Source: an uncultured delta proteobacterium (lineage in GTDB: Bacteria; Desulfobacterota; Binatia; UBA9968). From it: DNA of 64,000 bases. The notes under the pieces are model-generated. The model saw nothing but the letters and a program-made list of their open reading frames with translations, was not told the origin of the DNA and searched no databases. Made by a program: the position numbers and the translations under genes. This document shows positions 1 through 64,000 of the stretch, one piece after another; positions within the stretch are counted from its first letter, which is position 1; every line of letters begins with the position of its first letter. The stretch lies in the NCBI GenBank assembly GCA_963727625.1, contig CAVSHR010000004.1:448001-512000 (forward strand). Direction: 5' to 3'.

Positions 1-1168
1 GCGCATCGGCATCCAACTGGCCGATCGTCGAGCCATGGCTGCACTTGACGTCGTCGGCGTAAATCTCCAATTGAGGCTTGGTGTTGACCGCCGCTTGCGC
101 CGACAAAAGCAGATTTTTATTGGTCTGGCGGGCATCGGACTTCTGCGCGTCTTTATGAACTATAATCTTACCATTAAAGACCCCGTGGGAGGCGCCGTTG
201 AGAATTCCCTTGTAAAGCTCCAAGCTGGTCGTCCTCGGTTTGACATGCTCGATCTCCGTAAAATTGTCCACATGTTGCTTGCCATCGCCGAGATAAAGGC
301 CATTGAGCACGCACTCGGCGCCTTCGCCGTTGAGCATAACGTGCACATTGCTGCGCACCAGCAATCCGCTCAGAGTTACGGCGTGGGCCGTCAGATGACA
401 ACCGCGCGACAAACTCACGTCCAGCGTGCCCATGTGAAAAGCCGATTCCCCTTCGCACTGCAATCGGTAATATTCGACGATCGCATCGGCCTCGGCGACC
501 AATTCGGTCACGGCGTTGCAAAAATATGTCCCGCCGTTCACGCTCGCATAACTTTCAACGATTTTCGCCTCGCTGCCGGCGCCCAGCATAATCAAAGTGC
601 GCGGATGAGCGACGATCTGCCGATCTCTTACGCTCGCGGCATAAACCACGTAGATCGGCTGAGATAGCCGAAAACCTGGCTCCACCACGATCACCGCGCC
701 GTCGTCGAAAAAAGCCGTGTTTAGCGCCACAAAGGCTTGACGTCGATGCTCGGCGTAACGCCCTAAGCGCTCTGGAAGCACCGGGTTATTCCGTTCGATC
801 CAATCTGCCAAAGAGCTTACCCGCACGCCGGCGGGCAAGCTGTCGGTCGACGAGAGTTCCGGCGCATAAACCCCGTTGACGAATACCAGGCGCGGGGCGG
901 CGGCATCGACGCACGCGTGAGACAAAATCTCCCCGACACCGACATTTTTGGCTTCGCCATTGCTGAAAACGAAAGGCAACGACACCACCGGTTCAACGTT
1001 GGTATATTTCCAATCTTCGTTTTTTGTCGTTGGAAATCCGAGCGAGGCGAAGCTCGCCATCGACGCCTGGCGCAACTCCTCGAGCCATTCTGGACCGCGG
1101 GTTTCTGCCGTCCGGCGCTCTTTGAAGGTGGCTATATAGCGTTCAGCGCTTTGCATTGCTTGCGTCAT
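1..1168 (-). CDS. sufD: Fe-S cluster assembly protein SufD (runs off the left edge)
   Basis: Manual translation from ATG 1168: MTQAMQSAERYIATF...GFPTTKNEDWKYTNV...NKNLLLSAQAAVNTKPQLEIYADDVKCSHGSTIGQLDADA; directly downstream of sufC. Absent from the ORF track because the stop is outside the window. Confidence 0.92.
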   Translation of the reverse strand, partial: MTQAMQSAERYIATFKERRTAETRGPEWLEELRQASMASFASLGFPTTKNEDWKYTNVEPVVSLPFVFSNGEAKNVGVGEILSHACVDAAAPRLVFVNGVYAPELSSTDSLPAGVRVSSLADWIERNNPVLPERLGRYAEHRRQAFVALNTAFFDDGAVIVVEPGFRLSQPIYVVYAASVRDRQIVAHPRTLIMLGAGSEAKIVESYASVNGGTYFCNAVTELVAEADAIVEYYRLQCEGESAFHMGTLDVSLSRGCHLTAHAVTLSGLLVRSNVHVMLNGEGAECVLNGLYLGDGKQHVDNFTEIEHVKPRTTSLELYKGILNGASHGVFNGKIIVHKDAQKSDARQTNKNLLLSAQAAVNTKPQLEIYADDVKCSHGSTIGQLDADA

Positions 1169-1188
1169 TTTTAAAGACCCGGGGCGAT

Positions 1189-1947
1189 TCAATGAACCAC
1201 AGCCACTTCGCCTTTGATCCAATCGTAACCTTTGCTTTCCAACTCAAGCGCCAGCTCTTTGGTACCGGACTTGACGATACGCCCGTCGTAAAGCACGTGG
1301 ATAAAATCCGGAACAATGTAGTCCAACAAACGCTGGTAGTGGGTGATCACGATCATGGCGCGGTCCTTGCCGCGCAGCGCGTTGACGCCGTTGGCGACGA
1401 TGCGCAGGGCGTCGATATCAAGACCCGAGTCGGTTTCGTCGAGCAACGCGAGCGTCGGCCCCAACACCGCCATCTGCAAAATTTCATTGCGTTTCTTTTC
1501 GCCGCCGGAGAATCCCTCATTGAGCGGCCGGTTGATCAGCGCCTGATCCATTTCGACCAGCTTCATTTTGTCTTTGATGAGCTCCAGAAATTCCATAGCG
1601 TCGAGCTCTTCCAAACCCCGGTGCTTGCGCACCGAGTTGAGCGCCGCTTTGAGAAAATAGGTCGTGCTGACTCCGGGGATTTCAACCGGGTACTGAAAGG
1701 CCAGAAAAATCCCCTCCCGGGCGCGATTCTCCGGGCTCATGGCCAACAGATCCTTGCCTTGATAAGTTACCTGTCCGCCGGTCACTACGTAGTTTTCCCG
1801 ACCTGACAAAACATGCGCCAGAGTGCTCTTTCCCGAACCGTTAGGGCCCATAATGGCATGCACTTCACCGGCACCGACGTGAAGATCAATGCCCCGGAGG
1901 ATTTCCTTGCTGCCCACTTTTGCCTTGAGCCCCTCAATGTCTAACAT
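1189..1947 (-). CDS. sufC: Fe-S cluster assembly ATPase SufC
   Basis: MGPNGSGKST Walker A, FLAFQYPVEIPGV, NEGFSGGEKKRNEILQM, LDETDSGLDIDAL; start placed at MLDIEGL (1947). Confidence 0.96.
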   Translation of the reverse strand: MLDIEGLKAKVGSKEILRGIDLHVGAGEVHAIMGPNGSGKSTLAHVLSGRENYVVTGGQVTYQGKDLLAMSPENRAREGIFLAFQYPVEIPGVSTTYFLKAALNSVRKHRGLEELDAMEFLELIKDKMKLVEMDQALINRPLNEGFSGGEKKRNEILQMAVLGPTLALLDETDSGLDIDALRIVANGVNALRGKDRAMIVITHYQRLLDYIVPDFIHVLYDGRIVKSGTKELALELESKGYDWIKGEVAVVH

Positions 1948-1975
1948 GCGCAATCCTTTCAAACGTCTTTGGCAG

Positions 1976-2473
1976 TCAAACTGCCTTCTGCAGTGGCACT
2001 TTAACCAAGCGATCCTTGAGCCCCTGGCGATCGGCGATTTCTGCAACGGTCACGCCGGACAGAAACTGGGCGAGCACCTCTTGGGCCTTTTCCCACACTG
2101 ATTTTTGCGAGCACACCGCGCAGAAAGAACAGTAATTGGCGCCTTTCTCCAAACATTCCATCAACACCAGCGGCCGCTCGACGGTTTCGTAAATATCCTT
2201 GATCGAAATTGCGCCGGCACCTTTCGCCAGAGTAAATCCGCCCTTGGAGCCGATGTGTGATCGCACCAGCCCCCCGGCAACCAAATCCTTCATGATCTTT
2301 GAGAGATAGAACGAAGGAATATCCTGGCTCTTTTCGATATCGGCGCGGCTTACGACTTTTTCCGCCGGCTGCCCAGCTAGGTAAGATAGAGCGCGCACCG
2401 CGTAGTCCACCCGCCGCCCCACATTCATCAGGGAACTACGTTCGCTTCTTGGCTTGTTTGTTTTCGCCATCAC
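1976..2473 (-). CDS. Rrf2-family (IscR-like) transcriptional regulator
   Basis: VDYAVRALSYLA, IPSFYLSKIMKDLVAGGLVRSHIGSKGGFTLAK, Cys cluster ECLEKGANYCSFCAVC; heads the suf operon. Start may be at 2428. Confidence 0.9.
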   Translation of the reverse strand: MMAKTNKPRSERSSLMNVGRRVDYAVRALSYLAGQPAEKVVSRADIEKSQDIPSFYLSKIMKDLVAGGLVRSHIGSKGGFTLAKGAGAISIKDIYETVERPLVLMECLEKGANYCSFCAVCSQKSVWEKAQEVLAQFLSGVTVAEIADRQGLKDRLVKVPLQKAV

Positions 2474-2483
2474 TCGGTTTTTA

Positions 2484-2513
2484 AATATAGACTCCTTAGG
2501 TCTTTGTTGTCAA
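2484..2513 (-). promoter_or_regulatory. Sigma70 promoter of the rrf2-suf operon with an IscR-type operator in the spacer
   Basis: Minus strand TTGACA (2513-2508), 18 nt, TATATT (2489-2484); the spacer contains AGAC-N7-GTCT. Confidence 0.7.
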
Positions 2514-2567
2514 GGTCACGCGCTGATGTCTTTCTCAGCGCGTTGCCCTGTGCTAGGGAATATTCTT

Positions 2568-3107
2568 ATGTCGATATTGAAAGTCACTCGTCTCGGTCAT
2601 CCGGTTTTGCGCAAAGTCACCGAAACCGTCGTCCGGCGTGATCTCAAATCGTTGGCCATGCAAAAATTTATCGACGACATGGTCGAAACCATGAAGGAAT
2701 ACGACGGCGTCGGATTGGCCGCCGATCAGGTCTTCGAATCGAAACAAATTGCCGTTTTCGAGGTCGCGGACAACCCGCGCTATCCCGACAAACCACAAGT
2801 TCCCTTGACGGTGTTGGTAAACCCGAGATTTATGCCGCTGTCCGATGCCGAGGAAGAGGACTGGGAAGGCTGTCTCAGCATTCCGGATTTGCGCGGCCGG
2901 GTACCGCGCTACAAGAGCATCCGGGTGCAGGCGCTCGACCGCCAAGGGAACCAAATCGACTTCGTCGCCAAAGATTTCCATGCCCGGGTGGTTCAACACG
3001 AGGTCGATCATTTATACGGCAAAGTCTATCTCGACCGCATGCGCGACTTCACGACACTGACCTTCCTGCAAGAGTTTGCCCGTTACTGGCTGCATACGGC
3101 CGATTAG
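2568..3107 (+). CDS. def: Peptide deformylase
   Basis: GVGLAADQV, EGCLSI and QHEVDHLYG motifs. Confidence 0.95.
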   Translation: MSILKVTRLGHPVLRKVTETVVRRDLKSLAMQKFIDDMVETMKEYDGVGLAADQVFESKQIAVFEVADNPRYPDKPQVPLTVLVNPRFMPLSDAEEEDWEGCLSIPDLRGRVPRYKSIRVQALDRQGNQIDFVAKDFHARVVQHEVDHLYGKVYLDRMRDFTTLTFLQEFARYWLHTAD

Positions 3108-3158
3108 CGTGGGCGCGGCGTCGTTGAGTTTCCCGTCCTGAAAAGTTACAGTCGCGAA

Positions 3159-4454
3159 ATGGATTATCCCGCGCTTACAACGTCGCTTGAAAGACTGATC
3201 CGCACCGTCGCTCAACCCACCGCGCAGATTTTGGATCGCGCGCTATCGGGGCATGATCTCAGCGTCGACGATGCGGCCTTTCTGTTCGATGCCGAAGGCA
3301 CGGATCTCTTAGCGATGATCGCCGCCGCCGACGAGTTGCGCGCCCGTACCGTCGGTGATGTAGTGACTTACGTTATCAATCGCAACATCAATTTCACCAA
3401 CGTGTGCGTCAAAGCCTGCGGCTTTTGCGCCTTCAGCCGGGGTCATCTGGCGGAGGAAGGTTATTTTCTTCCGGTCGAGGAAATTATTCGACGCGCCACG
3501 GAAGCTTACGAGCTCGGCGCCACCGAAGTATGCGTGCAGGCCGGCCTAGCGCCGGGGATAGACGGCTGGCATTACGTCAAGCTCTGCCGGGCGTTAAAGG
3601 AAGCTCTGCCTGACGTGCACATTCACGGCTTTTCTCCCGAGGAAGTGCTCTATGGCTCAACGCTCACGGGAGTGAGCATTCGCGAGTATCTGCTTGCGCT
3701 CAAAGACGCTGGCGTCGGCAGCCTACCGGGCACGTCAGCGGAAGTTTTGGTGGATGAGATCCGTCAACGAGTCTCGCCGGGACGGATAGCCACTTCCCAA
3801 TGGATCGACCTGATCCAAACGGCGCATGAGGTTGGCATCAAAACGACGACGACGATCATGTATGGCCATATCGAAAGCTCCGTCGATAAGGCGACTCATT
3901 TAAATATTCTGCGCGAAATCCAGAAGCGCACCGGTGGCATCACTGAATTCGTGCCGCTGAGCTTTGTTTATGAAGAGGCGCCGATGTTTCACCGCAAACC
4001 GCTTGCCGGCCTGCGCCACGGCGCCAGCGGCGCTGAAGTGATGAAGATGTACGCTGTGTCGCGCTTGATGCTCAACAACTATATTCCAAATTTGCAGGTG
4101 TCCTGGGTCAAGGAAGGCCCCAAGCTGTCACAGATTGCGTTGCTCGCCGGCGCCAACGATTTCGGCGGCACGCTGATCAACGAGAGCATTTCGACCGCTG
4201 CGGGCGCCGCACATGGACAGCTGATGAAGCCGTCACAGTTCCGCGACATGATCCGCGAGATGGGCCGCATTCCCGCCGAGCGCTCAACGACCTATCAGAA
4301 AATTCGCGTATTCGAGTCCGAAGATCAGCACTGTGACCTGCTCGATGAAGTCAATGACCCCTCACAACGCTTCGGTTCCTATCAGAATCTCATTCGGCTC
4401 AAAGAATACCGCTTTCGAGATTTTTACCGCGAGCAGAAGATCACCAAGCATTGA
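3159..4454 (+). CDS. cofH: Radical SAM FO synthase subunit CofH
   Basis: NRNINFTNVCVKACGFCAF (CxxxCxxC), QVSWVKEG, GANDFGGTLINESISTAAGA, typical of CofH within the CofH/MqnC family. Confidence 0.8.
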   Translation: MDYPALTTSLERLIRTVAQPTAQILDRALSGHDLSVDDAAFLFDAEGTDLLAMIAAADELRARTVGDVVTYVINRNINFTNVCVKACGFCAFSRGHLAEEGYFLPVEEIIRRATEAYELGATEVCVQAGLAPGIDGWHYVKLCRALKEALPDVHIHGFSPEEVLYGSTLTGVSIREYLLALKDAGVGSLPGTSAEVLVDEIRQRVSPGRIATSQWIDLIQTAHEVGIKTTTTIMYGHIESSVDKATHLNILREIQKRTGGITEFVPLSFVYEEAPMFHRKPLAGLRHGASGAEVMKMYAVSRLMLNNYIPNLQVSWVKEGPKLSQIALLAGANDFGGTLINESISTAAGAAHGQLMKPSQFRDMIREMGRIPAERSTTYQKIRVFESEDQHCDLLDEVNDPSQRFGSYQNLIRLKEYRFRDFYREQKITKH

Positions 4455-4497
4455 GCCGTCCCGCGCGCCAGCGCGCAGCGCACATTTCCGCACAACC

Positions 4498-5103
4498 ATG
4501 ATCGGCAATCCCGCTCAGTTCGAAGCGATCGGCAATCGCCTGGGCTTTCGTGCCGTGCAGCAAGCCCCGCAAAAGCTTTTATGGCGTTGGCAAGGCGCCC
4601 GCTTCCCCGCGTTTCTCTGCCTGGGTATCGCTTTGTTGTTGCTTTTCGTCTCCGTGCCAATTTTAGAAGCGCTGCGCCAGCGCGGTTTCGTTGGACCGGC
4701 CGGATCTCTCTGGTACTTTCCGCTGATGAACCTCATCCTCTTCGGAATCTCGCTCTTTTTATTAACCCAGCGGCGCACCATCGAACTCGACAACGACAAG
4801 CGCAAAATCATCTTGCGCCGCCAAAGCCTTTACCGCACGAATCTGCTGGTCGCGAGCTATGACGAGGTTGACAAAGTGAGCCTCGGCATCGACCGAGTCT
4901 ACAGCGGTTTTGCCATCGGTGGCTCCACCGCCGCGGAAAAATTCCCCGTACCGGCTTTACGCATCACATTTAAAAGCGGCCAAAACGTCCTGCTCGACCG
5001 CAGCAGCTTTCGGCGTTTGATCGAGATCGCTAAGCCTATAAGCGAGCACATGGAAAGACCCCTCGAGATTGATCCGGAGTTGCAGATGCAATCGAAGGGT
5101 TGA
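4498..5103 (+). CDS. Hypothetical membrane protein (two TM helices)
   Basis: ORF with two hydrophobic segments followed by a soluble beta-rich tail; co-oriented with cofH. Confidence 0.65.
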   Translation: MIGNPAQFEAIGNRLGFRAVQQAPQKLLWRWQGARFPAFLCLGIALLLLFVSVPILEALRQRGFVGPAGSLWYFPLMNLILFGISLFLLTQRRTIELDNDKRKIILRRQSLYRTNLLVASYDEVDKVSLGIDRVYSGFAIGGSTAAEKFPVPALRITFKSGQNVLLDRSSFRRLIEIAKPISEHMERPLEIDPELQMQSKG

Positions 5104-5137
5104 ATCCGCCGGGTCATTTAATCGAAAAGAAAGCGAA

Positions 5138-5857
5138 TCAACTCATTGGCGTACGCGCAATAAGGTCGTGCAGCTGCGCGATAGCTTTCTTGACGCCCTC
5201 TTGGACGAGCTGAGCAGCGCTCAGCCATCGGATGCCGCGCTGGCCGACTTCGCCGATGGCAAAGATATTATCAGTGAGCGATTTTTGGGTTTCATCGAAG
5301 CGGGCCGACCAAATCACATCGCCGCGTCGCACGTCGATCAAGTCCAGGACGAAGCCCACCGAGGCCGGGCTTTTAGCCCCCCACTCATCGCCCACCCGCT
5401 CGCGGTAACGCTGCACCCTGCCGATGATCACCGCATCGGCGTAAACCATTTCGCCGATTTGCCGCAAACGGACCATTTCTTTGCCGGCTGGCGAAGACTG
5501 ACTCACCTCACGCACTTCGGCGTCCGAAATGATTTGCCAGTTGGGCATCGAGGCCATGACCGAATAGATGCTGCGCGCCAGGGTTTCCGGCGCATCCTCC
5601 GCCGCTGTTCTGGGGCCACGCGTCGTCCCCAGTGGCAGCTTGGGACGCGCCTCACCGCCTAAAATTCCAGCTGGTAGCACCGCTATTCGGCGGATTCGAC
5701 GGCTTTCCAGGTCCGACGAATAGCGGCTTTGAATGGTGCCGGGGCCAATGCTGCACGCTGCCGCAACCAACAAAAAAACCGGGAGGAGCGTCACCAGCCA
5801 CAGCACCCTCGAATAAACCACCCGGGTATAGATCGCAAGATTCGAATGATGGTCCAT
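5138..5857 (-). CDS. Putative lipoprotein (CsgG/LpoB-like fold)
   Basis: Lipobox-like LVAAAC, then RRIAVLP, ADAVIIGRVQRYRER and VGFVLDLIDVRRGDVIWS; start uncertain. Confidence 0.7.
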   Translation of the reverse strand: MDHHSNLAIYTRVVYSRVLWLVTLLPVFLLVAAACSIGPGTIQSRYSSDLESRRIRRIAVLPAGILGGEARPKLPLGTTRGPRTAAEDAPETLARSIYSVMASMPNWQIISDAEVREVSQSSPAGKEMVRLRQIGEMVYADAVIIGRVQRYRERVGDEWGAKSPASVGFVLDLIDVRRGDVIWSARFDETQKSLTDNIFAIGEVGQRGIRWLSAAQLVQEGVKKAIAQLHDLIARTPMS

Positions 5858-5864
5858 CGGCAGA

Positions 5865-7673
5865 TTACTTTCCGACCGCCGCTACGCGAATCCCCAACTC
5901 GCGCAGCTGGCGCGGTTCGACGGCGGACGGTGCATCGGTCAGCAGACAAACCGCGCGCTGGCTTTTCGGAAAGGCGATCACGTCGCGTAGAGACTTGGCC
6001 CCGCTCAGGAGCATCGCCAGGCGATCGATGCCGAAGGCAATGCCGCCATGCGGCGGTGCGCCGAAACTCAGCGCTTCAAGGAAAAAACCAAATTTCAATT
6101 CCGCTTCCTCGGCGCCAATGCCCATTAGGCTGAGAATCTTTTTCTGCAATTCGACTTGGTGGATTCGAATGCTACCGCCGCCGATCTCCACGCCGTTAAG
6201 CGCCAGGTCGTAGGCCTTCGATTGCGCCTTCGACGGATCGCTGTCGAGCAAAGCGAGATCCTCATCCAACGGCGCGGTGAATGGATGATGCAAGGCGACG
6301 TAACGCTTTTGTTCGGGGTCGAACTCCATCAGCGGAAAATCCACTACCCACACCAGCACAAATTCATCCTCAGGGATCAGCCCGAGCTTTTCGCCGAGCT
6401 GCATGCGCAAATTGCCCAACGCATCGTGGACGATCTTGGCGCTGTCGGCTGAGAACAAAACTACGTCGCCGACCCGGGCGCCGGCGATGCGCTCAATTTC
6501 TTTTTGCTCGGTCTCTGAAAGAAATTTAGCGATCGGCGACTGCCATCCTTCACCGGTGATCTTGGTCCAGGCAATCCCTTTGGCGCCGAAGGTCGCCACG
6601 AACGGTGTCATATCGTCCAAATCCTTGCGCGACATTTCGCCACCTTTAGGGATTCGGATGCCTTTGACCACGCCACCCTTTTGAATTGCCGTGGCAAACA
6701 CCTTGGCCTGGGAGTTGCGCAACGCGTCGGTGAAGTCACGGATCTCCAATCCGAAACGGAGATCAGGCTTGTCTGATCCGTAGCGATTCATCGCCTCTTC
6801 ATAGGTCAAGCGTTGGAACGGCCGCTTGAGCTCGATGCCCTTCAACTCCTTGAATAGCAAGGCGATCATACCCTCGACGACCTCCATCACGTCTTCCGAC
6901 TGGACAAAGGACAGCTCCATATCGAGCTGGGTGAATTCAGGCTGGCGGTCGGCGCGCAGGTCTTCGTCGCGAAAACACTTCACGATTTGAAAATAACGGT
7001 CCAGGCCGCCGACCATTAAAATCTGCTTGAACAGCTGCGGCGACTGGGGCAGAGCGTAGAACTTACCGGGGTAGATCCGGCTCGGCACGAGATAATCGCG
7101 CGCCCCTTCCGGAGTGCTCTTGGTCAGCACCGGCGTCTCGACGTCGATAAAGCCGTGGCCGTCGAGATAGTCACGGATCAATTTGGTCATGCGGTAACGC
7201 AGCAAGAGAGGACCCAGGCTCTGCGGCCGGCGCAAATCGAGATAGCGATACTTTAGCCGGGTGTTCTCGTTGGCGTCGGTTTCGTCTTCGACGATGAACG
7301 GCGGCACTTGCGACGCGTTGAGCAGTCGCAGCTCCCGGCAAACCAGCTCCACTTCCCCGGTTACAAGCTCGGGATTGATCGTCTCGGGCGATCTCCTCTC
7401 GAGCCTGCCGCGCACGGCGAGAACGTCTTCGGAACGGATCAGTTTGGCCTTCTCGTGCGCTGCCGCGTCGACTTCCGGCCGGAACACCACTTGGCAGATA
7501 CCGCTGCGGTCGCGCAGATCGACGAAAATCACCCCGCCATGGTCGCGCCGGCTGTGCACCCAACCGGCCAAGGTCATTTCTTTGCCGACCTCACTTCCGC
7601 GCGGCTCGCCGCAATAACAACTGCGCTTCCAATTGCCCAACTGGTCGTTAAACACCCGCTCCGTCGCCATCAA
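5865..7673 (-). CDS. aspS: Aspartate--tRNA ligase
   Basis: [70 protein letters not shown]. Confidence 0.98.
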
Positions 7674-8953
7674 CTCGCCTTCCTCGCCGTCAACACAGCC
7701 TCCAAACGGTCCAATTTGATTTCTTCTTGCTGCTTGCTCGCCATGTCGCGCACCAGCGCCACGCCTCTATTGAGTTCGTCATCGCCAACGATCAATACCG
7801 AATCCGCCCTGAACTTGTCGGCCCGTCTCATTTGGCTCTTCAAGCTGCGCGTCTCGCCTTCCATTTCCACAGTCACGTTTTTTTGGCGCAATTGATGCAC
7901 CAGCGGGAACGCCCAATCGCGCGCTTTCTCCCCGACCCAAACGACGTAGACCGCCGGGCCACCGATGGTCCCGCGTTCTTGCAACTTGAGCAGCATGGTA
8001 AGGCGTTCGACACCCATCGCGAAACCTACGCCGGGAATCGCCGGCCCGCCGAGCTCTTGCACCAGGCCGTCGTAACGGCCGCCCGCCGCCACCGCGCTCT
8101 GTGCGCCCAGCAATGCGGTCGTCCACTCGAAAGTGGTACGGCAATAGTAGTCCAAGCCCCGAACCATCCGCGGATTGAGAGTAAAATTCACTTCGGTAGC
8201 GCGAAGCAAACGTTGCACCATCGCAAAGTGATCTAGACAAGCCGCACATAGCGAATCGAGGATCGACGGCGCATCCCGGGTCGCGTCAATGCAGCCGGGT
8301 TCCTTGCAATCGAGCACGCGCAACGGATTGCGCTCCATGCGCCGCCGGCAATTGTGGCATAGCACGTCCCGGCACTGTTGCAGAAACGACAGCAGCCTTT
8401 CCCGATACTTGGGCCGGCACTCGCCGTCTCCAAGAGAATTAAGCTGCAAGGATGGTTCGGTGAGTCCCAGACCGCGAAACAAATCGTTGAGCAAAAGCAA
8501 TATCTCGGCGTCGATGAATGGATCGCCGCGTCCGAGCGCTTCGGCGCCGATCTGGTGAAACTGGCGCATCCTGCCCTTCTGCGGCCGTTCACGCCGAAAC
8601 ATCGGACCGAGGTAGTAGAGCTTGCGCACCGGTTCGACTTTAAACATCTCCGCTTCTATGTACGCACGCACGACGCCGGCAGTGCCTTCCGGCCGGAGCG
8701 TGAGCTTGGTTGCCTCGGTGGATTCCGGATTGCGCGCGTCGCGATCCTCGAAGGTGTACATTTCTTTCTCGACGATATCCGTGGTCTCTCCGATGGAACG
8801 ACTGAACAGCTCGGTCTTCTCCAAAATCGGAATGCGGATCTCGGCATAATTATAGGCGCCAAAGACCTGGCGAGCGGTTGCCTCCATCGCCTGCCACAGC
8901 TCCACGTCGCCTGGCAGGATGTCCGCGAATCCCCTAATACTGGTAACCTTCAT
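7670..8953 (-). CDS. hisS: Histidine--tRNA ligase
   Basis: [44 protein letters not shown]; overlaps the aspS start. Confidence 0.98.
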
Positions 8954-9042
8954 ACTTCCTTTGGGCGGGCGTTCAATCAAAACACCATAAGAATGTTAGC
9001 AGGTCAAGCTGAGCCGAAGGGTGCGCCAGATACAACCCGCGG

Positions 9043-9765
9043 TCAACTCTGCGCCCTGTAGCGATAGAGCCGGCTGCGCCGGGTAGTTCCAAACAATTGG
9101 GCGAACAGAAATCCACGGAAGGTCATGAAATAAGTCAGACCCAGACCAACCAGAAAAGAATATAAGAAAAACTCCAAAAAACGCGGCAGACGAAATAGTA
9201 CGGGCTCGATAATATCAAGCAGGTAAAAACCGCCCACGGCCAAAAGTAGGTTTGGCAACAGCCACTCTAGCCAATTTTCAACGATAAAGTTATAGCTCGC
9301 GCCGATCAGCTCCAGCCCCGAAGTCCGGGTCTGATAGATAAGCTCAGGAACCGCGTTGAGCAGAACGTAGAGCACTAGCTTGATCAAGAAATAGATGAGT
9401 CCACCGTTGGGCACCGTGGCCAGGGCCGTGGCCGCGATCCGCATCGGTATCCAAAGGATGAACGCGATGCCGATCAATTCCCAGATATATACGGTAAAGC
9501 CGTTAAGAAAATCGTTCACGTCGGCCTTGTTGCTGTCGATCATGTTTTTGACGAGGAAAAGCCCGGAGCTCACGCAGGCCTGACTGGCAATCGAAAACAT
9601 CAGGCCGCCGATAATGCCGAAGGGAGCGACCAGCAAAGCGATAATTGTGAGCGCGATGCTATAGACCGCCGGAGCAAAGCTGACCACCCAGTTCCGACGT
9701 ACGCACTCCAACGATCGCTTGAACGCCATCGCGTACATCCAGAGCATGACTTGGAGAGTTTGCAT
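9043..9765 (-). CDS. Hypothetical integral membrane protein
   Basis: 240-aa ORF with about six hydrophobic segments. Confidence 0.75.
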   Translation of the reverse strand: MQTLQVMLWMYAMAFKRSLECVRRNWVVSFAPAVYSIALTIIALLVAPFGIIGGLMFSIASQACVSSGLFLVKNMIDSNKADVNDFLNGFTVYIWELIGIAFILWIPMRIAATALATVPNGGLIYFLIKLVLYVLLNAVPELIYQTRTSGLELIGASYNFIVENWLEWLLPNLLLAVGGFYLLDIIEPVLFRLPRFLEFFLYSFLVGLGLTYFMTFRGFLFAQLFGTTRRSRLYRYRAQS

Positions 9766-10135
9766 TTTCTACTTATAGCAAACCTAGTGCAGGGGTCCAG
9801 CTTCTACGCACAAAGGCTACGGACAAATAACCCGGCTCCGCCCCGATTCGCTAGCGCCTTCAAGGTCAAGCCGAATCAACGGGAGTTGGAGATGAAACAA
9901 TCTTTGAGCTCGCTCGCGCTATATCCGGTCGGCGTTCTATTCACTTATGCGAAATAGAAAGGTTGGCTCTTTGGCGCAGGGATTATAGACCGGCGCCGCT
10001 AAGCCGCCTCATCGATCTACGAAATCTAGCGGCCGCGGCAATACCGTAGCGTGCGCCGGGCCGAAGGATTGAATCATCAAATGTTTTTAAGCTCGCACGC
10101 GGGATGACCGGCTCACCGGCTGTTTAGAGCCGAAG

Positions 10136-10423
10136 TCAGCAGGAATAAATGTGAACTTCATTTTCTTCGATGCGCCGGCCGCGCGTGATCAGCCTGACAA
10201 TGCTGCACACGTTGCGGCTGACGTCGTTGATGTTGGCGGCTGGAAAGCCGTCGTTGATGTAGCGGCCGATAAATTTCTCCTCGCGCAGGTTGACGATCTG
10301 CAAGTATTCGTTGCTGCTCCCCTCGAAATAATGTTTAGTCCCGGGTGCCGGACTGTCCAAGTCATCTTGCAGTGACTTGGTAATTTTAATGCCGATAAAG
10401 AAACGCTTGCTTGGCTCCTCCAT
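10136..10423 (-). CDS. Small hypothetical protein
   Basis: 95-aa ORF with a strong RBS (AAGGAGTG) upstream of the ATG. Confidence 0.65.
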   Translation of the reverse strand: MEEPSKRFFIGIKITKSLQDDLDSPAPGTKHYFEGSSNEYLQIVNLREEKFIGRYINDGFPAANINDVSRNVCSIVRLITRGRRIEENEVHIYSC

Positions 10424-10647
10424 GGTTCACTCCTTAACTGCGATAAATATCATAGCGTTTGTGAAACAACCACAGTCCGCGAAGAAAGCATGCGCCGACC
10501 GACCAACAATACGCGCTCAGATTAGGGTATTGCTGAAACAAGCTCGATCACCACAATCGCAAACGCACTCGCAGGTCGCATCCAAATCAAACCAATCCAC
10601 AAGCGACAATTGCGCTGCAATGATTACGCAGGGCGATACGGAGTGGT

Positions 10648-11007
10648 TTAACGCGACGCGCCGGCCGCAGCTGCGGTACTGCTTCTGTAGAAGCGAATTT
10701 GCACCCTTTCAACCGTCGCCATACCGTCGGCGATCGCACCATCGACCAACGGTAAGAATGCGTCGATTTTGTCGACGCTGTCGACGATTTCAACGATAAT
10801 CGGCAGGTCCGTCGAAAGCTCGAGGATTTTTGCCGTGCGCACCCGGCTGCGCGCACCGAAGCCCTCGACCCCGCGCAGCACCGTAGCGCCCGCCAGGCCG
10901 TGTTCCCGGGCCGTGCGGACGAGCCATTCATAGAGCAACATTCCGGCATGGCGGTCGCTTTCTCCGATATACAGGCGCAGCAGCGCGCCTTCGCTAGGCA
11001 ATGTCAT
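10648..11007 (-). CDS. DUF190 (PII-like) protein
   Basis: LLRLYIGESDRH...GLAGATVLRGVEGFG...LSTDLPIIVEIVD; the usual crcB partner. Confidence 0.9.
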   Translation of the reverse strand: MTLPSEGALLRLYIGESDRHAGMLLYEWLVRTAREHGLAGATVLRGVEGFGARSRVRTAKILELSTDLPIIVEIVDSVDKIDAFLPLVDGAIADGMATVERVQIRFYRSSTAAAAGASR

Positions 11008-11009
11008 GG

Positions 11010-11393
11010 TCAACCTCCTAACGCATGGGACAAAATACTGCCGACCCACACCGCTCCCAAACCAAGCGCCAACTGCAAGCCGATATTGGCGAGAGCGGCG
11101 ATACTCTGGGTATCCCGCGCCAGCGCGAAAGTTTCCAGAGCAAACGATGAAAAGGTGGTGAAGCCTCCGAGGAATCCGACGAAAATGCACAGACGAATCT
11201 CCGGAGTAAATGCCGCCCGAGCCTCGGCCATGCCCGCCAAAAAGCCGATCGAAAGACAACCAAAGGAGTTGACCACCAGCGTGCCATAGGGAAACCATGG
11301 ACTATCGAGAACCTTATACGTCCAACTGCTTAGCCCGTAACGGAGCACACCGCCGACAAAACTCCCCAGCCCAACTAAGATGATTTCAAACAT
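11010..11393 (-). CDS. crcB: Fluoride efflux channel Fluc/CrcB
   Basis: GGVLRY, FPYGTLVVN, GFLGGFTTFSSF motifs. Confidence 0.96.
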   Translation of the reverse strand: MFEIILVGLGSFVGGVLRYGLSSWTYKVLDSPWFPYGTLVVNSFGCLSIGFLAGMAEARAAFTPEIRLCIFVGFLGGFTTFSSFALETFALARDTQSIAALANIGLQLALGLGAVWVGSILSHALGG

Positions 11394-11414
11394 TCCGAAA
11401 CCTCACCCAAACCA

Positions 11415-11452
11415 AAAGGAAAGACCCCCTACTTCAATTTTCGCAAAGTAGG
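11415..11452 (-). terminator. Intrinsic terminator forming the riboswitch expression platform
   Basis: Minus-strand stem CCTACTT...AAGTAGG followed by a U-rich tract; its 5' arm overlaps the aptamer 3' end (GCCTAC). Confidence 0.7.
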
Positions 11453-11503
11453 CGTCATCAACTCGCTCTCGCGAATGATTTACCCGGCGAACCTCATCGC
11501 CAT
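11448..11503 (-). ncRNA. Fluoride (crcB) riboswitch aptamer
   Basis: Minus strand ATGGCGATGAGGTTCGCCGGGTAAATC...TGATGACGCCTAC matches the GGCGAUG..UUCGCC..AA..UGAUG.C.CCUAC consensus and lies directly upstream of crcB. Confidence 0.93.
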
Positions 11504-11515
11504 AAAGATTTGCGC

Positions 11516-11545
11516 ATTATCGATACAAAGCCGAAAACAAGTCAA
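11516..11545 (-). promoter_or_regulatory. Sigma70 promoter for riboswitch-crcB
   Basis: TTGACT (11545-11540), 18 nt, GATAAT (11521-11516), which puts the start site just 5' of the aptamer. Confidence 0.65.
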
Positions 11546-11836
11546 ACTAACCGCGCACCGCACGGCGGATTTTCCCTTTGGGTCGCATCGGAAAGCGGCT
11601 GTGCGGCTTAAATCGAAGCCGGCACATACGGGTCATCACCGTAAATACTCCGCTGCGCCCGCCTTCGAGCAAGCACCCACATCGCATCAATCTGCATTGT
11701 CGTAAGGACGGCAATTTTTCCCAGCTAGCACTGGACATCCGCTATCCAAAGGGATTACGATAACATTTAGTGTCAGTGCGGCTTCGCTCCTCACCCCGGA
11801 ACTCGAAGGTTTTTCCAATCTACTCGAGGCAGGGTT

Positions 11837-12574
11837 ATGAATATGAATTTTCCGAAATTAAATTGCTTGATAGCCCTCTGTTCATTCGCATTGCTATTGG
11901 CCGGCGCGCCCCTTGTTTTGGCGCAGCCGGTCGGCAAAGTGGCCGAGGAAGTGATCAACCAGGCGGCGACCGACGGGTCGGTGTTGGTCCTGGTGGGATT
12001 GAAGGTTCCATGGCAAATGGAATCGACCCTCAGCGAAGACCAGGTTCGCCGCCAGCGCGAAGCCATCGCCTCTATCCAAAAAGATCTTCTATCGGAGCTT
12101 GACGGCAAGTCCTATAAGATCATGCGCCGCTACGATAGCATCCCGGGCATCGCTTTAGAGGTCGGCGCCGACGCCTTGGCGGAACTGGCCAGTTCGCCAA
12201 ATGTCACCAATGTGCTGCTGGACCGTCCCGCCGTCGGCGCGGAAGAATCGTCGGCATCGGACAAGGTCCCAACACAACTGTTCAAGAGCGCGGCCAGCAA
12301 TGGCACCGTGCTCGTGCTCGCTGGATTGAAGACTCCGTGGCAACGTGAAGACCAGCTGAGCGACGAGCTCATCGCGCTTCAGAGAAAAGCGATCTTGAGC
12401 GCGCAAAGCTATGTCCTCGCCGAATTGAGCGGCACGCAATTTAGAGTCCTGCGCCTCTATCGGAGCATACCCGGCATCGCTCTGCGGGTCGGCGTGGATG
12501 CGCTGCGCGTGCTGCAAGACTCCCCCGCGGTAACCAACGTTCTCCCGGACCGCCCGGCCGGCGTGACACGCTGA
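11837..12574 (+). CDS. Secreted protein of two tandem subtilase propeptide (inhibitor I9-like) domains
   Basis: Signal peptide, then two homologous units of about 100 aa (G.VLVL.GLK.PWQ...Y.SIPGIAL.VG.DAL..L..SP.VTNVL.DRPA); no protease domain. Confidence 0.7.
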   Translation: MNMNFPKLNCLIALCSFALLLAGAPLVLAQPVGKVAEEVINQAATDGSVLVLVGLKVPWQMESTLSEDQVRRQREAIASIQKDLLSELDGKSYKIMRRYDSIPGIALEVGADALAELASSPNVTNVLLDRPAVGAEESSASDKVPTQLFKSAASNGTVLVLAGLKTPWQREDQLSDELIALQRKAILSAQSYVLAELSGTQFRVLRLYRSIPGIALRVGVDALRVLQDSPAVTNVLPDRPAGVTR

Positions 12575-12912
12575 AGCTTAACAATATTCCCTGAGCACCA
12601 AGCGCGCACCGGACAAGGATTCCGACGCAATTCAATCGATGGCGGAATTTCTCGCTCGGTGATACCCAACCCGCGGGTTGACCGACTTTGTTCGAAGCAT
12701 ATCGCTTCTCCGTTCTGCGCCAGCGAGCTTCTATCAATTGAATTCCAGCCATGAGTCCCGATTAAATCGCTTCACGCCACACGAGTCTTGCTGCGTAGCC
12801 CTGTGTGTTCTGGGGGCGCAGTTTCTTCATTTTTGTGTTGACCCAAGTTCTAAATCTCTCTACGCTAACGGAGACTCACCGTCAATTCACTTACCTGGAA
12901 GGAGGAACAGAC

Positions 12913-14427
12913 ATGGATACAACCCTAGATCAAATCAGCCAAGTCATAGCGACCTATGTACCGAACCTACTCGGCGCATTGGCAATTTTGGTTGTGGGAT
13001 GGCTGGTCGCGCGGGTGGTTGCCGCACTCATCCGCGGCGGTCTGCGCCGCACGAGCTTCGACAACCGAATCGCGGCGTGGATCTTCCGCGACAAACCGCA
13101 GGAAGCGCTGCCTGTGGAAAGCTGGATTACCAAGGCGGTTTTTTACGTATTAATGATTTTCGTCTTGATCGGTTTCTTTCAGGCGCTGGGTTTAACATTG
13201 CCCACGGAGCCGTTGAATCGACTGCTCACCGACGTCTTTCGCTTCGTGCCGCAGATTCTCGCGGCCAGCTTGCTCTTGCTGATCGCATGGATCTTGGCCC
13301 GGGTACTGCGGGCGATCGTCGCCGGCGTCTTGACTGCGGCGAAGATCGATGAGCGCTTGACGGCGCGCGTAGGCGGCGATGGAGAAATGGGCGTGTCCCT
13401 GACCCAGACTTTTGCCGACACCGTTTATTGGCTGGTGTTTCTGTTGTTTCTGCCCGCGGTTTTGAACGCGCTCGCTTTGCAAGGGTTGCTGCTGCCGATT
13501 CAGGGGATGCTCACGAAGATTTTGGAATATCTTCCGAACCTCTTTAGCGCGGGACTCATTCTCGCAATCGGCTGGCTGCTCGCGCGCATTATCCAGGGCA
13601 TCACGACGAATCTCTTGGCCTCCATCGGCGTCGATCGGATCAGCGAGCGAGCCGGCCTTCGCGCGGTCATGGGACAACAGCGCCTGTCCTCGGTCATCGG
13701 CCTGGTTCTTTATGTCGTAATTCTCATTCCGGTGCTGATCGCCGCCCTGGATGCATTGGCGCTTCAGGCGATCACCCAGCCGGCGAGCAATATGTTGAAC
13801 TCGATTCTGGCCGCCTTGCCGGCGCTCTTCGCCGCCAGTTTGATCCTGATCATCGCCTATATCGTCGGACGGATTGTCGGCGGCTTAACCACAAACCTAT
13901 TGACCGGCATTGGCTTCGATGCCGTGTTAAGCAATCTCGGTTTGCGCGCGCAACCCGCCCAGGGAGAGCGCACGCCTTCGCAAGTCGCCGGCAACTTGGT
14001 TCTAGTGGCGATTATGCTCTTTGCCACCATCGAAGCCGTTCGTGAATTGGGCTTTGTTGTATTAGCCGACCTAGTCGCCCGATTCACCGTGTTCGCCGGT
14101 GAAATTGCCCTCGGACTGGTCATCTTCGCCATCGGCCTTTATCTCGCTAACCTCGCTTCGCGCACGATTCTCACCGGCAGCGCCGCGCAATCGTGGCTCT
14201 TGGCGCTCGCCGCGCGCGTCTCGATCATCGTTCTGGCCGGCGCCATGGCGCTGCGGCAGATGGGGCTGGCGAGTGACATCATCAATCTGGCCTTCGGCTT
14301 GTTGCTCGGTTCGATCGCGGTTGCCGTCGCCCTTGCGTTCGGACTGGGCGCGCGCGATATCGCCGGGCGAGAGCTTTCCGAGTGGATTCAATCCTTGCGC
14401 TCGCGCGGCAGCGGGCCGCGCAGTTGA
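12913..14427 (+). CDS. TM-helix-repeat (CmpX/mechanosensitive-channel-associated) membrane protein
   Basis: Repeated (Y/F)(V/L)PN/Q..A..IL..GWL.AR units, C-terminal ALAFGLGARDIAG; RBS GGAGG upstream of ATG 12913. Confidence 0.85.
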   Translation: MDTTLDQISQVIATYVPNLLGALAILVVGWLVARVVAALIRGGLRRTSFDNRIAAWIFRDKPQEALPVESWITKAVFYVLMIFVLIGFFQALGLTLPTEPLNRLLTDVFRFVPQILAASLLLLIAWILARVLRAIVAGVLTAAKIDERLTARVGGDGEMGVSLTQTFADTVYWLVFLLFLPAVLNALALQGLLLPIQGMLTKILEYLPNLFSAGLILAIGWLLARIIQGITTNLLASIGVDRISERAGLRAVMGQQRLSSVIGLVLYVVILIPVLIAALDALALQAITQPASNMLNSILAALPALFAASLILIIAYIVGRIVGGLTTNLLTGIGFDAVLSNLGLRAQPAQGERTPSQVAGNLVLVAIMLFATIEAVRELGFVVLADLVARFTVFAGEIALGLVIFAIGLYLANLASRTILTGSAAQSWLLALAARVSIIVLAGAMALRQMGLASDIINLAFGLLLGSIAVAVALAFGLGARDIAGRELSEWIQSLRSRGSGPRS

Positions 14428-14704
14428 GCCGGAAAAAGCGCCGATTCGCGCTTGAGTTCGAAGAGTCTGCCGAGCTCTCCTTCAGCTTCAATGAAGGAGA
14501 ACTCGGCAACTCGCAGTTACGTCGTGAGGCTCAAGGTGCGCCCTGCCCCCAGTGGTAGAGCCACCCAGTACAACCAACCGGAGCCCTGCCCGTCCTTTTT
14601 GACAAATTTCGCCACGCGGTTTGCCGCTACCGCAAGAGCTGAATATACTGCGGCAAACCGGCTCAATGAATTGCGCACAAAGCGGGCGAAGGGACCTTAA
14701 CAGA

Positions 14705-15721
14705 ATGTTAAAATGCAGTTTGCAGATGAGCGCGCTCTTGCTGCTGCTTTTCTGGCGTGTAGATATCGCACCGGCCCAGGCCACAATGGCAGCCGTTACG
14801 AAGAAAGGCTTCATCCAATGCGGCGTGAACACCGGCTTGGCCGGTTTCTCGCAACCGGACAGCAAGGGCGAGTGGCACGGCATCGACGTCGATTTCTGTC
14901 GGGCGATCGCCGCAGCCCTATTCGGCGATATTAAAAAAGTTCGTTACACACCTCTCACAGCGCAGCAACGCTTCACCGCGCTCCAGTCAGGCGAGATCGA
15001 CGTTCTTGCGCGCAATACGACCTGGACGATCAGCCGGGACACCGGCCTCGGTCTCAATTTCGTGGGCGTCAATTACTACGACGGCCAGGGCTTCATGGTT
15101 GCAAAGAAACGCAACGTGAAAAGCGCCACACAACTCAACGGCGCCGCGGTATGCGTCCAGCCGGGCACGACGACGGAGCTCAATCTGGCCGATTACTTCC
15201 GCGCCAAAAAAATGAAATTCAAACCGGTGGTGATCGAGAAGATGGAAGAAGTGCTCAATGCCTACTTCGCCGGGCGCTGTGACGTTTACACCACCGACAT
15301 CTCCGGCTTGATCGCGGCGCGAGCGTCGCGCGCAGCGAATCCTACCGAACACGTGATTTTGCCTGAAGTGATTTCGAAAGAACCGCTCGGTCCGGCGGTG
15401 CGCCAAGGCGACGATCAATGGTTCGACATCGTCAAGTGGTCGCTTTTCGCGATGATCGATGGCGAAGAACTTGGGCTCACTTCCAAAACGATCGGTCGGC
15501 AGATGAAGAGCGCCAATCCCGTCATTCAACGTTTCGTCGGCGCTTCCGGGGACTTCGGCAAGATGCTCGGCGTGAATAAGCACTGGGCGTACAATATCAT
15601 CAAACAAGTCGGCAATTACGGCGAGAGCTTCACACGCAACCTCACTCCCCTTGGCGTCGATCGCGGGAGCAACAAACTCTGGAAAGACGGCGGCCTGATG
15701 TATGCGCCGCCGCTCCGTTAA
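14705..15721 (+). CDS. aapJ: General L-amino acid ABC transporter substrate-binding protein
   Basis: QCGVNTGLAGFS, RFTALQSGEIDVLARNTTWT, ISKEPLGPAVRQGD, GGLMYAPPLR; start uncertain. Confidence 0.9.
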   Translation: MLKCSLQMSALLLLLFWRVDIAPAQATMAAVTKKGFIQCGVNTGLAGFSQPDSKGEWHGIDVDFCRAIAAALFGDIKKVRYTPLTAQQRFTALQSGEIDVLARNTTWTISRDTGLGLNFVGVNYYDGQGFMVAKKRNVKSATQLNGAAVCVQPGTTTELNLADYFRAKKMKFKPVVIEKMEEVLNAYFAGRCDVYTTDISGLIAARASRAANPTEHVILPEVISKEPLGPAVRQGDDQWFDIVKWSLFAMIDGEELGLTSKTIGRQMKSANPVIQRFVGASGDFGKMLGVNKHWAYNIIKQVGNYGESFTRNLTPLGVDRGSNKLWKDGGLMYAPPLR

Positions 15722-15759
15722 CACGCCCGCGACAACGCAGGTTCATCGTATTTACATAA

Positions 15760-16905
15760 ATGACCCCGCGACTCGTAACATCCGTAAATCCGGCCCTTCG
15801 CGCGATCTTGTTTCAAGGCTTGCTGGCTGTGGCGGTGATCCTGGCCGCTTGGTATTTTATCGGGATCGCGGCACAAAACCTGTTGGATCTAGGCGTGGCC
15901 AGCGGCTTTGGATTTTTGTCGCGCGAAGCCGGCTTCGCCATCGGCGAAACCACGCTGCTCTCTTATAGCGCCGCGGACACCTACCTGCGCGCGATCATCG
16001 TCGGCATTCTAAATACCTTTAGAGTCGCCACCCTGGCGGTCCTTTGCGCGACTCTGATCGGTGTGTTGATCGGTGTGGCGCGTTTATCGTCCAACTGGCT
16101 TCTGGCAAAGCTCGCGGCAGCGTACGTCGAACTGCTACGCAACGTGCCGCTGGTCGTGCAATTGTTTTTTTGGTACGCGGTGATTACCGAGAGCCTGCCC
16201 GGTCCGGCCGACGCGCTCAACCCGTTGCCGAGCATTTTTCTCAGCAATCGCGGCTTGGTCTTTCCTTACGTCAAGCTGGCTTCGCTTCACTGGTGGTTCC
16301 TCGGTATCTGCGGCGCTTGGATCGTGGTTACACTCGCGTACCTACGACAGCAGCGCCGGTTAAACTTCAAAATCGTCGCGGTTGCATTGAGCCTCGTGGT
16401 GCTAGGCGGTTTCGTCGTCGCGAGCTTTATTCCGATTCAGATCGAATCTCCAAACTTTGCCGGATTCAATTTTTCCGGCGGCGCCGCCCTATCCCCGGAA
16501 TTCACCGCGCTGTTTCTCGGTCTGGCGCTCTACACTGCGGCGTTTATCGCGGAGATCGTCCGCGCCGGAGTCCTCGCCGTGGAAGACGGTCAACTCGAAG
16601 CGGCCTATGCTCTCGGCCTCAGCCGGCGCCAAGTCATGCGCTTCATTGTTGCGCCGCAAGCGCTGCGCGTCATCGTGCCGCCACTGACCAGTCAATATCT
16701 AAACTGCACGAAGAATAGCTCCCTGGCGGTCGCGATCGGTTACCCAGATTTAGTATCGATCGCCAACACAACGATCAATCAAACCGGCCAAGCCATCGAA
16801 GGCATCGCGATCATCATGCTGGTCTATCTCACGATCAGCCTTGGCATTTCCGCATTGATGGACTTCTACAATCGGCGCATCGCGCTCAGAGGGTATGGGC
16901 GGTGA
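15760..16905 (+). CDS. aapQ: Amino acid ABC transporter permease
   Basis: GFGFLSREAGFAIGE, YTAAFIAEIVRAG, KNSSLAVAIGYPDL. Confidence 0.9.
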   Translation: MTPRLVTSVNPALRAILFQGLLAVAVILAAWYFIGIAAQNLLDLGVASGFGFLSREAGFAIGETTLLSYSAADTYLRAIIVGILNTFRVATLAVLCATLIGVLIGVARLSSNWLLAKLAAAYVELLRNVPLVVQLFFWYAVITESLPGPADALNPLPSIFLSNRGLVFPYVKLASLHWWFLGICGAWIVVTLAYLRQQRRLNFKIVAVALSLVVLGGFVVASFIPIQIESPNFAGFNFSGGAALSPEFTALFLGLALYTAAFIAEIVRAGVLAVEDGQLEAAYALGLSRRQVMRFIVAPQALRVIVPPLTSQYLNCTKNSSLAVAIGYPDLVSIANTTINQTGQAIEGIAIIMLVYLTISLGISALMDFYNRRIALRGYGR

Positions 16906-18008
16906 TGGGCGGTATGGATCGAACGATTGGCCCGATCAAAAGGGCGTATCGATGGCTACGCATTCGCCTGTTTGCCGGCTGGCCGAGCTCATTGGCCACT
17001 CTTACTGTCTTATACATCGCCTGCAAGCTCGTCCCGCCGTTTATCGATTGGGCGGTCGTGAGCGCGGTGTGGTCACCGGTCAAGCCAGAACTCTGTCGCC
17101 TGGCCGATGTTCACGGCGCCTGCTGGGGCTTCGTGGCCGACAAATACCGCTTTATTCTGTTCGGCACTTTTCCCGCCGCGGAGCAATGGCGGCCAGCGTT
17201 GACGATCGCAACCCTGCTCGCGCTCTACGGCTTCAGCGCCACGCCGCTCGTGCGTGGCCGAAGGCTTATGGTGCTCTGGGTGATTGGCCTTGGGGTTATC
17301 GGCGCGCTCATGTGGGGTGGTATTTTCAGTTTGCCCTATGTCGAAAACGAACGCTGGGGCGGGCTCACTTTGACGCTGCTGATCGCTACCATCGGCATCG
17401 GCGCCGCCTTGCCCCTATCGATCCTGCTCGCTTTGGGGCGCCGGTCTAACTTGCCGCTGGTGCGCTGGCTATGCGTGATTTATATCGAGTTGATTCGCGG
17501 CGTGCCGCTGATTTCAGTTTTGTTCATGGCTTCGGTCATGCTGCCGTTATTTCTGCCGGCGGGAGTTTCCATCGACAAACTCCTGCGCACCCAGCTCGCG
17601 ATGATTTTGTTTGCGGCAGCCTATCTGGCCGAAGTGGTGCGTGGCGGCCTGCAAGCGATCCCGCGCCAACAGGAAGAAGCCGCCCAGGCGCTCGGCCTCA
17701 ATTATTGGCAGTGCACGCGTCATGTCATCCTGCCGCAGGCTCTGCGGATCGCGATCCCGCCCCTGGTCAATACCTTTATCGGTTTTTTCAAAGACACCTC
17801 CCTGGTCGTGATCATCGGCCTGTTCGATTTCTTGACCACGATCAAAGTTTCCCTGGCGGAGCCCGCCTGGGCCGGCTTCGGCAGGGAAGCCTACCTGTTC
17901 GCCGCCATCGGTTACTTTATCTTCTGTTACCCCATGTCGCGCTTCAGCCAGGCCCTCGAACGCCCGCTGGCGCCAGGACGGAGAACTCTTATTTTACGGG
18001 AAAATTAA
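16902..18008 (+). CDS. aapM: Amino acid ABC transporter permease
   Basis: GACWGFV, WGGLTLTL, IRGVPLISVLFMAS, AYLAEVVRGGLQAI, FKDTSLV. Confidence 0.9.
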   Translation: MMGGMDRTIGPIKRAYRWLRIRLFAGWPSSLATLTVLYIACKLVPPFIDWAVVSAVWSPVKPELCRLADVHGACWGFVADKYRFILFGTFPAAEQWRPALTIATLLALYGFSATPLVRGRRLMVLWVIGLGVIGALMWGGIFSLPYVENERWGGLTLTLLIATIGIGAALPLSILLALGRRSNLPLVRWLCVIYIELIRGVPLISVLFMASVMLPLFLPAGVSIDKLLRTQLAMILFAAAYLAEVVRGGLQAIPRQQEEAAQALGLNYWQCTRHVILPQALRIAIPPLVNTFIGFFKDTSLVVIIGLFDFLTTIKVSLAEPAWAGFGREAYLFAAIGYFIFCYPMSRFSQALERPLAPGRRTLILREN

Positions 18009-18035
18009 GACGAAGCCTCTGCAGCCCTCACGCGA

Positions 18036-18303
18036 CTATTTGGCTCGATACAAGGCGAAAATCTGATGGTAGAGATCGGTGAGCTCCTGAGTCCTGGGTG
18101 ACTTCGCCATCGGCGTGACGGAGATAAAACCCTTTCGCAACAACTCCTGAATCCATGGCAAGCGCTTGATGCCCCTGCTTACGGCGATGCGCCCGGTCAA
18201 ATCGGACATCTTGCTCTGCCCTTCCTGCGAAATCAGCCAATCGTAAAATAGCATCGCCGCGTGTGGATGGGATGCGTGCTGCATCAGCGCGAGCAGGTCG
18301 GGG
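18036..18303 (-). pseudogene. Orphan 3' fragment of an ABC (Fe/polyamine-type) substrate-binding protein gene
   Basis: PDLLALMQHASHPHAAMLFYDWLISQEGQ is the typical C-terminal SBP motif; no N-terminal part is present. Confidence 0.65.
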
Positions 18304-18660
18304 TCACGCGCATAGAGGTCGAAGAGACGAAAGTCGATGGCCGGACCCTTGAACTTGAACTCCGCGACGCGCCGGCCGCGGCGCAGGCGCGCCGTCTGGA
18401 AAGGTTTCTTTGATGCGCTGAACGGCGGCTTGTTGGTCGTCGATATGAAAACCGAAATGGTCCATCCCCACCTGGACGCGATCGTTGGGATAATTCGGGT
18501 TATTGGCGTTCAATGAGGCGAGGCTCACTTCCCCGTCGGAAAGATGGATCGAACCATTTTTCGTGCGGAACGTTTCTTTCATGTTAAAAACTTTGGAGTA
18601 AAACTCCGCCATCCGTTCCGGCTGGCGCGTCCAAACCGCAAGGTGCCACAACTTCGCCAT
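18304..18660 (-). pseudogene. Frameshifted VOC/glyoxalase-family gene
   Basis: MAKLWHLAVW...HLSDGEVSLA...GMDHFGFHIDD; the expected tail AEFKFKGP..RLFDL is in a different frame after about 18370. Confidence 0.7.
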
Positions 18661-18824
18661 CGTTTTTTCTCCATCGTGCGATTCCCCTCGATAACAAAAG
18701 CCAAGATTCCAATGCAATTAGCAACAACATGCGCCCGCGCCATTCCGCTTACAATCGCGCGCTTGGGAAAATGCTCGATTGACGAATCCGTTCTTACGGG
18801 CCAATATCGCTCGCGAATCAAAAA

Positions 18825-20630
18825 TTGCACTGGTGCGGTCAGAGTCGCGCATCCGTATCAGGCCAAAATCGAGGGCGTTACAGAGGAACCGCCAAACTGT
18901 CCATCAACGCTCATAAAACCCGTCAGATTGCAGAACCTCCGGCGGCTGCCAAAACAAACTTTAGCCGGCGCGATTCGGCGCTGCTCTGGCTGGCGCTGCT
19001 CAGCATCACCGGAGCACTGTTGTTTTTCAATCTTAGATCCTATTCCACGCTCAGAATCACCGAGGGTTATGTCGGGGTACCGGCGCGAGAAATGTTGCAA
19101 TCCGGCGACTGGCTCGTGCCCCGCTTTGCCGGCGAAGCCCGCCTAGAGAAACCTCCTCTAGTCTATTGGCTCGTCGGCGGCCTTGGGAAGATTACCGGCG
19201 GCATCAGCGAATTTACCGTGCGCTCGCCGTCGGCGCTCGCCGGTCTCCTGCTGGTGCTCTTGGTGGGCCGCTGGGGAACCAGCTGGTACGGCAATCGCGC
19301 CGGTTTAGCGGCGGCCCTGATTCAAGCCACTTCCATCTACACCGTACATTGGGGGCGTTTGGGCGTAGTTGACGTCATTCTTACCTTACTCACCACGACG
19401 GCGCTCTACTTAGCCGTCCCAGTAGCCGAGCAGCAGTCAGGCGAACTCCATTCAAAGGCCTCGAATTGTTTTCACCGCCTATTCTCTCGATGGCTTTTCT
19501 TTTATTTCGTTCTCGGCATCGCCGGCTGGGTCAAACCGGTCATCGGCCCGCTGCTCGTGCTCTATAGCTACGGCAGCTTTCTGTTGATCGAGCACCGCTA
19601 CGCGGAGCTGCGTGAAATGGCCAACCCGGCAGGTATTCTCCTATGCCTAGCTATGACGTTGGCGTGGCCGTTTCTGGTCTCGCGACAGAACCCGGAGATC
19701 TGGTCTCTCTGGTTCGCAGAAACGGTCGGTCGCGGCTTGGGCAGCCGCCGCTATAACGATCCGCTCTGGTTTTATGCCGGAGAAATCTTATGGATGACCC
19801 TGCCCTGGACGCCGCTCCTGTTGATTGCCCTGCCGCATAGCTGGCGACGCGCGTGGCAAGAAGGCGACGCGCGCGAACGTTTTCTGTGGATATGGTGGCT
19901 TGGCCAAGTCGCCCTGTTGAGCCTTTCGGCCGGCAAAAAGTCCTATTATATTCTTCCGGCATTGCCGGCCTTGAGCCTGATCGCCGGTCAAAAACTCGCC
20001 GACCTGTCGACGCGACTGGACGTCACGCACGCGCGGCGCCAGAAATTCCTCAACAAAACGCTTATCGCCCTTCTGATTATTTCGAGCATCGCCTTTGCCG
20101 CCGTGCGTTTGACCAAGCAATGGCCCGATCTCTCCTCTATGTGGTCGGTGATAGCGCTCATCTTGGCTCTCGGCGTGGTGACGGCGATCTGGTTTTCCGT
20201 GGCTGGCCGGCACTGGTTGGCGCTTTCCGCTGCCGGCTTTGCACTTTTGCTGGCTACCTTAATTGTCTACGGATGGGTTTATCCTTTCTTCGACAACAGA
20301 GCGGGCGCCCTGGAACTGTCCCGCTCGGTGGCGCGATTGGTGCCCGCGCAAAAAGAAGTCATCCTCATCGCGCCGAATCGAAGTCCGCTGACTTTTTACA
20401 TCAGACCTCCGGTGCGCCTCGCCCAAGGGGCCAACGCAATCCGTTTTCGTCTCAGCCGTGAAAGAGAACTTTTTGTCGTCGGTGAAGCCTCGGCTGTCAT
20501 GCAGTTGAGCGGGTTAGGCAAACTCGAGGTTCTACAAAACATCCGGCTCGCGCCGCACGCCAACACTGGGGCGAGGCAAGAAATCAGCCTCGCAAGGCTT
20601 GGCCCAGGGGCCCACCAATATGCTCGCTGA
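18825..20630 (+). CDS. ArnT/PMT-like (GT-C) glycosyltransferase
   Basis: AREMLQSGDWLVPR..GEARLEKPPLVYWL, SEFTVRSPSAL, SAGKKSYYILPALPAL, many TM helices; start uncertain. Confidence 0.85.
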   Translation: MHWCGQSRASVSGQNRGRYRGTAKLSINAHKTRQIAEPPAAAKTNFSRRDSALLWLALLSITGALLFFNLRSYSTLRITEGYVGVPAREMLQSGDWLVPRFAGEARLEKPPLVYWLVGGLGKITGGISEFTVRSPSALAGLLLVLLVGRWGTSWYGNRAGLAAALIQATSIYTVHWGRLGVVDVILTLLTTTALYLAVPVAEQQSGELHSKASNCFHRLFSRWLFFYFVLGIAGWVKPVIGPLLVLYSYGSFLLIEHRYAELREMANPAGILLCLAMTLAWPFLVSRQNPEIWSLWFAETVGRGLGSRRYNDPLWFYAGEILWMTLPWTPLLLIALPHSWRRAWQEGDARERFLWIWWLGQVALLSLSAGKKSYYILPALPALSLIAGQKLADLSTRLDVTHARRQKFLNKTLIALLIISSIAFAAVRLTKQWPDLSSMWSVIALILALGVVTAIWFSVAGRHWLALSAAGFALLLATLIVYGWVYPFFDNRAGALELSRSVARLVPAQKEVILIAPNRSPLTFYIRPPVRLAQGANAIRFRLSRERELFVVGEASAVMQLSGLGKLEVLQNIRLAPHANTGARQEISLARLGPGAHQYAR

Positions 20631-20686
20631 TTCCAAACGACGAGCCTTGTCCCCCAAGTTCCCTGATTCTTTTGGCAAGAAATTTT

Positions 20687-21859
20687 TCATAACGCCCCCT
20701 GCGGCATCTTGCCCAGAGCGATATCGCGTCGCTGCGCAGCGCTAAATGGCGGCGCGAAAAGGCGCTGGTCCTGTTGCCGGGCGCGAAACAGGGTCAAGAT
20801 GAAATGCATGCGTTCAGCGAAATCAGCCCAATCCGCCGCGCCGCTTTCGGCCGCGCTGATGCCGTCGGCGCGATAAGTTGCCAACAGAGCGCGCAGCCCG
20901 CTGTGTTCGACCGATTCCAAGGCCGTGGGAAACAGCGAACGGCCGGGCAGTGGCCGAAGGTCTTTGCCCAGGTGAATCTCACCATCGGGCAGGTACAAGG
21001 TCATAAACAGACGTGTGACACACCCGCGCCAGAGCCGATTGAGGTCCCGGTCGAACTCAGCGATCAACGGCTTTGCGGCGTTCGATGCAAGGCTCCGTAA
21101 TCGTTGGCGCGCAATTCCGACAGTGTTGCCGCCAAATTGTTTTTCAATCAATCCTTGCACTACCGCGTTAAAAGGAAGCTGGAGCGCGCCCGCGATGGCA
21201 GGCTGCAAGCGCACCTGCTCGTGCAATCCGGTTTGCGCATTGGCGAGCAGGATGAGTTCCGCCTTGCGATCGTCATGGCGCTCGAATTTTGCGTGGTAAA
21301 AATAGTTCACCGCGCTACGCAGCAAATCCTGGCCACCCTTTTCGGATGGGCCGGTTTTCAATTCAAGTTCATCGAGCAGACGCGCGAGTAAACTAGCTTC
21401 ACAGGTCGTCGCATGATCGAAACGCGAGCGCATTAGAGCAAATCGTGGCCCCAACTCGGCAAACACCGCAAGATTGCCCGCGGCAATATGCCGGCTTACC
21501 GCCTCAACGGGCTCCTTGATGGCCGCGGCGATTGCTTGTGGACTCAGCCCCGTGACCCCATCAAAGCGCCTCAAAGCCGTATTGATACAGCCGAGCTTCT
21601 CAGCCAGAAAGGGTTCGCTTTGCAGAGCGTCGCGAAACATTGCCAACGGTTCTCTGCGCACGAAACGTCCGGCAGTTTTTGAAGCCCAGCTGGCAAAAGT
21701 GCACCAGTTTAGGTTTTCGGCGCCGACCACGAATGCGATGGCGACCGACAAATCGTGATAGCACTGCGTGATCTTTAAATTGCGTATGACCGGTTGGGCG
21801 TCGAGCGCGATGATCGCCTCAATTTCTTGGCGCGACGGTGGCATGCTGAACTGGGCCAT
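20687..21859 (-). CDS. Conserved hypothetical protein (DUF2515-like, tentative)
   Basis: RNLKITQCYHDLS, NWCTFASWASKTAG, GLHEQVRLQP, WADFAERMHFILTLFR. Confidence 0.7.
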   Translation of the reverse strand: MAQFSMPPSRQEIEAIIALDAQPVIRNLKITQCYHDLSVAIAFVVGAENLNWCTFASWASKTAGRFVRREPLAMFRDALQSEPFLAEKLGCINTALRRFDGVTGLSPQAIAAAIKEPVEAVSRHIAAGNLAVFAELGPRFALMRSRFDHATTCEASLLARLLDELELKTGPSEKGGQDLLRSAVNYFYHAKFERHDDRKAELILLANAQTGLHEQVRLQPAIAGALQLPFNAVVQGLIEKQFGGNTVGIARQRLRSLASNAAKPLIAEFDRDLNRLWRGCVTRLFMTLYLPDGEIHLGKDLRPLPGRSLFPTALESVEHSGLRALLATYRADGISAAESGAADWADFAERMHFILTLFRARQQDQRLFAPPFSAAQRRDIALGKMPQGAL

Positions 21860-21972
21860 TGAGTTTTCTTTTTGGGCTTAATCCGGGATTTCGCATTTTA
21901 TCAAAACCACCCCAGCTGCACCATGGGAAGGTTCATGAACCGGGGGCGAAAAAGCTTGCGGCGTTCCGTCTC

Positions 21973-23127
21973 TCACGATTGATAGTTGAATACTTTCTCC
22001 AGCATTTTTTCCACTGCCGCCGACGGTGTCAGGCGCACAACGCAATCGCGCAGGCAGCAAGTAAGCGGACTTTCCGCCTGTCCGACTCGGCCGATTCTCC
22101 GCGATCGTCGGGTGACCCACGCCGTGCGCGCCATACGCTTCATCTCATAACGACGCAGGGCGATAGCTAAGGATTCTTCCTCTGACAAGCAACGCGCCAG
22201 AGCGATGCTGCTCTCGATGGCCATGCATGCCCCTTGCCCCATGTTCGGCGTGGTCGCATGCGCCGCATCGCCAAGCAAAATGAGGCGATCTGTCCCCCAC
22301 CGATCGAGCGGTTTCAAGTCGAAGATATCGTTGCGCAGAATTTCGCCCGCCGGCGTCGAGTCAATCAAAGATCTAATCGGCTCGTGCCAGTTTCGGAAGC
22401 GCCGCCGTAGGAATTCCCTGCGCTCCGCGCCGGTTTGGGTTTCCCCTGCCGGCCCGTTCGCTGTGGCAAACCAATAAACTCTCTCTTTGTCGATTCGCAC
22501 CACGCCGAAACGCATGCTCTGTCCCCAAGTCTCACAGGTGCGCGCCGGCAACGATTCCTTTTGCGTTGCAACGACACCGCGCCAAGCCGTGTAACCGGCG
22601 TAGCGCAAGCCGGTTTTCGGAAAAAGTCGCTGACGCAACAGAGAATGAATACCGTCCGCGCCGACGATCAAATTGGCTCCTGCCGTCTGACCGTTCGCGA
22701 AAACCGCAGCGGCGCCGTCGGGATGCTCGACCAGGTCGATACATCGCGCGCCCGCCACCAGAACTTCACTCGGCAGCGCCGCAAGCAGAATCTCGTGCAG
22801 GGCGGCGCGATGGATCGGAACCGCGGGTGCACCAAAGCGGCGTTCGAATCCATCCAGCTGCCAGCGCGAAAGAATCTTGCCGCTGGAGTGGCGTATCTCC
22901 AGCGCTTCGATTCTCGCACCGGCCTTGATGACCGCATCGACCAAACCGAGCTGGCGCAGGGCCTTGATCGCGTTAGGCCAAAGCACCAATCCGGCGCCGG
23001 CGCGGTCAAAACCTGGCGACTGTTCGTAAACCACCGATTCCACGCCGACCCGGCGCAGCGCGATGGCGGCGCAGAGACCGCCGATGCCGCCGCCGACAAT
23101 GAGGGCTCGCTTGATAATGTTTGCCAC
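21973..23127 (-). CDS. FAD-dependent monooxygenase (group A)
   Basis: IVGGGIGGL, IVGADGIHS, LLGDAAHATTPNMGQGACMAIE. Confidence 0.93.
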   Translation of the reverse strand: MANIIKRALIVGGGIGGLCAAIALRRVGVESVVYEQSPGFDRAGAGLVLWPNAIKALRQLGLVDAVIKAGARIEALEIRHSSGKILSRWQLDGFERRFGAPAVPIHRAALHEILLAALPSEVLVAGARCIDLVEHPDGAAAVFANGQTAGANLIVGADGIHSLLRQRLFPKTGLRYAGYTAWRGVVATQKESLPARTCETWGQSMRFGVVRIDKERVYWFATANGPAGETQTGAERREFLRRRFRNWHEPIRSLIDSTPAGEILRNDIFDLKPLDRWGTDRLILLGDAAHATTPNMGQGACMAIESSIALARCLSEEESLAIALRRYEMKRMARTAWVTRRSRRIGRVGQAESPLTCCLRDCVVRLTPSAAVEKMLEKVFNYQS

Positions 23128-23189
23128 GATTTAAATCGCCGGGATCGTTGCCGCCGCGATAGCGACGTCGCGAACCGATTCGGTATGCG

Positions 23190-24281
23190 CTAAATCCCGT
23201 AAAACTTACGCGGATTGTCGGAGAGAACCTTGCGTTTCGCCTCTAGACTCAAGTTTTTCATCGCTTTGAATCTAGCGATTGCGTTGAGCTCGCTCGAAGT
23301 GTCGCCGTGGCCGTAGTCGGTGCCAATGATCAGGTTTTCTTCGCCGGCATAAGAAATCACGTAAGGAAAGTCGTCATCGCTTTGGGTCGACACGTAAATA
23401 TTAAACTCGCGCAAGCACTCGGGAGATACCGGATGCTCGCTTCCGAGGGATCGGCGTACGGCCTCGTGAACGACCCAGGGGACCCATTGGCTGGACACCT
23501 CGATGAAGCCCCAGCGCAGCCTGGGAAAAACCCGGGGAATTTCGCTCATGATCAAAGCGTAACAGGAGGTTACCGTCGGCACGCGAAAGGTCGAGAAGCC
23601 GCCGCCGGCTTCGTTGGTCAGCAGCTTGAATAGCTCGGGATTGCCGTTGGCGAGATGAACGGCGATCGGTAGATCGAGCCGTTGGGCCTCGTCGAATATC
23701 GGGTAGTAGTACGGATCCGTCACTATCCTATCTCTCTCGAATGGCCGCATGCACACCGCCACCGCGCCGTGTTCCTTGGCGAATCGAATTTGCGGAACGG
23801 CTTCCTTGGGGGTCAACGCGGGTATGACGCAGGTCCAGCGCAGACGACTCTCGCCTAACTTCCAGACATCGGCAAGCCAGCGGTTCCATGCCCAGCTGAG
23901 CGCGATCTCCACCTCCGGCCGGCCGGTGAGCGGTGTGATCCACAGAGAGTTGTAAAGCACCTGAATATCGATGCCGAGCTCGTCCATATGCGCGAGACGC
24001 CGGGCCACGTCGGTAAGCTCGCGCGCTTGCACCGGGGTATTCACCTCGCGGCCGAACTTTTTCACATGCTCCGCCGACTGTTTTTCATCGGGTGAAGGAA
24101 ACTTGCTGCCAAGGTTTTCGCCGTCGAGCATCCAGTGCTGCCTTTGCGGATTGTCCGGCGACGTCGTCAGCGTTGGACGGTATTTTTCATCAGTGCCGTC
24201 GAGATAGTCCCAGACCCGCTCGGTCTCCACCACATGCGCGTCCGCATCGATCACGTCGGTTTTCACTTTCGCCGTCGGCAT
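23190..24281 (-). CDS. Amidohydrolase family 2 protein
   Basis: IDADAHVVE, MDELGIDIQVLY, PIAVH, FPRLRWGFIE, IGTDYGHGD. Confidence 0.9.
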   Translation of the reverse strand: MPTAKVKTDVIDADAHVVETERVWDYLDGTDEKYRPTLTTSPDNPQRQHWMLDGENLGSKFPSPDEKQSAEHVKKFGREVNTPVQARELTDVARRLAHMDELGIDIQVLYNSLWITPLTGRPEVEIALSWAWNRWLADVWKLGESRLRWTCVIPALTPKEAVPQIRFAKEHGAVAVCMRPFERDRIVTDPYYYPIFDEAQRLDLPIAVHLANGNPELFKLLTNEAGGGFSTFRVPTVTSCYALIMSEIPRVFPRLRWGFIEVSSQWVPWVVHEAVRRSLGSEHPVSPECLREFNIYVSTQSDDDFPYVISYAGEENLIIGTDYGHGDTSSELNAIARFKAMKNLSLEAKRKVLSDNPRKFYGI

Positions 24282-24470
24282 ATTCCCTCCACTCTCCAAA
24301 AAAATACCCGACTCGAAAGCCTCTGTCCAGCAAGATGGGTTTGTCGGATTTGCGGGATTGAGGCTCGATCAGACCTCATCCGACAAATGCGACGCCGCTA
24401 ATTGGAATGCCGCTGTTACACACAGAATCTTTTCGTGATAAGCCGTCGTGAAACAAAAAGGAGATTTGCA

Positions 24471-24887
24471 ATGGCTCTACCTCCCCTGCGATTTGGCCAC
24501 GTGGCCTTTCGCGTTTCAAATGTGGAACGAAGCGTCCAGTGGTACAATCAAGCTTTCGGCGCGCGCCGGGTGTTCCACGCGCCGCGCGATGGCGATCGCC
24601 AAGAGCTCATGTTCCTGGAATTCGCCAAGGGACAGTTTATCGAGTTTTTTTCCGGTGGCGTCGAGCACGTGAAACCACCGGCGAATGCGGCCGGCTATCA
24701 GCATTTTTGTCTAGCGGTCGATGACTTGGATCAGATGCTCGCGCATCTGGCGGCACTGCACGTTCAACCCCATCGCCCGCCCCGCCCGGGCCGCTCACAC
24801 TATACCATCGCGTTCGTCTCCGACCCCGACGGCAACGTGATCGAGCTCATGGAGATTACTCCCCAGTCGGCAATTTATCGCGCCTGA
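24471..24887 (+). CDS. VOC/glyoxalase family protein
   Basis: GHVAFRVSNVERS, QHFCLAVDDL, FVSDPDGNVIEL; RBS AGGAG. Confidence 0.9.
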   Translation: MALPPLRFGHVAFRVSNVERSVQWYNQAFGARRVFHAPRDGDRQELMFLEFAKGQFIEFFSGGVEHVKPPANAAGYQHFCLAVDDLDQMLAHLAALHVQPHRPPRPGRSHYTIAFVSDPDGNVIELMEITPQSAIYRA

Positions 24888-24973
24888 GCATGGAAAACAG
24901 CTTCCCTCGCAAACGCCTTGGTTGAAACCGCGAAACGACTTTGAATATACTAACTGCCATTACGGGAGGCCCC

Positions 24974-25405
24974 ATGCCAAAGATCAAGCACATCGCAATC
25001 TCCACCCAGGACCCCGACCAGACGGCCAAGTTCTACATCGAGGTATTCGGCCTGCGCGAGATCGCCAAGATCAATAGCCCGGGTGCCAGCGGATATCATT
25101 TGACCGACGGCGACATCAACCTGGCCATCCTGAAATTCAAAAACGATCAGACGGCCGGCGTGCCACAGGGAAAAGAGTATACCGGATTGCACCATATCGG
25201 CTTCGAGGTCGACCAAATGGCGGAAATCGAGCAACGGCTGAGCGCTGCGGGCGCGCCGGTTCGGGACGACATCAATGACGCTCTCGGGTTGGCCAGAGGC
25301 GGACCTGCTCATATCAATGTGGAAGTGAAATACGGCGCGCCGGACGGTGTGATCATCGATGTCTCCGAGACCGGCTGGGCGGGAACCTCGCGCCACCCGC
25401 GGTGA
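24974..25405 (+). CDS. VOC/glyoxalase family protein
   Basis: KIKHIAISTQDP, LTDGDINLAIL, GLHHIGFEVD, APDGVIIDVSETGW; RBS GGAGG. Confidence 0.9.
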   Translation: MPKIKHIAISTQDPDQTAKFYIEVFGLREIAKINSPGASGYHLTDGDINLAILKFKNDQTAGVPQGKEYTGLHHIGFEVDQMAEIEQRLSAAGAPVRDDINDALGLARGGPAHINVEVKYGAPDGVIIDVSETGWAGTSRHPR

Positions 25406-25555
25406 CCGACACGGCCGCCGCACAACTTCTATCGATCGTTCAAATTTACCGGCAATGGTCGCGGCGCTTCGACACCAACGACAAACAATCCTGACGCGAC
25501 GAGTTTATGCTTCGATCTCCGGCGTTGGAAATCCATGTGAAGCAAAGCTAATGCA

Positions 25556-27835
25556 GTGAGCGACCCCCACGTCATCCGCACCGTCTGCGACCCCAATTGT
25601 CACGCCAATCCGCGCTGCGGCATCAACGCGGAAGTCGTAGACGGCCGCATCAAAAAAATCACGCCGGGCTCCTTTCCTCGTCCCGAGTACGACGGCCGCA
25701 TCTGCGCCATGGGTATGGCGCGGCTGGAGTATCAGTACCATCCCGATCGGCTGCGTTATCCGCTGCGAAGGGTCGGCGAGCGCGGCGAGGGACGCTGGCA
25801 AAGAATCAGTTGGGATGAGGTCTTCCAGTTGCTCGCGGATCGCCTGAAAGGGATCTCGGCGCAATACGGCCCGCGTGCGCTGGCATTTTTCACCGGCAGC
25901 GGCGCTGCCGGCGTGCTCACCAAAGGCTCGGCGCAGCGCTTTGCAGCCGTCGTCGGAGGCACCGCCCAGTGCGCCGGCGGCGTCGACTATGGCGTGCCGA
26001 AGGGTCTGGAATACATGTTCGGCGTGCCGGCATCGACTTATTTCCGCCCGGGCGGTCATGAATTTGCCGACGCGGTCAACTCGCAAATAATTTTGCTCTG
26101 GGGCGGCAACGGCGCGGAGACTCGTCTGGTCGACTTTCATTTCGTCTCAGAGGCCCAGCGGCGCGGCGCCAAGATCGTTTGCATCGACCCCAACCGAACT
26201 GCGACCGCGGAGCGCGCCGACCAATGGATCTCGCCTCGCCCCGGCACGGATACCGCTTTGGCGCTCGCCATGCTCGATGAGATTTTGCGCCACGGTTGGC
26301 AAGACGAATCCTTCTTGCGTCTCCATACCAACGCGACGTTTCTGGTTCGACGGGACAAGAAAACGTTGTTGCGCCAAGCCGACCTCGTCGATGGCGGCAG
26401 CGCGGATTATCTAATCTGGGATTTGTCCCGCAATCGCCCGGTGACTCGGGGCGAGAGTGACGCGCCGGCGCTGTCCGGAAATTTTCAAGTGAGACCTGCC
26501 AGCGGCGCAACGATCGATTGCACCCCCGTGTTTGACCTATTGAGCGAGCTTGCTCGGGACTATTCCGCCGAGCGCGCCGCTGCGATTACCGGCATACCTG
26601 CGGAAACGATTCGCGCGCTCGCCCGCGAATTTGCTCTAAGCAAGCCGGCATCCATCCGAATCGGCTATGGCGTTGATCGCTGGTATTATTGCGACTACAC
26701 AGCGCGCGCCGCGGCCAATTTAGTCGTTGCCACCGGCAATATCGGTGTCGCCGGCGGCGGGATCAGCGTGCACGACGGCACCTACGGCGCGCCGCTGAAC
26801 CTCCGTCCGTTTCGTTCTCCCGACGGCCGCGAGGCCGCAACCCTCGATATCGTTTCGCTCATGAAGGCAATCGACTCTGGCGATCCCTTCCCGGTTAAAG
26901 CGCTATGGCTCTCGGCGTCGAATATGTTCAATCAGACCGCAGCCAACCGCAGTCGAGTGTTAAGCTCGATCGTACCCAAGCTCGATCTTCTGGTCGTCGT
27001 CGATCATTTCCTGACCGACACCGCCGCCCTCGCCGATGTCGTGCTGCCGGCGTGCACGATCTTCGAGAAACAAGATCTCGTCGCCGGCATGTTTCTCCAG
27101 CTCCAGCGCCGCGCCGTGAAGCCCGAAGGCGAGAGTAAAAGCGATTTCGACATTTTCGCCGGCCTGGCCGCGCGCATGGGTGTAGGAAAATATTTCGCCC
27201 ATGCCCCCGAAGAGTATCTCAGAGAAATGATGGAAACCGATCATCCTCTGCTCAAGGGTATTACCCTGGAGCGGTTAGAGCGCGAGGATGCCGTGCTATT
27301 GAATCGACCGCGTGAGCCCTACGTGGGGTTCAAGGATTTTAAGTTTAAGACCCCATCCGGCTGCATCGAGCTTTACAAAGAAGAGCTCGTGAAGCATGAC
27401 GCGGAACTGCCGTACTTTCACGAGCCGGTGGAAGCGTCTCCGGCCAACCCGCTCTTCGAGCACTTTCCTTTGAGCCTGCTCTTTTCCCACAGCCGCCACC
27501 GCATTCACTCTACTTTCGCCAATCTGCCGCGCTTTAAAGCACTCGAGCCGGAGCCGACGGTTGAAATCCATCCGTCGGACGCCGAACAGCGCGCGATCAC
27601 AGATAATCACCTGGTGCGCGTGCACAATCAGCGCGGCAGTGTCAGCCTCAAAGCGCGGTTGAACCCCAATCTCAAACCCGGCGTCGTCGTGATTTCGGAA
27701 GGCTCCTGGGTCCGAGATTTTCCTCAAGGCGACCCCTACAGCCTTACCCATGAACAGGTCAGCCCTACATCGGAAAATTTTGCCTTCTTCGATACGCTGG
27801 TAGAGATCGAGCCGGCCGACGAGCCGCCGAAGTAA
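25556..27835 (+). CDS. Molybdopterin (bis-PGD) oxidoreductase, DMSO reductase family
   Basis: N-terminal CDPNCHANPRC...RIC Fe-S motif, RLRYPLRR.GERGEG.W.RISWDE, PRPGTDTALA, TDTAALADVVLP, C-terminal molydop-binding domain. Confidence 0.92.
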   Translation: MSDPHVIRTVCDPNCHANPRCGINAEVVDGRIKKITPGSFPRPEYDGRICAMGMARLEYQYHPDRLRYPLRRVGERGEGRWQRISWDEVFQLLADRLKGISAQYGPRALAFFTGSGAAGVLTKGSAQRFAAVVGGTAQCAGGVDYGVPKGLEYMFGVPASTYFRPGGHEFADAVNSQIILLWGGNGAETRLVDFHFVSEAQRRGAKIVCIDPNRTATAERADQWISPRPGTDTALALAMLDEILRHGWQDESFLRLHTNATFLVRRDKKTLLRQADLVDGGSADYLIWDLSRNRPVTRGESDAPALSGNFQVRPASGATIDCTPVFDLLSELARDYSAERAAAITGIPAETIRALAREFALSKPASIRIGYGVDRWYYCDYTARAAANLVVATGNIGVAGGGISVHDGTYGAPLNLRPFRSPDGREAATLDIVSLMKAIDSGDPFPVKALWLSASNMFNQTAANRSRVLSSIVPKLDLLVVVDHFLTDTAALADVVLPACTIFEKQDLVAGMFLQLQRRAVKPEGESKSDFDIFAGLAARMGVGKYFAHAPEEYLREMMETDHPLLKGITLERLEREDAVLLNRPREPYVGFKDFKFKTPSGCIELYKEELVKHDAELPYFHEPVEASPANPLFEHFPLSLLFSHSRHRIHSTFANLPRFKALEPEPTVEIHPSDAEQRAITDNHLVRVHNQRGSVSLKARLNPNLKPGVVVISEGSWVRDFPQGDPYSLTHEQVSPTSENFAFFDTLVEIEPADEPPK

Positions 27836-28017
27836 ACGCGCGGATTGTTCGAGTGCGAATCAAGCTAGCGCAACGTTCGCCGCCATGATCAACTTTCACT
27901 TCGCCTGGAGCCGAGGGATTTCAACCTTCCCCGAAAGAGCCCTTAATCCTGAACCCGGCGGGCCGATCGTCATTAACGGCTTCACCCAATTCGTTCCGCA
28001 GGGCTTCGCATCGTCAC

Positions 28018-28047
28018 TTGACAATTTTTCGACCCGGGCTCTATATG
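28018..28047 (+). promoter_or_regulatory. Putative sigma70 promoter
   Basis: TTGACA, 18 nt, TATATG about 200 nt upstream of the AbrB-family gene. Confidence 0.5.
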
Positions 28048-28245
28048 CAATATCATGAACGATCGGATTGTAGCGGATGATGCGGTACTTGAAAGGACCC
28101 GCCATCAATATTTTCCGTTTCCAAAAATCCGAGGTCACAGGATTCTACCCACGCTTCGCCGGGCCGGCTCAGGATCGAAGCTGTAGAAAGGCCCCGCTCC
28201 GATTCCAGCCGCAGATTTCACAACAACTGGCGCGAACAATTTTCA

Positions 28246-29301
28246 ATGAGTGACCTCACCCATCTCCGGCAACAATTGCCCGGCATCCTCAGAGCGCTCG
28301 TCATTGGCATTCCCGCCGGTTACCTGTTCCATCGGTTGCATACACCGATCCCATGGATGATCGGCCCGATGATCGCCGTGGCAACCCTCAATCTGATGGG
28401 CGTGCCGATGCATTCGCCGCCTTTTGCGCGCCAGATGGGACAGGTGATTCTGGGCTCGGCGGTATCGCTCTATTTCACCCCCACGGTGGTTGCAACGTTA
28501 GCCGGCAACCTGCCGGCGATCCTGGCGGCGACGGCGGCGGTCTTCTTGGTCGGCGGCCTCGGTGCGATGACGTTGAGCCGGGCTTCGGGCGTGGATGGGA
28601 AATCAACCTTTTTCGCCTCGATCCCGGGCGGTGCCATGGCGATGGCGGTCCTGGCCGATCGCTACGGCGCACAGATCGCGCCTGTAGCGGTGGCGCACAG
28701 CCTGCGCGTCTCGCTCATCGTCATCATCGTCCCCTTCGCGCTCACCTACGGCGGTTTTCCGCTGGTGCCGTCGGCATACCGGCCCAACTTGCCCTTCGAT
28801 CTTACGGTGCTCTTGCCCTGGCTGGCGGTCGGTTGGCTCTTGGGCGAGGTTTCCGAACGCTGGCATTTTCACAACGGTTGTCTGTTAACGCCGATTTTTA
28901 TCGGCGCCGCTCTGACCACGAGCGGCCTCGATCTATCAGCCGTACCCCATGGCTTTACCAATTTTGCTCAGCTAATGTTCGGGCTGGTGCTCGGCGCCCG
29001 TTACGAGCGCAGTTTTTTTGTCCGCTACAAACTGTTCATTCCCTTTGCGCTGCTCAATTCTTGCTTTATCCTGGTGGCGTCCGTGATTGCCGGAGTAACT
29101 CTCGCGTGGGCCTTCGGACTGCCGGTGGCGACCATGATTCTCGCCACCTCGCCGGGCGGATTAGCCGAGATGACGATCACCGCCCAGGCCCTGCAAATCA
29201 GCGTGCCGCTGGTCGTCGCCTTTCACTTGTTTCGCGTCGTCATGGTCAACATGGGAACCCCATATTTCTACTTATTCGCCGCGCGTTGGCTTGATCGTTA
29301 G
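28246..29301 (+). CDS. AbrB-family (putative ammonia monooxygenase-like) membrane protein
   Basis: PWMIGPM, GQVILG, FASIPGG, ATSPGGLAEM..TA, VVAFHLFR; two-repeat membrane architecture. Confidence 0.88.
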   Translation: MSDLTHLRQQLPGILRALVIGIPAGYLFHRLHTPIPWMIGPMIAVATLNLMGVPMHSPPFARQMGQVILGSAVSLYFTPTVVATLAGNLPAILAATAAVFLVGGLGAMTLSRASGVDGKSTFFASIPGGAMAMAVLADRYGAQIAPVAVAHSLRVSLIVIIVPFALTYGGFPLVPSAYRPNLPFDLTVLLPWLAVGWLLGEVSERWHFHNGCLLTPIFIGAALTTSGLDLSAVPHGFTNFAQLMFGLVLGARYERSFFVRYKLFIPFALLNSCFILVASVIAGVTLAWAFGLPVATMILATSPGGLAEMTITAQALQISVPLVVAFHLFRVVMVNMGTPYFYLFAARWLDR

Positions 29302-29499
29302 GGCAAATCCGCCTCAATTAATTATACTGACGCAAATCGGTTGTTTCTCAATCAGAAATCCGCCATGGGCGAAGTAAAATCGCCGTCCCGCCGCCGCGCA
29401 GAAGATTTTTAGTTGGCGTATAATTTATCGGCGTTGTATCATTCACAGTTACGAGGAGTACGGCGTGAGCGCGCTCACGCCGAAGCATCTTAAGTTTCC

Positions 29500-29772
29500 A
29501 TGACCGATCAAGAATTGCTCACCAGAGTCGCAGTGGACCCGAATATATGCGGCGGCAAGCCGTTCATTTGCGGCACGCGAATTTATATCGCCATCATCCT
29601 CGATGCTTTGGCACAGGGACTCACCCCCGAGGAAATTACCGAGCACTATCCGACGCTGGAGCGTGACGATATTCGGGCGGCAGTCGCTTTCGCCAGCCAC
29701 CTCGCCGAGCAAAATGGCGGCCTAGCTATTGTCGGTCACCAGTGCCTCAACAAGCTAATCCACCCGCTATGA
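29500..29772 (+). CDS. DUF433 family putative antitoxin
   Basis: RVAVDPNICGGKPFICGTRI...GLTPEEITEHYPTL..DDIRAAVAFA. Confidence 0.88.
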   Translation: MTDQELLTRVAVDPNICGGKPFICGTRIYIAIILDALAQGLTPEEITEHYPTLERDDIRAAVAFASHLAEQNGGLAIVGHQCLNKLIHPL

Positions 29773-30838
29773 CTTGAAGCGCTGTCGCGTCGAAGCAGGC
29801 GGTCACCTCGGCGCCAAGCTCGAGCGCTAAAGCTTGATATTCCTTGCGGTCCAATACCGCGACCACGCCGACGCCGGCGCAGTTCAAAGTTACGCGACAA
29901 CGGGCTAACCCTGGCGTAAGCTCCGTGATTTTTCCTCTAAGGCAGTTTCGCGTTTTACTTTCGTCACCGCCTCCGCTGAGCGAAATATCTTCGCTGCGAA
30001 TGCAGGCAATTACCCTAGCCCCGCTTGGAAGCCGGCCCTGCGCGCGCAGGGTTACCGCACCAACCGCAAGCGTGGTGTAGTCGCCATTAACGCTCTGCAC
30101 CTCAGCGCCGAAACGGTTTTCAAACCCGACAATCTCGGCCACAGCCGCCGCATTGGGCCGAAGAAACAGCTCCTCGCTCGGGCCGGTCTGCAACAAACGG
30201 CCTAAATTCATGACACCAACCCGCTCCGCAAGGGCGAATGCTTCTTGCCGGTCATGAGTGACAATGACTGTCGTAATCCTGGTCTCTTTGACGATCCGAT
30301 AAAAGTCGCGCAGCAACGCTTCCCGGCTCACCGGATCGAGCGCCGCGAAGGGTTCATCCAAAAGTAAAAGTTCCGGTTCGAGCACCAGAGCGCGGGCCAG
30401 GCTGGTGCGTTGTGCTTCGCCGCCGGAAAGCGTGCGGGCCGATCGTGCGCCCAGCGCGGCGATGCCGAGCCGCTCCAACCATGGCCGCAGGCGGGTTTCA
30501 ATCTCATGCCGTTTCACCCCGCGCAGTCGCAAGCCGAGGGCCGCGTTATCGCGCACCGTGGCATTGAGCAGCAAAGGTTCCTGGAAAACCGTGGCGATGC
30601 GACGGCGCATCACCAGGGCGTTGGCGCGCTCCGCCTTTTCGCCCTTGAAGTAAACCACCCCGCTGCTCGGAGGCCGCAACAACCCCATCACCTGGAGCAA
30701 TGTTGTCTTGCCGGCGCCGTTGGGACCGAGCACTGCCAGAACTTCCCCAGGCGCGACTTCGAGACGGGTAAATTCAAGAGCAGTCTGGTCACCGTGACGG
30801 ACCTGTATATCTCGCAGATCTAAGAGACTTTCGGCCAC
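29747..30838 (-). CDS. tupC: Tungstate/molybdate ABC transporter ATPase with TOBE domains
   Basis: GPNGAGKTT, LSGGEAQR, LLLDEPF, C-terminal TOBE-like region; follows tupAB. Confidence 0.85.
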   Translation of the reverse strand: MAESLLDLRDIQVRHGDQTALEFTRLEVAPGEVLAVLGPNGAGKTTLLQVMGLLRPPSSGVVYFKGEKAERANALVMRRRIATVFQEPLLLNATVRDNAALGLRLRGVKRHEIETRLRPWLERLGIAALGARSARTLSGGEAQRTSLARALVLEPELLLLDEPFAALDPVSREALLRDFYRIVKETRITTVIVTHDRQEAFALAERVGVMNLGRLLQTGPSEELFLRPNAAAVAEIVGFENRFGAEVQSVNGDYTTLAVGAVTLRAQGRLPSGARVIACIRSEDISLSGGGDESKTRNCLRGKITELTPGLARCRVTLNCAGVGVVAVLDRKEYQALALELGAEVTACFDATALQVIAGGLAC

Positions 30839-31533
30839 CGCAGCTGCTCCCGTTGCTGGATACGAGTCAGGAAAAAGTTGATGACAAAGGTAAGCGCCAG
30901 CAAGATCAGGCTGAGCGCGATGGCAATTTCAAAATTACCCTTGCCGGTTTCGAGCACTGTGGCGGTGGTGAGCACCCGGGTCTGGCCCCGGATATTTCCG
31001 CCCACCATCATCGAAGCGCCCACTTCCGAGATCACACCGCCAAAACCGGCCATGACCGCTGCCAGCAGCGGCAACCGCGCTTCTTTGCACAGCAGCCAGA
31101 GCAGCTGCGGTTTGGAGGCGCCGATGCCGAGCAGTTGCAGGCTGAGCTTGGGATCGAGACTTTGAAAGCTTGCCATCGTCAGGCCGGCAACGATCGGAAA
31201 AGCGATGATCACCTGGGCGATCACCATGGCGGTTGGCGAGTAGATCCATTCGAGAAAACCCAGGGGGCCGCTGCGCCAGAGGAAAATCGAAACGAACAAT
31301 CCGACCACGACTGGCGGCAAACCCATGCCGGTATTGACCAGCGCTGCTACGAGCGCGCGGCCGGGAAAAACCGCCAGCGCCAACGCAATGCCGAGCGGAA
31401 TGCCGAGCACAAGCGAAATCAACGTCGCGCAACCGGAAATCTTCAGCGATAGCCAGGTGATCGACCACACCTCGGCATCGAAGCTGACGACCAGTTCGAC
31501 CGCTTTGATAATCCCCTCTCCGATCAGTCCCAT
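30820..31533 (-). CDS. tupB: Tungstate ABC transporter permease
   Basis: GMGLPPVVVGL, ISEVGASMMVGGNIRGQTRVLTTA.VLET.KG. Confidence 0.9.
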   Translation of the reverse strand: MGLIGEGIIKAVELVVSFDAEVWSITWLSLKISGCATLISLVLGIPLGIALALAVFPGRALVAALVNTGMGLPPVVVGLFVSIFLWRSGPLGFLEWIYSPTAMVIAQVIIAFPIVAGLTMASFQSLDPKLSLQLLGIGASKPQLLWLLCKEARLPLLAAVMAGFGGVISEVGASMMVGGNIRGQTRVLTTATVLETGKGNFEIAIALSLILLALTFVINFFLTRIQQREQLRWPKVS

Positions 31534-31534
31534 A

Positions 31535-32392
31535 TTAAACGCCGAGTTCGTTTTCGTTCTTGCCGGCCACCGGAACGAAAAGCGGCTGGCCTAATTTTTC
31601 CACGCCGAAATTCCGGATCAAGTTTTGCGTCTGCGGCGCGATCATGAAGTCAGCAAAAGCCTTGCCCCCGGCAACGTTTATACGCGGGCCGTTAGCTGGA
31701 TTGATCTCGAGAACCGAATAGATATTCAAAAGCGCCCGATCGCCTTCGACAAGAATCGGCAGGCTCAGGCGCTTGGCCAGCGCCAGATACGTCCCGCGGT
31801 CTGTGATCGTGTATGCGTTGCGCTCGTTGGCGATCCTGAGTGTGGCGCCCATGCCCTGCCCGGCTTCGATGTACCAGCCGCCTTTGGGCTCTATGCCGGA
31901 CGATTTCCATAGGGACTTTTCCAACGTATGTGTGCCCGAGTTGTCGCCGCGGGAGACAAAATTGGCCTTGTCCCGCGCGATCGCTTTGAGCCCCTCGACG
32001 GCGCTCTTGCTCAAACGAACCCGCGCCGGGTCATCCTTGGGTCCGATAATGACGAAGTCGTTGTACATCACCAGGCGCCGGTTGAGCAGCTTGCCGTCAG
32101 TGACATATTTTTTCTCCAAGCTCGGGGCATGCACCAACGCCACGTCGGCATCCCCCTTTGCCGCCAATGCCAACGCTTGACCGGTGCCTACCGACACTGT
32201 TTTGACGACATAACCGCTTTGCTTTTCAAACACCGGAACGAGCAAGTCGAGCAACCCGGAATCCTGCGTGCTCGTCGTGGTCGACAGAATGACGTTCCGA
32301 TTAATTGATTCCGCGCCGTGCAAATCCAATCCGGGATACCCGATCAATACAAACAAAAAGGCGAGTAGCAACCAACTTCTCATCTTGCCCAT
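31535..32392 (-). CDS. tupA: Tungstate ABC transporter substrate-binding protein
   Basis: TupA signature TTTSTQDSGLL, VGTGQAL, VHAP, FVSRGDNSGTH, GQGMG, TDRGTY. Confidence 0.93.
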   Translation of the reverse strand: MGKMRSWLLLAFLFVLIGYPGLDLHGAESINRNVILSTTTSTQDSGLLDLLVPVFEKQSGYVVKTVSVGTGQALALAAKGDADVALVHAPSLEKKYVTDGKLLNRRLVMYNDFVIIGPKDDPARVRLSKSAVEGLKAIARDKANFVSRGDNSGTHTLEKSLWKSSGIEPKGGWYIEAGQGMGATLRIANERNAYTITDRGTYLALAKRLSLPILVEGDRALLNIYSVLEINPANGPRINVAGGKAFADFMIAPQTQNLIRNFGVEKLGQPLFVPVAGKNENELGV

Positions 32393-32403
32393 TCCTTTCG
32401 AGA

Positions 32404-33324
32404 TTAACTTTGTAACTGGATGATCCTTCCCGTTTCGCTCACATCGTAGCCGCCCATGTCGTCTACTCGTCGGCGGAACTCACGGGATCCGACAACAGCC
32501 AACAGCGCCTGGATACGCGGCGCAAAAAAATTTTCCTTGCGTACCCATAGATCGAAGCGTTCGCGAGTCAACGGGATAAAATCGAGGCCTAACAGCTGAG
32601 CCGCGGTTCGGGTGGCCAGACCGACATCCGCCTGGCCGCGAAGAATTTGTAAGCCTACATCCACGTGCGTTGACACTACCGTGGCGTAGCCGGATATTTT
32701 TTGCGGTTTGATGTGCAATTTGAGCAATTCCTGATCAAGGTAGATACGCGTGCCGGAGCCTGCTTGCCGATTGATGAAGCGCACATCCCCTCGGGTGAGG
32801 TCGCGGACCGCACTCAAGTTCAAGCGATTGCCGCGTACCACCACGAGACCTAATTCCCGATGAAATAGCGTGACCACCGCTGCTGTGCTTGAATATTCCT
32901 TTCCGGTCGCGCTCCGTCCAGCCAGAGGACGCGCAGGGTCGAGCAGATGGGCCGTCGCGACATCGACCAGCCCCTCGTGCAGCGCTGCAAGACCCGCGCT
33001 GCTTCCGACCCTGGCCATAAAAAACGACGCCGGGCGAGTTTGCGCGTCAAAGAGTTCGTGCAAAATCCCGAGACTAGGATCGTCGCTGCCGGCGGCAAGG
33101 AGATGCGATCGACCTTCCGGCGATCTCGATCGTGCTACCATTCCGGAGGCGCTTTGCTCGATCCATTGCGCGACCAGTTTTTTTGGAAATGTCCATTTCC
33201 CGGTTACCCGCGTGCACGGGATCTTACCGGTCTTGGCGAGGAAATAGACTTTTTTCTCGTTGATGCCGAGATAGCGGGCAACCGCGCGCACAGTGAGAAA
33301 CTCAGACGCTTCTGATGTCTTCAT
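32404..33324 (-). CDS. Excisionase/MerR-type HTH plus periplasmic-binding-fold regulator (Mo/W sensing)
   Basis: FLTVRAVARYLGINEKKVY.LA..GKIPCTRVTGKWTFP, then AGSDDP, VGSSAGL, FINRQAGSGTR; first gene of the tup operon. Confidence 0.88.
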   Translation of the reverse strand: MKTSEASEFLTVRAVARYLGINEKKVYFLAKTGKIPCTRVTGKWTFPKKLVAQWIEQSASGMVARSRSPEGRSHLLAAGSDDPSLGILHELFDAQTRPASFFMARVGSSAGLAALHEGLVDVATAHLLDPARPLAGRSATGKEYSSTAAVVTLFHRELGLVVVRGNRLNLSAVRDLTRGDVRFINRQAGSGTRIYLDQELLKLHIKPQKISGYATVVSTHVDVGLQILRGQADVGLATRTAAQLLGLDFIPLTRERFDLWVRKENFFAPRIQALLAVVGSREFRRRVDDMGGYDVSETGRIIQLQS

Positions 33325-33360
33325 TCGATTTTCGCCATATCAAAATTAGAAAGATAAGGC

Positions 33361-33392
33361 AAAATACTTACAAATACTTACAAAAATACTTA
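33361..33392. repeat. Three direct AAATACTTA repeats upstream of the tup regulator
   Basis: AAATACTTA at 33362, 33372 and 33384. Confidence 0.85.
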
Positions 33393-33450
33393 GACAAAGA
33401 AGCACAAACGGACGCGCAGCGGCCGGAATGGAGAGGATGTTGCTATGCCG

Positions 33451-35514
33451 TCAACGGGGTTGGTTGATTTCGATAACAATATTGCCGAAGCGGTCGACAT
33501 GCGCCTCTTGGCCCGGATGCACGACCGTCGTCGAATCCATCTGCTCGATGATCGCCGGACCGCTGAGCCGGTTGCCGGAGCGGAGTTTCTCACGGTCGTA
33601 GATCGGCGTTTCATGCCAGCCGTCGAAATACGCCCGGCGCCGCGCCTTGATCGCGCGATCGGCATTCGCGTCGCTCAGCGCTATCGCTGCGACGGCAGGT
33701 TTGGGAACGAGCACTTTGGTCGTCAAGCGAAAATTGACGATCTCGACCTTTTGGTCCTCGGCGCGCGAGCCGAAATGCTTTTCATGCACCTCATCGAAAG
33801 TTTTGCGCCATCCCGCCTTGGCGTCCGCCGCTAATTTGCCGCGCGCCACCGGCACCGGCAGCTCGTACTTTTGAATACTGTAGCGCAGGTCGATGGCGCG
33901 CTCGTAAACGATTTGCGCGGCGGGAACACCCTGGGATTCGAACTCCCGCTGCGCCGCCGTTTCCAGCGCTTCGAAGCGGCGCTGGATTTCTTCAACGTCA
34001 GCCGCTTCCAGCTCGGCAAAGTGCGTTTGCACGTAATCGCGCTTCAAGTCCGAGACGAGCAGGCCCATCGCCGAGTGCACCCCCGGGGAAGGTGGAACCA
34101 AAACACGGGGAATTTTGAGCTCCTGGGCCAACAGCACCGCATGCACCGGACCGGCGCCGCCGAAGGCCAGCAGCACATATTCACGCGGGTCCTCGCCGCG
34201 GGACACGGTAACCAGCCTGAGCGCTTCGACCATTTCCGAGCCAACGATTTTGATGATGCCGTTGGCCGCCTCGATGGTTTCGAGCTTGAGCGGTTCGGCG
34301 GTATGGGTCGAAATCGCCCGTGCCGCCGCCTTGGCATCGAGATGAAACTTACCGCCAACGAAAAACTCCGGATTCAACCAGCCGAGGGTCACGTCGGCGT
34401 CGGTCACCGTCGGCAACGAGCCGCCGTTCGGATAACAGGCCGGGCCGGGATCGGCGCCCGCGCTCTGCGGCCCCACTTTCAACAGGCCGCTCTTGTCGAT
34501 CCAGGCGATGCTGCCGCCGCCGGCGCCGATCTCGACCAGGTCGAGGGACGGTGTCGAGATCAGCCACTCGCCCGCTTGAAAGCGCGGTACGACGCGCGGC
34601 TCGCCATCTTGGACAATGCCGGCCTTCGCCGTGGTGCCGCCCATGTCGAATGAGATCACTCGCAGCTGATGGGTCATGCGGCCGATATGCGCCGCCCCGA
34701 GCACGCCCGCCGCCGGGCCTGATTCGATCATGCGCACGGGAATGCTGCGCAGCGCCCCGCCGGTGAGGCTGCCGCCGTTGGACTGCATGATGTAAAGCGG
34801 CTTGGTTATGCGCCGGCTCTTGAGCGCTTCCTCGAGCTGGTGAATGTAACGATTGACCACCGGCGCCACGTAGGCGTTGACCACGGTGGTCGCCAGGCGC
34901 GGATATTCGCGAATCTGCGGCAGGGTCTCAGAGGACAGGTAGACCTGCGCGTCGGGCACAACCTCGGCGACCAGCTGGCGCACGCGCTGCTCATGGGCGG
35001 GATTCATGAAGGAAAAAATCAGGCACACCGCCACCGATTCGACGCCGGAGTTTTTTAACCGCGCCAAACGCCGGCGCGTTTCCTTTTCGTCCATTTCCCG
35101 CAGCACGTTACCGCGAAAATCGATGCGCTCGGGAATTTGAATCGTATGGCGCTGCGGCACCAGCATGGGCGGCTTGGGATAGGCGAGATAGTCGTAGCTC
35201 GCGCTGCGCACCTCGCCCAACTCCGGGGTCTCGTACACGCCGGTGTAACCTTCAGTGATGATCAGCCAGGTCTCCGCGCCCTTGCGCTCGAGCAGCGCAT
35301 TGGTCGCCACCGTGGTGGCGTGAAAAAGAAAAGTGACATCCTCGGGTAAACGACCGCTGCCGAAGTATTCATCCACGGCGTTCATCACGCCCCGAGTCAG
35401 ATCCGCCGGCGTGCTTAAAACCTTGGAATTGAAAACCCTACCGTCCTGTTCGTCTAGCACGCTCAAATCAGTAAACGTGCCGCCGATATCGATACCGACT
35501 CTGTAGCGGGACAT
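33451..35514 (-). CDS. Hydantoinase A/oxoprolinase family protein
   Basis: VGIDIGGTFTD, HATTVATNALLE, ESGPAAG, DMGGTT, IGAGGGSIA, GPQSAGADPGPACY, AFGGAGPVHA. Confidence 0.93.
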   Translation of the reverse strand: MSRYRVGIDIGGTFTDLSVLDEQDGRVFNSKVLSTPADLTRGVMNAVDEYFGSGRLPEDVTFLFHATTVATNALLERKGAETWLIITEGYTGVYETPELGEVRSASYDYLAYPKPPMLVPQRHTIQIPERIDFRGNVLREMDEKETRRRLARLKNSGVESVAVCLIFSFMNPAHEQRVRQLVAEVVPDAQVYLSSETLPQIREYPRLATTVVNAYVAPVVNRYIHQLEEALKSRRITKPLYIMQSNGGSLTGGALRSIPVRMIESGPAAGVLGAAHIGRMTHQLRVISFDMGGTTAKAGIVQDGEPRVVPRFQAGEWLISTPSLDLVEIGAGGGSIAWIDKSGLLKVGPQSAGADPGPACYPNGGSLPTVTDADVTLGWLNPEFFVGGKFHLDAKAAARAISTHTAEPLKLETIEAANGIIKIVGSEMVEALRLVTVSRGEDPREYVLLAFGGAGPVHAVLLAQELKIPRVLVPPSPGVHSAMGLLVSDLKRDYVQTHFAELEAADVEEIQRRFEALETAAQREFESQGVPAAQIVYERAIDLRYSIQKYELPVPVARGKLAADAKAGWRKTFDEVHEKHFGSRAEDQKVEIVNFRLTTKVLVPKPAVAAIALSDANADRAIKARRRAYFDGWHETPIYDREKLRSGNRLSGPAIIEQMDSTTVVHPGQEAHVDRFGNIVIEINQPR

Positions 35515-35587
35515 ATTTTTCGCTCACCTCTGCTTAGCTACATAACACAGGATGGGACAAAATAAACGAAACGAATCGGTTGTGATG

Positions 35588-35664
35588 GTTCAAGGTTCAA
35601 TCGTTCAACGTTCCGGGGCTGCAGGTCCTCCGACCTTGAACTTTTGAACCGTTGAACCTTGAAC
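35588..35664. repeat. Inverted repeat with tandem GTTCAA(N) arms
   Basis: GTTCAAGGTTCAATCGTTCAACGTTC ... TTGAACTTTTGAACCGTTGAACCTTGAAC. Confidence 0.85.
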
Positions 35665-35672
35665 AGGAAACA

Positions 35673-37118
35673 TTACGCCCAATAAGTCGTCCGATCGATG
35701 GGAATATGCTGCAAAATTTCTCCCGGCACGAAGTCTTCCAGCTTGATTCGTTTCATGGCTTCGCCGGGGCATTTCGATACCGGCGAGAACGGCCGGTCCA
35801 GCGGCTTGGTGGCGTCGACGATCATCGCGGAAGTGCGCCGCGGATGTTCCATCGAGGGATCGATAAGACTGCCGCGCATAATGTCTGGAATGATGGAAAT
35901 CTGCCGGTGCGGCTGCACTCGGGTCGCCAGGGCCCAGAGAATCTCGGTCGGATTGTAGACATCGATGTCCTCGTCGAAGACAAAAACGTTTTTCGCCCAA
36001 TCCCAGGTGAGCGCCGCCGCCGCGGCTCGCCCCGGGTCGCCTTCGGACATTTTTTTCATCGCAATAAAAACATTGAGCAGCGCGTGCCGTCCGCTGGCGC
36101 AAACCGCCTGGACTCCCGGCACCGCCTCTCGGCAGCGGCGCAGATAGGCGCCTTCGCGCGCCAGATCCATCCAGGGCTTGTCGCCTTCCGGCGTGAGAAT
36201 CGACATATGCATGGCACCGCGCCGATGGGTGATCGCGCGCACTTCGTAATGAGCCGATTGCTGATAGCCTTGCAAACCCAAATAACCGTTCACCTCGCCG
36301 AACGGTCCTTCGACCAATCGCTTGCCGGGCAGCAGCGCGCCCTCGATAACGATCTCGGCGTCCGCCGGCACCAGCAATCTCTCGCCCCAGATTTCCGACG
36401 GGACGAGCCGCAGCGGCTCCTGCATATAACCGCCGATAATATCGTACTCGCTGATCTCGAACGGCCCACCGTAACAGGCGCCCATCTGGTAAGCGGGATG
36501 ATGTCCAATCACCGTCGCCACCGGACACTCCTCGCCGGCCTCTTCGTAAACGCGAAAGATCCGCCACATATGCTGCAGCGTCATCAAAAACCCGGTGTGG
36601 TTTGGGTCTTTCACCTCCATGCGATGATAGGAGCAGTTGTAAACGCCGCTCTGCCGGTCCCTAGCGACACTGGACATGTCGATATACGGCCCGCCGTCCA
36701 TTTCATGGTGGCGCAAAAGCGGCAGCTCGTAGAGATCGACATCGTCGCCTTTACGAATAATTTCTTTCACCGGCGCGGCCTGTCTGCTCACGATCACCGG
36801 GCCAATCCTATTCGCTTCCCGGCGCAAACACTCCCGCGCCATCTCGGCGCGATCCATTTCGGGCGGCACGCCGAGCGCCGTTTGAACCTTTTTCTGCGAG
36901 TTCTCCGCGCTCATGACCAGCTTCATGTCCGTCACGTGACCATGGGCGTCGAGCGGATTTTCAAAAATGAGCACCGGAAATTTTTTCAGAGCCCCAAGCT
37001 GCTTGACGATCGCCGTGACGTCGTAGGTCAAAGGGTTTACCGTTTTTGCGATCGACACCACATCGCTCGGATATGCCCGGCGCATGTCGTTTAAAAACGT
37101 TCGTAGCGATTTCGACAT
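35673..37118 (-). CDS. UbiD-family (prFMN) decarboxylase
   Basis: DGGPYI, YNCSYHR, VPADAEIVIEG, EGPFGE, DEDIDVYNPTEILWALATR, IVDATKP. Confidence 0.92.
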   Translation of the reverse strand: MSKSLRTFLNDMRRAYPSDVVSIAKTVNPLTYDVTAIVKQLGALKKFPVLIFENPLDAHGHVTDMKLVMSAENSQKKVQTALGVPPEMDRAEMARECLRREANRIGPVIVSRQAAPVKEIIRKGDDVDLYELPLLRHHEMDGGPYIDMSSVARDRQSGVYNCSYHRMEVKDPNHTGFLMTLQHMWRIFRVYEEAGEECPVATVIGHHPAYQMGACYGGPFEISEYDIIGGYMQEPLRLVPSEIWGERLLVPADAEIVIEGALLPGKRLVEGPFGEVNGYLGLQGYQQSAHYEVRAITHRRGAMHMSILTPEGDKPWMDLAREGAYLRRCREAVPGVQAVCASGRHALLNVFIAMKKMSEGDPGRAAAAALTWDWAKNVFVFDEDIDVYNPTEILWALATRVQPHRQISIIPDIMRGSLIDPSMEHPRRTSAMIVDATKPLDRPFSPVSKCPGEAMKRIKLEDFVPGEILQHIPIDRTTYWA

Positions 37119-37136
37119 GGAATTGATTCGTCCCCA

Positions 37137-37183
37137 GGGCGATTCATGAATCGCCCCCACTACAGATTCGTAAATCGGCCTAC
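37137..37183. repeat. REP palindrome(s) associated with the RAYT
   Basis: Perfect 20-bp palindrome GGGCGATTCATGAATCGCCC (37137-37156) with a nearby GTAG on the minus strand, plus a degenerate copy GTAGGCCGATTTACGAATC (37165-37183). Confidence 0.8.
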
Positions 37184-37185
37184 AA

Positions 37186-37717
37186 TCAATGTTGATGTTC
37201 CGGCTCCGACACCGCCGGATTCTCCTGGTCGAATTCCCACTGCGCCGGATTATCCAGAATGTATTGTCGAATCCGGTTCAGGGATTCGTCATCCCGAATA
37301 ATATGTTCGTAGTAATTGCGCTGCCAGACGGGTATTCCCGGTGTATCGCGCAGAACGTTGAGCTGTTTTGCAGAAATCATTTTAAATCGCCCGAGGATCT
37401 TCGATAACAACATGTGGCGCCGACCTACAATACGGGTGGGTGACGATTATTCCATGCATGTGATTGGGCATGACGACGAACGCATCCAATTCAACACCTC
37501 TATAAAAGTGCGACAAACCATCCCATACGGACTGCACGATTCGCCCAGCCTCGTTCAATTCTATCTGACCATCGACAACGTTGCCGAACAAACATTCCCC
37601 CTCCCATCTGCATAGCGTGACATAATACGCCCCGGCCTGCGAATAATCGTATCCCTGCAAACGAATCGACCGACGTCTCCGTTTCTGGTCGATTGGATCC
37701 TTCGCGATTGCCGTCAC
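37186..37717 (-). pseudogene. REP-associated tyrosine transposase (RAYT, Y1/IS200-like), frameshifted
   Basis: RRSIRLQGYDYSQAGAYYVTLC and VVMPNHMHGI (HUH) in one frame; LSKILGRFK...WQRNYYEHIIRD..LNRIRQYILDNP in another. Confidence 0.9.
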
Positions 37718-38031
37718 GTACGCTCCGTTACACAATCCGCATTCTCAATCGCGCCATTTGCTGGGCTCAGCCCCCTCGCCAGCTACGAAACCATTTTGCC
37801 AGAACCTGAATGTCGTGGCCCAGCGCGATTACGCGGGTCTCTCATACGGTTGCTACCTAACACGCGAAGAATCGTCTAAACAACACCGTCGAATCCGTCA
37901 CAAAACACTCGACACCGGGCATCGATGTAGTTCGAATTCTCCATTCTCAATTCTCATTATCGATTCCCTCCCCCTCTTGCACCCCGGCCCATGCCTGAGC
38001 TATTGCAATGGGAAGAAAAGGAGCCAGATCA

Positions 38032-39114
38032 ATGGGCATAATCGAACGAACCTATGGCAAGGAAACCAACACCGTCATCAACGAAGTTTTGATCTCGTCG
38101 GACTCGCATGTCATCGAGCCCGCGGGGCTTTGGCAGAAACAATTGCCCAAGGCTTATCAGGATCGGGCCCCCGATTTTGGCGGGCAAAGACCCAACGACA
38201 CCCCCGGCGGCGCCCAGGACAAGAACAAGCGCATCTCCGAAATGGCCGCCGACGGCGTCAGCGGCGAAGTGCTCTACCCGACCCATGGCTTGAAGTGCAT
38301 AAGCCTCGACGATCACGAGTTGGAGGTGGCCTGTTGCCGGGTCTATAACGACTGGCTCATCGACTACTGCAGCGCCGCCCCCGATCGGCTCATCGGTATC
38401 GCCATGCTGTCGATGTACGACATTGACGAAGCGGTGAAGGAGCTGGAACGCTGCCGTAAGGCCGGCATGCGCGGGTCGGTGATCTGGCAGGTGCCGCCGC
38501 CAGAGCTCCCGTTCTCCTCGTCGCACTACGACAAGTTCTGGACCGCGTCTCAAGAACTCGACATGCCGGTCAATTTGCACATCTTGAGCGGCCACGGCTA
38601 CAGCCGCAGCCGCTCCCTCGGGCAGGGAGACACCCCCACCGGCATGACCGCCGAGCACAATAGCGTCAACATGAAACTGTTCCAGTCGGTCGATAGCCTT
38701 TACGATCTAATCTATTCCGGCGTGTTGGAGCGTTTTCCCAAACTGAAGATCGTTCTGGTCGAAAACGAGCTGGGCTGGATTCCCTTTGTCCTGGAACAGT
38801 GGGACTACTACTTCAAGCGCCATGGCGCCAAGCGCGAAGGGCTGAACATAACAAAACCGCCGAGCGAATACTTCCACAAGCAGATTTTCACCACGTTCTT
38901 CAACGACGCCGTCGGCGGCCATATCCTGTCGTGGTGGGGCCAAGACAACTGCATGTGGTCAAACGATTTCCCGCACGGCAATTCGACCTGGCCCAATTCC
39001 CGTCAGGTTGTCAGCCGCGACCTGGGCAGTCTACCGGCCGACGTACGCGCCAAACTGGTGCGCGAGAACGTCGCGCGGGTTTATAACATCCCGGTGCCGA
39101 GCCCGGTGCAGTAA
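38032..39114 (+). CDS. Amidohydrolase family 2 protein
   Basis: ISSDSHVIEP, EVLYPT, YNDWL, PVNLH, GVLERFPKLKIVLVE, MWSNDFPH. Confidence 0.92.
   Translation: MGIIERTYGKETNTVINEVLISSDSHVIEPAGLWQKQLPKAYQDRAPDFGGQRPNDTPGGAQDKNKRISEMAADGVSGEVLYPTHGLKCISLDDHELEVACCRVYNDWLIDYCSAAPDRLIGIAMLSMYDIDEAVKELERCRKAGMRGSVIWQVPPPELPFSSSHYDKFWTASQELDMPVNLHILSGHGYSRSRSLGQGDTPTGMTAEHNSVNMKLFQSVDSLYDLIYSGVLERFPKLKIVLVENELGWIPFVLEQWDYYFKRHGAKREGLNITKPPSEYFHKQIFTTFFNDAVGGHILSWWGQDNCMWSNDFPHGNSTWPNSRQVVSRDLGSLPADVRAKLVRENVARVYNIPVPSPVQ
38899..39114 (+). repeat. Copy 1 of a 216-bp duplicated amidohydrolase 3' end
   Basis: Aligns without gaps to 39792-40007 (27 mismatches by hand count). Confidence 0.9.
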
Positions 39115-39204
39115 TCGGCGGGAGCAGTTAACTCAATAGTTGTTGTCGCGGTTTAAGATGCTGGTGGAGAAGTGCGGCAAAACGTGCCCTTTTCCACCGA
39201 ACAG

Positions 39205-39423
39205 CTAGGTTGGGTTCGTTTGAATAATTGCCGGCAGCTTGTTGAGAGTAAGCTTTTTAAGATCCACTTTTCGGCTGGCATTATCGATGTCAATGCCCAC
39301 CAAGTTCCCTTCGGCATCATAGTCAAGAACGACACCCTCCGTGATCTCTCGGCTTTCGACGCTCGGCCGCTCAGAAAGATCTATATAAAGGGAGTCTGTG
39401 TCTGCATAATAATTGAGCTTCAT
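39205..39423 (-). CDS. DUF2283 family putative antitoxin
   Basis: MKLNYYADTDSLYIDL...ESREITEGVVLDYDAEGNLVGIDIDNAS. Confidence 0.88.
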   Translation of the reverse strand: MKLNYYADTDSLYIDLSERPSVESREITEGVVLDYDAEGNLVGIDIDNASRKVDLKKLTLNKLPAIIQTNPT

Positions 39424-39662
39424 GGCTTGAACCCTCTGTCTGGAAAAGCGTTGTGAACCGTAACTTTATCATCCAACGTGACAACTCTCAGAATTTTCCC
39501 TTCAAACTCCTCGATTTTGCCCCAAAACCGATACCGGTTTTGCTCTTGCGGCTCGCTTCGCAGCGGATTTTCCAAAACCTGAATACACCACTCCTTCTTC
39601 AAATAGGGACGCTTACGCAAAACCTCGTGCTCGAAATATTCCGTGAACCCGAATTGTGGCAC
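39420..39662 (-). CDS. Putative type II toxin (DUF4258/BrnT/RelE-like ribonuclease fold)
   Basis: 80-aa ORF ending RYRFWG....GKILRVVTL.D..TVHNAFPDR, coupled by an ATGA overlap to the DUF2283 gene. Confidence 0.7.
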   Translation of the reverse strand: MPQFGFTEYFEHEVLRKRPYLKKEWCIQVLENPLRSEPQEQNRYRFWGKIEEFEGKILRVVTLDDKVTVHNAFPDRGFKP

Positions 39663-39791
39663 TCCCAGAGGATAACCCGTTTCCCTTCAGATGACTAGGA
39701 TAACGAGGTCGCACCTGAGCAGCGGGGCGAAGGCCTCTCGATAAAAACTCTTCCCGCACGTATTTCTATGGGTAGGTTGTACGAGTCCTTG

Positions 39792-40007
39792 TTCGACGAC
39801 GCCGTCGGCGGTCACATCTTGTTGTGGTGGGGCGCCGACAACTGCATGTGGTCCAACGACTTCCCGCACGGCAACTCGACCTGGCCCAATTCCCGCCAGG
39901 TTGTCAGCCGCGACCTGGGCATTCTACCGGCCGACGTACGCGCTAAACTGGTGCGCGAAAACGTCGCGAAGCTTTACAATATCCCCATCCCGACGCCCGT
40001 TCAGTAA
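39792..40007 (+). pseudogene. Copy 2: orphan 3' end of the amidohydrolase gene
   Basis: FDDAVGGHILLWWGADNCMWSNDFPHGNSTWPNSRQVVSRDLG...PTPVQ*, near-identical to the C-terminus of 38032-39114. Confidence 0.9.
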
Positions 40008-40014
40008 ATGCAAG

Positions 40015-40049
40015 ACAGCCGCGGTTTGTCGCCGACAAGCCGCGGCTGT
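40015..40049. terminator. Strong hairpin between convergent genes
   Basis: ACAGCCGCGGTTTGTC-GCC-GACAAGCCGCGGCTGT starting 8 nt after the stop of copy 2. Confidence 0.65.
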
Positions 40050-40120
40050 TCTAAATCTCCCGGGAACAACCTTTCTGCCAAATTCATCGGCTGATCGAAC
40101 AGCCGATCGCGGCATCTAGC

Positions 40121-41551
40121 TCAATCAATGCCCGCCAGTTCCTTGGCCAGACGAACGAACGGGCTCAGATCATAGGCGCTTACGAGCCGCTGTTTGTTGG
40201 TGGCCAGGCTGGCGACGTTGTACATCTCAAACAGGAGCTGGCGCGAGCCGAACGAATCGCAGGCGTATTCCCACGCAAGTTTCAACATGCGAAACATTTC
40301 CTGCGTGCGCTCGTTCTCCCCGACAAAATAACGCCGGATTTGCTGACCGATCTCGGGGTTGTTCATGTCGGCCTGGCTCGGAGACATCAGGATGCCGGAG
40401 CCGCACAGCTCTCGTATCATCTGCAACATCTTGGGGTAGCCCTCGATCGAAAAGATGCGCGCAGCTTGCCCCGGCGTCCAATCGGGCAGGGTCAAGCCCG
40501 ATTGCGAGCGCACCGGGTTCATTTCGGCGGCATGGATGAATGCTCTCATCGTCTCCATGTAAACGATCGCGTCGGCCAGGGCTATTTGCACATGCGGTTG
40601 TTTCGAAGTGCCGAGATATTCGGCCATCGCGGCGCAGATCCCGAGCAGTACTTCTGCTTTGACCGCCAGCCGAACCAAAACATACCAGGGCCCAATGCCC
40701 ATCGCTCCCTGGAAGAGTCGCGCATAGAGACTCGGATCTGCGGGATGAGTTTGACGCAGATAGAACACGCGATCCCAGGGAATAAACACGTCGTCGAACA
40801 GCACCATCGCGTCCATCTCGTCCCAGTGCGGATTTAGCGGATGATCCTCGGGGTTTGGCGACGTCAGCGACTCCCGGCAGATGAGCTGGATGCCTTGGGT
40901 GTTTACCGGGACCGCGAAATACACCACCTCATCGGGCTGGAGGTTGGGTCTTGGCTGGGTCAGGCAAAGGATTTCATTGGCGTAGGGCGCCTGCGTTCCC
41001 ACTCCTTTGGCCCCTCGAACCACGATCCCGTCGGGCCGCCTCTCCACCACCCTCAAGTATTCCTGCTTGGCTTCCGGATGGCTTCGGTGATGAAACGGAT
41101 CGTTGAAAATAGTCGCGATGCTCAAATCGTTTTCGCGGCAATGCTCGAAGTAGCGCGTCACGTTCTCCGCGAAGCTCGGATTTTCTTCGCCGAAGACGTC
41201 GCGGCTGTCGTGCAACCCCAAAACCACCGTAGCCAGATGCTGCGGCAGACGTGCCGCCACCCCTCCGGCGCGGCGCACCAGGAACTCGTACATCTTGCGC
41301 TGCCGGATCAGATCTTCGATCGAATGGGGCAAAAGATAAGCGAGGCTTACCCGCTCGCCCGTCGCCGGTGAAATCATTGTCAGCAGCTCCTGATAGGCGG
41401 GATCATGCTGCAAGTCATAAACCGCGGCCACGCTGCGGGCGCAGCCCGCCAAACGGGGATGTTCGGTGACGTCCACCGATTCGCCCTGCAACCACACACG
41501 GCGCCCATCCCTCAGGCTATCGAGATATTGTTCTCCGCGACGTATCGGCAT
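40121..41551 (-). CDS. 4-hydroxyphenylacetate 3-hydroxylase-family flavin monooxygenase, oxygenase component
   Basis: GEQYLDSLRDGRRVWLQGE.VDVTEHP, GIVVRGAK..GT, DEMDAMVLFDDVFIPWDRVF, DSFGSRQLLFE. Confidence 0.9.
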   Translation of the reverse strand: MPIRRGEQYLDSLRDGRRVWLQGESVDVTEHPRLAGCARSVAAVYDLQHDPAYQELLTMISPATGERVSLAYLLPHSIEDLIRQRKMYEFLVRRAGGVAARLPQHLATVVLGLHDSRDVFGEENPSFAENVTRYFEHCRENDLSIATIFNDPFHHRSHPEAKQEYLRVVERRPDGIVVRGAKGVGTQAPYANEILCLTQPRPNLQPDEVVYFAVPVNTQGIQLICRESLTSPNPEDHPLNPHWDEMDAMVLFDDVFIPWDRVFYLRQTHPADPSLYARLFQGAMGIGPWYVLVRLAVKAEVLLGICAAMAEYLGTSKQPHVQIALADAIVYMETMRAFIHAAEMNPVRSQSGLTLPDWTPGQAARIFSIEGYPKMLQMIRELCGSGILMSPSQADMNNPEIGQQIRRYFVGENERTQEMFRMLKLAWEYACDSFGSRQLLFEMYNVASLATNKQRLVSAYDLSPFVRLAKELAGID

Positions 41552-41763
41552 TTACCCAGCTCTCAATAGAATTTTTGAGGTAATCAAACTCAACTCGACC
41601 GCCTTCGAGGCGAACCGTTCAGACTCGATCGAAACTATCCGATAACTTGACTCGAAACAATGTCAATTTGCGGGGAACGGAGTTGAGTTCGAAATGGCGC
41701 CCCTTGCACCAATGCGATGCCGGACTGGCGACTTGATGCCAGGCTAAAATAGGATACCAAGGA

Positions 41764-41823
41764 ACTTAACGCTCTGGTTCAGCGGCGGCGCGGAGTGCTA
41801 TCCGCTTCAACCGTTTGTTCGGC
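41764..41823 (-). mobile_element. attC: Integron attC recombination site (60 bp)
   Basis: Minus strand GCCGAAC-AAACG-GTTGAAGC-GGATAGCACTCCGCGCCGCC-GCTGAAC-CAGAGC-GTTAAGT, i.e. R''-5-L''-20-L'-6-R', with L'' one base longer than L'; begins 30 nt after the RT stop. Confidence 0.88.
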
Positions 41824-41853
41824 GGTTTTCCACTGACGTATCCTCGTCCTCGG

Positions 41854-43350
41854 TTAGTACATTGCTGCATTCTGCTTGAACAATTCCACTTCTTCTGGCT
41901 GAACCACTTCTGTCGCGTCCCCTGCATCAGCAATGACAATCTTGCGGCCATCTAAGGCTTTCTTGAGTGCCTCGCTTGCGATCCAGCTAGACTCCCAAAG
42001 CTGAGATGATGCCCCATTCACGACCTGACAAATAGGTTCGTTACTCTCGAACATGATGCCAACGGACTTAGGTTGCGTGACACGCTGGAGCCAAATTTCA
42101 AGGTAACCGTTGTACGGGACTCGCGCCATCTTTTCGCGTACTCTTGTCCACAAGCGCACCTTCTCTTCATTTGGCGCAAGTGAGATAAGATGGCTCAGAA
42201 TGCCGGCCACAGCCGGAAACGTCGAGGGTGAAACAAACGCAATATCTGTCGCAATCGCGACCTGTACGTCAAGGTCGTCGGGAGCTTCAGTCTGTTTTGA
42301 AATATTGGTGTGAAACTCACCAACCAACCTTCGCAAAGCTCCGCTATTTGGAAACCTCTGACCGAATAAATGCAGCCTTAAGAGCTGCTTTTGAATTGTC
42401 TTCGCGTTAGTTGTTCCGAGGTCTTGTAGCTCAATGCCGGCTAATTTATCTGGTTTGATCGATCCTTCCACTACGTTTCTGGAGGAAAATGTTTTTGATA
42501 CTCCGAGCCTCATCCCTACCGCTCGTAGCTTATCGCTGACTATCTTCAGGACCGCTTCGGCACGTTCGTCGCTATTTGCAAAAATTCTATAGTCGTCCCT
42601 ATATCGCAGTATCCGGATGTCAGTATTTCCCGCGAGAGCTAGGTTAATCTGCTCATCCACGTATCCAAGGACAATTTCCGCGATGAAGTCCATGAGGACC
42701 GATCCTTGCGCAATACCGTTGGTCTGGCCGAAACGACTAGCTTGGATATGGGAATCGATCTTGTTGCCGAGCAGAGCTTTATTCGTCTTTTCTTCCTTTG
42801 CTTTCGATAAGCCGTGCAACGCCCAAGCAATACTATGGGTGTACAGAGAGCCATAACAGTCGGTCACATCGGTATGGAAAACATGACTGAACTCCAGTGA
42901 ATAAGTCAGCGACCTTTGCTCAACGCTCTGCCACCAGCTTTTGATCTGAGTCGCAACATCCGTCTGGTGATCGACCGACATCACGGGCGCGCTGCAACAA
43001 TCAACTACACCGCCCGCAAATTCTTTGAGCCGCGCTCTTATGCTTTCCCAGTTCGCCTCCTCACAAATCACATTTACTAACGAGACGTAAATGGCCGGAT
43101 GTATCAACTCATAAGGCCGCCAGGCAAATTTTCCGTCCTTGTTTGCAATAAAGTTGTAGTTTACGTTCTGAAGTTCGTTGGGATTTGCGTTCTTAAACTC
43201 GGCATAGTTCCTGCCATTAAGAGCGGTTGAGACGTTATTCAGTATTGGTTCAAAACTGATGTAATTGGGCAGATCCCCGTTGAAGTAGCTGCTGCCCTTC
43301 AGAAAATGGCCTCTTGCCTCTTCGTTGGAAAGGTCAATCAATCGCTTCAT
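41854..43350 (-). CDS. Reverse transcriptase of the UG/Abi (defence-associated) class; DRT4/UG15-like is tentative
   Basis: NKDGKFAWRPYELIHP, HTDVTDCYGSLYTHSIAWA, GQTNGIAQGS..MDFIAE, RYRDDYRIF, helical C-terminal tail; visibly more AT-rich than its flanks. Confidence 0.88.
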   Translation of the reverse strand: MKRLIDLSNEEARGHFLKGSSYFNGDLPNYISFEPILNNVSTALNGRNYAEFKNANPNELQNVNYNFIANKDGKFAWRPYELIHPAIYVSLVNVICEEANWESIRARLKEFAGGVVDCCSAPVMSVDHQTDVATQIKSWWQSVEQRSLTYSLEFSHVFHTDVTDCYGSLYTHSIAWALHGLSKAKEEKTNKALLGNKIDSHIQASRFGQTNGIAQGSVLMDFIAEIVLGYVDEQINLALAGNTDIRILRYRDDYRIFANSDERAEAVLKIVSDKLRAVGMRLGVSKTFSSRNVVEGSIKPDKLAGIELQDLGTTNAKTIQKQLLRLHLFGQRFPNSGALRRLVGEFHTNISKQTEAPDDLDVQVAIATDIAFVSPSTFPAVAGILSHLISLAPNEEKVRLWTRVREKMARVPYNGYLEIWLQRVTQPKSVGIMFESNEPICQVVNGASSQLWESSWIASEALKKALDGRKIVIADAGDATEVVQPEEVELFKQNAAMY

Positions 43351-43516
43351 TTGGCCACAGACCTTTTCATGACGTCGACCTATCTAGTGAACTGCCGATT
43401 CGGTCCGCGGGTTATTATGGAAGCCATCCTCTGCGTCGAAGTCAGGAATCAGTTACAGGAATCAGCCTCAGATTTTTACGAATCGATTATCTAGTGATGT
43501 CTTCGGCGCCAATCTG

Positions 43517-43912
43517 TCACTTCCGAAAATCTTCTGCCCTCAACTCGATCGGCTTTCCATGCGGCGTTCGGTGCATGGCGCGCTCCCAGGCTCGGAAGTG
43601 TTCCGTGAGTGCCTGCTTTGAGGTCGCGCCTTTTTCCGCGACCATGCGTTCGAGCGTTGCGAGCCAGTGGTGGTAGTAGGTTTCGCCGGTGTCGGGATCG
43701 CCGGCGGCTTGGGCTTTTTTGATTTCTTCGCCAAGCATAGCGGACCACTCGGTCCAGGCGAACAATCCTTTTTCGTAGAGCGCCAGCCCCATTGCGAAGG
43801 CGTGAGCTTCCCAGGGCGCGCGAAAGACGGGACCGTTCTCGTCGCGCGGAATGCCCGGAACCGCGTCTGCCGCTTTGCGGGCGGCTTCGGGTTCAATCAA
43901 CTTTTCAGACAT
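43517..43912 (-). CDS. Nitrile hydratase accessory protein
   Basis: GPVFRAPWEAHAFAM, FAWTEW, YYHHWLATLE, RTPHGKPIEL. Confidence 0.92.
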   Translation of the reverse strand: MSEKLIEPEAARKAADAVPGIPRDENGPVFRAPWEAHAFAMGLALYEKGLFAWTEWSAMLGEEIKKAQAAGDPDTGETYYHHWLATLERMVAEKGATSKQALTEHFRAWERAMHRTPHGKPIELRAEDFRK

Positions 43913-43959
43913 GTTTTAGACCAGATCCAAACGACGCGAAGTAAAACCTTTCGTGAACA

Positions 43960-44199
43960 TCACGCAACGTTCTGCATTTTCGTTACGAAATCCCGTCCGG
44001 ACGTAGGAGGAGGCAATACCCTTCCCTCTTTCTTGTAAATCGCAATCGCCTCTTCGACGATCTCGCAGAGTTCGTTAAATACTTCTTTTTCATCGTCGCC
44101 GTGGTAGCCGCCTAAGATCAAGCCGGGCGCACTGCCGACGTAGCATTGATCTTGGACCGACCATTCGACGATTTTTGCATACTTTGCGCTGTGCTTCAT
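43960..44199 (-). CDS. HicB-like antitoxin (no HicA partner)
   Basis: YAKIVEWSVQDQCYVGSAPGL..GG.HGDDEKEV..EL.EIVEEAI..YKKEGRVLPPP. Confidence 0.8.
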   Translation of the reverse strand: MKHSAKYAKIVEWSVQDQCYVGSAPGLILGGYHGDDEKEVFNELCEIVEEAIAIYKKEGRVLPPPTSGRDFVTKMQNVA

Positions 44200-44208
44200 T
44201 TCTTTGAC

Positions 44209-44869
44209 TCAGGCATGTTCCAGATAAGGCTCAAACGCTTCAATGGAAACCTTCAATGTCGGCATCAGCGTCCGCGCCCCAAAGTTCCTGGGCATCGAAG
44301 CGCACGGTGTAAAGCCACTGGGGATCGTCGCCTTTGCCGGCCGCCACCGAGTCGGGAAAAGCGTGGGTGCCGTGCAGACGCTCGACAACGCCCACGTGGC
44401 CGCGTGCATAGCGCGGCAGGCGCGTGTGCGTCTTCGGGTGGATGTTCTTCGTGCGCACGCGATCATCGATTTTGAACTTGGCGGGTCCTTGGGCCGGCCG
44501 GTAAAACGAGCCCCGTTTGGTAACCTTTTCAATATCGGCCAATGCAAACGGGCCGCGGGCCAAATTCTTCGCCGGACGCAGCGCGTGCCCGGCTGCGACC
44601 TCGTCGGCGTCGATGAGACCGTGCTCGATGAGCAAGTTTTGATTGCGCAGGAACCACTTCTCGTAATATGAGCGCGTCAAATAGATCGACGGCGCTAACT
44701 TCTCGATGGTGTAGCGGCTGGTGTCGATGGTCCAGGCGCGGAAGACGCCGATGGCGCGGCTCATCGCCAGCACGCGCCCCTCCCAGCGATCATGAAAAAC
44801 CGGCTCGTTGGGCTTGGGCTCGACCTTGCCGAACCCGTCCATACCGCCCATATCGTGAACGCCGTCCAT
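44209..44869 (-). CDS. nthB: Nitrile hydratase beta subunit with an apparent +1 frameshift near the 3' end
   Basis: MDGVHDMGGMDGFG, HTRLPRYARG, QWLYTVRF..QELWG; the conserved tail TLKVSIEAFEPYLEHA* (stop 44209) is out of frame and the in-frame stop is at 44240. Confidence 0.9.
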
Positions 44870-45495
44870 CAGGCCACCTCGCTCGGTTTTTTCGCCAGGC
44901 CGGTGCCGACCATGGAGTCGCGCGTGACCAGCTTGGCGAGCTGCGTTTCACTCCAGCCTTCGGTTCCGGCCGGACGCATCGGCACGACCAGGTAGCGGGT
45001 CTCGGCCGTCGAATCCCAAACCCGAATTTCGGTCTCGGCCGGCAGCGTGACGCCGAAATCGGCCAATACCGAGCGCGGCTCCTTGACGACGCGCGACCGG
45101 TAAGCAAACGACTTGTACCAGGTCGGCGGCAGGCCGAGCACATCGGTTGGATAGCAGGAGCACAGAGTACACACGATCATGTTGTGCACCTGCGCCGTGT
45201 TCTCGACGGCGATCAGATGCTCGCCCACGTTGCCCACCTGGGGCGCGAGGCCGGCCACCGCCTTGCTCGCATCCTCGAGCAGCGCCGTGCGAAATCCAGA
45301 ATCGCTCCACGCCTTCGCCACCACCTGGGCGCCGATATGCGGGCCGATCTTGGTCTCGTAGAGCTCGACGATGCGGTCGAGCGCCGCCGTTTCGATATAA
45401 CCCTTCTCGACCAAAATGGTTTCGAGCGCGCGCACCCGCAAATCCATCTCGGTCAGATGGGAACCCTCATCATGATCGTGTTCGTGTGTCGCCAT
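44869..45495 (-). CDS. nthA: Cobalt-type nitrile hydratase alpha subunit
   Basis: VCTLCSCY (Co-type claw motif), GLPPTWYKS.AYRSR, VWDSTAETRYLV.P.RP; start at MATHEHDHD. Confidence 0.96.
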   Translation of the reverse strand: MATHEHDHDEGSHLTEMDLRVRALETILVEKGYIETAALDRIVELYETKIGPHIGAQVVAKAWSDSGFRTALLEDASKAVAGLAPQVGNVGEHLIAVENTAQVHNMIVCTLCSCYPTDVLGLPPTWYKSFAYRSRVVKEPRSVLADFGVTLPAETEIRVWDSTAETRYLVVPMRPAGTEGWSETQLAKLVTRDSMVGTGLAKKPSEVA

Positions 45496-45778
45496 AAGCG
45501 AAATATAGCCAAGGAAGCAGGCGGCATGCAATCGGAACCCGAGGGCAACATCAATGGTGATTGGATGCGCCTGCCTCGATAGCCAGTCGATTGACCGTGC
45601 AAGCTTGGCTAGCCCGTCGCGTTGATGAAAACTACCACCACTGGCGCCGTGAATCGAATTATTTCCCAACCAAACTTCTATGCCCGAAGCGGCGGGATGT
45701 CTCTGGGAATTGGCCGGGGTCATGCACCCGGCTTTCCCAATGCGGCGGTTCGTCTTGTTGGGTGCCAGGCGGTACGGT

Positions 45779-46165
45779 TTATTTTCCGACCGGCAACCAT
45801 CGGGCGGCTGCATCCGCACTATCCTCGGGCCGTGTATTGAACGCAATTGCCGCGCCCGGCGCAGCCTTGTGGACGGCATTGATGACCGCTTCGAATAATG
45901 CCAGGCGCCGGGGCGGCAGGCGGACGCCGGCTCCGATTACAACGCAATCATAAGTCTTCGCTGCTAATTGATGCTCCACTGTCGGTCCAGCGGTTTCATC
46001 GGGCCGGATGTAACCCACGTCCGCCTCCCATCCCCGTTCAGCGAATTGCTTCAGCGCAACCGCAATGCCGGCGCGAACCTTTTCCGCGGTCATTCCCGGC
46101 GGCAAAGCAGGGTCGGAAAAATCCACGGTCGCTGGATCGTAACCAACGAGCAAAATCCGCGTCAT
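45779..46165 (-). CDS. Conserved hypothetical protein
   Basis: 128-aa ORF with RBS GGAGG; YDCVVIGAGVRLPP..LFEAVINAVH..AP.AAIAFNTRP. Confidence 0.8.
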   Translation of the reverse strand: MTRILLVGYDPATVDFSDPALPPGMTAEKVRAGIAVALKQFAERGWEADVGYIRPDETAGPTVEHQLAAKTYDCVVIGAGVRLPPRRLALFEAVINAVHKAAPGAAIAFNTRPEDSADAAARWLPVGK

Positions 46166-46289
46166 GAGTCCTCCCTAAGTCTGAGTCGCGTCATTTAAGC
46201 ACACTCTCCACGACCGCAGGGGTGGTCGATTCGAGCCGCACGAAACCCGGTCTGCGAAAACCTAATCCACCGACCGGGACGCGCGCGAT

Positions 46290-47033
46290 TCAGTGGAATA
46301 TGCTCCCCCCATCCACGACTATCGCCTGCCCTGTCATGAAGTCGCTGTCGGATGAGCAAAGAAACACCAGCGTGCCCATCAAATCGTCCGGAGTTTGCAG
46401 CCGTTTGATCGAGCGGGCTTTGAGCTGCAATTCGGTCAGCTCTTTGGGCGCGGTTTGACCTTCGTGCTCGACCAGGCCCGGCGCGATGGCGTTGACGCAG
46501 ATGCCGTACTCGCCGACTTCGCGAGCAAGCGAGCGGGTCATGCCGATCAGCGCCGCTTTGGAGGCGACGTAGTGGAGAAAGTTGGGCGTGCCCCAGTAGG
46601 CGGTGGACGACGAGATGTTGATGATCTTGCCGCTCTTCTGCTCTCTCATCTGCGGAAAGACCGCTTTGGCGCAGAGAAACGGTCCCTTGATGTTGACCGC
46701 GGAGACTTTGTCCCATTCCTCGGCAGTGATCTCGTAGAACGGATGGCGCTGAATGGCGATGAAGATCGCCGCGTTGTTGACGAGAATATCGATGCAGCCG
46801 AAGGCTTTCACCGCTTCCACCGCCATGCGATTGGTGTCTTCTTCCTTCGACACGTCGACTTTGAGCGCGAGAGCCTTTCCGCCCTTGGCGCGAATCTCCT
46901 CGGCGGTCACTTCTCCGTCGAGAATATCCGCAACCACCACAGCCGCGCCCTCTTCGGCCAGTTTACGGCAGTAAGCCGCGCCGATATGGCGCGCCCCGCC
47001 CGTCACGATGGCGACTTTCCCCGCCAGCCTCAT
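46290..47033 (-). CDS. Short-chain dehydrogenase/reductase
   Basis: VTGGARHIG, DILVNNAA, NISS, YVASK, VNAIAPG. Confidence 0.93.
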   Translation of the reverse strand: MRLAGKVAIVTGGARHIGAAYCRKLAEEGAAVVVADILDGEVTAEEIRAKGGKALALKVDVSKEEDTNRMAVEAVKAFGCIDILVNNAAIFIAIQRHPFYEITAEEWDKVSAVNIKGPFLCAKAVFPQMREQKSGKIINISSSTAYWGTPNFLHYVASKAALIGMTRSLAREVGEYGICVNAIAPGLVEHEGQTAPKELTELQLKARSIKRLQTPDDLMGTLVFLCSSDSDFMTGQAIVVDGGSIFH

Positions 47034-47044
47034 AACCACCTCCG

Positions 47045-47128
47045 GGAGTGATGGAGTAATGGAGTAGTGGAGTGATGGGTCCGGATCCGAAACCCAATGC
47101 TCCAGTACTCCAACACTCCCATACTCCA
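47045..47128. repeat. Inverted repeat with tandem GGAGTRRT octamer arms
   Basis: GGAGTGAT-GGAGTAAT-GGAGTAGT-GGAGTGAT-GGGT ... ACCC-AATGCTCC-AGTACTCC-AACACTCC-CATACTCC. Confidence 0.85.
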
Positions 47129-47133
47129 ACTCT

Positions 47134-48756
47134 TCATCGCAGCCCCTTGAGATGTTCTCTGAAGTCTACCGGCTTCCACCACGGCTTCATACCCAGCGAC
47201 TCGGCGATCACCTTTGCCGCGTTGTAGCCCGGCGCGCCGGTGATATTGCCGCCGGGATGGCAGGACGATCCGCACATAAATAAGCCGTCGATCGGTGTCT
47301 TGTACTGTCCCCAACCGGGAAACGGCCGGTTCTCCAACGCCTGATCGCCGGAATACTCGCCAATCATCCAGTCGCCGCAATACATGTTTTTGTCGTGCCG
47401 CTCGATGTCGAGCGGCGTCGTCGAATCACTCGAAAGTATATTGCTCTCGTCGAGATTGGGTGCAAACTTCTGCCAGACTGCGAGCTGCTTGGAAAACCAA
47501 TCGTGGCGCGCCTTGTCCCAGTTGAGCGGATTGCCCCAGAGATTGTAGGTCATGAGCTGCCACATGAACGCCGTCGCCTTGCCCGGCGGCGCTTGTGTCG
47601 GGTCGTGAAACGACGGCGTGGCGCCGTTCATGAACGGCTTGCGCGGCAGCTGGCCGATGCGGCAATCCTCGAACAAATTCACCAGATCCTGATACTCGTC
47701 GAGCCCGACGATATGCATGAACGCGCCCGCCACCTCGGGATGTTTTTCTTCGGTGATATATTTGGGCCGCTCGTTCAGAGCTAAATTCACGGCAAAGATT
47801 GGCGTGGTCTTGGAGAAGCGAAAGTTCGCCGCTAAGTCGGCGAACTTGGGTTCGAGATTCTCCTGGCCGACGAGCTTGATGAACGTCTCAACGGGATTGA
47901 CATTGGAGGCGATGAACTTCCGCGCCTTGATCACCGTGCCGTCTTCGAGCACCACCGCTGTCGCCTGGCCTTTCTCTACGAGGATCCGTTCGACACCGTT
48001 GGCCTCGATGTAATCGACGCCGTTGTGCGACAACATATGCGCCAGATTGTCGCCGAGCGCGTGAGACGTGCCGCGGCAAAGCTGCGGATTAACGCCCCAG
48101 GCGATCATGGCCGGGATTAGATAGCCGGTCTGCGGCGCGTCGAGCTCGTAGCCGCGCATGACGCCGAGAAAGCCGATGAAGGCGCGCACACGCGGATCTT
48201 CGAAATGTTTCAGCACGAACTCTTCCGGCGTGGTGTCGAAGTATTTGAGATACTCCCGCCCCTCGACGGTTTTCTCGAGCAGCGGTTTCTTCTCCTCAAA
48301 CGGCACCGGCACGGCATAGGTCTCCGTAAAGACGATCTTCTGCACCACCGGCTGCCAGCGCGTCCAGAGGTCGATGAACGACGCGGCGTCTTTCTTCGAA
48401 AAGCGCTCAATGGTCTCGACGGTCTTCTTGACGTCGGCGAACCAGCCGAGATAGCTCTTGTCGAGAAAATGCTGCACCACACCCGGATCGGGACGGTAGT
48501 AGTGAATGCCGAAGTTCTCGAGTTCGAGATCCTTGAACCACGGCAGCGTCATCAAGCCGCGGTGGAACACCGAATGAATGTTGTGCCAGAAGCCGGGGTA
48601 GTTGCGGTCCTCGTGCGAATCCAATCCGCCGCCCACCTCCATGTTCTTCTCCACGACCATGATCTTCTGCCCGCACTTGGCCAGATAAGCCGCGCAGATC
48701 ATGCCGTTATGCCCCGCCCCGATCACGACGCCATCGTATTCCAGAATTTTGGCCAC
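47134..48756 (-). CDS. Phytoene-dehydrogenase-like FAD oxidoreductase
   Basis: VIGAGHNG, PSFHDPTQAPPGK, YKTPIDGLFMCGSSCHPGGNITGAPGYNAA; GTG start at 48756. Confidence 0.9.
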   Translation of the reverse strand: MAKILEYDGVVIGAGHNGMICAAYLAKCGQKIMVVEKNMEVGGGLDSHEDRNYPGFWHNIHSVFHRGLMTLPWFKDLELENFGIHYYRPDPGVVQHFLDKSYLGWFADVKKTVETIERFSKKDAASFIDLWTRWQPVVQKIVFTETYAVPVPFEEKKPLLEKTVEGREYLKYFDTTPEEFVLKHFEDPRVRAFIGFLGVMRGYELDAPQTGYLIPAMIAWGVNPQLCRGTSHALGDNLAHMLSHNGVDYIEANGVERILVEKGQATAVVLEDGTVIKARKFIASNVNPVETFIKLVGQENLEPKFADLAANFRFSKTTPIFAVNLALNERPKYITEEKHPEVAGAFMHIVGLDEYQDLVNLFEDCRIGQLPRKPFMNGATPSFHDPTQAPPGKATAFMWQLMTYNLWGNPLNWDKARHDWFSKQLAVWQKFAPNLDESNILSSDSTTPLDIERHDKNMYCGDWMIGEYSGDQALENRPFPGWGQYKTPIDGLFMCGSSCHPGGNITGAPGYNAAKVIAESLGMKPWWKPVDFREHLKGLR

Positions 48757-48780
48757 CGTTTTTCTTGCCTCTGATCGTCC

Positions 48781-48948
48781 TTGAACTTTTTTTGAACCCT
48801 TGAAACTCGAACGACCCGCCGCGTTCAAATAGTTCAAACCGCTCAATCGCTGCGCTCCGATCAATCCCCCTCCTTCCGTCCTCCCCCGCGACGCGGGGGA
48901 GGAAACGGGTAGGGCTTGATCCCTTTGAACGATTTGAACGGCTTGAAC
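48781..48948. repeat. Composite nested palindrome (GTTCAA/TTGAAC tandem arms around a CCTCCCCCGCG-A-CGCGGGGGAGG core)
   Basis: GTTCAAATAGTTCAAACCGCTCAA...CCTCCCCCGCGACGCGGGGGAGG...TTGAACGATTTGAACGGCTTGAAC, with extra TTGAAC units at 48781-48797. Confidence 0.85.
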
Positions 48949-48950
48949 AC

Positions 48951-50531
48951 TTACAGGTTTAAATCCTCTTTCATAATTTGCCAGCAGTTATATCCCGATC
49001 CCGCAATGACCGCATCCGCGGGATGCATGGCGACGCCGACTTGGTACAGGCCTTGAATCGGCGTACGATAGTCGGCGACCTGCTCGATCGGCCGTTGCTC
49101 GCCCATTTGCACGGCGATCTTGCGCGCCACCCACACCGAACCCCGCCGCATGTTGGGCCAGCGGCCGGAGATGTAGAACGGGTCCACGGCCACTTTCATT
49201 TCGATGTTATCGTCGGTCAGGTTGGTGGCGTAGCGCCGCCAGATGCTCAAGACTCTTTCCATGTAGCCGGTCTTCAATCTGACCCAGTCCTCCGGCGTTT
49301 TTCCCTTGAGTTGAAACGGCACCGGAACAAAAACCGAAGCAGCGTGCTTGCCCGCCGGCGCTTGCAACGGATCGAACGCCGTCGGACAGATGGCGTGCAG
49401 GCATGGGGGCTCAGGGAATTCGCCGGCGCGGATTTCCCGCCACATGCTTTCCAGGTCTGCGGGCGTTTCCGGCCCGATGGTCACGCTCATCGCCCGCCCC
49501 ACCGAAGCGTTTTCGGCCTCGTGCAGCGCGTAGCGCAACGGCGCCTTCAGCGCCAAGTGAACTTGAAAAATTGAAAATTCATCGAGCTGAATATCCTTGA
49601 CCCGCTCGACGAAGGTGCGCGGCAGATAGTCCTCGCCCACCATCTCGACGAACGTCGAATACGGATCGGCGTTGGAAACCACAGCCAGATGCGCCTTCCA
49701 TTCCCGTCCGTCGCGCAGTCGGACTCCTACCGCCCGCCCGTCGTCGTCCACGAGGATTTTCTCGACATGATGCACGGCGCGAATCTGCCCGCCGCCGTGC
49801 ACGAAGGCGCGCTGCAATACTTGAGCGATGGAATGGGAGCCGCCGCGGGCCAGCTCAGGCTTCTCGTCGCCCGCAACCAGTTTCAAAACTTCGATGCCGG
49901 CGCCGGCATAATCCAAGCCCACGCCGCGCGGGATCGCCATTTGTGACAGAATCAGCGTCTTTACCGCAGCATTTTCAAAAAGCTCGTCGACGACCTGCCG
50001 CGGCGTCAGTTGCCAAAGCCTTTTGAATTCTTTAGCCGATGCGTCGCCGTCGAGTTTTTGCAGCACATCGTCCAAATGCTGAGGCCGGGTGTGGTAGTAC
50101 GGAATCAAGTAATCGCGGATGATCCGATGAAACCGCTCGTGCGTCACGCGCCAAGTATCGGCATCTTTGGCGGAAAGTTTTTTGATGTCGGCAACCGTCT
50201 CGTCGAGCGCCTGATGGTGTGAGAGGGATGCGCCGTTGTTCAAGATCAGCGCGCTCACCACCGGCGGCGCGACAAACTCGGCGTGGTAACCCTCGGCCCA
50301 ATTAAGTTCTTTCCAGACCCGCGACGCCTCGCGGTTGTCCTGAAAGTAAGCGAGGGTATTATGCCAGTAACCCGGCATGGTGATCTCTTCGCTCGCCAAA
50401 CGGCCGCCGTTTTCCAACCGGCTTTCGCAGATCACGGTTTTCAAGCCCGCCTTAGCGAGGTATGTGCCGAGAGCAAAGTTATTTTGCCCGGCGCCGATAA
50501 GAATCACGTCCCACTCGCTGTCAATCACCAT
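48951..50531 (-). CDS. Phytoene-dehydrogenase-like FAD oxidoreductase (divergent paralogue)
   Basis: LIGAGQNN, PTAFDPLQAPAGKH, YRTPIQGLY..G..MHP....AGSGYN. Confidence 0.88.
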   Translation of the reverse strand: MVIDSEWDVILIGAGQNNFALGTYLAKAGLKTVICESRLENGGRLASEEITMPGYWHNTLAYFQDNREASRVWKELNWAEGYHAEFVAPPVVSALILNNGASLSHHQALDETVADIKKLSAKDADTWRVTHERFHRIIRDYLIPYYHTRPQHLDDVLQKLDGDASAKEFKRLWQLTPRQVVDELFENAAVKTLILSQMAIPRGVGLDYAGAGIEVLKLVAGDEKPELARGGSHSIAQVLQRAFVHGGGQIRAVHHVEKILVDDDGRAVGVRLRDGREWKAHLAVVSNADPYSTFVEMVGEDYLPRTFVERVKDIQLDEFSIFQVHLALKAPLRYALHEAENASVGRAMSVTIGPETPADLESMWREIRAGEFPEPPCLHAICPTAFDPLQAPAGKHAASVFVPVPFQLKGKTPEDWVRLKTGYMERVLSIWRRYATNLTDDNIEMKVAVDPFYISGRWPNMRRGSVWVARKIAVQMGEQRPIEQVADYRTPIQGLYQVGVAMHPADAVIAGSGYNCWQIMKEDLNL

Positions 50532-50796
50532 TGTCGCTCCGAAAAGAAATTGGCATCTTCACCCACTTGTTGAAACCCGGCGCTCTTAACACGGTGGAGT
50601 TCGTGCTTTCAAGGGTCGTCGTGCCTGACAAACTGTGTGTAACCCCTGGCTAACAGGGTTCCCCAAAATGAAAAGCTAACCGGCCGCACCGAAAAGCCTC
50701 CCCAACGAGATGATTTGATTTAATATCGAAAAGCATTGGGTCTGTCCATTGTTTGTTTCGGGCCGGATCCTTTGGTACTTTAATGGGGAACCGATT

Positions 50797-51915
50797 ATGA
50801 CCGCGCAAGAAAAACTCAAGAATATTCGCGAGGAGTTGAAGCAGATATTCCTGGAACGCGGCGACTTGATCGACGGTGCCCTGGCCGCGCTGCTGTCTTC
50901 GCACCATCTGCTGATCATCGGCCCGCCCGGCACGGCGAAATCGATGCTTGCCGACGAACTGTGCCGGCGCATCGAGGGGGCGAATTATTTCCAGTGGCTG
51001 CTCACCCGCTTCACGACCCCGGAAGAAATCTTCGGCGCGGTCAGCTTGAAGGCGCTGGAGCAGGACGATTACCGGCGCGTGACCACGCGCAAACTGCCGG
51101 ATGCCCATATCGCTTTCCTGGATGAAATATTCAAGGCCAATTCGTCGATCCTCAATGCGATTCTGACGCTGATCAACGAGCGCTTGTTTCATAACGGCAA
51201 GGAAGTAACGCACGTGCCCCTGCTGACCCTTTTCGGCGCCAGCAACGAGCTGCCCGAGGAAGAGGAGCTGACTGCGCTTTACGACCGTTTTTTGCTGCGC
51301 TTCGTAGTCAATTATATCGCCGAGGATTTTCGGTTCTTGCGCATGCTTGAATCTCAAGCGCAGCCCCAGCGCACCATTCTATCGTTGGCCGAGTTGCAAG
51401 AATTGCAGCAAGCCGTCCGCGCCGTCGCCCTGCCGCCCCATGTTTACCGCGGCATCGCCGATATCCGGCGCGAGCTCAACAAGAAGAACATCGTAGCCTC
51501 CGACCGCCGCTATCGCCAATCCCTCGCCTTGCTCCAGGCCCATGCCTTCCTCGAAGGGGCCACCGAAGTACAGGAGAAAAATCTTTTTTTCCTCGAACAT
51601 GTGCTGTGGCGCGATCCGGTGGAGCAGGAGCAAGTGCGCGGGACGATTCGCGAGCTCTTGCTCGGCTACGAGGAAGAAATCGCCGAGCTGCTCTACGAAT
51701 CCCGCGAAATCCGCGAGTCGGCCTTGCAGCCGGGACGAGCCAGCGAAGAACGCGCCCGCGCGCTCATCGAGTTTCACACCAAGCTGCGAAATATTCTCGC
51801 CAAGGTCGATCAGATTGTGGACAAAGCCCAGCGCCTGGGCCGTCCGCTCGAGCGCGTCAACAACGTGCGCACCGAGATCGAGCAGCTGCAAAAAGATATG
51901 CTGGAGCAGTTCTGA
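50797..51915 (+). CDS. MoxR/RavA-type AAA+ ATPase
   Basis: GPPGTAKS, FQWLLTRFTTPEEIFG, FLDEIFKANSSILNAILT, ASNELP, ALYDRF, SDRR. Confidence 0.92.
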   Translation: MTAQEKLKNIREELKQIFLERGDLIDGALAALLSSHHLLIIGPPGTAKSMLADELCRRIEGANYFQWLLTRFTTPEEIFGAVSLKALEQDDYRRVTTRKLPDAHIAFLDEIFKANSSILNAILTLINERLFHNGKEVTHVPLLTLFGASNELPEEEELTALYDRFLLRFVVNYIAEDFRFLRMLESQAQPQRTILSLAELQELQQAVRAVALPPHVYRGIADIRRELNKKNIVASDRRYRQSLALLQAHAFLEGATEVQEKNLFFLEHVLWRDPVEQEQVRGTIRELLLGYEEEIAELLYESREIRESALQPGRASEERARALIEFHTKLRNILAKVDQIVDKAQRLGRPLERVNNVRTEIEQLQKDMLEQF

Positions 51916-53489
51916 TGCCGCCCCGGCGGACCAAGAAGACGCTGCCCAAACGGGTTTTTCAGCCCCTCCCTAAAAATACTTTCTGGCTTGAGCATGACGC
52001 CTATGACCGGCGCGTGTGGGCGCATCTCCGCAGCGAATCGCCGTCACTGCGCGAGGTCGAGGAGAAGGGCGGCAATCTTTTACCCCACTTCGCCTCGCTG
52101 TTGCAGGACATCTTTTGCCTACTGTTCAAATTCAACATCAAATATCACCCGGAGGCAGAGCTGCTCCCCAGCGCGCTGCTCAATCATCAATTTCTCCAGG
52201 CCATACATCAGGGCGCCCAGTATGACTTTCTGCGCGAGCAGACCCTGCTCAACGAAGCCCACGCCGGCCTATCGACGCTGATTCTCGCCGAGCGCCTGCT
52301 GGCGCTGGTGCGTGAGGAGAAGTTTCTTACGCGCCGCGACCTGCGCGATCTCTGGGACATCCAGAAACAAGAAGAACTGGTCGGTCAAAAGCTCGAAGAA
52401 TACGAGAACTCCGACACGATTCCGCAGGAGCAAATGTCGGAGCAAGGCAAGAAGGCGCTGCAGCAGGCCAAAGAGCGCATGGGCGGCGAGGTACAAGGCG
52501 CCGAAGCCTTATTAAGGCATAAGAGCCAACAACTGAAGGAAGACTTAAGGCAAATCGAAGCGCAGGCGACCAACCGTCTCCAGGCCGAAGCGATTAAAGT
52601 CGCCCAGGAACTAGAGGACGCCACCGAGGCGGCGCAAACCTGGGGCGACACCATCGGCACCGGCGCTCGCACCCCGCCCGGCCAAAAGCTCGAGCTCGGC
52701 CGGCGCCTGGCCGGCAACGAGAAACTCAAAAAGCTCGCGCGCATGGTCGGGCGCATGAAGTTTCACGCTTTAGCCTTGCGAAAAAAGGTGTTTGAGCGAT
52801 CAAATGAAGAATTACTTGAGGTGGAACAGGGCGATGCTCTGCATCGGTTGCTGCCCCATGAATTGCTCAGCCTGCACCACCCGGTGCTGCGGAAGGACTT
52901 TTACCGCCGCTATCTCGATCAGGAGCTGATCCAGTATTCGCTGCGCGGCGTGGAAGAAAAAGGCAAAGGCCCGATGATCGTCTGCCTAGACGGCAGCTCT
53001 TCCATGTCCGGGGACAAGGAAATTTGGTCGAAGGCGGTAACGCTGACGCTGCTGGAAATCGCCCGAAAGCAGCGCCGGCTGTTCCGGTCGATATGCTTCT
53101 CATCGGCGGAGACGCCGCTCCAAGTCCTCGACATGAACCCGCGCGACCGCTACGAGATCGAGACGAAAACGGTCATGGATTTAGCCGAATATTTTCCCGG
53201 CGGCGGCACAGACTTTCAAACTCCCCTAGACGCTGCATTGGATTGCCTGCGAGAATCGCGCTTCAAGAAGGGCGATATCATCTTCATCACCGACGGCGAA
53301 TGCCAGGTCGATCCGGATTGGGCGGAGCGCTTTCGCGAGGAAAAAGAACAACTCGGCTTCTCGCTGTTCTCGATTTTGATCGACGTTGGATCAGCGTCCC
53401 TAGGAACGCTCAAGGAATTCAGCGACCGGATCTCGACGATCAAGCAGTTAACCGGAGACGAAGCGCAAGAGATTTTTGTGAAGTTCTGA
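51915..53489 (+). CDS. VWA-domain protein (ViaA-like partner)
   Basis: RLLPHEL, GPMIVCLDGSSSM (MIDAS), GGGTDF, IFITDGE; ATG overlaps the ATPase stop. Confidence 0.9.
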   Translation: MPPRRTKKTLPKRVFQPLPKNTFWLEHDAYDRRVWAHLRSESPSLREVEEKGGNLLPHFASLLQDIFCLLFKFNIKYHPEAELLPSALLNHQFLQAIHQGAQYDFLREQTLLNEAHAGLSTLILAERLLALVREEKFLTRRDLRDLWDIQKQEELVGQKLEEYENSDTIPQEQMSEQGKKALQQAKERMGGEVQGAEALLRHKSQQLKEDLRQIEAQATNRLQAEAIKVAQELEDATEAAQTWGDTIGTGARTPPGQKLELGRRLAGNEKLKKLARMVGRMKFHALALRKKVFERSNEELLEVEQGDALHRLLPHELLSLHHPVLRKDFYRRYLDQELIQYSLRGVEEKGKGPMIVCLDGSSSMSGDKEIWSKAVTLTLLEIARKQRRLFRSICFSSAETPLQVLDMNPRDRYEIETKTVMDLAEYFPGGGTDFQTPLDAALDCLRESRFKKGDIIFITDGECQVDPDWAERFREEKEQLGFSLFSILIDVGSASLGTLKEFSDRISTIKQLTGDEAQEIFVKF

Positions 53490-53513
53490 GCCGCCTTGCA
53501 GGGATATTCACTG

Positions 53514-54650
53514 CTAGCTCGCCTGTTTCGTTTTACGCGGATACAACGCATCGACCATGGCGCGCTTATGATAGAGCGGCGTGCCCAGATACTGATAGAG
53601 CGAATGCGCCAGTACGCTGTGCGCCATCAACGGATGTTTGTAGTCGGTGCCGGCGCCGGCGAAAACCATGTGGGAAAAATTACAGGACTGATAATAGGCC
53701 TCGCTCGCCACCGCTTTCGCTTGGTGCACGCTGGCCCGCGCTTCGATCCCGGACTCGATCTTCCACAGAGTTTCATAAGTCGTCCAGCGCGCGCCATCGA
53801 GATGGATCGAGATGTCGACGCAGTGATCCTGCACCCGCTGAAAGCGGCCGATGGGCTGGCCGAACACGACGCGCGTGCGCGTGTATTCGTTGGTCATCTC
53901 GAAAATTTCCTGGCAGGCGCCGACTTTGTAGGCGCACAGAATCGGCAACGTCTGGCCGAGCGCCGATTCGATGGTCTGCCAACCGGAATCCACCGCGCCG
54001 ATGAGAGCATCGGCGCCCACCGCAACGTTATCGAAGCCGACTTCAGCAGCGCCGACCATGAAACCGAAAACCGGCTTGACCGAAACCCCGGGCGCGTTGC
54101 GATCGACCAGCGCCAGCATGACTTTACCGCTCTCAGTGCGCGCCGCGCAAATAAAATGGCTCGCGGCCTCGCCGTCATGCACGAACCGCTTGGAACCCTT
54201 GAGCGTATAACCCTTGGCGGTTTTGTTTGCCCGCGTCTGCACCGAGCGCGGCCCGAATTGAATCTGATCGTCGGAGATCGCGGGAATGACGATCGCGCTG
54301 CCGTCGCAGATCTTCGGCAGCCAGGTTTTTTTCTGTGCGTCGGAGCCGCCGGCTAAAATCAACTGCGCCGACAAGACACCCGAAGTAAAAAACGGTCCAG
54401 GTAGCGGGCCCCGGCCAAGCTCTTCAAACACCACCGCGCAATCGGTCCAAGAAGCTCCGCCGCCGCCGAACTCTTCCGGCACGATCATGCCAAGCCAGCC
54501 GACTCCCGCGGTCTTCTTGTAGATCTCCGGGATGAAAGTGATTTTTTTCTCGTACCATTCGGTAATTGCATAAGGCGGCGCCTCGGCCTTCAAAAATACC
54601 GCCGCGACTTTCTTCATCATGTTTTGATCGTCATTTAATCTAAGATCCAT
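53514..54650 (-). CDS. Acyl-CoA dehydrogenase family protein (short, FadE27-like subunit)
   Basis: GWLG..VPEEFGGGG, EELGRGPLPGPF, TRVVFGQPIGRFQRVQ; lacks the TEP..GSD motif. Confidence 0.88.
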   Translation of the reverse strand: MDLRLNDDQNMMKKVAAVFLKAEAPPYAITEWYEKKITFIPEIYKKTAGVGWLGMIVPEEFGGGGASWTDCAVVFEELGRGPLPGPFFTSGVLSAQLILAGGSDAQKKTWLPKICDGSAIVIPAISDDQIQFGPRSVQTRANKTAKGYTLKGSKRFVHDGEAASHFICAARTESGKVMLALVDRNAPGVSVKPVFGFMVGAAEVGFDNVAVGADALIGAVDSGWQTIESALGQTLPILCAYKVGACQEIFEMTNEYTRTRVVFGQPIGRFQRVQDHCVDISIHLDGARWTTYETLWKIESGIEARASVHQAKAVASEAYYQSCNFSHMVFAGAGTDYKHPLMAHSVLAHSLYQYLGTPLYHKRAMVDALYPRKTKQAS

Positions 54651-54693
54651 AGTTCAGTCCCCATCCGGTTGCATTCGTTCTTTTTTGCCGAAT

Positions 54694-55908
54694 TCACACG
54701 GTCGTCGGAGCGTTTTCTTGCGACGGGCGGCCCAAGCCCAATCGCCGTGCGATGATCAGGCGGTCCGTGTCCAACGTGCCGCCGCCATGCAGCCAACCCG
54801 GACCGCTGCGCACGGTGTATTCGAAATCCGCGACCTCATGCACCGAGTTGTCCGGCACCAGCGCGTCGTAGCCCAAGATCTTCTGCACGCGCTCGGAATT
54901 GCGCAGCCGCACCATGCGCTGGAAATAAAGATACTGCGGCCCGCCGTAGGCGTGCGGTTCGCGCACGTAGCGGTGCCAGAAATTGCGCAACCCCATCAAG
55001 CGCTGAACATCGAGATCGATCAAGATATCGGCGATCTCGTCGCGGATATCCTGATCTTCCATCAGACTCTCGCCGTCGAAGTCGGTTTTTTGGCAGTGCT
55101 CGACGATCCGTTTGAACAGCGGCTGCTCAGCCACGCTGCCACCCCCGCCATGCTCAAGCTCTAAATAGCTGTTGGCTACTTTCCAGCCGTTGTTCTCGCC
55201 GCCGACCAAATATTTCGCCGGCACGCGCGCGTTATCGAAGAATACAGCGTTCTTGATACCCATCATTAGATGCATGTGTTGCAGCGTGATCCCCGGCAAA
55301 TTGGCCGGTATATAGAGCCAGCCGAGATTTTCATGACGCTTGCCGGCAGGGTTGGTGCACACGAACGTCCAGAGATAGTCCGGCGGCAGATGGTGACCGA
55401 CCAAGACCTTCTGGCCGTTGACGACATAGTGGTCACCGTCGCGAATCGCTTTGGTCTGACAGTTGGCGACATCGCTGCCGCCCTGCGGTTCGGTCAACAG
55501 TTGCCAGACGGCAAGCTCGCCGCGCATCATCGGCGGCAGAAATTCCATCTTCTGCTCTTCTGTGCCGAACTTCATCAACGCCGGCGCCACCAAGCGCGCC
55601 AGCGTGTAAAAGACCGAGCCAAGGGACAAGCCGTAACGGTCGATTTCGGTTTCGAGCACGAACTGATGATCGAGGCTCAACCCGGCGCCGCCATATTGCA
55701 CCGGATAGGTCGGAAACAACCAGCGTTTTTGCCCCAATTTACCGGCCAGCGCGCGGCGAAATCTGTACTCCTCGTCGTTTTCCCGGGTCGACCAGTTGCC
55801 GGACCAGCGCAGATGCTCGCTGCCCTTCATCTGTTCCACCAACCACTCGCGCACTTCCCGGCGAAATGCGCTAATCTCGGGAGTGTCTTGTTGCAAGCTA
55901 AAATCCAT
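54694..55908 (-). CDS. Acyl-CoA dehydrogenase family protein (FadE26-like subunit)
   Basis: LTEPQGGSDVA, YVVNGQK, VFFDNARVP...VGGENNGW, GGT.D..R.IIARRLGL. Confidence 0.9.
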   Translation of the reverse strand: MDFSLQQDTPEISAFRREVREWLVEQMKGSEHLRWSGNWSTRENDEEYRFRRALAGKLGQKRWLFPTYPVQYGGAGLSLDHQFVLETEIDRYGLSLGSVFYTLARLVAPALMKFGTEEQKMEFLPPMMRGELAVWQLLTEPQGGSDVANCQTKAIRDGDHYVVNGQKVLVGHHLPPDYLWTFVCTNPAGKRHENLGWLYIPANLPGITLQHMHLMMGIKNAVFFDNARVPAKYLVGGENNGWKVANSYLELEHGGGGSVAEQPLFKRIVEHCQKTDFDGESLMEDQDIRDEIADILIDLDVQRLMGLRNFWHRYVREPHAYGGPQYLYFQRMVRLRNSERVQKILGYDALVPDNSVHEVADFEYTVRSGPGWLHGGGTLDTDRLIIARRLGLGRPSQENAPTTV

Positions 55909-56000
55909 GGTGGCTCTCCTTTTTCTGTTTGAAACAATAAAGTTTTTCGCGCTCGCGCTCGAATCCGGCCCGATACGACCCACGCACACAATCACGAGCT

Positions 56001-56516
56001 TTAAACATCCCACTCCCCCGCCACCAGCCGCACAATCACGGGATGAAGAATTCGATAGGACAAACCCCAGAGCCGGTGCTGGCCGACTTGATAGTAAGTC
56101 ACCTGCTCGGCCTTGGTCCAGGTGGGAAAGCGGTCGATCATCTTGTCCTGGACGCCGGGTCGGGTGAGATCGCTAAGTTTGACGTCGATCAGCTCGGCGA
56201 TTTCTCGTTCGTCGATCCGCCATCGATCCGGCAAGGAGATACGCGCGAGATACGGGAACACGCGATAACCAGTGGTTCGTGTTTGTTCCATCGGCAACTC
56301 GGCGAGCACGTCGTGTTTCGGCACATTCAGACCCAATTCCTCGCGCACTTCGCGCAGCGCCGTATCAAGCATTGTTTCGTCTTCCGCGTCATGCTTGCCG
56401 CCCGGAAAAGCGATCTGCCCTCCGTGAACTCCGCCGGGATTGCGCAAAATCATGACGATACGCAGCTCGCCTGACTGCGCGCGATAGACTGGAATTAGCA
56501 CGGCAGCGTCGATCAT
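56001..56516 (-). CDS. Nudix CoA pyrophosphatase (NudL-like)
   Basis: AAVLIP, HGGQIAFPGGK.D..D....TALREVREELGL, LWGLS. Confidence 0.9.
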   Translation of the reverse strand: MIDAAVLIPVYRAQSGELRIVMILRNPGGVHGGQIAFPGGKHDAEDETMLDTALREVREELGLNVPKHDVLAELPMEQTRTTGYRVFPYLARISLPDRWRIDEREIAELIDVKLSDLTRPGVQDKMIDRFPTWTKAEQVTYYQVGQHRLWGLSYRILHPVIVRLVAGEWDV

Positions 56517-56649
56517 CGGTGGGCATCCTCTTTCTCGCTTTTACTACATCCCTAAGGGGTTAAGCAAAGATCGCTATGGCACGGGAAAATTAGATTGCAT
56601 CATGGCGTTATTGTGATAAACGGAATCCGGCGAAAGGATTCCTCTCCCT

Positions 56650-58257
56650 ATGGATCGAACACCCAATTTCCTTCTGATTATCACCGACCAGCATCGCGCG
56701 GATCATCTCGGTTGTTACGGCAACACCGTAGTCCAAACGCCGAATATCGATCGGCTCGCCGACTCGGGAACGCGCTTCGAACGCTTCTACGTTGCCACGC
56801 CGATCTGCATGCCGAACCGCGCGACCTTGATGACCGGGCGCATGCCGTCGCTTCACGGAGCGCGCCAAAACGGAATTCCGCTGTCGCTCACGGCGACCAC
56901 CTTCGTCGACATCATGCGCGCGGCTGGCTACGAGACCGCGCTGGTCGGCAAGTGTCATTTGCAAAGCATCAACGGCAATTTGCCGGTCACGGGGATGCCC
57001 GAAAGCGATCCCAATTTTACCCCGGCGCCGCTGGAGTTAAGGGAAGCCGACAACACGCTGCGCAGGCATGGACGTTACGATCAAGAACTGCCTTCCACCT
57101 GGGCGCGCGAGCGGGACTTCGAACCGACGCTTCCCTACTATGGCTTCGACCATGTCGAGCTTGCCATCGGCCACGGCGACAAAACCGTCGGCCACTACTC
57201 GCGCTGGCTCAGGACTCGCCACCCCAACCCCGATTCATTGCGCGGACCGGAAAATCAGCTGCCTGGCAACCACTACATTGCGCCGCAGGCCTGGCGCACC
57301 AGAGTTCCTGAATCGCTCTACCCGACGGCCTATGTGGCCGAGCGAACCATGAAGTACCTGGAGAACTATTCGCGCACCGACCGCGCCAGGCCGTTCTATA
57401 TCCAATGTTCGTTTCCCGATCCGCACCATCCGTTCACCCCGCCGGGGCGCTACTGGGATATGTACGATCCCGAGTCGATCAAATTGCCGCCGTCATTCGA
57501 TGCCGGGGAACGGTCGATTCCGCCTCATCTGCAAAGCCTCTACGACGAGCGGGAGCAGAACACGAGCAACCGGGACGGCCAGCGCACTTTCGCGATCACC
57601 GCTCGCGAAGCGCGCGAAGCGATCGCGCTATCTTACGGTATGATTTCCATGGTCGACGATGCCATCGGCAGCATAGTGGGATGGCTGAAAAACCTCCGTC
57701 TCGATCAAGACACCGTCGTCATCTTTACCAGCGATCACGGCGATTTTATGGGCGATCACCAATTACTGCTCAAAGGCGCGCTGCATTACCGCGGCCTGGT
57801 GCGCGTTCCGTTCATTTGGAACGACCCGGCCAATGACAGCTGCGGCATCGTCAACTCGGAACTCTGCGGCACGCTCGACATCGCCAGCACCATTCTCGCC
57901 CGGGCTCGATTGCAGGGCCACAACGGCATGCAAGGCGTCAGCCTGCTGCCGGCGATGCGCGGCGAAAAGACCGGACATGGATCGCTCGTCATCGAGGAAC
58001 ACCAGCGACGCGGCTATATGGGACTTAAAAATAATTTCCGCGCCCGGAGTTTGATCACGGCCGATGCTCGATTGACTTTGTATGAGGGTGCCGAGTGGGG
58101 CGAGCTTTACGACCTGAGCCATGACCCCGATGAAATGAACAATCTATGGGACGATCCACGTTCCCGCGACCGGCGCTACGGACTGACTGAAGAGCTCGCG
58201 CGACAAATGATGGCGCGCGCCGATTCCAGCCCGCTGGCGACCCACCATGGACCGTAA
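56650..58257 (+). CDS. Cys-type sulfatase
   Basis: PNFLLIITDQHRAD, CMPNRATLMTGR (CxPxR), GKCH, FTSDHGD.MGDH...KG. Confidence 0.93.
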   Translation: MDRTPNFLLIITDQHRADHLGCYGNTVVQTPNIDRLADSGTRFERFYVATPICMPNRATLMTGRMPSLHGARQNGIPLSLTATTFVDIMRAAGYETALVGKCHLQSINGNLPVTGMPESDPNFTPAPLELREADNTLRRHGRYDQELPSTWARERDFEPTLPYYGFDHVELAIGHGDKTVGHYSRWLRTRHPNPDSLRGPENQLPGNHYIAPQAWRTRVPESLYPTAYVAERTMKYLENYSRTDRARPFYIQCSFPDPHHPFTPPGRYWDMYDPESIKLPPSFDAGERSIPPHLQSLYDEREQNTSNRDGQRTFAITAREAREAIALSYGMISMVDDAIGSIVGWLKNLRLDQDTVVIFTSDHGDFMGDHQLLLKGALHYRGLVRVPFIWNDPANDSCGIVNSELCGTLDIASTILARARLQGHNGMQGVSLLPAMRGEKTGHGSLVIEEHQRRGYMGLKNNFRARSLITADARLTLYEGAEWGELYDLSHDPDEMNNLWDDPRSRDRRYGLTEELARQMMARADSSPLATHHGP

Positions 58258-58364
58258 ACAACCTAGCAAACAGTAAGTTATGAGACCTGAGTTCTGAGCA
58301 AAAACTTACAAAAATAAAAGAATCCGGCGAACATTTTACTCGGCTCCCAAGACTCAGCATGCTC

Positions 58365-59183
58365 CTACCGTTTAATCGCCGAAGCGATCAGCGCGGGCAT
58401 CGGCAGCTCGACCACGTCACCCTTGGTATATTTTTCCAGCTCGACGCGCATGGCTTCGCGAATTTTGTTCAAGACCGTCGGCTTTTGCACTCCCAACAAT
58501 CCCGCCGTGCGCACGGTGCTGTTCTTCATTGCCTCGAATAATCCGTCGGCAGCGGGCAGGCGCCAACGCTGCGCAACTTTGGTAATCTTCGGCAACTCGA
58601 AACCCGCGGCGATTAGGCTCCGAACGCACTCTTCGGCGTCGCTGAAGCGAAAAAACGGCGGCCCCTCCGGCAATTCGATCCGCGGCTCGCCGTGCAACTC
58701 CACTGCGCGCAGAACGATGCCGAAGCCGATGGTTTCCTGGGGCGGAGCCCAGACCGAAAAGGCGAAACGCCCGCCCGAACGCAAGACCCGGTAAGCTTCC
58801 GCGATCGCCAGATCCGGACGACCGAGATGAAGAATACCGAAGTTCATCGCGGCGGCTTCGAACAGGCCGTTGCCCAAGGGCAATGCTTCGGCGTCGCCCT
58901 CGCGAAACTCCACGCCGGTATGTAGCCGCTTTGCTTGCGCGACCATTGCCGCGGAAAAATCGAGTCCCAAAACGACCGCGCCACGCTCGGCCGCCGCAGC
59001 GGCGACGTAGCCGGGACCGCTGGCAATGTCGAGAAAGGTCATGCCGCGTTTGACTCGGGCCGCGTCGAGCAACGATTCGATCGCTTGCGTCGTCAGCCGG
59101 CCGAACGCGTCATGGTAACCATCGGGAATGCCTTCCCAACCCTGATGTTCAAAATTTCTAAATTTCTCAATGTCTAGAGCCAT
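58365..59183 (-). CDS. Class I SAM-dependent methyltransferase
   Basis: FLDIASGPG, GLDFSAAMV, EGDAEALP, AYRVLRSGGRF; start at MALDIEKF. Confidence 0.9.
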   Translation of the reverse strand: MALDIEKFRNFEHQGWEGIPDGYHDAFGRLTTQAIESLLDAARVKRGMTFLDIASGPGYVAAAAAERGAVVLGLDFSAAMVAQAKRLHTGVEFREGDAEALPLGNGLFEAAAMNFGILHLGRPDLAIAEAYRVLRSGGRFAFSVWAPPQETIGFGIVLRAVELHGEPRIELPEGPPFFRFSDAEECVRSLIAAGFELPKITKVAQRWRLPAADGLFEAMKNSTVRTAGLLGVQKPTVLNKIREAMRVELEKYTKGDVVELPMPALIASAIKR

Positions 59184-59321
59184 AAGCCGTTTGCCGCCAG
59201 AAAACCTTGGCTGCTTTCTATCCTGGCGTGTTGGCGATGTAAAGCGAACGGCGAAAAATGCATTTTCAGCTTGACCAACGCGGTATTTTTTTTTACTGTC
59301 TGAAGCCACCGGGGGTAGTCG

Positions 59322-60314
59322 ATGAAAATTGTTTCGAGATTTCTTTTTGCTCTGTCGATTGGGCTGCTCTACAGCGCCACGCCTTTGTCCGCGGCTCAGC
59401 TGTTAACCAAGGTCATCATGACCACTGGGTCGTTCAGCGAACGCGAAGCGGCCATGTATGTGGCGCAGGATTATGGTTTTTTCCGCCGCCACGGTCTCGA
59501 ATTGACATTCGTTCAAGTGCGCAGCGGCCCCATCGGCATGGCCGCCCTCGCATCGGGCGAAAGCCAGTTTCATGAGGGCTCGGCTACGGGCGCCGTTCTC
59601 GGTTCCGCTGCTGAAGGAACCGATCTGGTTTTTGTCGCCGGCATGATCAACAAGCTCATCGGCAACATCATGGCTTCGCCGAAAATCAAAAGCCCCGCCG
59701 ATCTCAAGGGCAAAATGATCGGCGTTACCAGCGCCAGCGGCGGTAGCTGGATGTTTGTCACGCTGGCCCTCGAGTACTGGGGCTTGGACGCCAAACGCGA
59801 TGGCATCACCTTTCGTATTCTCGGCAACGAATCGGTGCGCAGCCAGGCGCTGGTGAACGACGCAATCGCGGCGACCCATCTCGGTTACACCTTTGCCGGC
59901 CCGCTCAAAGCCCGCGGCTTCACGAACCTTGCCGATCTCGCCCAACTCCCGATCCCGTTCCAGAGCACGGGAGTGATGACCACCAAGCGCTTCATTAACA
60001 CCTCGCCCGACGTGGTCGAAAACGTGCTGCGCGGCATCGTCGACTCGATGGCGTTTATCGCCCAGCCGGAAAACAAACCGGCGGTGCTCAAGAGTCTGGC
60101 CAAGGGGCTACGGCTGGCGAAGGTCGAGCAAGCAGTCGAAGGTTACGAAAGCCTCCCCAGACTCTACGAACGGCGGATCTTCCCCCGAGTCGACGGCATC
60201 CGCAACGTTATCCGGCTGCTCGGCGCCACCAACGAAAAAATTCGCAAGCTCAAAGCCGAAGACTTGGTCGATGAACGGTTCGTCAGGAAATTGGAGAAGG
60301 AAGGAAAGTTCTAA
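59322..60314 (+). CDS. ABC substrate-binding protein, NMT1/SsuA/TauA family (orphan)
   Basis: Signal peptide, YVAQDYGFFRRHGLE, AALASGE, IKSPADLKGK.IGV. Confidence 0.88.
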   Translation: MKIVSRFLFALSIGLLYSATPLSAAQLLTKVIMTTGSFSEREAAMYVAQDYGFFRRHGLELTFVQVRSGPIGMAALASGESQFHEGSATGAVLGSAAEGTDLVFVAGMINKLIGNIMASPKIKSPADLKGKMIGVTSASGGSWMFVTLALEYWGLDAKRDGITFRILGNESVRSQALVNDAIAATHLGYTFAGPLKARGFTNLADLAQLPIPFQSTGVMTTKRFINTSPDVVENVLRGIVDSMAFIAQPENKPAVLKSLAKGLRLAKVEQAVEGYESLPRLYERRIFPRVDGIRNVIRLLGATNEKIRKLKAEDLVDERFVRKLEKEGKF

Positions 60315-60356
60315 AAATCGGCAGCCGGTATTTCACCCGTCGCAAAGCTGGAATGG

Positions 60357-61082
60357 TTACGGCATCTCTTCCAGGAGCATGCCGAAGCCCGGCACCGGCT
60401 GCCGCACGTGCAGCCGTTTTTCCACCGCCCAGACCCGCGCCGGCACGGCGTGCACGACCGGAACTTGCAAATCCTCTTCGAGCAAATGAATGATGTCGAG
60501 GCAACGCCAGCCCGTGCCGAGCATGTAAATGCCATCGGCACCTGGATGTTTCAGAAATGCCCTGCGAGTATGCGCGTAAATCTCCGTTGACGCCAGGCGG
60601 CCGACGTCGGCAAAGGCGACTTCCATTCCCTCCATCGCCAGAACGTCGAAGCCCGCCCCTTGAAAATAACGAGCAAACATATCGTTGATGCTGCCGGTAA
60701 AATAAGTCACGCCGACGAATTTTTTAATGCCCAGTGCACGCAACGCCTCGACCTGCGTCTGTGCCGCGGTGACAATGGGCGTTTTAAATTCGCCTTCCCA
60801 TTCCTTGACGATCTTTGCTTCGCCGTCAAAGCCGTGGACCATGAACGGTGGCGCGCCCTCGGGATGGATCAGATCGACGCCCTCTTTGGCTAGCTCCTCA
60901 ACCTTTCCATGCACCGCATCGAGCGCGGCACGAAACTCGTCTTCAGTACCGCGTTGAAAATTTAGATAGACCGGCACCACGCCGATGCCTTCCGGCAAGA
61001 GACGGATAAATTCTTCCAGCGATCCCGGCCGGTGCGTCGGCTTAACCACGCCGACTACGCCGCGCCAACTTGTGAATACCAC
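60357..61082 (-). CDS. Maleate isomerase/arylmalonate decarboxylase (Asp/Glu racemase) superfamily protein
   Basis: GVVKP..RPG, LLPEGIGV, PIVTAAQTQVEALRALG, YFQGAGFDVL, LEEDLQVPVV. Confidence 0.8.
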   Translation of the reverse strand: MVFTSWRGVVGVVKPTHRPGSLEEFIRLLPEGIGVVPVYLNFQRGTEDEFRAALDAVHGKVEELAKEGVDLIHPEGAPPFMVHGFDGEAKIVKEWEGEFKTPIVTAAQTQVEALRALGIKKFVGVTYFTGSINDMFARYFQGAGFDVLAMEGMEVAFADVGRLASTEIYAHTRRAFLKHPGADGIYMLGTGWRCLDIIHLLEEDLQVPVVHAVPARVWAVEKRLHVRQPVPGFGMLLEEMP

Positions 61083-61106
61083 GTCGAACTCCTTTAAAAC
61101 GATGAC

Positions 61107-62579
61107 CTACCCTTTAAAGACTTTAGGGAACTTGGCCTTGAGCTCGGCTCGCACCTTCTCCGACACCTCGACGACTTTGGGAAACTCGCCGCGCAGCTTG
61201 CGATTGTACGGCTGGCAGGCGTCGATCAAAATTCTGTTATTAAAATTTCCCGGCAAAAACATTGGATCGCGTCCCGACGACCACGCCTTCTGAACCAGAT
61301 CGATATCGGTCATCGGATCGAAGCGCGTGCCCATGGCCCACAGCACCTGATCGATATCCGAGCAATCGACATCGTCGTCGACCACCACGGTCCATTTGCC
61401 GTTGTAGGCGCCGGCCATACAGTTGGACGCGACGTGCAACACATTGCGCGCATGGCCGGGATAGCGCTGGCGAATTTGGATCGCTGTAAAGCGCGTTGCC
61501 GGTGCGCCCTCGTGATTCCACACGCCGAGGATATCGGGTAGGCCGCAACCCTCCAGCGCGTTCCAGATTTCCGCCGCACCGGCGATACCCTTGAGCAAGC
61601 CGGTCTCGTCCACCGGTTTATGCTGCGGCGCGCAGGTCAGAATCGGATTATTGCGGTACATAACCGTCTTCACGTTAAGATAGGGCCGCGGCACCACGTC
61701 GTCGGAATAATAGCCCATCCACTCGCCAAACGGCCCTTCCGGTTTGCTCTGTCCCGGCACGGCTTCGCCTTCGATGACGATCTCGGCGTCGGCAGGAATC
61801 GGAAAACCGGTAAACGGCCCCTTTACGACTTCGACCGGTTCGCCGCGAATGCCGCCGGCAAAGTCATACTCTGAAACCCCGGATGGCAGCGGGCTGGCCG
61901 AAAGCATGTAAAGCAGCGGATCTTGGCCGCAGACGATGGCAAACTTACAGGTCTGGCCGCGCTCAAAATATTTGTCGCGGTGAATTCGGCCATGCTTGCC
62001 CTCGGTGATCTGACAGCCGATGGTTTTTGGGTCGTAAACCTCGCAGCGGTAGGCGCCGAAGTTGTACCACTCGGCGTCGGGATCTTTGGTGATACACATG
62101 TCCGCCGTGCCGATGTAGCGGTGGGTATCGGCTTGATGATGGATCGGCACCGGCAATTTCAGCACGTCGACTTTGTCGCCCTCCAAGACGTTCTCGAAAA
62201 TCGGCCCGGTCTTAACCATCCTCGGCTTGATCAGCTTCATGTCGGTCATGACATGATGGTAAGCCTTGACGATATCGGCTTTGTGTTCGTACTCAAGCGG
62301 CAAACCAAGCGTGAGCGCGACGCGCTTGATCGTCGAAAACTGACCGTAGAACGTTCGGTAGCCCTTCGGATAGCCTGGTACTTCATCGAAAAGAATTGCC
62401 GGCGCTTTGCCCTTGCCACCTTCGGTGAGCATCTGCGTGATTGCGCCCATCTCGCGGTCCCAGTGCGCCCCCTTGACCTTGAGCAGCTCGCCCATTTTCT
62501 CCACTTGGTCGATCCAATCGCGCAAACCGCGGTAGGTGACCGTGCCTTGTGAAGTGCCAATTCGTTCCGGGCGTGCCAT
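61107..62579 (-). CDS. UbiD-family (prFMN) decarboxylase
   Basis: LRDWI..VEKMGEL, PAILFDEVPGY, NFGAYR, IPADAEIVIEG, EGPFGEWMGYY, VVVDDDVD, VLWAMGTR, IDAC. Confidence 0.92.
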   Translation of the reverse strand: MARPERIGTSQGTVTYRGLRDWIDQVEKMGELLKVKGAHWDREMGAITQMLTEGGKGKAPAILFDEVPGYPKGYRTFYGQFSTIKRVALTLGLPLEYEHKADIVKAYHHVMTDMKLIKPRMVKTGPIFENVLEGDKVDVLKLPVPIHHQADTHRYIGTADMCITKDPDAEWYNFGAYRCEVYDPKTIGCQITEGKHGRIHRDKYFERGQTCKFAIVCGQDPLLYMLSASPLPSGVSEYDFAGGIRGEPVEVVKGPFTGFPIPADAEIVIEGEAVPGQSKPEGPFGEWMGYYSDDVVPRPYLNVKTVMYRNNPILTCAPQHKPVDETGLLKGIAGAAEIWNALEGCGLPDILGVWNHEGAPATRFTAIQIRQRYPGHARNVLHVASNCMAGAYNGKWTVVVDDDVDCSDIDQVLWAMGTRFDPMTDIDLVQKAWSSGRDPMFLPGNFNNRILIDACQPYNRKLRGEFPKVVEVSEKVRAELKAKFPKVFKG

Positions 62580-62760
62580 GAATTCCTCCGTAAAAACAGT
62601 GCAATACAACGAACAGCTTACCTTACGTTCGATGCCCGGGGATGTCAAGAAAGAGTCGCCGCGCGGCTCTTGTCGCCCGGCATGGGTTAATGCTATGACC
62701 CCAATCAGCCTGCAGCTTGATCTTTCATCTTCGCACCAATACGCGATCGGTGAGGGTTCG

Positions 62761-63240
62761 ATGACAGCAAGAAAGACTTACGATCAGCAATTACGCACGA
62801 TCGGCCAATCGCTCGAAGCACAACGCATCAACGTATTCGAGCTCAGCAACCAAGGGGATGTTTACGTGATCAAGGGCGAGCCGGATCAGGAAACTTCACT
62901 GCTTGCCACGTTGAAAAGATGGCAGGGGCGAATGCGGCGTGAGGGAGTCGCGTCTTCGTTGACATTCACTTGTACCGACATCGAAGAACTGGATCGGCAA
63001 GGGCGAGCGAATCGAGCAAAAACCAACCGCCTCCCCGACTTCCACAGCCTGCCAAATACATTGAGAACAGTAGGATCCTACGTGGAGTCCAAAGAGGGGG
63101 AACTTATCGAACTGCGAAAACGTCAACTCAGCGTCTTGATCCTCACGCGCAGCAAATTCGGCCATCCAGAGTTCGAAGAGAAAAGTCTCGGTTCGTTTTA
63201 CGATCTTTTTCTCCGCTTGCACGATAAACGAGGCAAGTGA
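62761..63240 (+). CDS. Hypothetical protein with an internal repeat
   Basis: 159-aa ORF with RBS GAGGG; QLRTIGQSLE and TLRTVGSYVE repeats. Confidence 0.65.
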   Translation: MTARKTYDQQLRTIGQSLEAQRINVFELSNQGDVYVIKGEPDQETSLLATLKRWQGRMRREGVASSLTFTCTDIEELDRQGRANRAKTNRLPDFHSLPNTLRTVGSYVESKEGELIELRKRQLSVLILTRSKFGHPEFEEKSLGSFYDLFLRLHDKRGK

Positions 63241-63389
63241 GCAACTAGGATTGAAATTGCTCGACCGTTGAAAAAACTGCTATCTCGGAGATCGTTCCAG
63301 CGACCAGAAACTTAGCCGGAGAACGACTCCACAGGCACCTCCCCGCAGTATCATTCGCTCATCGCGCGCGTTCTCAAACGCAGCTAGGC

Positions 63390-63992
63390 CTAACCCGCCT
63401 TTTCCCTAAGCATCTTCTTCAAATTTTCGAAAGACGATTTCGAGATGACGCGGTCGAACTGAGAGCGGTAGTTGTTGACGATGCTGATGTTTTCGACCAC
63501 CGCGTCGTAGACTTTCCATTTTTCATCGGTGTGCCTGAGCCGATAGACGATGGAACTCTCCTCACCCTTGGCGTTAATCACCGTCGATTCCACCTGGGCG
63601 TAATCCTGATCGATCGTCTCGCGTCCGAAAGTCACCTTCTCGCCATCATAGACATCGACTCGATCGGAATAAATCTTTTCTAAGAATGCGCGAAACAGCG
63701 TGGTAAATTCTTCCTGCTCTTCCGGGCTGCGCCGGCGCCAGTGCCGCCCCAGCGAGCGGCGCGCCATTTCCTTGTAATCGAAAATCGGATTGATGATTTC
63801 TTTCAAGCGCTCGATGCGCTCTTTCTTTTGATCCAGCCCTTTTAATTTAAGATCGCGCAGAACCGCGATCGCTGCTTCCGCCGCGGTCTTGACGAGGTTG
63901 AGCGGTTCTCCGGCTTGGGCCGCACCGACTCCGGCGAAACAAAGTGCCGTGAAAAGTAAAATCAACGATTGGGTCGATCTAGACAACTTCAT
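63390..63992 (-). CDS. mlaC: MlaC/Ttg2D phospholipid-binding periplasmic protein
   Basis: FDYKEMARRSLGRHWR, WKVYDAVVENISIVNNYRSQF; signal peptide and RBS GAGG. Confidence 0.9.
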   Translation of the reverse strand: MKLSRSTQSLILLFTALCFAGVGAAQAGEPLNLVKTAAEAAIAVLRDLKLKGLDQKKERIERLKEIINPIFDYKEMARRSLGRHWRRRSPEEQEEFTTLFRAFLEKIYSDRVDVYDGEKVTFGRETIDQDYAQVESTVINAKGEESSIVYRLRHTDEKWKVYDAVVENISIVNNYRSQFDRVISKSSFENLKKMLREKAG

Positions 63993-64000
63993 AACCTCAC

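Follow-up and report, generated by a model that had tools for sequence, protein, structure and literature searches.

The locus described here raises two questions: what kind of polymerase is encoded by a reverse transcriptase (RT) gene that stands alone behind a nitrile hydratase operon, and by what route did the gene come to lie there? Within the window (the whole stretch of DNA that was analysed, 64 kb in length), the gene occupies 41854..43350 on the minus strand (stop codon 41854-41856) and encodes a protein of 498 amino acids. Its translation contains the motifs TDVTDCY, GIAQGS, and YRDD, all three of which had been named in a preliminary description of this sequence. The upstream neighbour is a nitrile hydratase accessory gene (43517..43912, minus strand, co-directional with the RT gene), the flanking operon being nitrile hydratase alpha/beta/accessory, and the downstream neighbour is an HpaB-family aromatic hydroxylase gene (40121..41551, minus strand); Pfam matches confirm this setting, which had likewise been proposed. 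The gene is also AT-rich, as had been said, with a GC content of 0.46-0.51 versus 0.55-0.64 in the flanks and 0.566 in the contig. Our reading of the locus is that it is very probably a promoter-less integron cassette of about 1.6 kb whose sole gene encodes a polymerase of the Abi-P2 family, which supports the earlier view of an integron cassette whose cargo is a lone defence-type RT gene that has no partner ORF.

We assigned the protein to its family by profile, sequence, and structural comparison. Pfam RVT_1 matches the RT-like palm and fingers, and the PADLOC AbiP2 model (PDLC03744) aligns end to end, with RT residues 1-495 matched to positions 4-487 of the 489-position profile (E 9.1e-193, 639.5 bits). 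The solved Abi-P2 structure (PDB 7R08) is matched in sequence across RT residues 1-491 (E 2e-72), and the P2-EC30 and P2-EC58 proteins (orf570 and orf544; Figiel et al. 2022, PMC9508834) are 29.8% identical to the RT at 99-100% coverage. An AF2 model of the RT (pLDDT 93, pTM 0.93) superposes on 7R08 with TM 0.83-0.87 over 511-518 alignment columns, helical domain included. This C-terminal helical domain, which extends from about residue 300 to residue 498 of the model, aligns with its 7R08 counterpart up to residue 491 and stands in the place of the thumb. Motif A is represented by Asp161 and motif C by Tyr250-Arg-Asp252-Asp253; the catalytic aspartates pair with the same residues in the 7R08 alignment, and D161, D252, and D253 are invariant among 62 family representatives. 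Within the same 62 sequences, P28 does not vary and conservation of Y30 reaches at least 90%. Tyr30 is the putative priming residue and aligns with Tyr61 of Abi-P2, which lies in the loop that joins helices 2 and 3 and primes synthesis, a Y61F variant having made no DNA (PMC9508834).

The preliminary description had instead leaned toward DRT4/UG15 and had allowed for a new subtype among the UG RTs. Models of Drt4/UG15 do match the RT core (PADLOC Drt4, E 5.6e-39; NCBIfam Drt4, 122.4 bits), as do UG15 chains (E 3e-10), and both DRT4/UG15 and AbiK resemble the protein in RT core and general architecture. In each comparison, however, the core alone aligns: TM values are 0.51-0.64 to DRT4/UG15 and 0.47-0.58 to AbiK, well apart from those to Abi-P2; the Drt4/UG15 matches are limited to RT residues 17-287 (the PADLOC model) or 78-288; and the NCBIfam score, over residues 25-287, is far under the cut-off of 450 bits, whereas the AbiP2 model runs the length of the protein. 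Membership in DRT4/UG15 or in a new UG subtype is therefore scarcely credible. The RT also scores below the cut-off of the group II intron RT model TIGR04416 (41.6 bits versus 300) and of the retron St85 model (26.3 bits versus 235), and Rfam, applied to 39000-45000 with E<=10, gave no structured RNA family, its one match being due to chance (P17, E 1.9). We conclude that the RT is a full-length member of the Abi-P2 family.

The attC site reads as it had been given, with the same coordinates and the same four boxes. It is 60 nt long (41764..41823, minus strand), lies close behind the single RT ORF in the same orientation, and is separated from the RT stop codon by a 30-nt spacer (41824..41853, minus strand). 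In minus-strand order it consists of an R'' box (41823-41817), a spacer (41816-41812), an L'' box (41811-41804), a variable stem (41803-41784), an L' box (41783-41777), a second spacer (41776-41771), and an R' box (41770-41764), with the crossover expected between G 41770 and T 41769. The cassette extends from 43378 down to 41770, and the RT is its only gene. We scored the site with two home-made attC covariance models, R2 and R3, trained on 50 sites from the genus and on 53 sites, respectively, the candidate being left out of both. Their training alignments were model-guided; MAFFT misplaced the 3' boxes of attCs of unequal length. Because the training set of R3 included attCs from four homologous RT cassettes (L067, L068, L070, and L130), independence from the cassette family holds for R2 alone. 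Scoring by attC models had been suggested as a check on the site, and the candidate ranks first in the window with R2 (25.7 bits, E 1.5e-4; runner-up E 1.2) as well as with R3 (33.0 bits, E 1.7e-7; runner-up E 1.7), both matches ending at the exact end points 41764-41823. On the whole genome, R3 gives the candidate an E-value of 1.7e-5. Neither model scores a second attC in the window, in agreement with the earlier statement that there is no second clear one. In the alignments to R2 and R3, the candidate has two non-standard pairs in the R boxes and two in the L boxes.

Several observations would fit a chance or decayed look-alike of an attC, with the RT having come by some other route, for example on a different mobile element. 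In minimum folding energy the 60-mer does not surpass shuffled sequences (z -0.56; 48 of 200 shuffles equal it), the left end of the cassette has no GTT, and a first covariance model, R1, scored the site at just 14.7 bits (genome-wide E about 9). R1, trained on four long attCs from the same genome, proved too narrow. A rule-based attC detector also missed the site; we rejected this detector as unspecific, since of 70 loci it flagged 24 on the RT strand, 15 on the opposite strand, and 12 after shuffling. Against a look-alike stand the first rank and exact end points obtained with both later models, the R'' box and following spacer, which the closest homologous cassettes have in their attCs too, and the homology with two congeners, which resumes at the R' box. 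In addition, the metagenome contigs that match the attC site end their match at 41758-41767 in 4 of 4 runs, a weak indication at 85% likeness (at most 0.15 of the sampled words occurred in any one sequencing run, and none of the runs listed was RNA; four yielded contigs, none spanning the cassette). The 113 nt behind the RT have no second copy in the whole genome, where blastn-short returned matches of 13-17 nt only. We consider it very unlikely that the site is a look-alike.

At its 5' end, the cassette begins with a 28-nt leader (43351..43378, minus strand), recognized by homology with the cassette start in other phyla. Across 38 homologous loci compared, the cassettes open with TTCGGCGTCATGA directly after G, giving G followed by TTCGGC or TTCGAC at the junction, versus GG followed by TCGACG here, so that the present cassette is one T short of the GTT core. 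Lacking GTT at its left junction, this copy may no longer be excisable. An R'-like box precedes the homologous RT cassettes at 15 of 72 loci, versus 2 of 72 on the other strand. Between the stop codon of the nitrile hydratase accessory gene and the cassette start lie 138 unexplained nt (43379..43516, minus strand). Part of this stretch (43386-43419) matches, at 94% identity, the 3' side of an element of congener G008 that forms a hairpin and has a GTTAGGC box at its end; this part may be the relic of an upstream attC. A complete second attC, with boxes placed by eye at about 43455-43388, was rejected: neither R2 nor R3 scores it, and the region folds no better than shuffles (z +0.31 in G000 and +1.17). 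No promoter-like or terminator-like site was found on the minus strand in 43351-43516.

An integrase gene had been reported as absent. This holds for the 64-kb window but not for the contig, which carries an intact intI at C4:370957-371898, 119 kb from the cassette. The gene is an open frame with no stops, contains Pfam integrase domains, scores 467.8 bits against TIGR02249 (cut-off 265), and was the only match above that cut-off in a mobile-element gene search that covered intI. It is flanked on both sides by attCs and has cassettes of its own. Genome-wide, R3 finds no attC match at E<=1 between intI and the RT cassette, and further attC sites away from intI elsewhere. Of 31 genomes in the genus, 21 contain the attC family.

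Comparison with congeners indicates how the locus varies. None of the 24 congeners searched yielded the RT gene; vertical conservation at this locus, which the preliminary description had set as a point against its reading, is thus not what we observe, and the RT cassette is foreign to this lineage. The same junction is occupied in G019 by a different attC that lacks a gene and in G014 by an oxidoreductase cassette. The conserved right flank, the docking side of the junction (41678..41769, minus strand), begins with the R'-box TT (41769) and is common to G019 and G014 only. In G045, an attC cassette lies behind the same nitrile hydratase accessory gene. Of the earlier inference of a mobile RT cassette inserted at a secondary site, the foreign cassette stands, while "secondary" is doubtful: given the other attC-ended inserts in two congeners, the junction at the nitrile hydratase end behaves as a recurrent docking site and not a one-off secondary site.

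Two further accounts concern what has happened at this junction. Homologous recombination in the conserved flanks (the nitrile hydratase accessory gene and the HpaB leader) could spread the variation of the locus, as in minimal-mobile-element hot spots, with IntI having acted once, elsewhere or long ago. Consistent with this, homology with 13 congeners stops at about the stop codon of the accessory gene, whatever comes next, stumps of conserved gene tails are present at the locus, and the left junction is not a canonical G/TT in G000, G019, or G045; indeed, 14 congeneric loci have no common G/TT left junction after that stop codon. The right-hand break, however, coincides with the R' box in three genomes, which is predicted by IntI and not by homologous recombination. 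We regard recombination in the flanks as an unlikely explanation of the variation, while noting that this route and the IntI route are not mutually exclusive. The other account is that the cassette arrived by IntI and is now a fixed fossil, its intact gene kept for defence or simply young. The altered left junction and the missing scoring partner site upstream fit this account, as does the attC itself, whose variable stem is shortened and whose boxes are mismatched relative to the 72-nt attC that the closest homologues carry. Yet the ORF retains its full length, with 91% identity to its nearest homologue (among the best 120 of 4615), the attC still scores, and the addition of further cassettes at the attC needs no left site. 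We hold a fossil cassette to be a real possibility, albeit on the doubtful side.

Our preferred reading, of a cassette docked by an integron integrase, can be set beside the distribution of its relatives. The best 120 of 4615 RT homologues are 78-91% identical and include sequences from Betaproteobacteria, Acidobacteriota, and Planctomycetota, and carriage on a cassette accounts for such similarity of one RT clade across these groups. Relatives at 62-91% identity are spread over at least 12 phyla, and many of them lie within attC arrays. At the 80 homologous loci that we kept, from at least 12 phyla, the attC matches lie on the RT strand in 18 of 18 cases with R2 and in 45 of 46 with R3. With R3, an attC follows the RT within 80 nt in 14 of the 80 loci (including the four, L067, L068, L070, and L130, that supplied attCs to the training of this model) and stands just before the RT in 5. 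Many RT homologues lie in contexts other than attC-ended cassettes. We tentatively propose, at somewhat less than even confidence, that the 498-aa Abi-P2 clade forms a pan-bacterial cassette that moves among at least 12 phyla, at 62-91% protein identity, with conserved ends of its own (the leader noted above and R'' GCCGAAC), and that in this genus the nitrile hydratase end is a satellite docking site that is served in trans by the distant integrase and lends transcription to any cassette that arrives. If true, few non-resistance cassettes would be as widely shared as the Abi-P2 cassette, which could serve as a natural tracer of integron traffic between phyla.

A mechanism can be outlined from these features. 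An integron integrase, possibly the one encoded 119 kb away, would recombine the folded attC at the G/TT of the R' box, and the cassette would thereby have been inserted on the downstream side of the nitrile hydratase operon, at the junction that holds other attC-ended inserts in congeners. Expression would come from read-through of the co-directional operon. By homology with Abi-P2 of P2-like coliphages, the RT is expected to form trimers or hexamers, to prime on its own Tyr30, and to make untemplated single-stranded DNA, a synthesis that would underlie abortive-infection defence against phages. Phage-defence activity is likewise predicted for this RT from homology.

Abi-P2 polymerases and integron defence cassettes are both already known kinds, and the locus resembles each in part. 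Group IIC-attC introns are self-splicing and carry RT genes inside attC sites, and the gene described here likewise ties an RT family to an integron attC; unlike in those introns, the RT is cassette cargo, scores low with the intron RT model, and is accompanied by no intron RNA. Kieffer et al. 2025 and Getz et al. 2025 have reportedly described phage-defence integron cassettes, and Cury et al. 2016 are said to have dealt with the terms SALIN and CALIN. In the preprint by Darracq et al. 2025, which also concerns phage-defence cassettes, these terms denote single and clustered attC sites without an integrase. The RT cassette and its attC resemble SALIN/CALIN in lying away from any intI, but differ in that intI is on the same contig and that the junction holds other cassettes in congeners, pointing to recurrent docking. 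Phage-defence cassettes are, like this one, compact, single-gene, promoter-less, attC-ended, and variable among close relatives. Those studies concern Vibrio chromosomal and mobile integrons, whereas the RT cassette, at about 1.6 kb, is large for a cassette and stands alone 119 kb from the integrase. The words "reverse transcriptase," "DRT," and "retron" are absent from the main text of the Darracq preprint, and its supplementary tables may list such cassettes. Our literature search combining AbiP2/Abi-P2 with integron found no paper.

With Abi-P2 of P2-like coliphages, the RT shares full-length colinearity, a bilobal fold with a helical domain replacing the thumb, the conserved priming tyrosine, and YRDD; it also shares the design of a single-gene system in a horizontally acquired variable slot. 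It differs in being only about 30% identical and shorter (498 versus 541-546 aa), and in its carrier, which is an integron cassette of an environmental bacterium that is uncultivated and not the variable region of a prophage. DNA synthesis primed by a protein is reported for the Abi/UG class (DRT4/UG15, AbiK). The locus joins two facts left unlinked in the literature searched, namely that protein-primed polymerases of the Abi-P2 type are anti-phage and that integron cassettes store anti-phage genes, and offers a three-genome natural example of cassette turnover far from the integrase. The cassette is a compact, promoter-less, and portable version of the enzyme for the biochemistry of the Abi-P2 family.

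The RT gene is present and intact as a 498-aa ORF on the minus strand (41854..43350) with the motifs TDVTDCY, GIAQGS, and YRDD quoted in the preliminary description, and it is AT-rich (GC 0.46–0.51 vs 0.566 for the contig). Upstream on the same strand lie the nitrile hydratase alpha, beta, and accessory genes (the last at 43517–43912), downstream lies an HpaB-family hydroxylase gene, and a 60-nt site (41823->41764, minus strand), with its four boxes as first described, starts 30 bases past the RT stop codon. Pfam recognised the RT core alone in the protein (RVT_1, residues 155–288), and none of eight NCBIfam matches attained the family cut-off (Drt4, 122 vs 450; group II intron RT, 41.6 vs 300; retron, 26.3 vs 235). 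The PADLOC AbiP2 profile matched end to end (residues 1–495; E 9.1e-193, 639.5 bits), compared with E 8.1e-49 for UG14 (residues 28–350), E 8.3e-45 for Drt6 (residues 20–388), and E 5.6e-39 for the best Drt4 profile (residues 17–287). The top solved-structure match was 7R08 (E 2e-72, query residues 1–491), labelled Abi-P2 by the fold search, and tblastn matched only six phage records, with P2-EC30 and P2-EC58 type genes at 29.8% identity and 99–100% query coverage. An AlphaFold2 model built from 62 family representatives (pLDDT 93.0, pTM 0.93) superposed on Abi-P2 (7R08) with a TM-score of 0.83–0.87, vs 0.61–0.64 for DRT4, 0.63 for DRT6, 0.51–0.55 for UG15, and 0.47–0.58 for AbiK. Figiel et al. 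(2022, PMC9508834) describe Abi-P2 as a trimer, or a dimer of trimers in the crystal, that synthesises DNA without a template and whose Y61F variant has lost its DNA-making activity. Tyr30 of the 498-aa protein aligns to this Tyr61 and is kept in at least 90% of the 62-sequence alignment, in which P28, D161, D252, and D253 are invariant. At E≤1e-3 the family comprises 3506 cluster representatives, of which 554 remain at E≤1e-30. From the profile, structure, phage-gene, and conserved-residue matches, we conclude that the protein is a member of the Abi-P2 family; the DRT4/UG15 affinity tentatively proposed before is rejected on both the profiles and the TM-scores.

On its own, the 60-nt site is a weak attC: its lowest-energy fold was not better than shuffles (z −0.56), it matched no Rfam family, and no second copy was found in the genome. 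Its R''-spacer-L'' sequence is the same as that of the sites beside the integron integrase gene (intI). We scored it with three covariance models, R1 to R3, leaving it out of the training of R2 and R3. R1, trained on 4 long attCs of the source genome, gave it 14.7 bits (E ~9 genome-wide) and is too narrow, but it did detect the attC family in 21 of the 31 genomes of the genus, the source genome among them (genus-wide counts include the unpublished genome G005, whose sequence is in no alignment or model). R2, trained on 50 sites that R1 found in the source genome and its genus, with the congeners' sites at this locus excluded as well, scored it at 25.7 bits (E 1.5e-4) with end points at 41764–41823, the runner-up in the window reaching 12.0 bits (E 1.2). 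R3, trained on 53 sites and now including other phyla, gave 33.0 bits (E 1.7e-7; runner-up in the window E 1.7) and placed it 15th of 22 genome-wide matches at E≤1 (E 1.7e-5). Because four of the attCs used to train R3 came from homologous RT cassettes, R2 provides the cleaner test. Both R2 and R3 thus score the site, as its reading as an attC had required, and rank it first in the window; in each of the two alignments, two pairs of the R boxes and two of the L boxes are non-standard.

The RT is not conserved vertically at this locus: none of the 24 same-genus genomes searched yielded it, and among 16 same-order genomes a single one gave a weak partial match (26% identity) to an RT domain. Nine congeners have an orthologue of the HpaB gene (85–92% identity), and in two of these genomes, G019 and G014, the gene also adjoins the nitrile hydratase accessory gene. 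In G019 the two genes are separated by 233 nt holding no gene and a different, 58-nt attC-like site (R2, 15.4 bits, E 0.081; R3, 18.3 bits, E 0.008), and in G014 by an oxidoreductase-like ORF followed by a long attC. The R' box is the position of the integron integrase cut, and it is from this box (CGTTAAGTTCC; ...AAATTCC in G014) that the three genomes become alignable again, continuing into the HpaB leader. In a further congener, G045, the same accessory gene precedes a 960-nt cassette whose attC is strong (73.9 bits). The earlier notion of a secondary site is therefore amended by these other inserts to that of a recurrent docking place. To the left, 13 congeners share homology as far as about the accessory gene stop codon, and no common G|TT junction was found at the congeneric loci after this gene. 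Six such loci (L152, L157, L158, L161, L162, and partly L148) carry behind the accessory gene a fragment similar to the central part of the short-chain dehydrogenase gene found at 46290–47129 in the window, where the first ~30 nt past the accessory gene stop codon may represent a relic of such a fragment.

The window copy retains the cassette leader (43378–43351) and reads GG then TCGACG, one T short. Of the 138 nt between accessory gene and leader, 34 have a 94% match in the congener G008, on the 3' side of a hairpin element with GTTAGGC at its end; neither the stretch nor the element received an attC score by any model. The copy may be immobilised. The minus strand from the accessory gene to the RT showed neither promoter-like nor terminator-like sites, and the leader is not long enough to contain a promoter; transcription of the RT is therefore likely to be by read-through from the nitrile hydratase operon. 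Between the beta and accessory genes of this operon lies a 79-aa ORF (43960–44199, minus) with no Pfam match, whose place is empty in 13 of 14 informative congeneric loci and holds another insert of ~620 nt in G021; it is a second small lineage-specific insertion within the operon. Elsewhere in the window, at 38008–40007, a full amidohydrolase gene (38008–39114, plus) is separated from a 79-aa copy of its 3' end (39768–40007) by a DUF2283 gene (39205–39423, minus) and an overlapping 80-aa ORF (39420–39662, minus), a pattern of a gene-tail stump beside a small cassette.

The preliminary description found no intI, a context that holds only for the window: a genuine integron integrase is encoded on the same contig, C4, at a distance of 119 kb from the RT (TIGR02249, 467.8 bits vs a cut-off of 265; C4:370957–371898, without stops). 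Its gene (C4:370924–372081, minus) lies within an integron at C4:364115–378277 (L009, L011), with attC sites of the same orientation both downstream (C4:364115–370034) and upstream (C4:376751–378277), so that integrase and cassettes point the same way. The genome has more attC clusters at C4:786917–792442 and C4:1358084/1359582, and on another contig at C11:65984/68064. Near the integron, 9-bp tandem repeats (TTGAACGnT) also occur in runs (L009 7704–7762 and 14840–14953), and there is a similar run behind the HpaB locus in G018 (L027).

Homologous proteins number 4615 at E≤1e-10; the best 120 of these are 78–91% identical and nearly all 498 aa long, with source names including Aromatoleum, Geothrix, Planctomycetes, and Salinisphaera. 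From 158 stretches encoding RT relatives (one genome per species), we kept 80 (44–90% identity; at least 12 phyla by record title). In these loci R2, trained on this genus only, detected 18 attCs at E≤1, each of them on the RT strand, with an attC starting 35 nt past the RT stop in five loci. R3 found 46, of which 45 were on the RT strand; an attC started ≤80 nt after the RT in 14 of the 80 loci (4 of these 14 being in the R3 training set) and ended just ahead of it in five. Of 70 usable loci, 26 had a simple R''-like box ≤120 nt behind the RT, vs 2 of 70 on the other strand, and 15 of 72 had its complement ≤60 nt ahead of the RT, vs 2 of 72. The homologous cassettes start, after a G, with TTCGGCGTCATGA, which is complementary to their R'' box (GCCGAAC), in line with a cassette cut at G|TT. 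Many RT homologues lie outside a cassette context.

In three homologue loci, a DnaQ-like 3'-5' exonuclease ORF starts ~40–110 nt after the RT (L092, 7604–8176, behind a short attC-like site; L136, 7449–8292, split over two frames; L140, after 7494), which may be chance or a two-gene variant. Plasmids carry relatives of the RT as well: one is on an Agrobacterium leguminum plasmid (68.6% identity), where the match falls into two pieces and no gene is annotated, so that it may be broken, and one is on a Paracoccus plasmid (52.8% identity); among remoter genes, Abi-P2-like ones are common on plasmids of Enterococcus and Staphylococcus (208 records). Public sequencing runs contained at most 0.15 of the sampled words, and there was no RNA run among them. 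Contigs of four runs from four studies cover parts of the RT at 85–99% likeness, and those matching the attC lose the match at 41758–41767 in four runs; as contigs only, they give a weak hint of other contexts for the cassette.

Our literature search found no paper joining AbiP2/Abi-P2 with an integron, and the main text of the Darracq preprint, whose supplementary tables may list such entries, contains no reverse transcriptase, DRT, or retron. The initial reading of a mobile defence RT cassette with an attC was right in kind and wrong as to the RT family. We conclude that this cassette is a further example of kinds already known, to which its spread across phyla adds a modest interest.

Follow-up and report, generated by a model that had tools for sequence, protein, structure and literature searches.

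The window analysed here, a stretch of DNA taken over its whole length of 64 kb, raises the question of how a lone gene for a defence-type reverse transcriptase (RT) came to stand between a nitrile hydratase operon and an HpaB-like gene, and what the attC-like sequence close behind it signifies. The first-pass annotation had described a 498-aa RT of AT-rich composition in this place, with no partner ORF, and these points are borne out (Table 1): the neighbours are as given, the G+C content across the RT gene is 0.46–0.50, some 10 points lower than the 0.55–0.60 of the flanks, and one ORF only lies between the short non-coding segments on its two sides. The motifs TDVTDCY (residue 160), GIAQGS (212), and YRDD (250) are all in the intact frame.

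Table 1. Features of the RT locus, in window coordinates.
Feature	Position	Strand	Description or basis
HpaB-type 4-hydroxyphenylacetate 3-hydroxylase gene, downstream of cassette	40121..41551	(-)	Profile match and relatives
attC, 60 nt	41764..41823	(-)	R'' 41823-41817, L'' 41812-41804, L' 41783-41776, R' 41770-41764
Gene cassette, 1,610 bp	41770..43379	(-)	Ends by homology: first base after 5' crossover to G of R'
3' spacer, 30 nt, RT stop to attC	41824..41853	(-)	Resembles spacer of nearest homologs
AbiP2-family reverse-transcriptase-like polymerase gene	41854..43350	(-)	498 aa, ATG start, intact; RVT_1 3e-11, AbiP2 9e-193
Cassette 5' leader, 29 nt, GTCGACGTCATGAAAAGGTCTGTGGCCAA	43351..43379	(-)	By-eye alignment with L026, L027, L036, L039, L040, L043, L057
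Non-coding spacer, 137 nt, nitrile hydratase accessory gene stop to cassette	43380..43516		
Nitrile hydratase accessory (beta-like) gene, last of upstream co-directional operon	43517..43912	(-)	NHase_beta_N 5e-11

By sequence, the RT is a member of the AbiP2 family. The PADLOC AbiP2 profile (PDLC03744) matches it at E 9.1e-193 (639.5 bits), with residues 1-495 aligned to model positions 4-487 of 489; the second-best PADLOC profile, RT_UG14, reaches 8e-49. The top solved structure in a phmmer search is Abi-P2 (PDB 7R08; E 2e-72, query 1-491 against chain residues 32-540), in an alignment that spans, at the sequence level only, the RT-like palm and fingers and the Abi-specific C-terminal helical domain. 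The RTs of phages P2-EC30 and P2-EC58 match it over the full length at 29.8% identity (E 1e-62). No Rfam match was found in 41400-43700 at E<=1.

Placement by profile thus keeps the gene among the UG/Abi-type RTs but moves it from DRT4/UG15, the affinity tentatively proposed for it, to AbiP2. Like the DRT4/UG15 enzymes it is a single-gene RT of the UG/Abi class, and there is partial similarity: the Drt4 profiles of PADLOC match the N-terminal two thirds (5.6e-39 to 2.9e-33; the best covers residues 17-287 only), and UG15 structures match residues 78-288 (E 3e-10, or 3.3e-10 unrounded). The AbiP2 match is however about 150 orders of magnitude better and full length, and the 7R08 match includes the helical domain. 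DRT4/UG15 is not the best family, because the match to it is much weaker and partial; a profile match over the full length likewise speaks against the other suggestion, a new UG subtype, and the two together can be given next to no credence. AbiK of Lactococcus lactis, a protein-primed untemplated DNA polymerase, belongs to the same class of Abi polymerases and matches in the palm region (PADLOC profile, E 7.6e-28; PDB 7R06, E 2e-9), but this match is limited to residues ~151-290 and the helical domain differs.

AbiP2 polymerases are RT-related, single-gene abortive-infection defences. Assembly as a trimer or hexamer is expected of them, and the solved E. coli Abi-P2 synthesizes untemplated DNA for which one of its own tyrosines serves as primer. 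Abi-P2 genes are reportedly located in the variable region of P2 prophages; the window RT, at ~30% identity, is instead on a chromosomal integron cassette. In the alignment to 7R08, chain Tyr61 (LPAYINF) pairs with Tyr30 of the window RT (LPNYISF), the putative priming residue; motif A supplies Asp161, and motif C is Tyr250-Arg-Asp252-Asp253. Tyr30, D161, D252, and D253 are invariant in 66/66 full-length sequences, the window's own included, and Y250 is kept in 64 of them. According to the structural report (PMC9508834), Tyr61 is on the α2-α3 loop of the fingers and is required for priming, a Y46F mutant retains activity, and the priming Tyr44 of AbiK is at a position not equivalent to that of Abi-P2. 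Tyr46 of the E. coli enzyme is replaced by His in the window RT, which otherwise keeps both the priming tyrosine and YRDD. By analogy with E. coli Abi-P2, single-gene and of the same family by HMM and full-length match, the window RT would be expected to synthesize DNA and to protect against phage.

The sequence behind the RT had been described as a canonical 60-bp attC, following the gene after 30 nt. It starts 30 nt past the RT stop codon, is co-oriented with the gene and, read on the minus strand, consists of R'' GCCGAAC, AAAC, L'' GGTTGAAGC, 20 nt, L' GCTGAACC, AGAGC, and R' GTTAAGT, with the crossover point expected between 41770 and 41769. Sixteen attCs downstream of RT homologs in other genomes, but not the window's own, served to build a covariance model (R1). 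RNAalifold found no consensus structure in the attC alignment, so the structure of the model was assigned manually by counting pairs between columns. Over the 64-kb window, R1 gives a single match at E<=10, at exactly the described coordinates and strand and over the full model (34.9 bits, E 6.5e-6). With filters off, the next-best score in 41000-44500 is 6.7 bits, and no second attC appears upstream of the RT, where the best score is 3.5 bits. A generic scan for AAC...GTT hairpin energies was also tried and was dropped, as it favoured long G+C-rich stretches.

Folding is less distinctive. Folded freely, the attC alone does no better than shuffled sequences (z -0.5 and -0.08). When AAC/GTT pairing is enforced, the bottom strand forms R-box, bubble, L-box, and terminal stem at -8.2 kcal/mol; the z of -1.68 is at the weak end of 20 curated homolog attCs (+0.57 to -6.92). 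Its R1 score, too, is among the weaker ones of the homolog set, and two L-box pairs are non-standard, so the site may be decaying. The poor free folding, a similar stretch at the same place in a relative that lacks the RT, and the lack of an adjoining integrase would all suit a match by chance or a palindrome with a regulatory role in the host, the RT having come by some other route, for example homologous recombination or an unseen element. This is very improbable, however, given that the site is the only R1 match in 64 kb and agrees with the prediction in both place and strand; that the same R''/L'/R' layout is seen behind the nearest homologs of the RT in other phyla, past a similar 3' spacer; and that homology to relatives stops at the expected cassette ends on both sides. 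On model score and layout, the site at 41764-41823 is a real attC.

The cassette ends can be placed by comparison with these relatives. The R'' box, GCCGAAC, is the complement of GTTCGGC, with which cassettes of relatives start. The motif TYGRYGTYAT is found 27-30 nt before the RT start in 13 of 77 homolog loci (in 11 of the 13 in the stricter form [GA]TTYGRYGTYAT), and in L039 and L028, where an upstream attC is seen, it directly follows the R' of that attC; upstream of the 5' core the homolog sequences diverge. The boundaries in the window are accordingly G|GTCGACGTCATGA at 43380|43379 and G|TTAAGT at 41770|41769. For the 5' core, where TTRRRY is expected, relatives have G|TTCGGC or G|TTCGAC and the window G|GTCGAC, one base off at the first position. 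The 3' spacer is slightly longer, at 33-34 nt, in L026, L028, L035, L039, L040, L056, and L059. Contigs from metagenomes of four studies, 85–97% like the RT or the attC, agree with the 3' boundary: their similarity to the window ends at 41765-41768, inside R', and past this they continue with four different sequences. In the four runs examined, no contig covered 41500-41721 or 43424-43497. No RNA run was among those listed for the stretch, and the highest share of it in any sequencing run is 0.15, well short of half.

Relatives of the RT are phylogenetically scattered. A search found 158, from which 80 loci with 62–90% identity were kept, in Pseudomonadota, Nitrospirota, Chloroflexota, Planctomycetota, Acidobacteriota, Cyanobacteriota, and others. 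On these loci (615 kb), R1 makes 42 matches at E<=0.1, all on the RT strand (42/42). In 21 of the 80, an attC starts within 100 nt past the RT stop; 16 of these sites were used to build R1, and five (L027, L036, L037, L053, L062) are independent of it. Arrays with several attCs are found in L056, L039, L027, L100, and L028. In a quick tree, the window RT clusters with L026, L036/L037, and L066 (SH-aLRT 98), with an attC in four of the five rows. The AbiP2 RT family is not always cassette-borne, because the other 59 loci have no R1 attC right behind the RT, and a clade of 10 RTs from Rhizobiales, Paracoccaceae, and others has none.

Within the genus, the gene is rare. It was found in one of 31 genomes, and this, with the one R1 match, supports the original description of a single-gene defence-type RT on a solitary, horizontally acquired attC cassette, outside an integron platform. 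The description further had no intI, attI, or second attC. That is true of the window: it has no integrase and no attI or further attC adjoining the cassette, and because there is no other attC match in it, with a best upstream score of 3.5 bits, the cassette is solitary rather than a member of an array. It is not true of the genome. The contig also carries an intI gene, ~118 kb away, at C4:370957-371898 of G000 (TIGR02249, 467.8 bits; cut-off 265), beside ~10 co-oriented attC matches, of which R1 scores sites at 53.4 and 33.1 bits; the cassettes filling this chromosomal integron are of unknown function. A whole-genome attC scan gave at least four matches, with 150 of 3,798 candidates scored. 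The R''-spacer-L'' segment of the RT attC (AACAAACGGTTGAAGC) differs at one of 16 bases from that of the first attC of this array. Solitary attC sites, or clusters of them without a nearby integrase, are known as SALIN or CALIN (IntegronFinder 2); the window, with one attC and its cassette and no integrase in 64 kb, resembles these, unlike them in having an integrase and main array on the same contig.

Most probably, then, the AbiP2 gene is the sole cargo of a solitary integron cassette that was acquired horizontally, is now trapped away from any integron platform, and is expressed by read-through. The cassette would comprise leader, AbiP2 ORF, 3' spacer, and attC, and an integron integrase, possibly the genome's own 118 kb away, would have inserted it into the gap that separates hpaB from the nitrile hydratase operon, either at a degenerate attC already resident there or at a secondary site of the GTT type. 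With no working partner for recombination left on its 5' side, it is probably trapped.

The choice of target bears on the earlier proposal of insertion at a secondary site, and is best considered from the same locus in relatives. Host DNA conserved in relatives extends upstream of hpaB to about 41675. G019, which lacks the RT, has at the orthologous place a weak attC match (19.7 bits, E 0.027) that closes with GTTAAGT as in the window, and because of this the attC site at least may predate the RT. With that site at the same position, a secondary site is one possible target and a resident attC another. Under the latter explanation, a solo attC like that of G019 was resident at the locus, the RT cassette came in through recombination between its own attC and the resident one, and the spacer at 43380-43516 is what is left of the resident site. 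Lengths agree with this: without the 1,610-bp cassette, the window has 235 bp between conserved blocks and G019 has 233, and from the nitrile hydratase stop to the crossover G there are 140 and 141 nt, respectively. The locus also varies in content, with an Xre-RES toxin-antitoxin pair and two further ORFs in G021 and a frameshifted luciferase-like monooxygenase gene in G014; no attC match was found in either insert.

The window spacer itself is less supportive. It has no recognizable attC (R1 score 3.5 bits or less), and in global alignment to the left flank in G019 it has a z of 1.27, equalled or bettered by 62 of 500 shuffles. The G019 attC region gives z 0.1 against the 137-nt spacer and z 2.0 against the RT attC, in the latter case with 17 of 300 shuffles as high. 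Only one of the nine hpaB loci searched in relatives gave an attC match, and no intI was found in G019 (91% complete). A 10-nt sequence, TATCTAGTGA, is directly repeated within the spacer, at 43381 and 43488; no further copies of the spacer were found in the genome or in the fetched homolog loci. The spacer may be the remnant of a resident recombination site, and entry at such a site is a possibility to be taken seriously, if at somewhat less than an even chance. Such entry is a variant of the trapped-cassette explanation, differing in the target and not in the nature of the element.

Whether the cassette still serves its host is a separate matter. A simple consensus search found no promoter-like or terminator-like site on the minus strand in 43351-43516. 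The cassette would then be without its own promoter, and its transcription would most likely come from the nitrile hydratase operon by read-through. It could conceivably be a silent or decaying passenger instead, trapped, unexpressed, and of no defensive use in this host: no promoter of its own was found, its attC is weak, its 5' core is mutated (GGTCGAC, against GTTCGGC or GTTCGAC in relatives), and it is found in a single genome of the genus. Yet the frame is open over 498 codons, the same length as in relatives, every catalytic and priming residue checked is kept, and the gene is co-directional with the upstream operon, with no predicted terminator between. A silent passenger therefore seems unlikely, and read-through expression of the trapped cassette is preferred.

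Taken alone, the locus is an ordinary member of known families. AbiP2 polymerases were known before, as were integron cassettes carrying phage defence; here the two are joined at one locus. Published work on integron cassettes for phage defence (Darracq et al., 2025; Getz et al., 2025; Kieffer et al., 2025) emphasizes small defence systems in Vibrio arrays and mobile integrons. The window shares with these the package of defence ORF plus attC, in a genome with a chromosomal integron, and is unlike them in that its cassette is a 1.6-kb RT, off the array, with relatives in many phyla. The main text of the Darracq preprint and that of a 2026 cassette-recovery preprint do not mention reverse transcriptases, DRT, or retrons. 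In the literature searched, no link between AbiP2 and integrons was found, and none of the titles listed concerned an RT cassette of this kind.

More tentatively, and a little short of an even chance, an AbiP2-type clade of protein-priming polymerases may travel through at least half a dozen phyla as a 1.6-kb cassette with conserved leader and attC, and in this genus the gap between hpaB and the nitrile hydratase genes may be an off-platform docking site. If so, integrons would be a main vehicle for RT-based defence, and the docking site would be a resident attC at which cassettes and other small modules, for defence or of the toxin-antitoxin type, are gained and lost. The locus gives exact cassette ends and an example of a large defence gene of RT type that moves as a cassette. 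Its close cassette relatives in very different bacteria amount to a natural experiment on the spread of one defence gene by integrons, and the divergent clade to which it belongs, which shares ~30% identity with the enzyme studied so far and keeps the priming tyrosine, could provide a useful second subject for the question of how DNA made without a template and linked to protein brings about abortive infection.

An intact AbiP2-type reverse transcriptase (RT) gene that retains the priming and catalytic residues is present in the window, as the cargo of a cassette whose attC is real. The gene lies between two co-directional sets of host genes, the nitrile hydratase operon and that for an HpaB-type hydroxylase, and its G+C content is 0.46-0.50 along the ORF, vs. 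0.55-0.60 in the flanks. The nitrile hydratase alpha ORF (336 aa) has a Pfam match confined to residues 144-326; it has either a long N-terminal extension or a start called too early.

Pfam recognizes the RT by the generic RVT_1 model alone (E 3e-11), and the RT motifs read by eye in the first-pass annotation were found at residues 160, 212, and 250. More specific comparisons agree with one another: the PADLOC AbiP2 profile (E 9.1e-193; RT residues 1-495 against 4-487 of 489 model positions), the E. coli Abi-P2 structure (PDB 7R08; E 2e-72, residues 1-491), and the RTs of phages P2-EC30 and P2-EC58 (29.8% identity over the full length; E 1e-62 and 1e-61). Given this agreement, the RT belongs by sequence to the AbiP2 family, within a divergent clade. 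The affinity to DRT4/UG15 that had tentatively been proposed is ruled out by these far stronger, full-length matches: the Drt4 profile gives 5.6e-39 (residues 17-287 only) and UG15 PDB entries 3e-10. RT_UG14 (8e-49), Drt6 (8e-45), and AbiK in the PDB (2e-9) also match. Abi-P2 is described as a trimer with an RT-like and a helical domain, synthesizing DNA in vitro, an activity lost in mutant Y61F and kept in Y46F (Figiel et al., 2022, PMC9508834). In alignment, Tyr61 of the 7R08 chain (LPAYINF) corresponds to Tyr30 of the RT (LPNYISF), and Tyr282 to the Y of YRDD. Tyr30, D161, D252, and D253 are invariant in all 66 sequences of full length, one being the window's RT and the other 65 coming from homolog loci.

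Features of the window, of the corresponding site in other genomes of the genus, and of contig C4 outside the window (L numbers, retrieved loci)
Feature	Position	Strand	Remarks
HpaB-type hydroxylase gene	40121-41551		
attC	41823-41764	-	GCCGAAC-AAAC-GGTTGAAGC-(20 nt)-GCTGAACC-AGAGC-GTTAAGT; begins 30 nt past RT stop
RT ORF	41854-43350	-	intact, 498 codons
Direct repeat TATCTAGTGA	43381-43390 and 43488-43497		exact, 10 nt, 107 nt apart
Tandem CAGGAATCAG x2	43443-43465		
Nitrile hydratase beta-like accessory	43517-43912		operon member
Nitrile hydratase beta	44240-44869		operon member
Nitrile hydratase alpha	44869-45879	-	operon member
hpaB-upstream site, G019			intergenic, 233 bp
hpaB-upstream site, G014 (L023)	G014:C3:325300-327100		luciferase-like monooxygenase, frameshifted, split over two frames
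hpaB-upstream site, G021 (L024)	G021:C27:18200-21500		Xre-RES toxin-antitoxin pair; two ORFs (220, 128 aa) without Pfam match
Complete chromosomal integron (L022, L021)	G000:C4:361541-371898	-	intI and attCs all on this strand
attC array	C4:361541-370035		~10 matches
intI	C4:370957-371898		TIGR02249
Further attC matches	C4:790494-792442	+	28.9 and 26.0 bits
ImuB-like (IMS), ImuA-like (RecA-fold), LexA genes	L021 2260-4423 and 9439-10083		near intI
GTTCAAnnn repeats	L021 1735-1775, 2216-2259, 2536-2584, 9346-9437		9-bp period, direct and inverted

Folded alone, the 60 nt of the attC yield little information (z -0.5 and -0.08); the case for the site is decided by comparison. Obvious attC sites lie within 200 nt past the stop in many RT homolog loci; in the nearest relatives they begin 33-34 nt past it, with an R'' box (GCCGAAC) identical to that of the window. 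A covariance model (R1) was built from 16 such attCs, the window's own left out, with a structure of 16 pairs (R box and L box) set from column pair counts in the alignment. Against the whole 64-kb window, its single match at E<=10 is this site (full model, 34.9 bits, E 6.5e-6), at the place where the first-pass annotation had put it; with filters off, the second-best score in 41000-44500 is 6.7 bits. All 42 matches at E<=0.1 in 615 kb of homolog loci are on the RT strand. When AAC is made to pair with GTT, the bottom strand takes the form of an R box, a bubble, an L box with an asymmetric loop, and a terminal stem, at -8.2 kcal/mol (z -1.68); z ranges from +0.57 to -6.92 in 20 curated homolog attCs, and is -1.54 for the first attC in the array of this genome. 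The site is a real attC, of modest strength.

The other boundary was located through a motif, TYGRYGTYAT, found 27-30 nt ahead of the RT start in 13 of the 77 homolog loci whose upstream sequence was long enough, and preceded by [GA]T in 11 of the 13. In L039 and L028 it directly abuts R' of a preceding attC, and close relatives have nothing in common upstream of it. In most relatives the cassette starts with GTTCGGC, the exact complement of R'', as expected for a circularized cassette. The window's 5' junction is G|GTCGACGTCATGA (43380|43379), vs. G|TTCGACGTCATG in homolog locus L057, which confines the unusual part to a single base, the one just past the crossover point; the 3' end is G|TTAAGT (41770|41769). 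Read from these junctions, the cassette spans 1,610 bp (43379-41770), of which the leader takes up 29 nt and the trailer 30 nt. Short metagenome contigs 85-97% like the RT or attC lose their likeness to the window at 41765-41768 and continue with four different sequences (four runs, four studies); they show the 3' boundary in use and say nothing on the window's strain. The spacer just upstream of the cassette is unique, and holds the direct and tandem repeats listed in the table.

Vertical conservation of the RT at this locus was not seen: among 31 genomes of the genus it was found in one, the window's own G000 (a count including the unpublished G005; without it, in none of 29 others). hpaB and its upstream region are common to relatives up to ~41675, and variable beyond. 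The window, G019, and G014 share ...GGAA(C/T)TTAAC and diverge immediately after it, at the expected crossover point. With the 1,610 bp taken out, 235 bp remain at the window's site, vs. 233 bp in G019. The right flanks of these two are homologous (61/92 identical, z 4.26); for the left 140 nt, alignment did not establish homology (z 1.27). G019 has a weak R1 match (19.7 bits, E 0.027) with the same GTTAAGT ending, and no integrase was found there by profile search. Of the insertion at a secondary site proposed at first pass, the solitary cassette outside an array stands; it would have entered either an attC already in place or a bare GTT site. In IntegronFinder 2 terms, lone attCs and attC clusters away from an integrase are SALIN and CALIN.

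The absence of intI noted in the window does not extend to the genome: an integrase gene (467.8 bits, cut-off 265) shares the 1.65-Mb contig with the RT, at a distance of 118 kb, and R1 matches beside it (53.4, 33.1, 21.3, 19.3 bits, and weaker) fall on a single strand, each behind an ORF. These ORFs include a methyltransferase (SAM), a barstar-like protein, RibD_C, an IS200-type transposase, and several without Pfam match. The array is on the 3' side of intI, with integrase and cassettes co-oriented. Its first attC and that of the RT both carry AACAAACGGTT(C/G)AAGC. Integrases above cut-off occur in nine of 31 genus genomes (eight of 30 without G005). Elsewhere on C4, two more attC matches adjoin a stretch of 30 residues that hits the integron integrase model in the manner of a fragment; they may mark a cluster of attCs or a second integron, now degraded. 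Near intI are also HigB/HTH and Gp49/HTH_37 toxin-antitoxin pairs; the GTTCAAnnn repeat blocks there flank a 23S_rRNA_IVP four-helix-bundle gene, and a repeat of this type is also found at the variable hpaB-upstream site of genome G018 (L008).

The search for RT homologs found 158 relatives, of which 80 loci were kept (62-90% protein identity). At least 21 of the 80 have an attC match beginning <=100 nt past the RT stop (16 contributed to R1, five did not); this is a lower bound, as seven loci have <150 nt downstream, four matches end short of the C-terminus, and R1 misses the long attCs that are plainly visible in L092 and L094. Arrays are seen in L039 (five attC matches), L056 (four), and L027, L100, and L028 (three each), and three of these five host genomes have an integrase above cut-off somewhere. 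A quick IQ-TREE tree, leaving out 15 partial or interrupted sequences, groups the window's RT with L026, L036/L037, and L066 (SH-aLRT 98), with different host phyla interleaved; no attC was found in one clade of 10, made up mainly of alphaproteobacterial sequences. L036 and L037 are identical RT cassettes with identical flanks in metagenome bins labeled Planctomycetota and Nitrospirota, representing either one contig binned twice or wrongly, or a very recent transfer.

Defense cassettes in integrons are established, as presented by Darracq et al., in a 2026 review, and in a 2026 cassette-recovery preprint. Abi-P2 or AbiP2 together with integrons was not found in the literature searched; the main texts of the Darracq and cassette-recovery preprints lack “reverse transcriptase,” “DRT,” and “retron,” and their supplementary lists may include such cassettes. 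AbiP2 RTs and integron cassettes are both known, and the link between them is modestly novel.

From its anatomy, the cassette would have been put in place by an integron integrase, and is probably past excision because the 5' partner site is absent and the 5' core mutated. Consensus scans found no promoter-like site in the leader and no terminator-like site between it and the nitrile hydratase accessory gene; read-through from the nitrile hydratase operon is therefore the likely source of RT expression. By analogy with the AbiP2 family as described (PMC9508834), the protein would assemble as trimers or hexamers and Tyr30 would prime untemplated DNA synthesis; on phage infection, this would lead to abortive infection.
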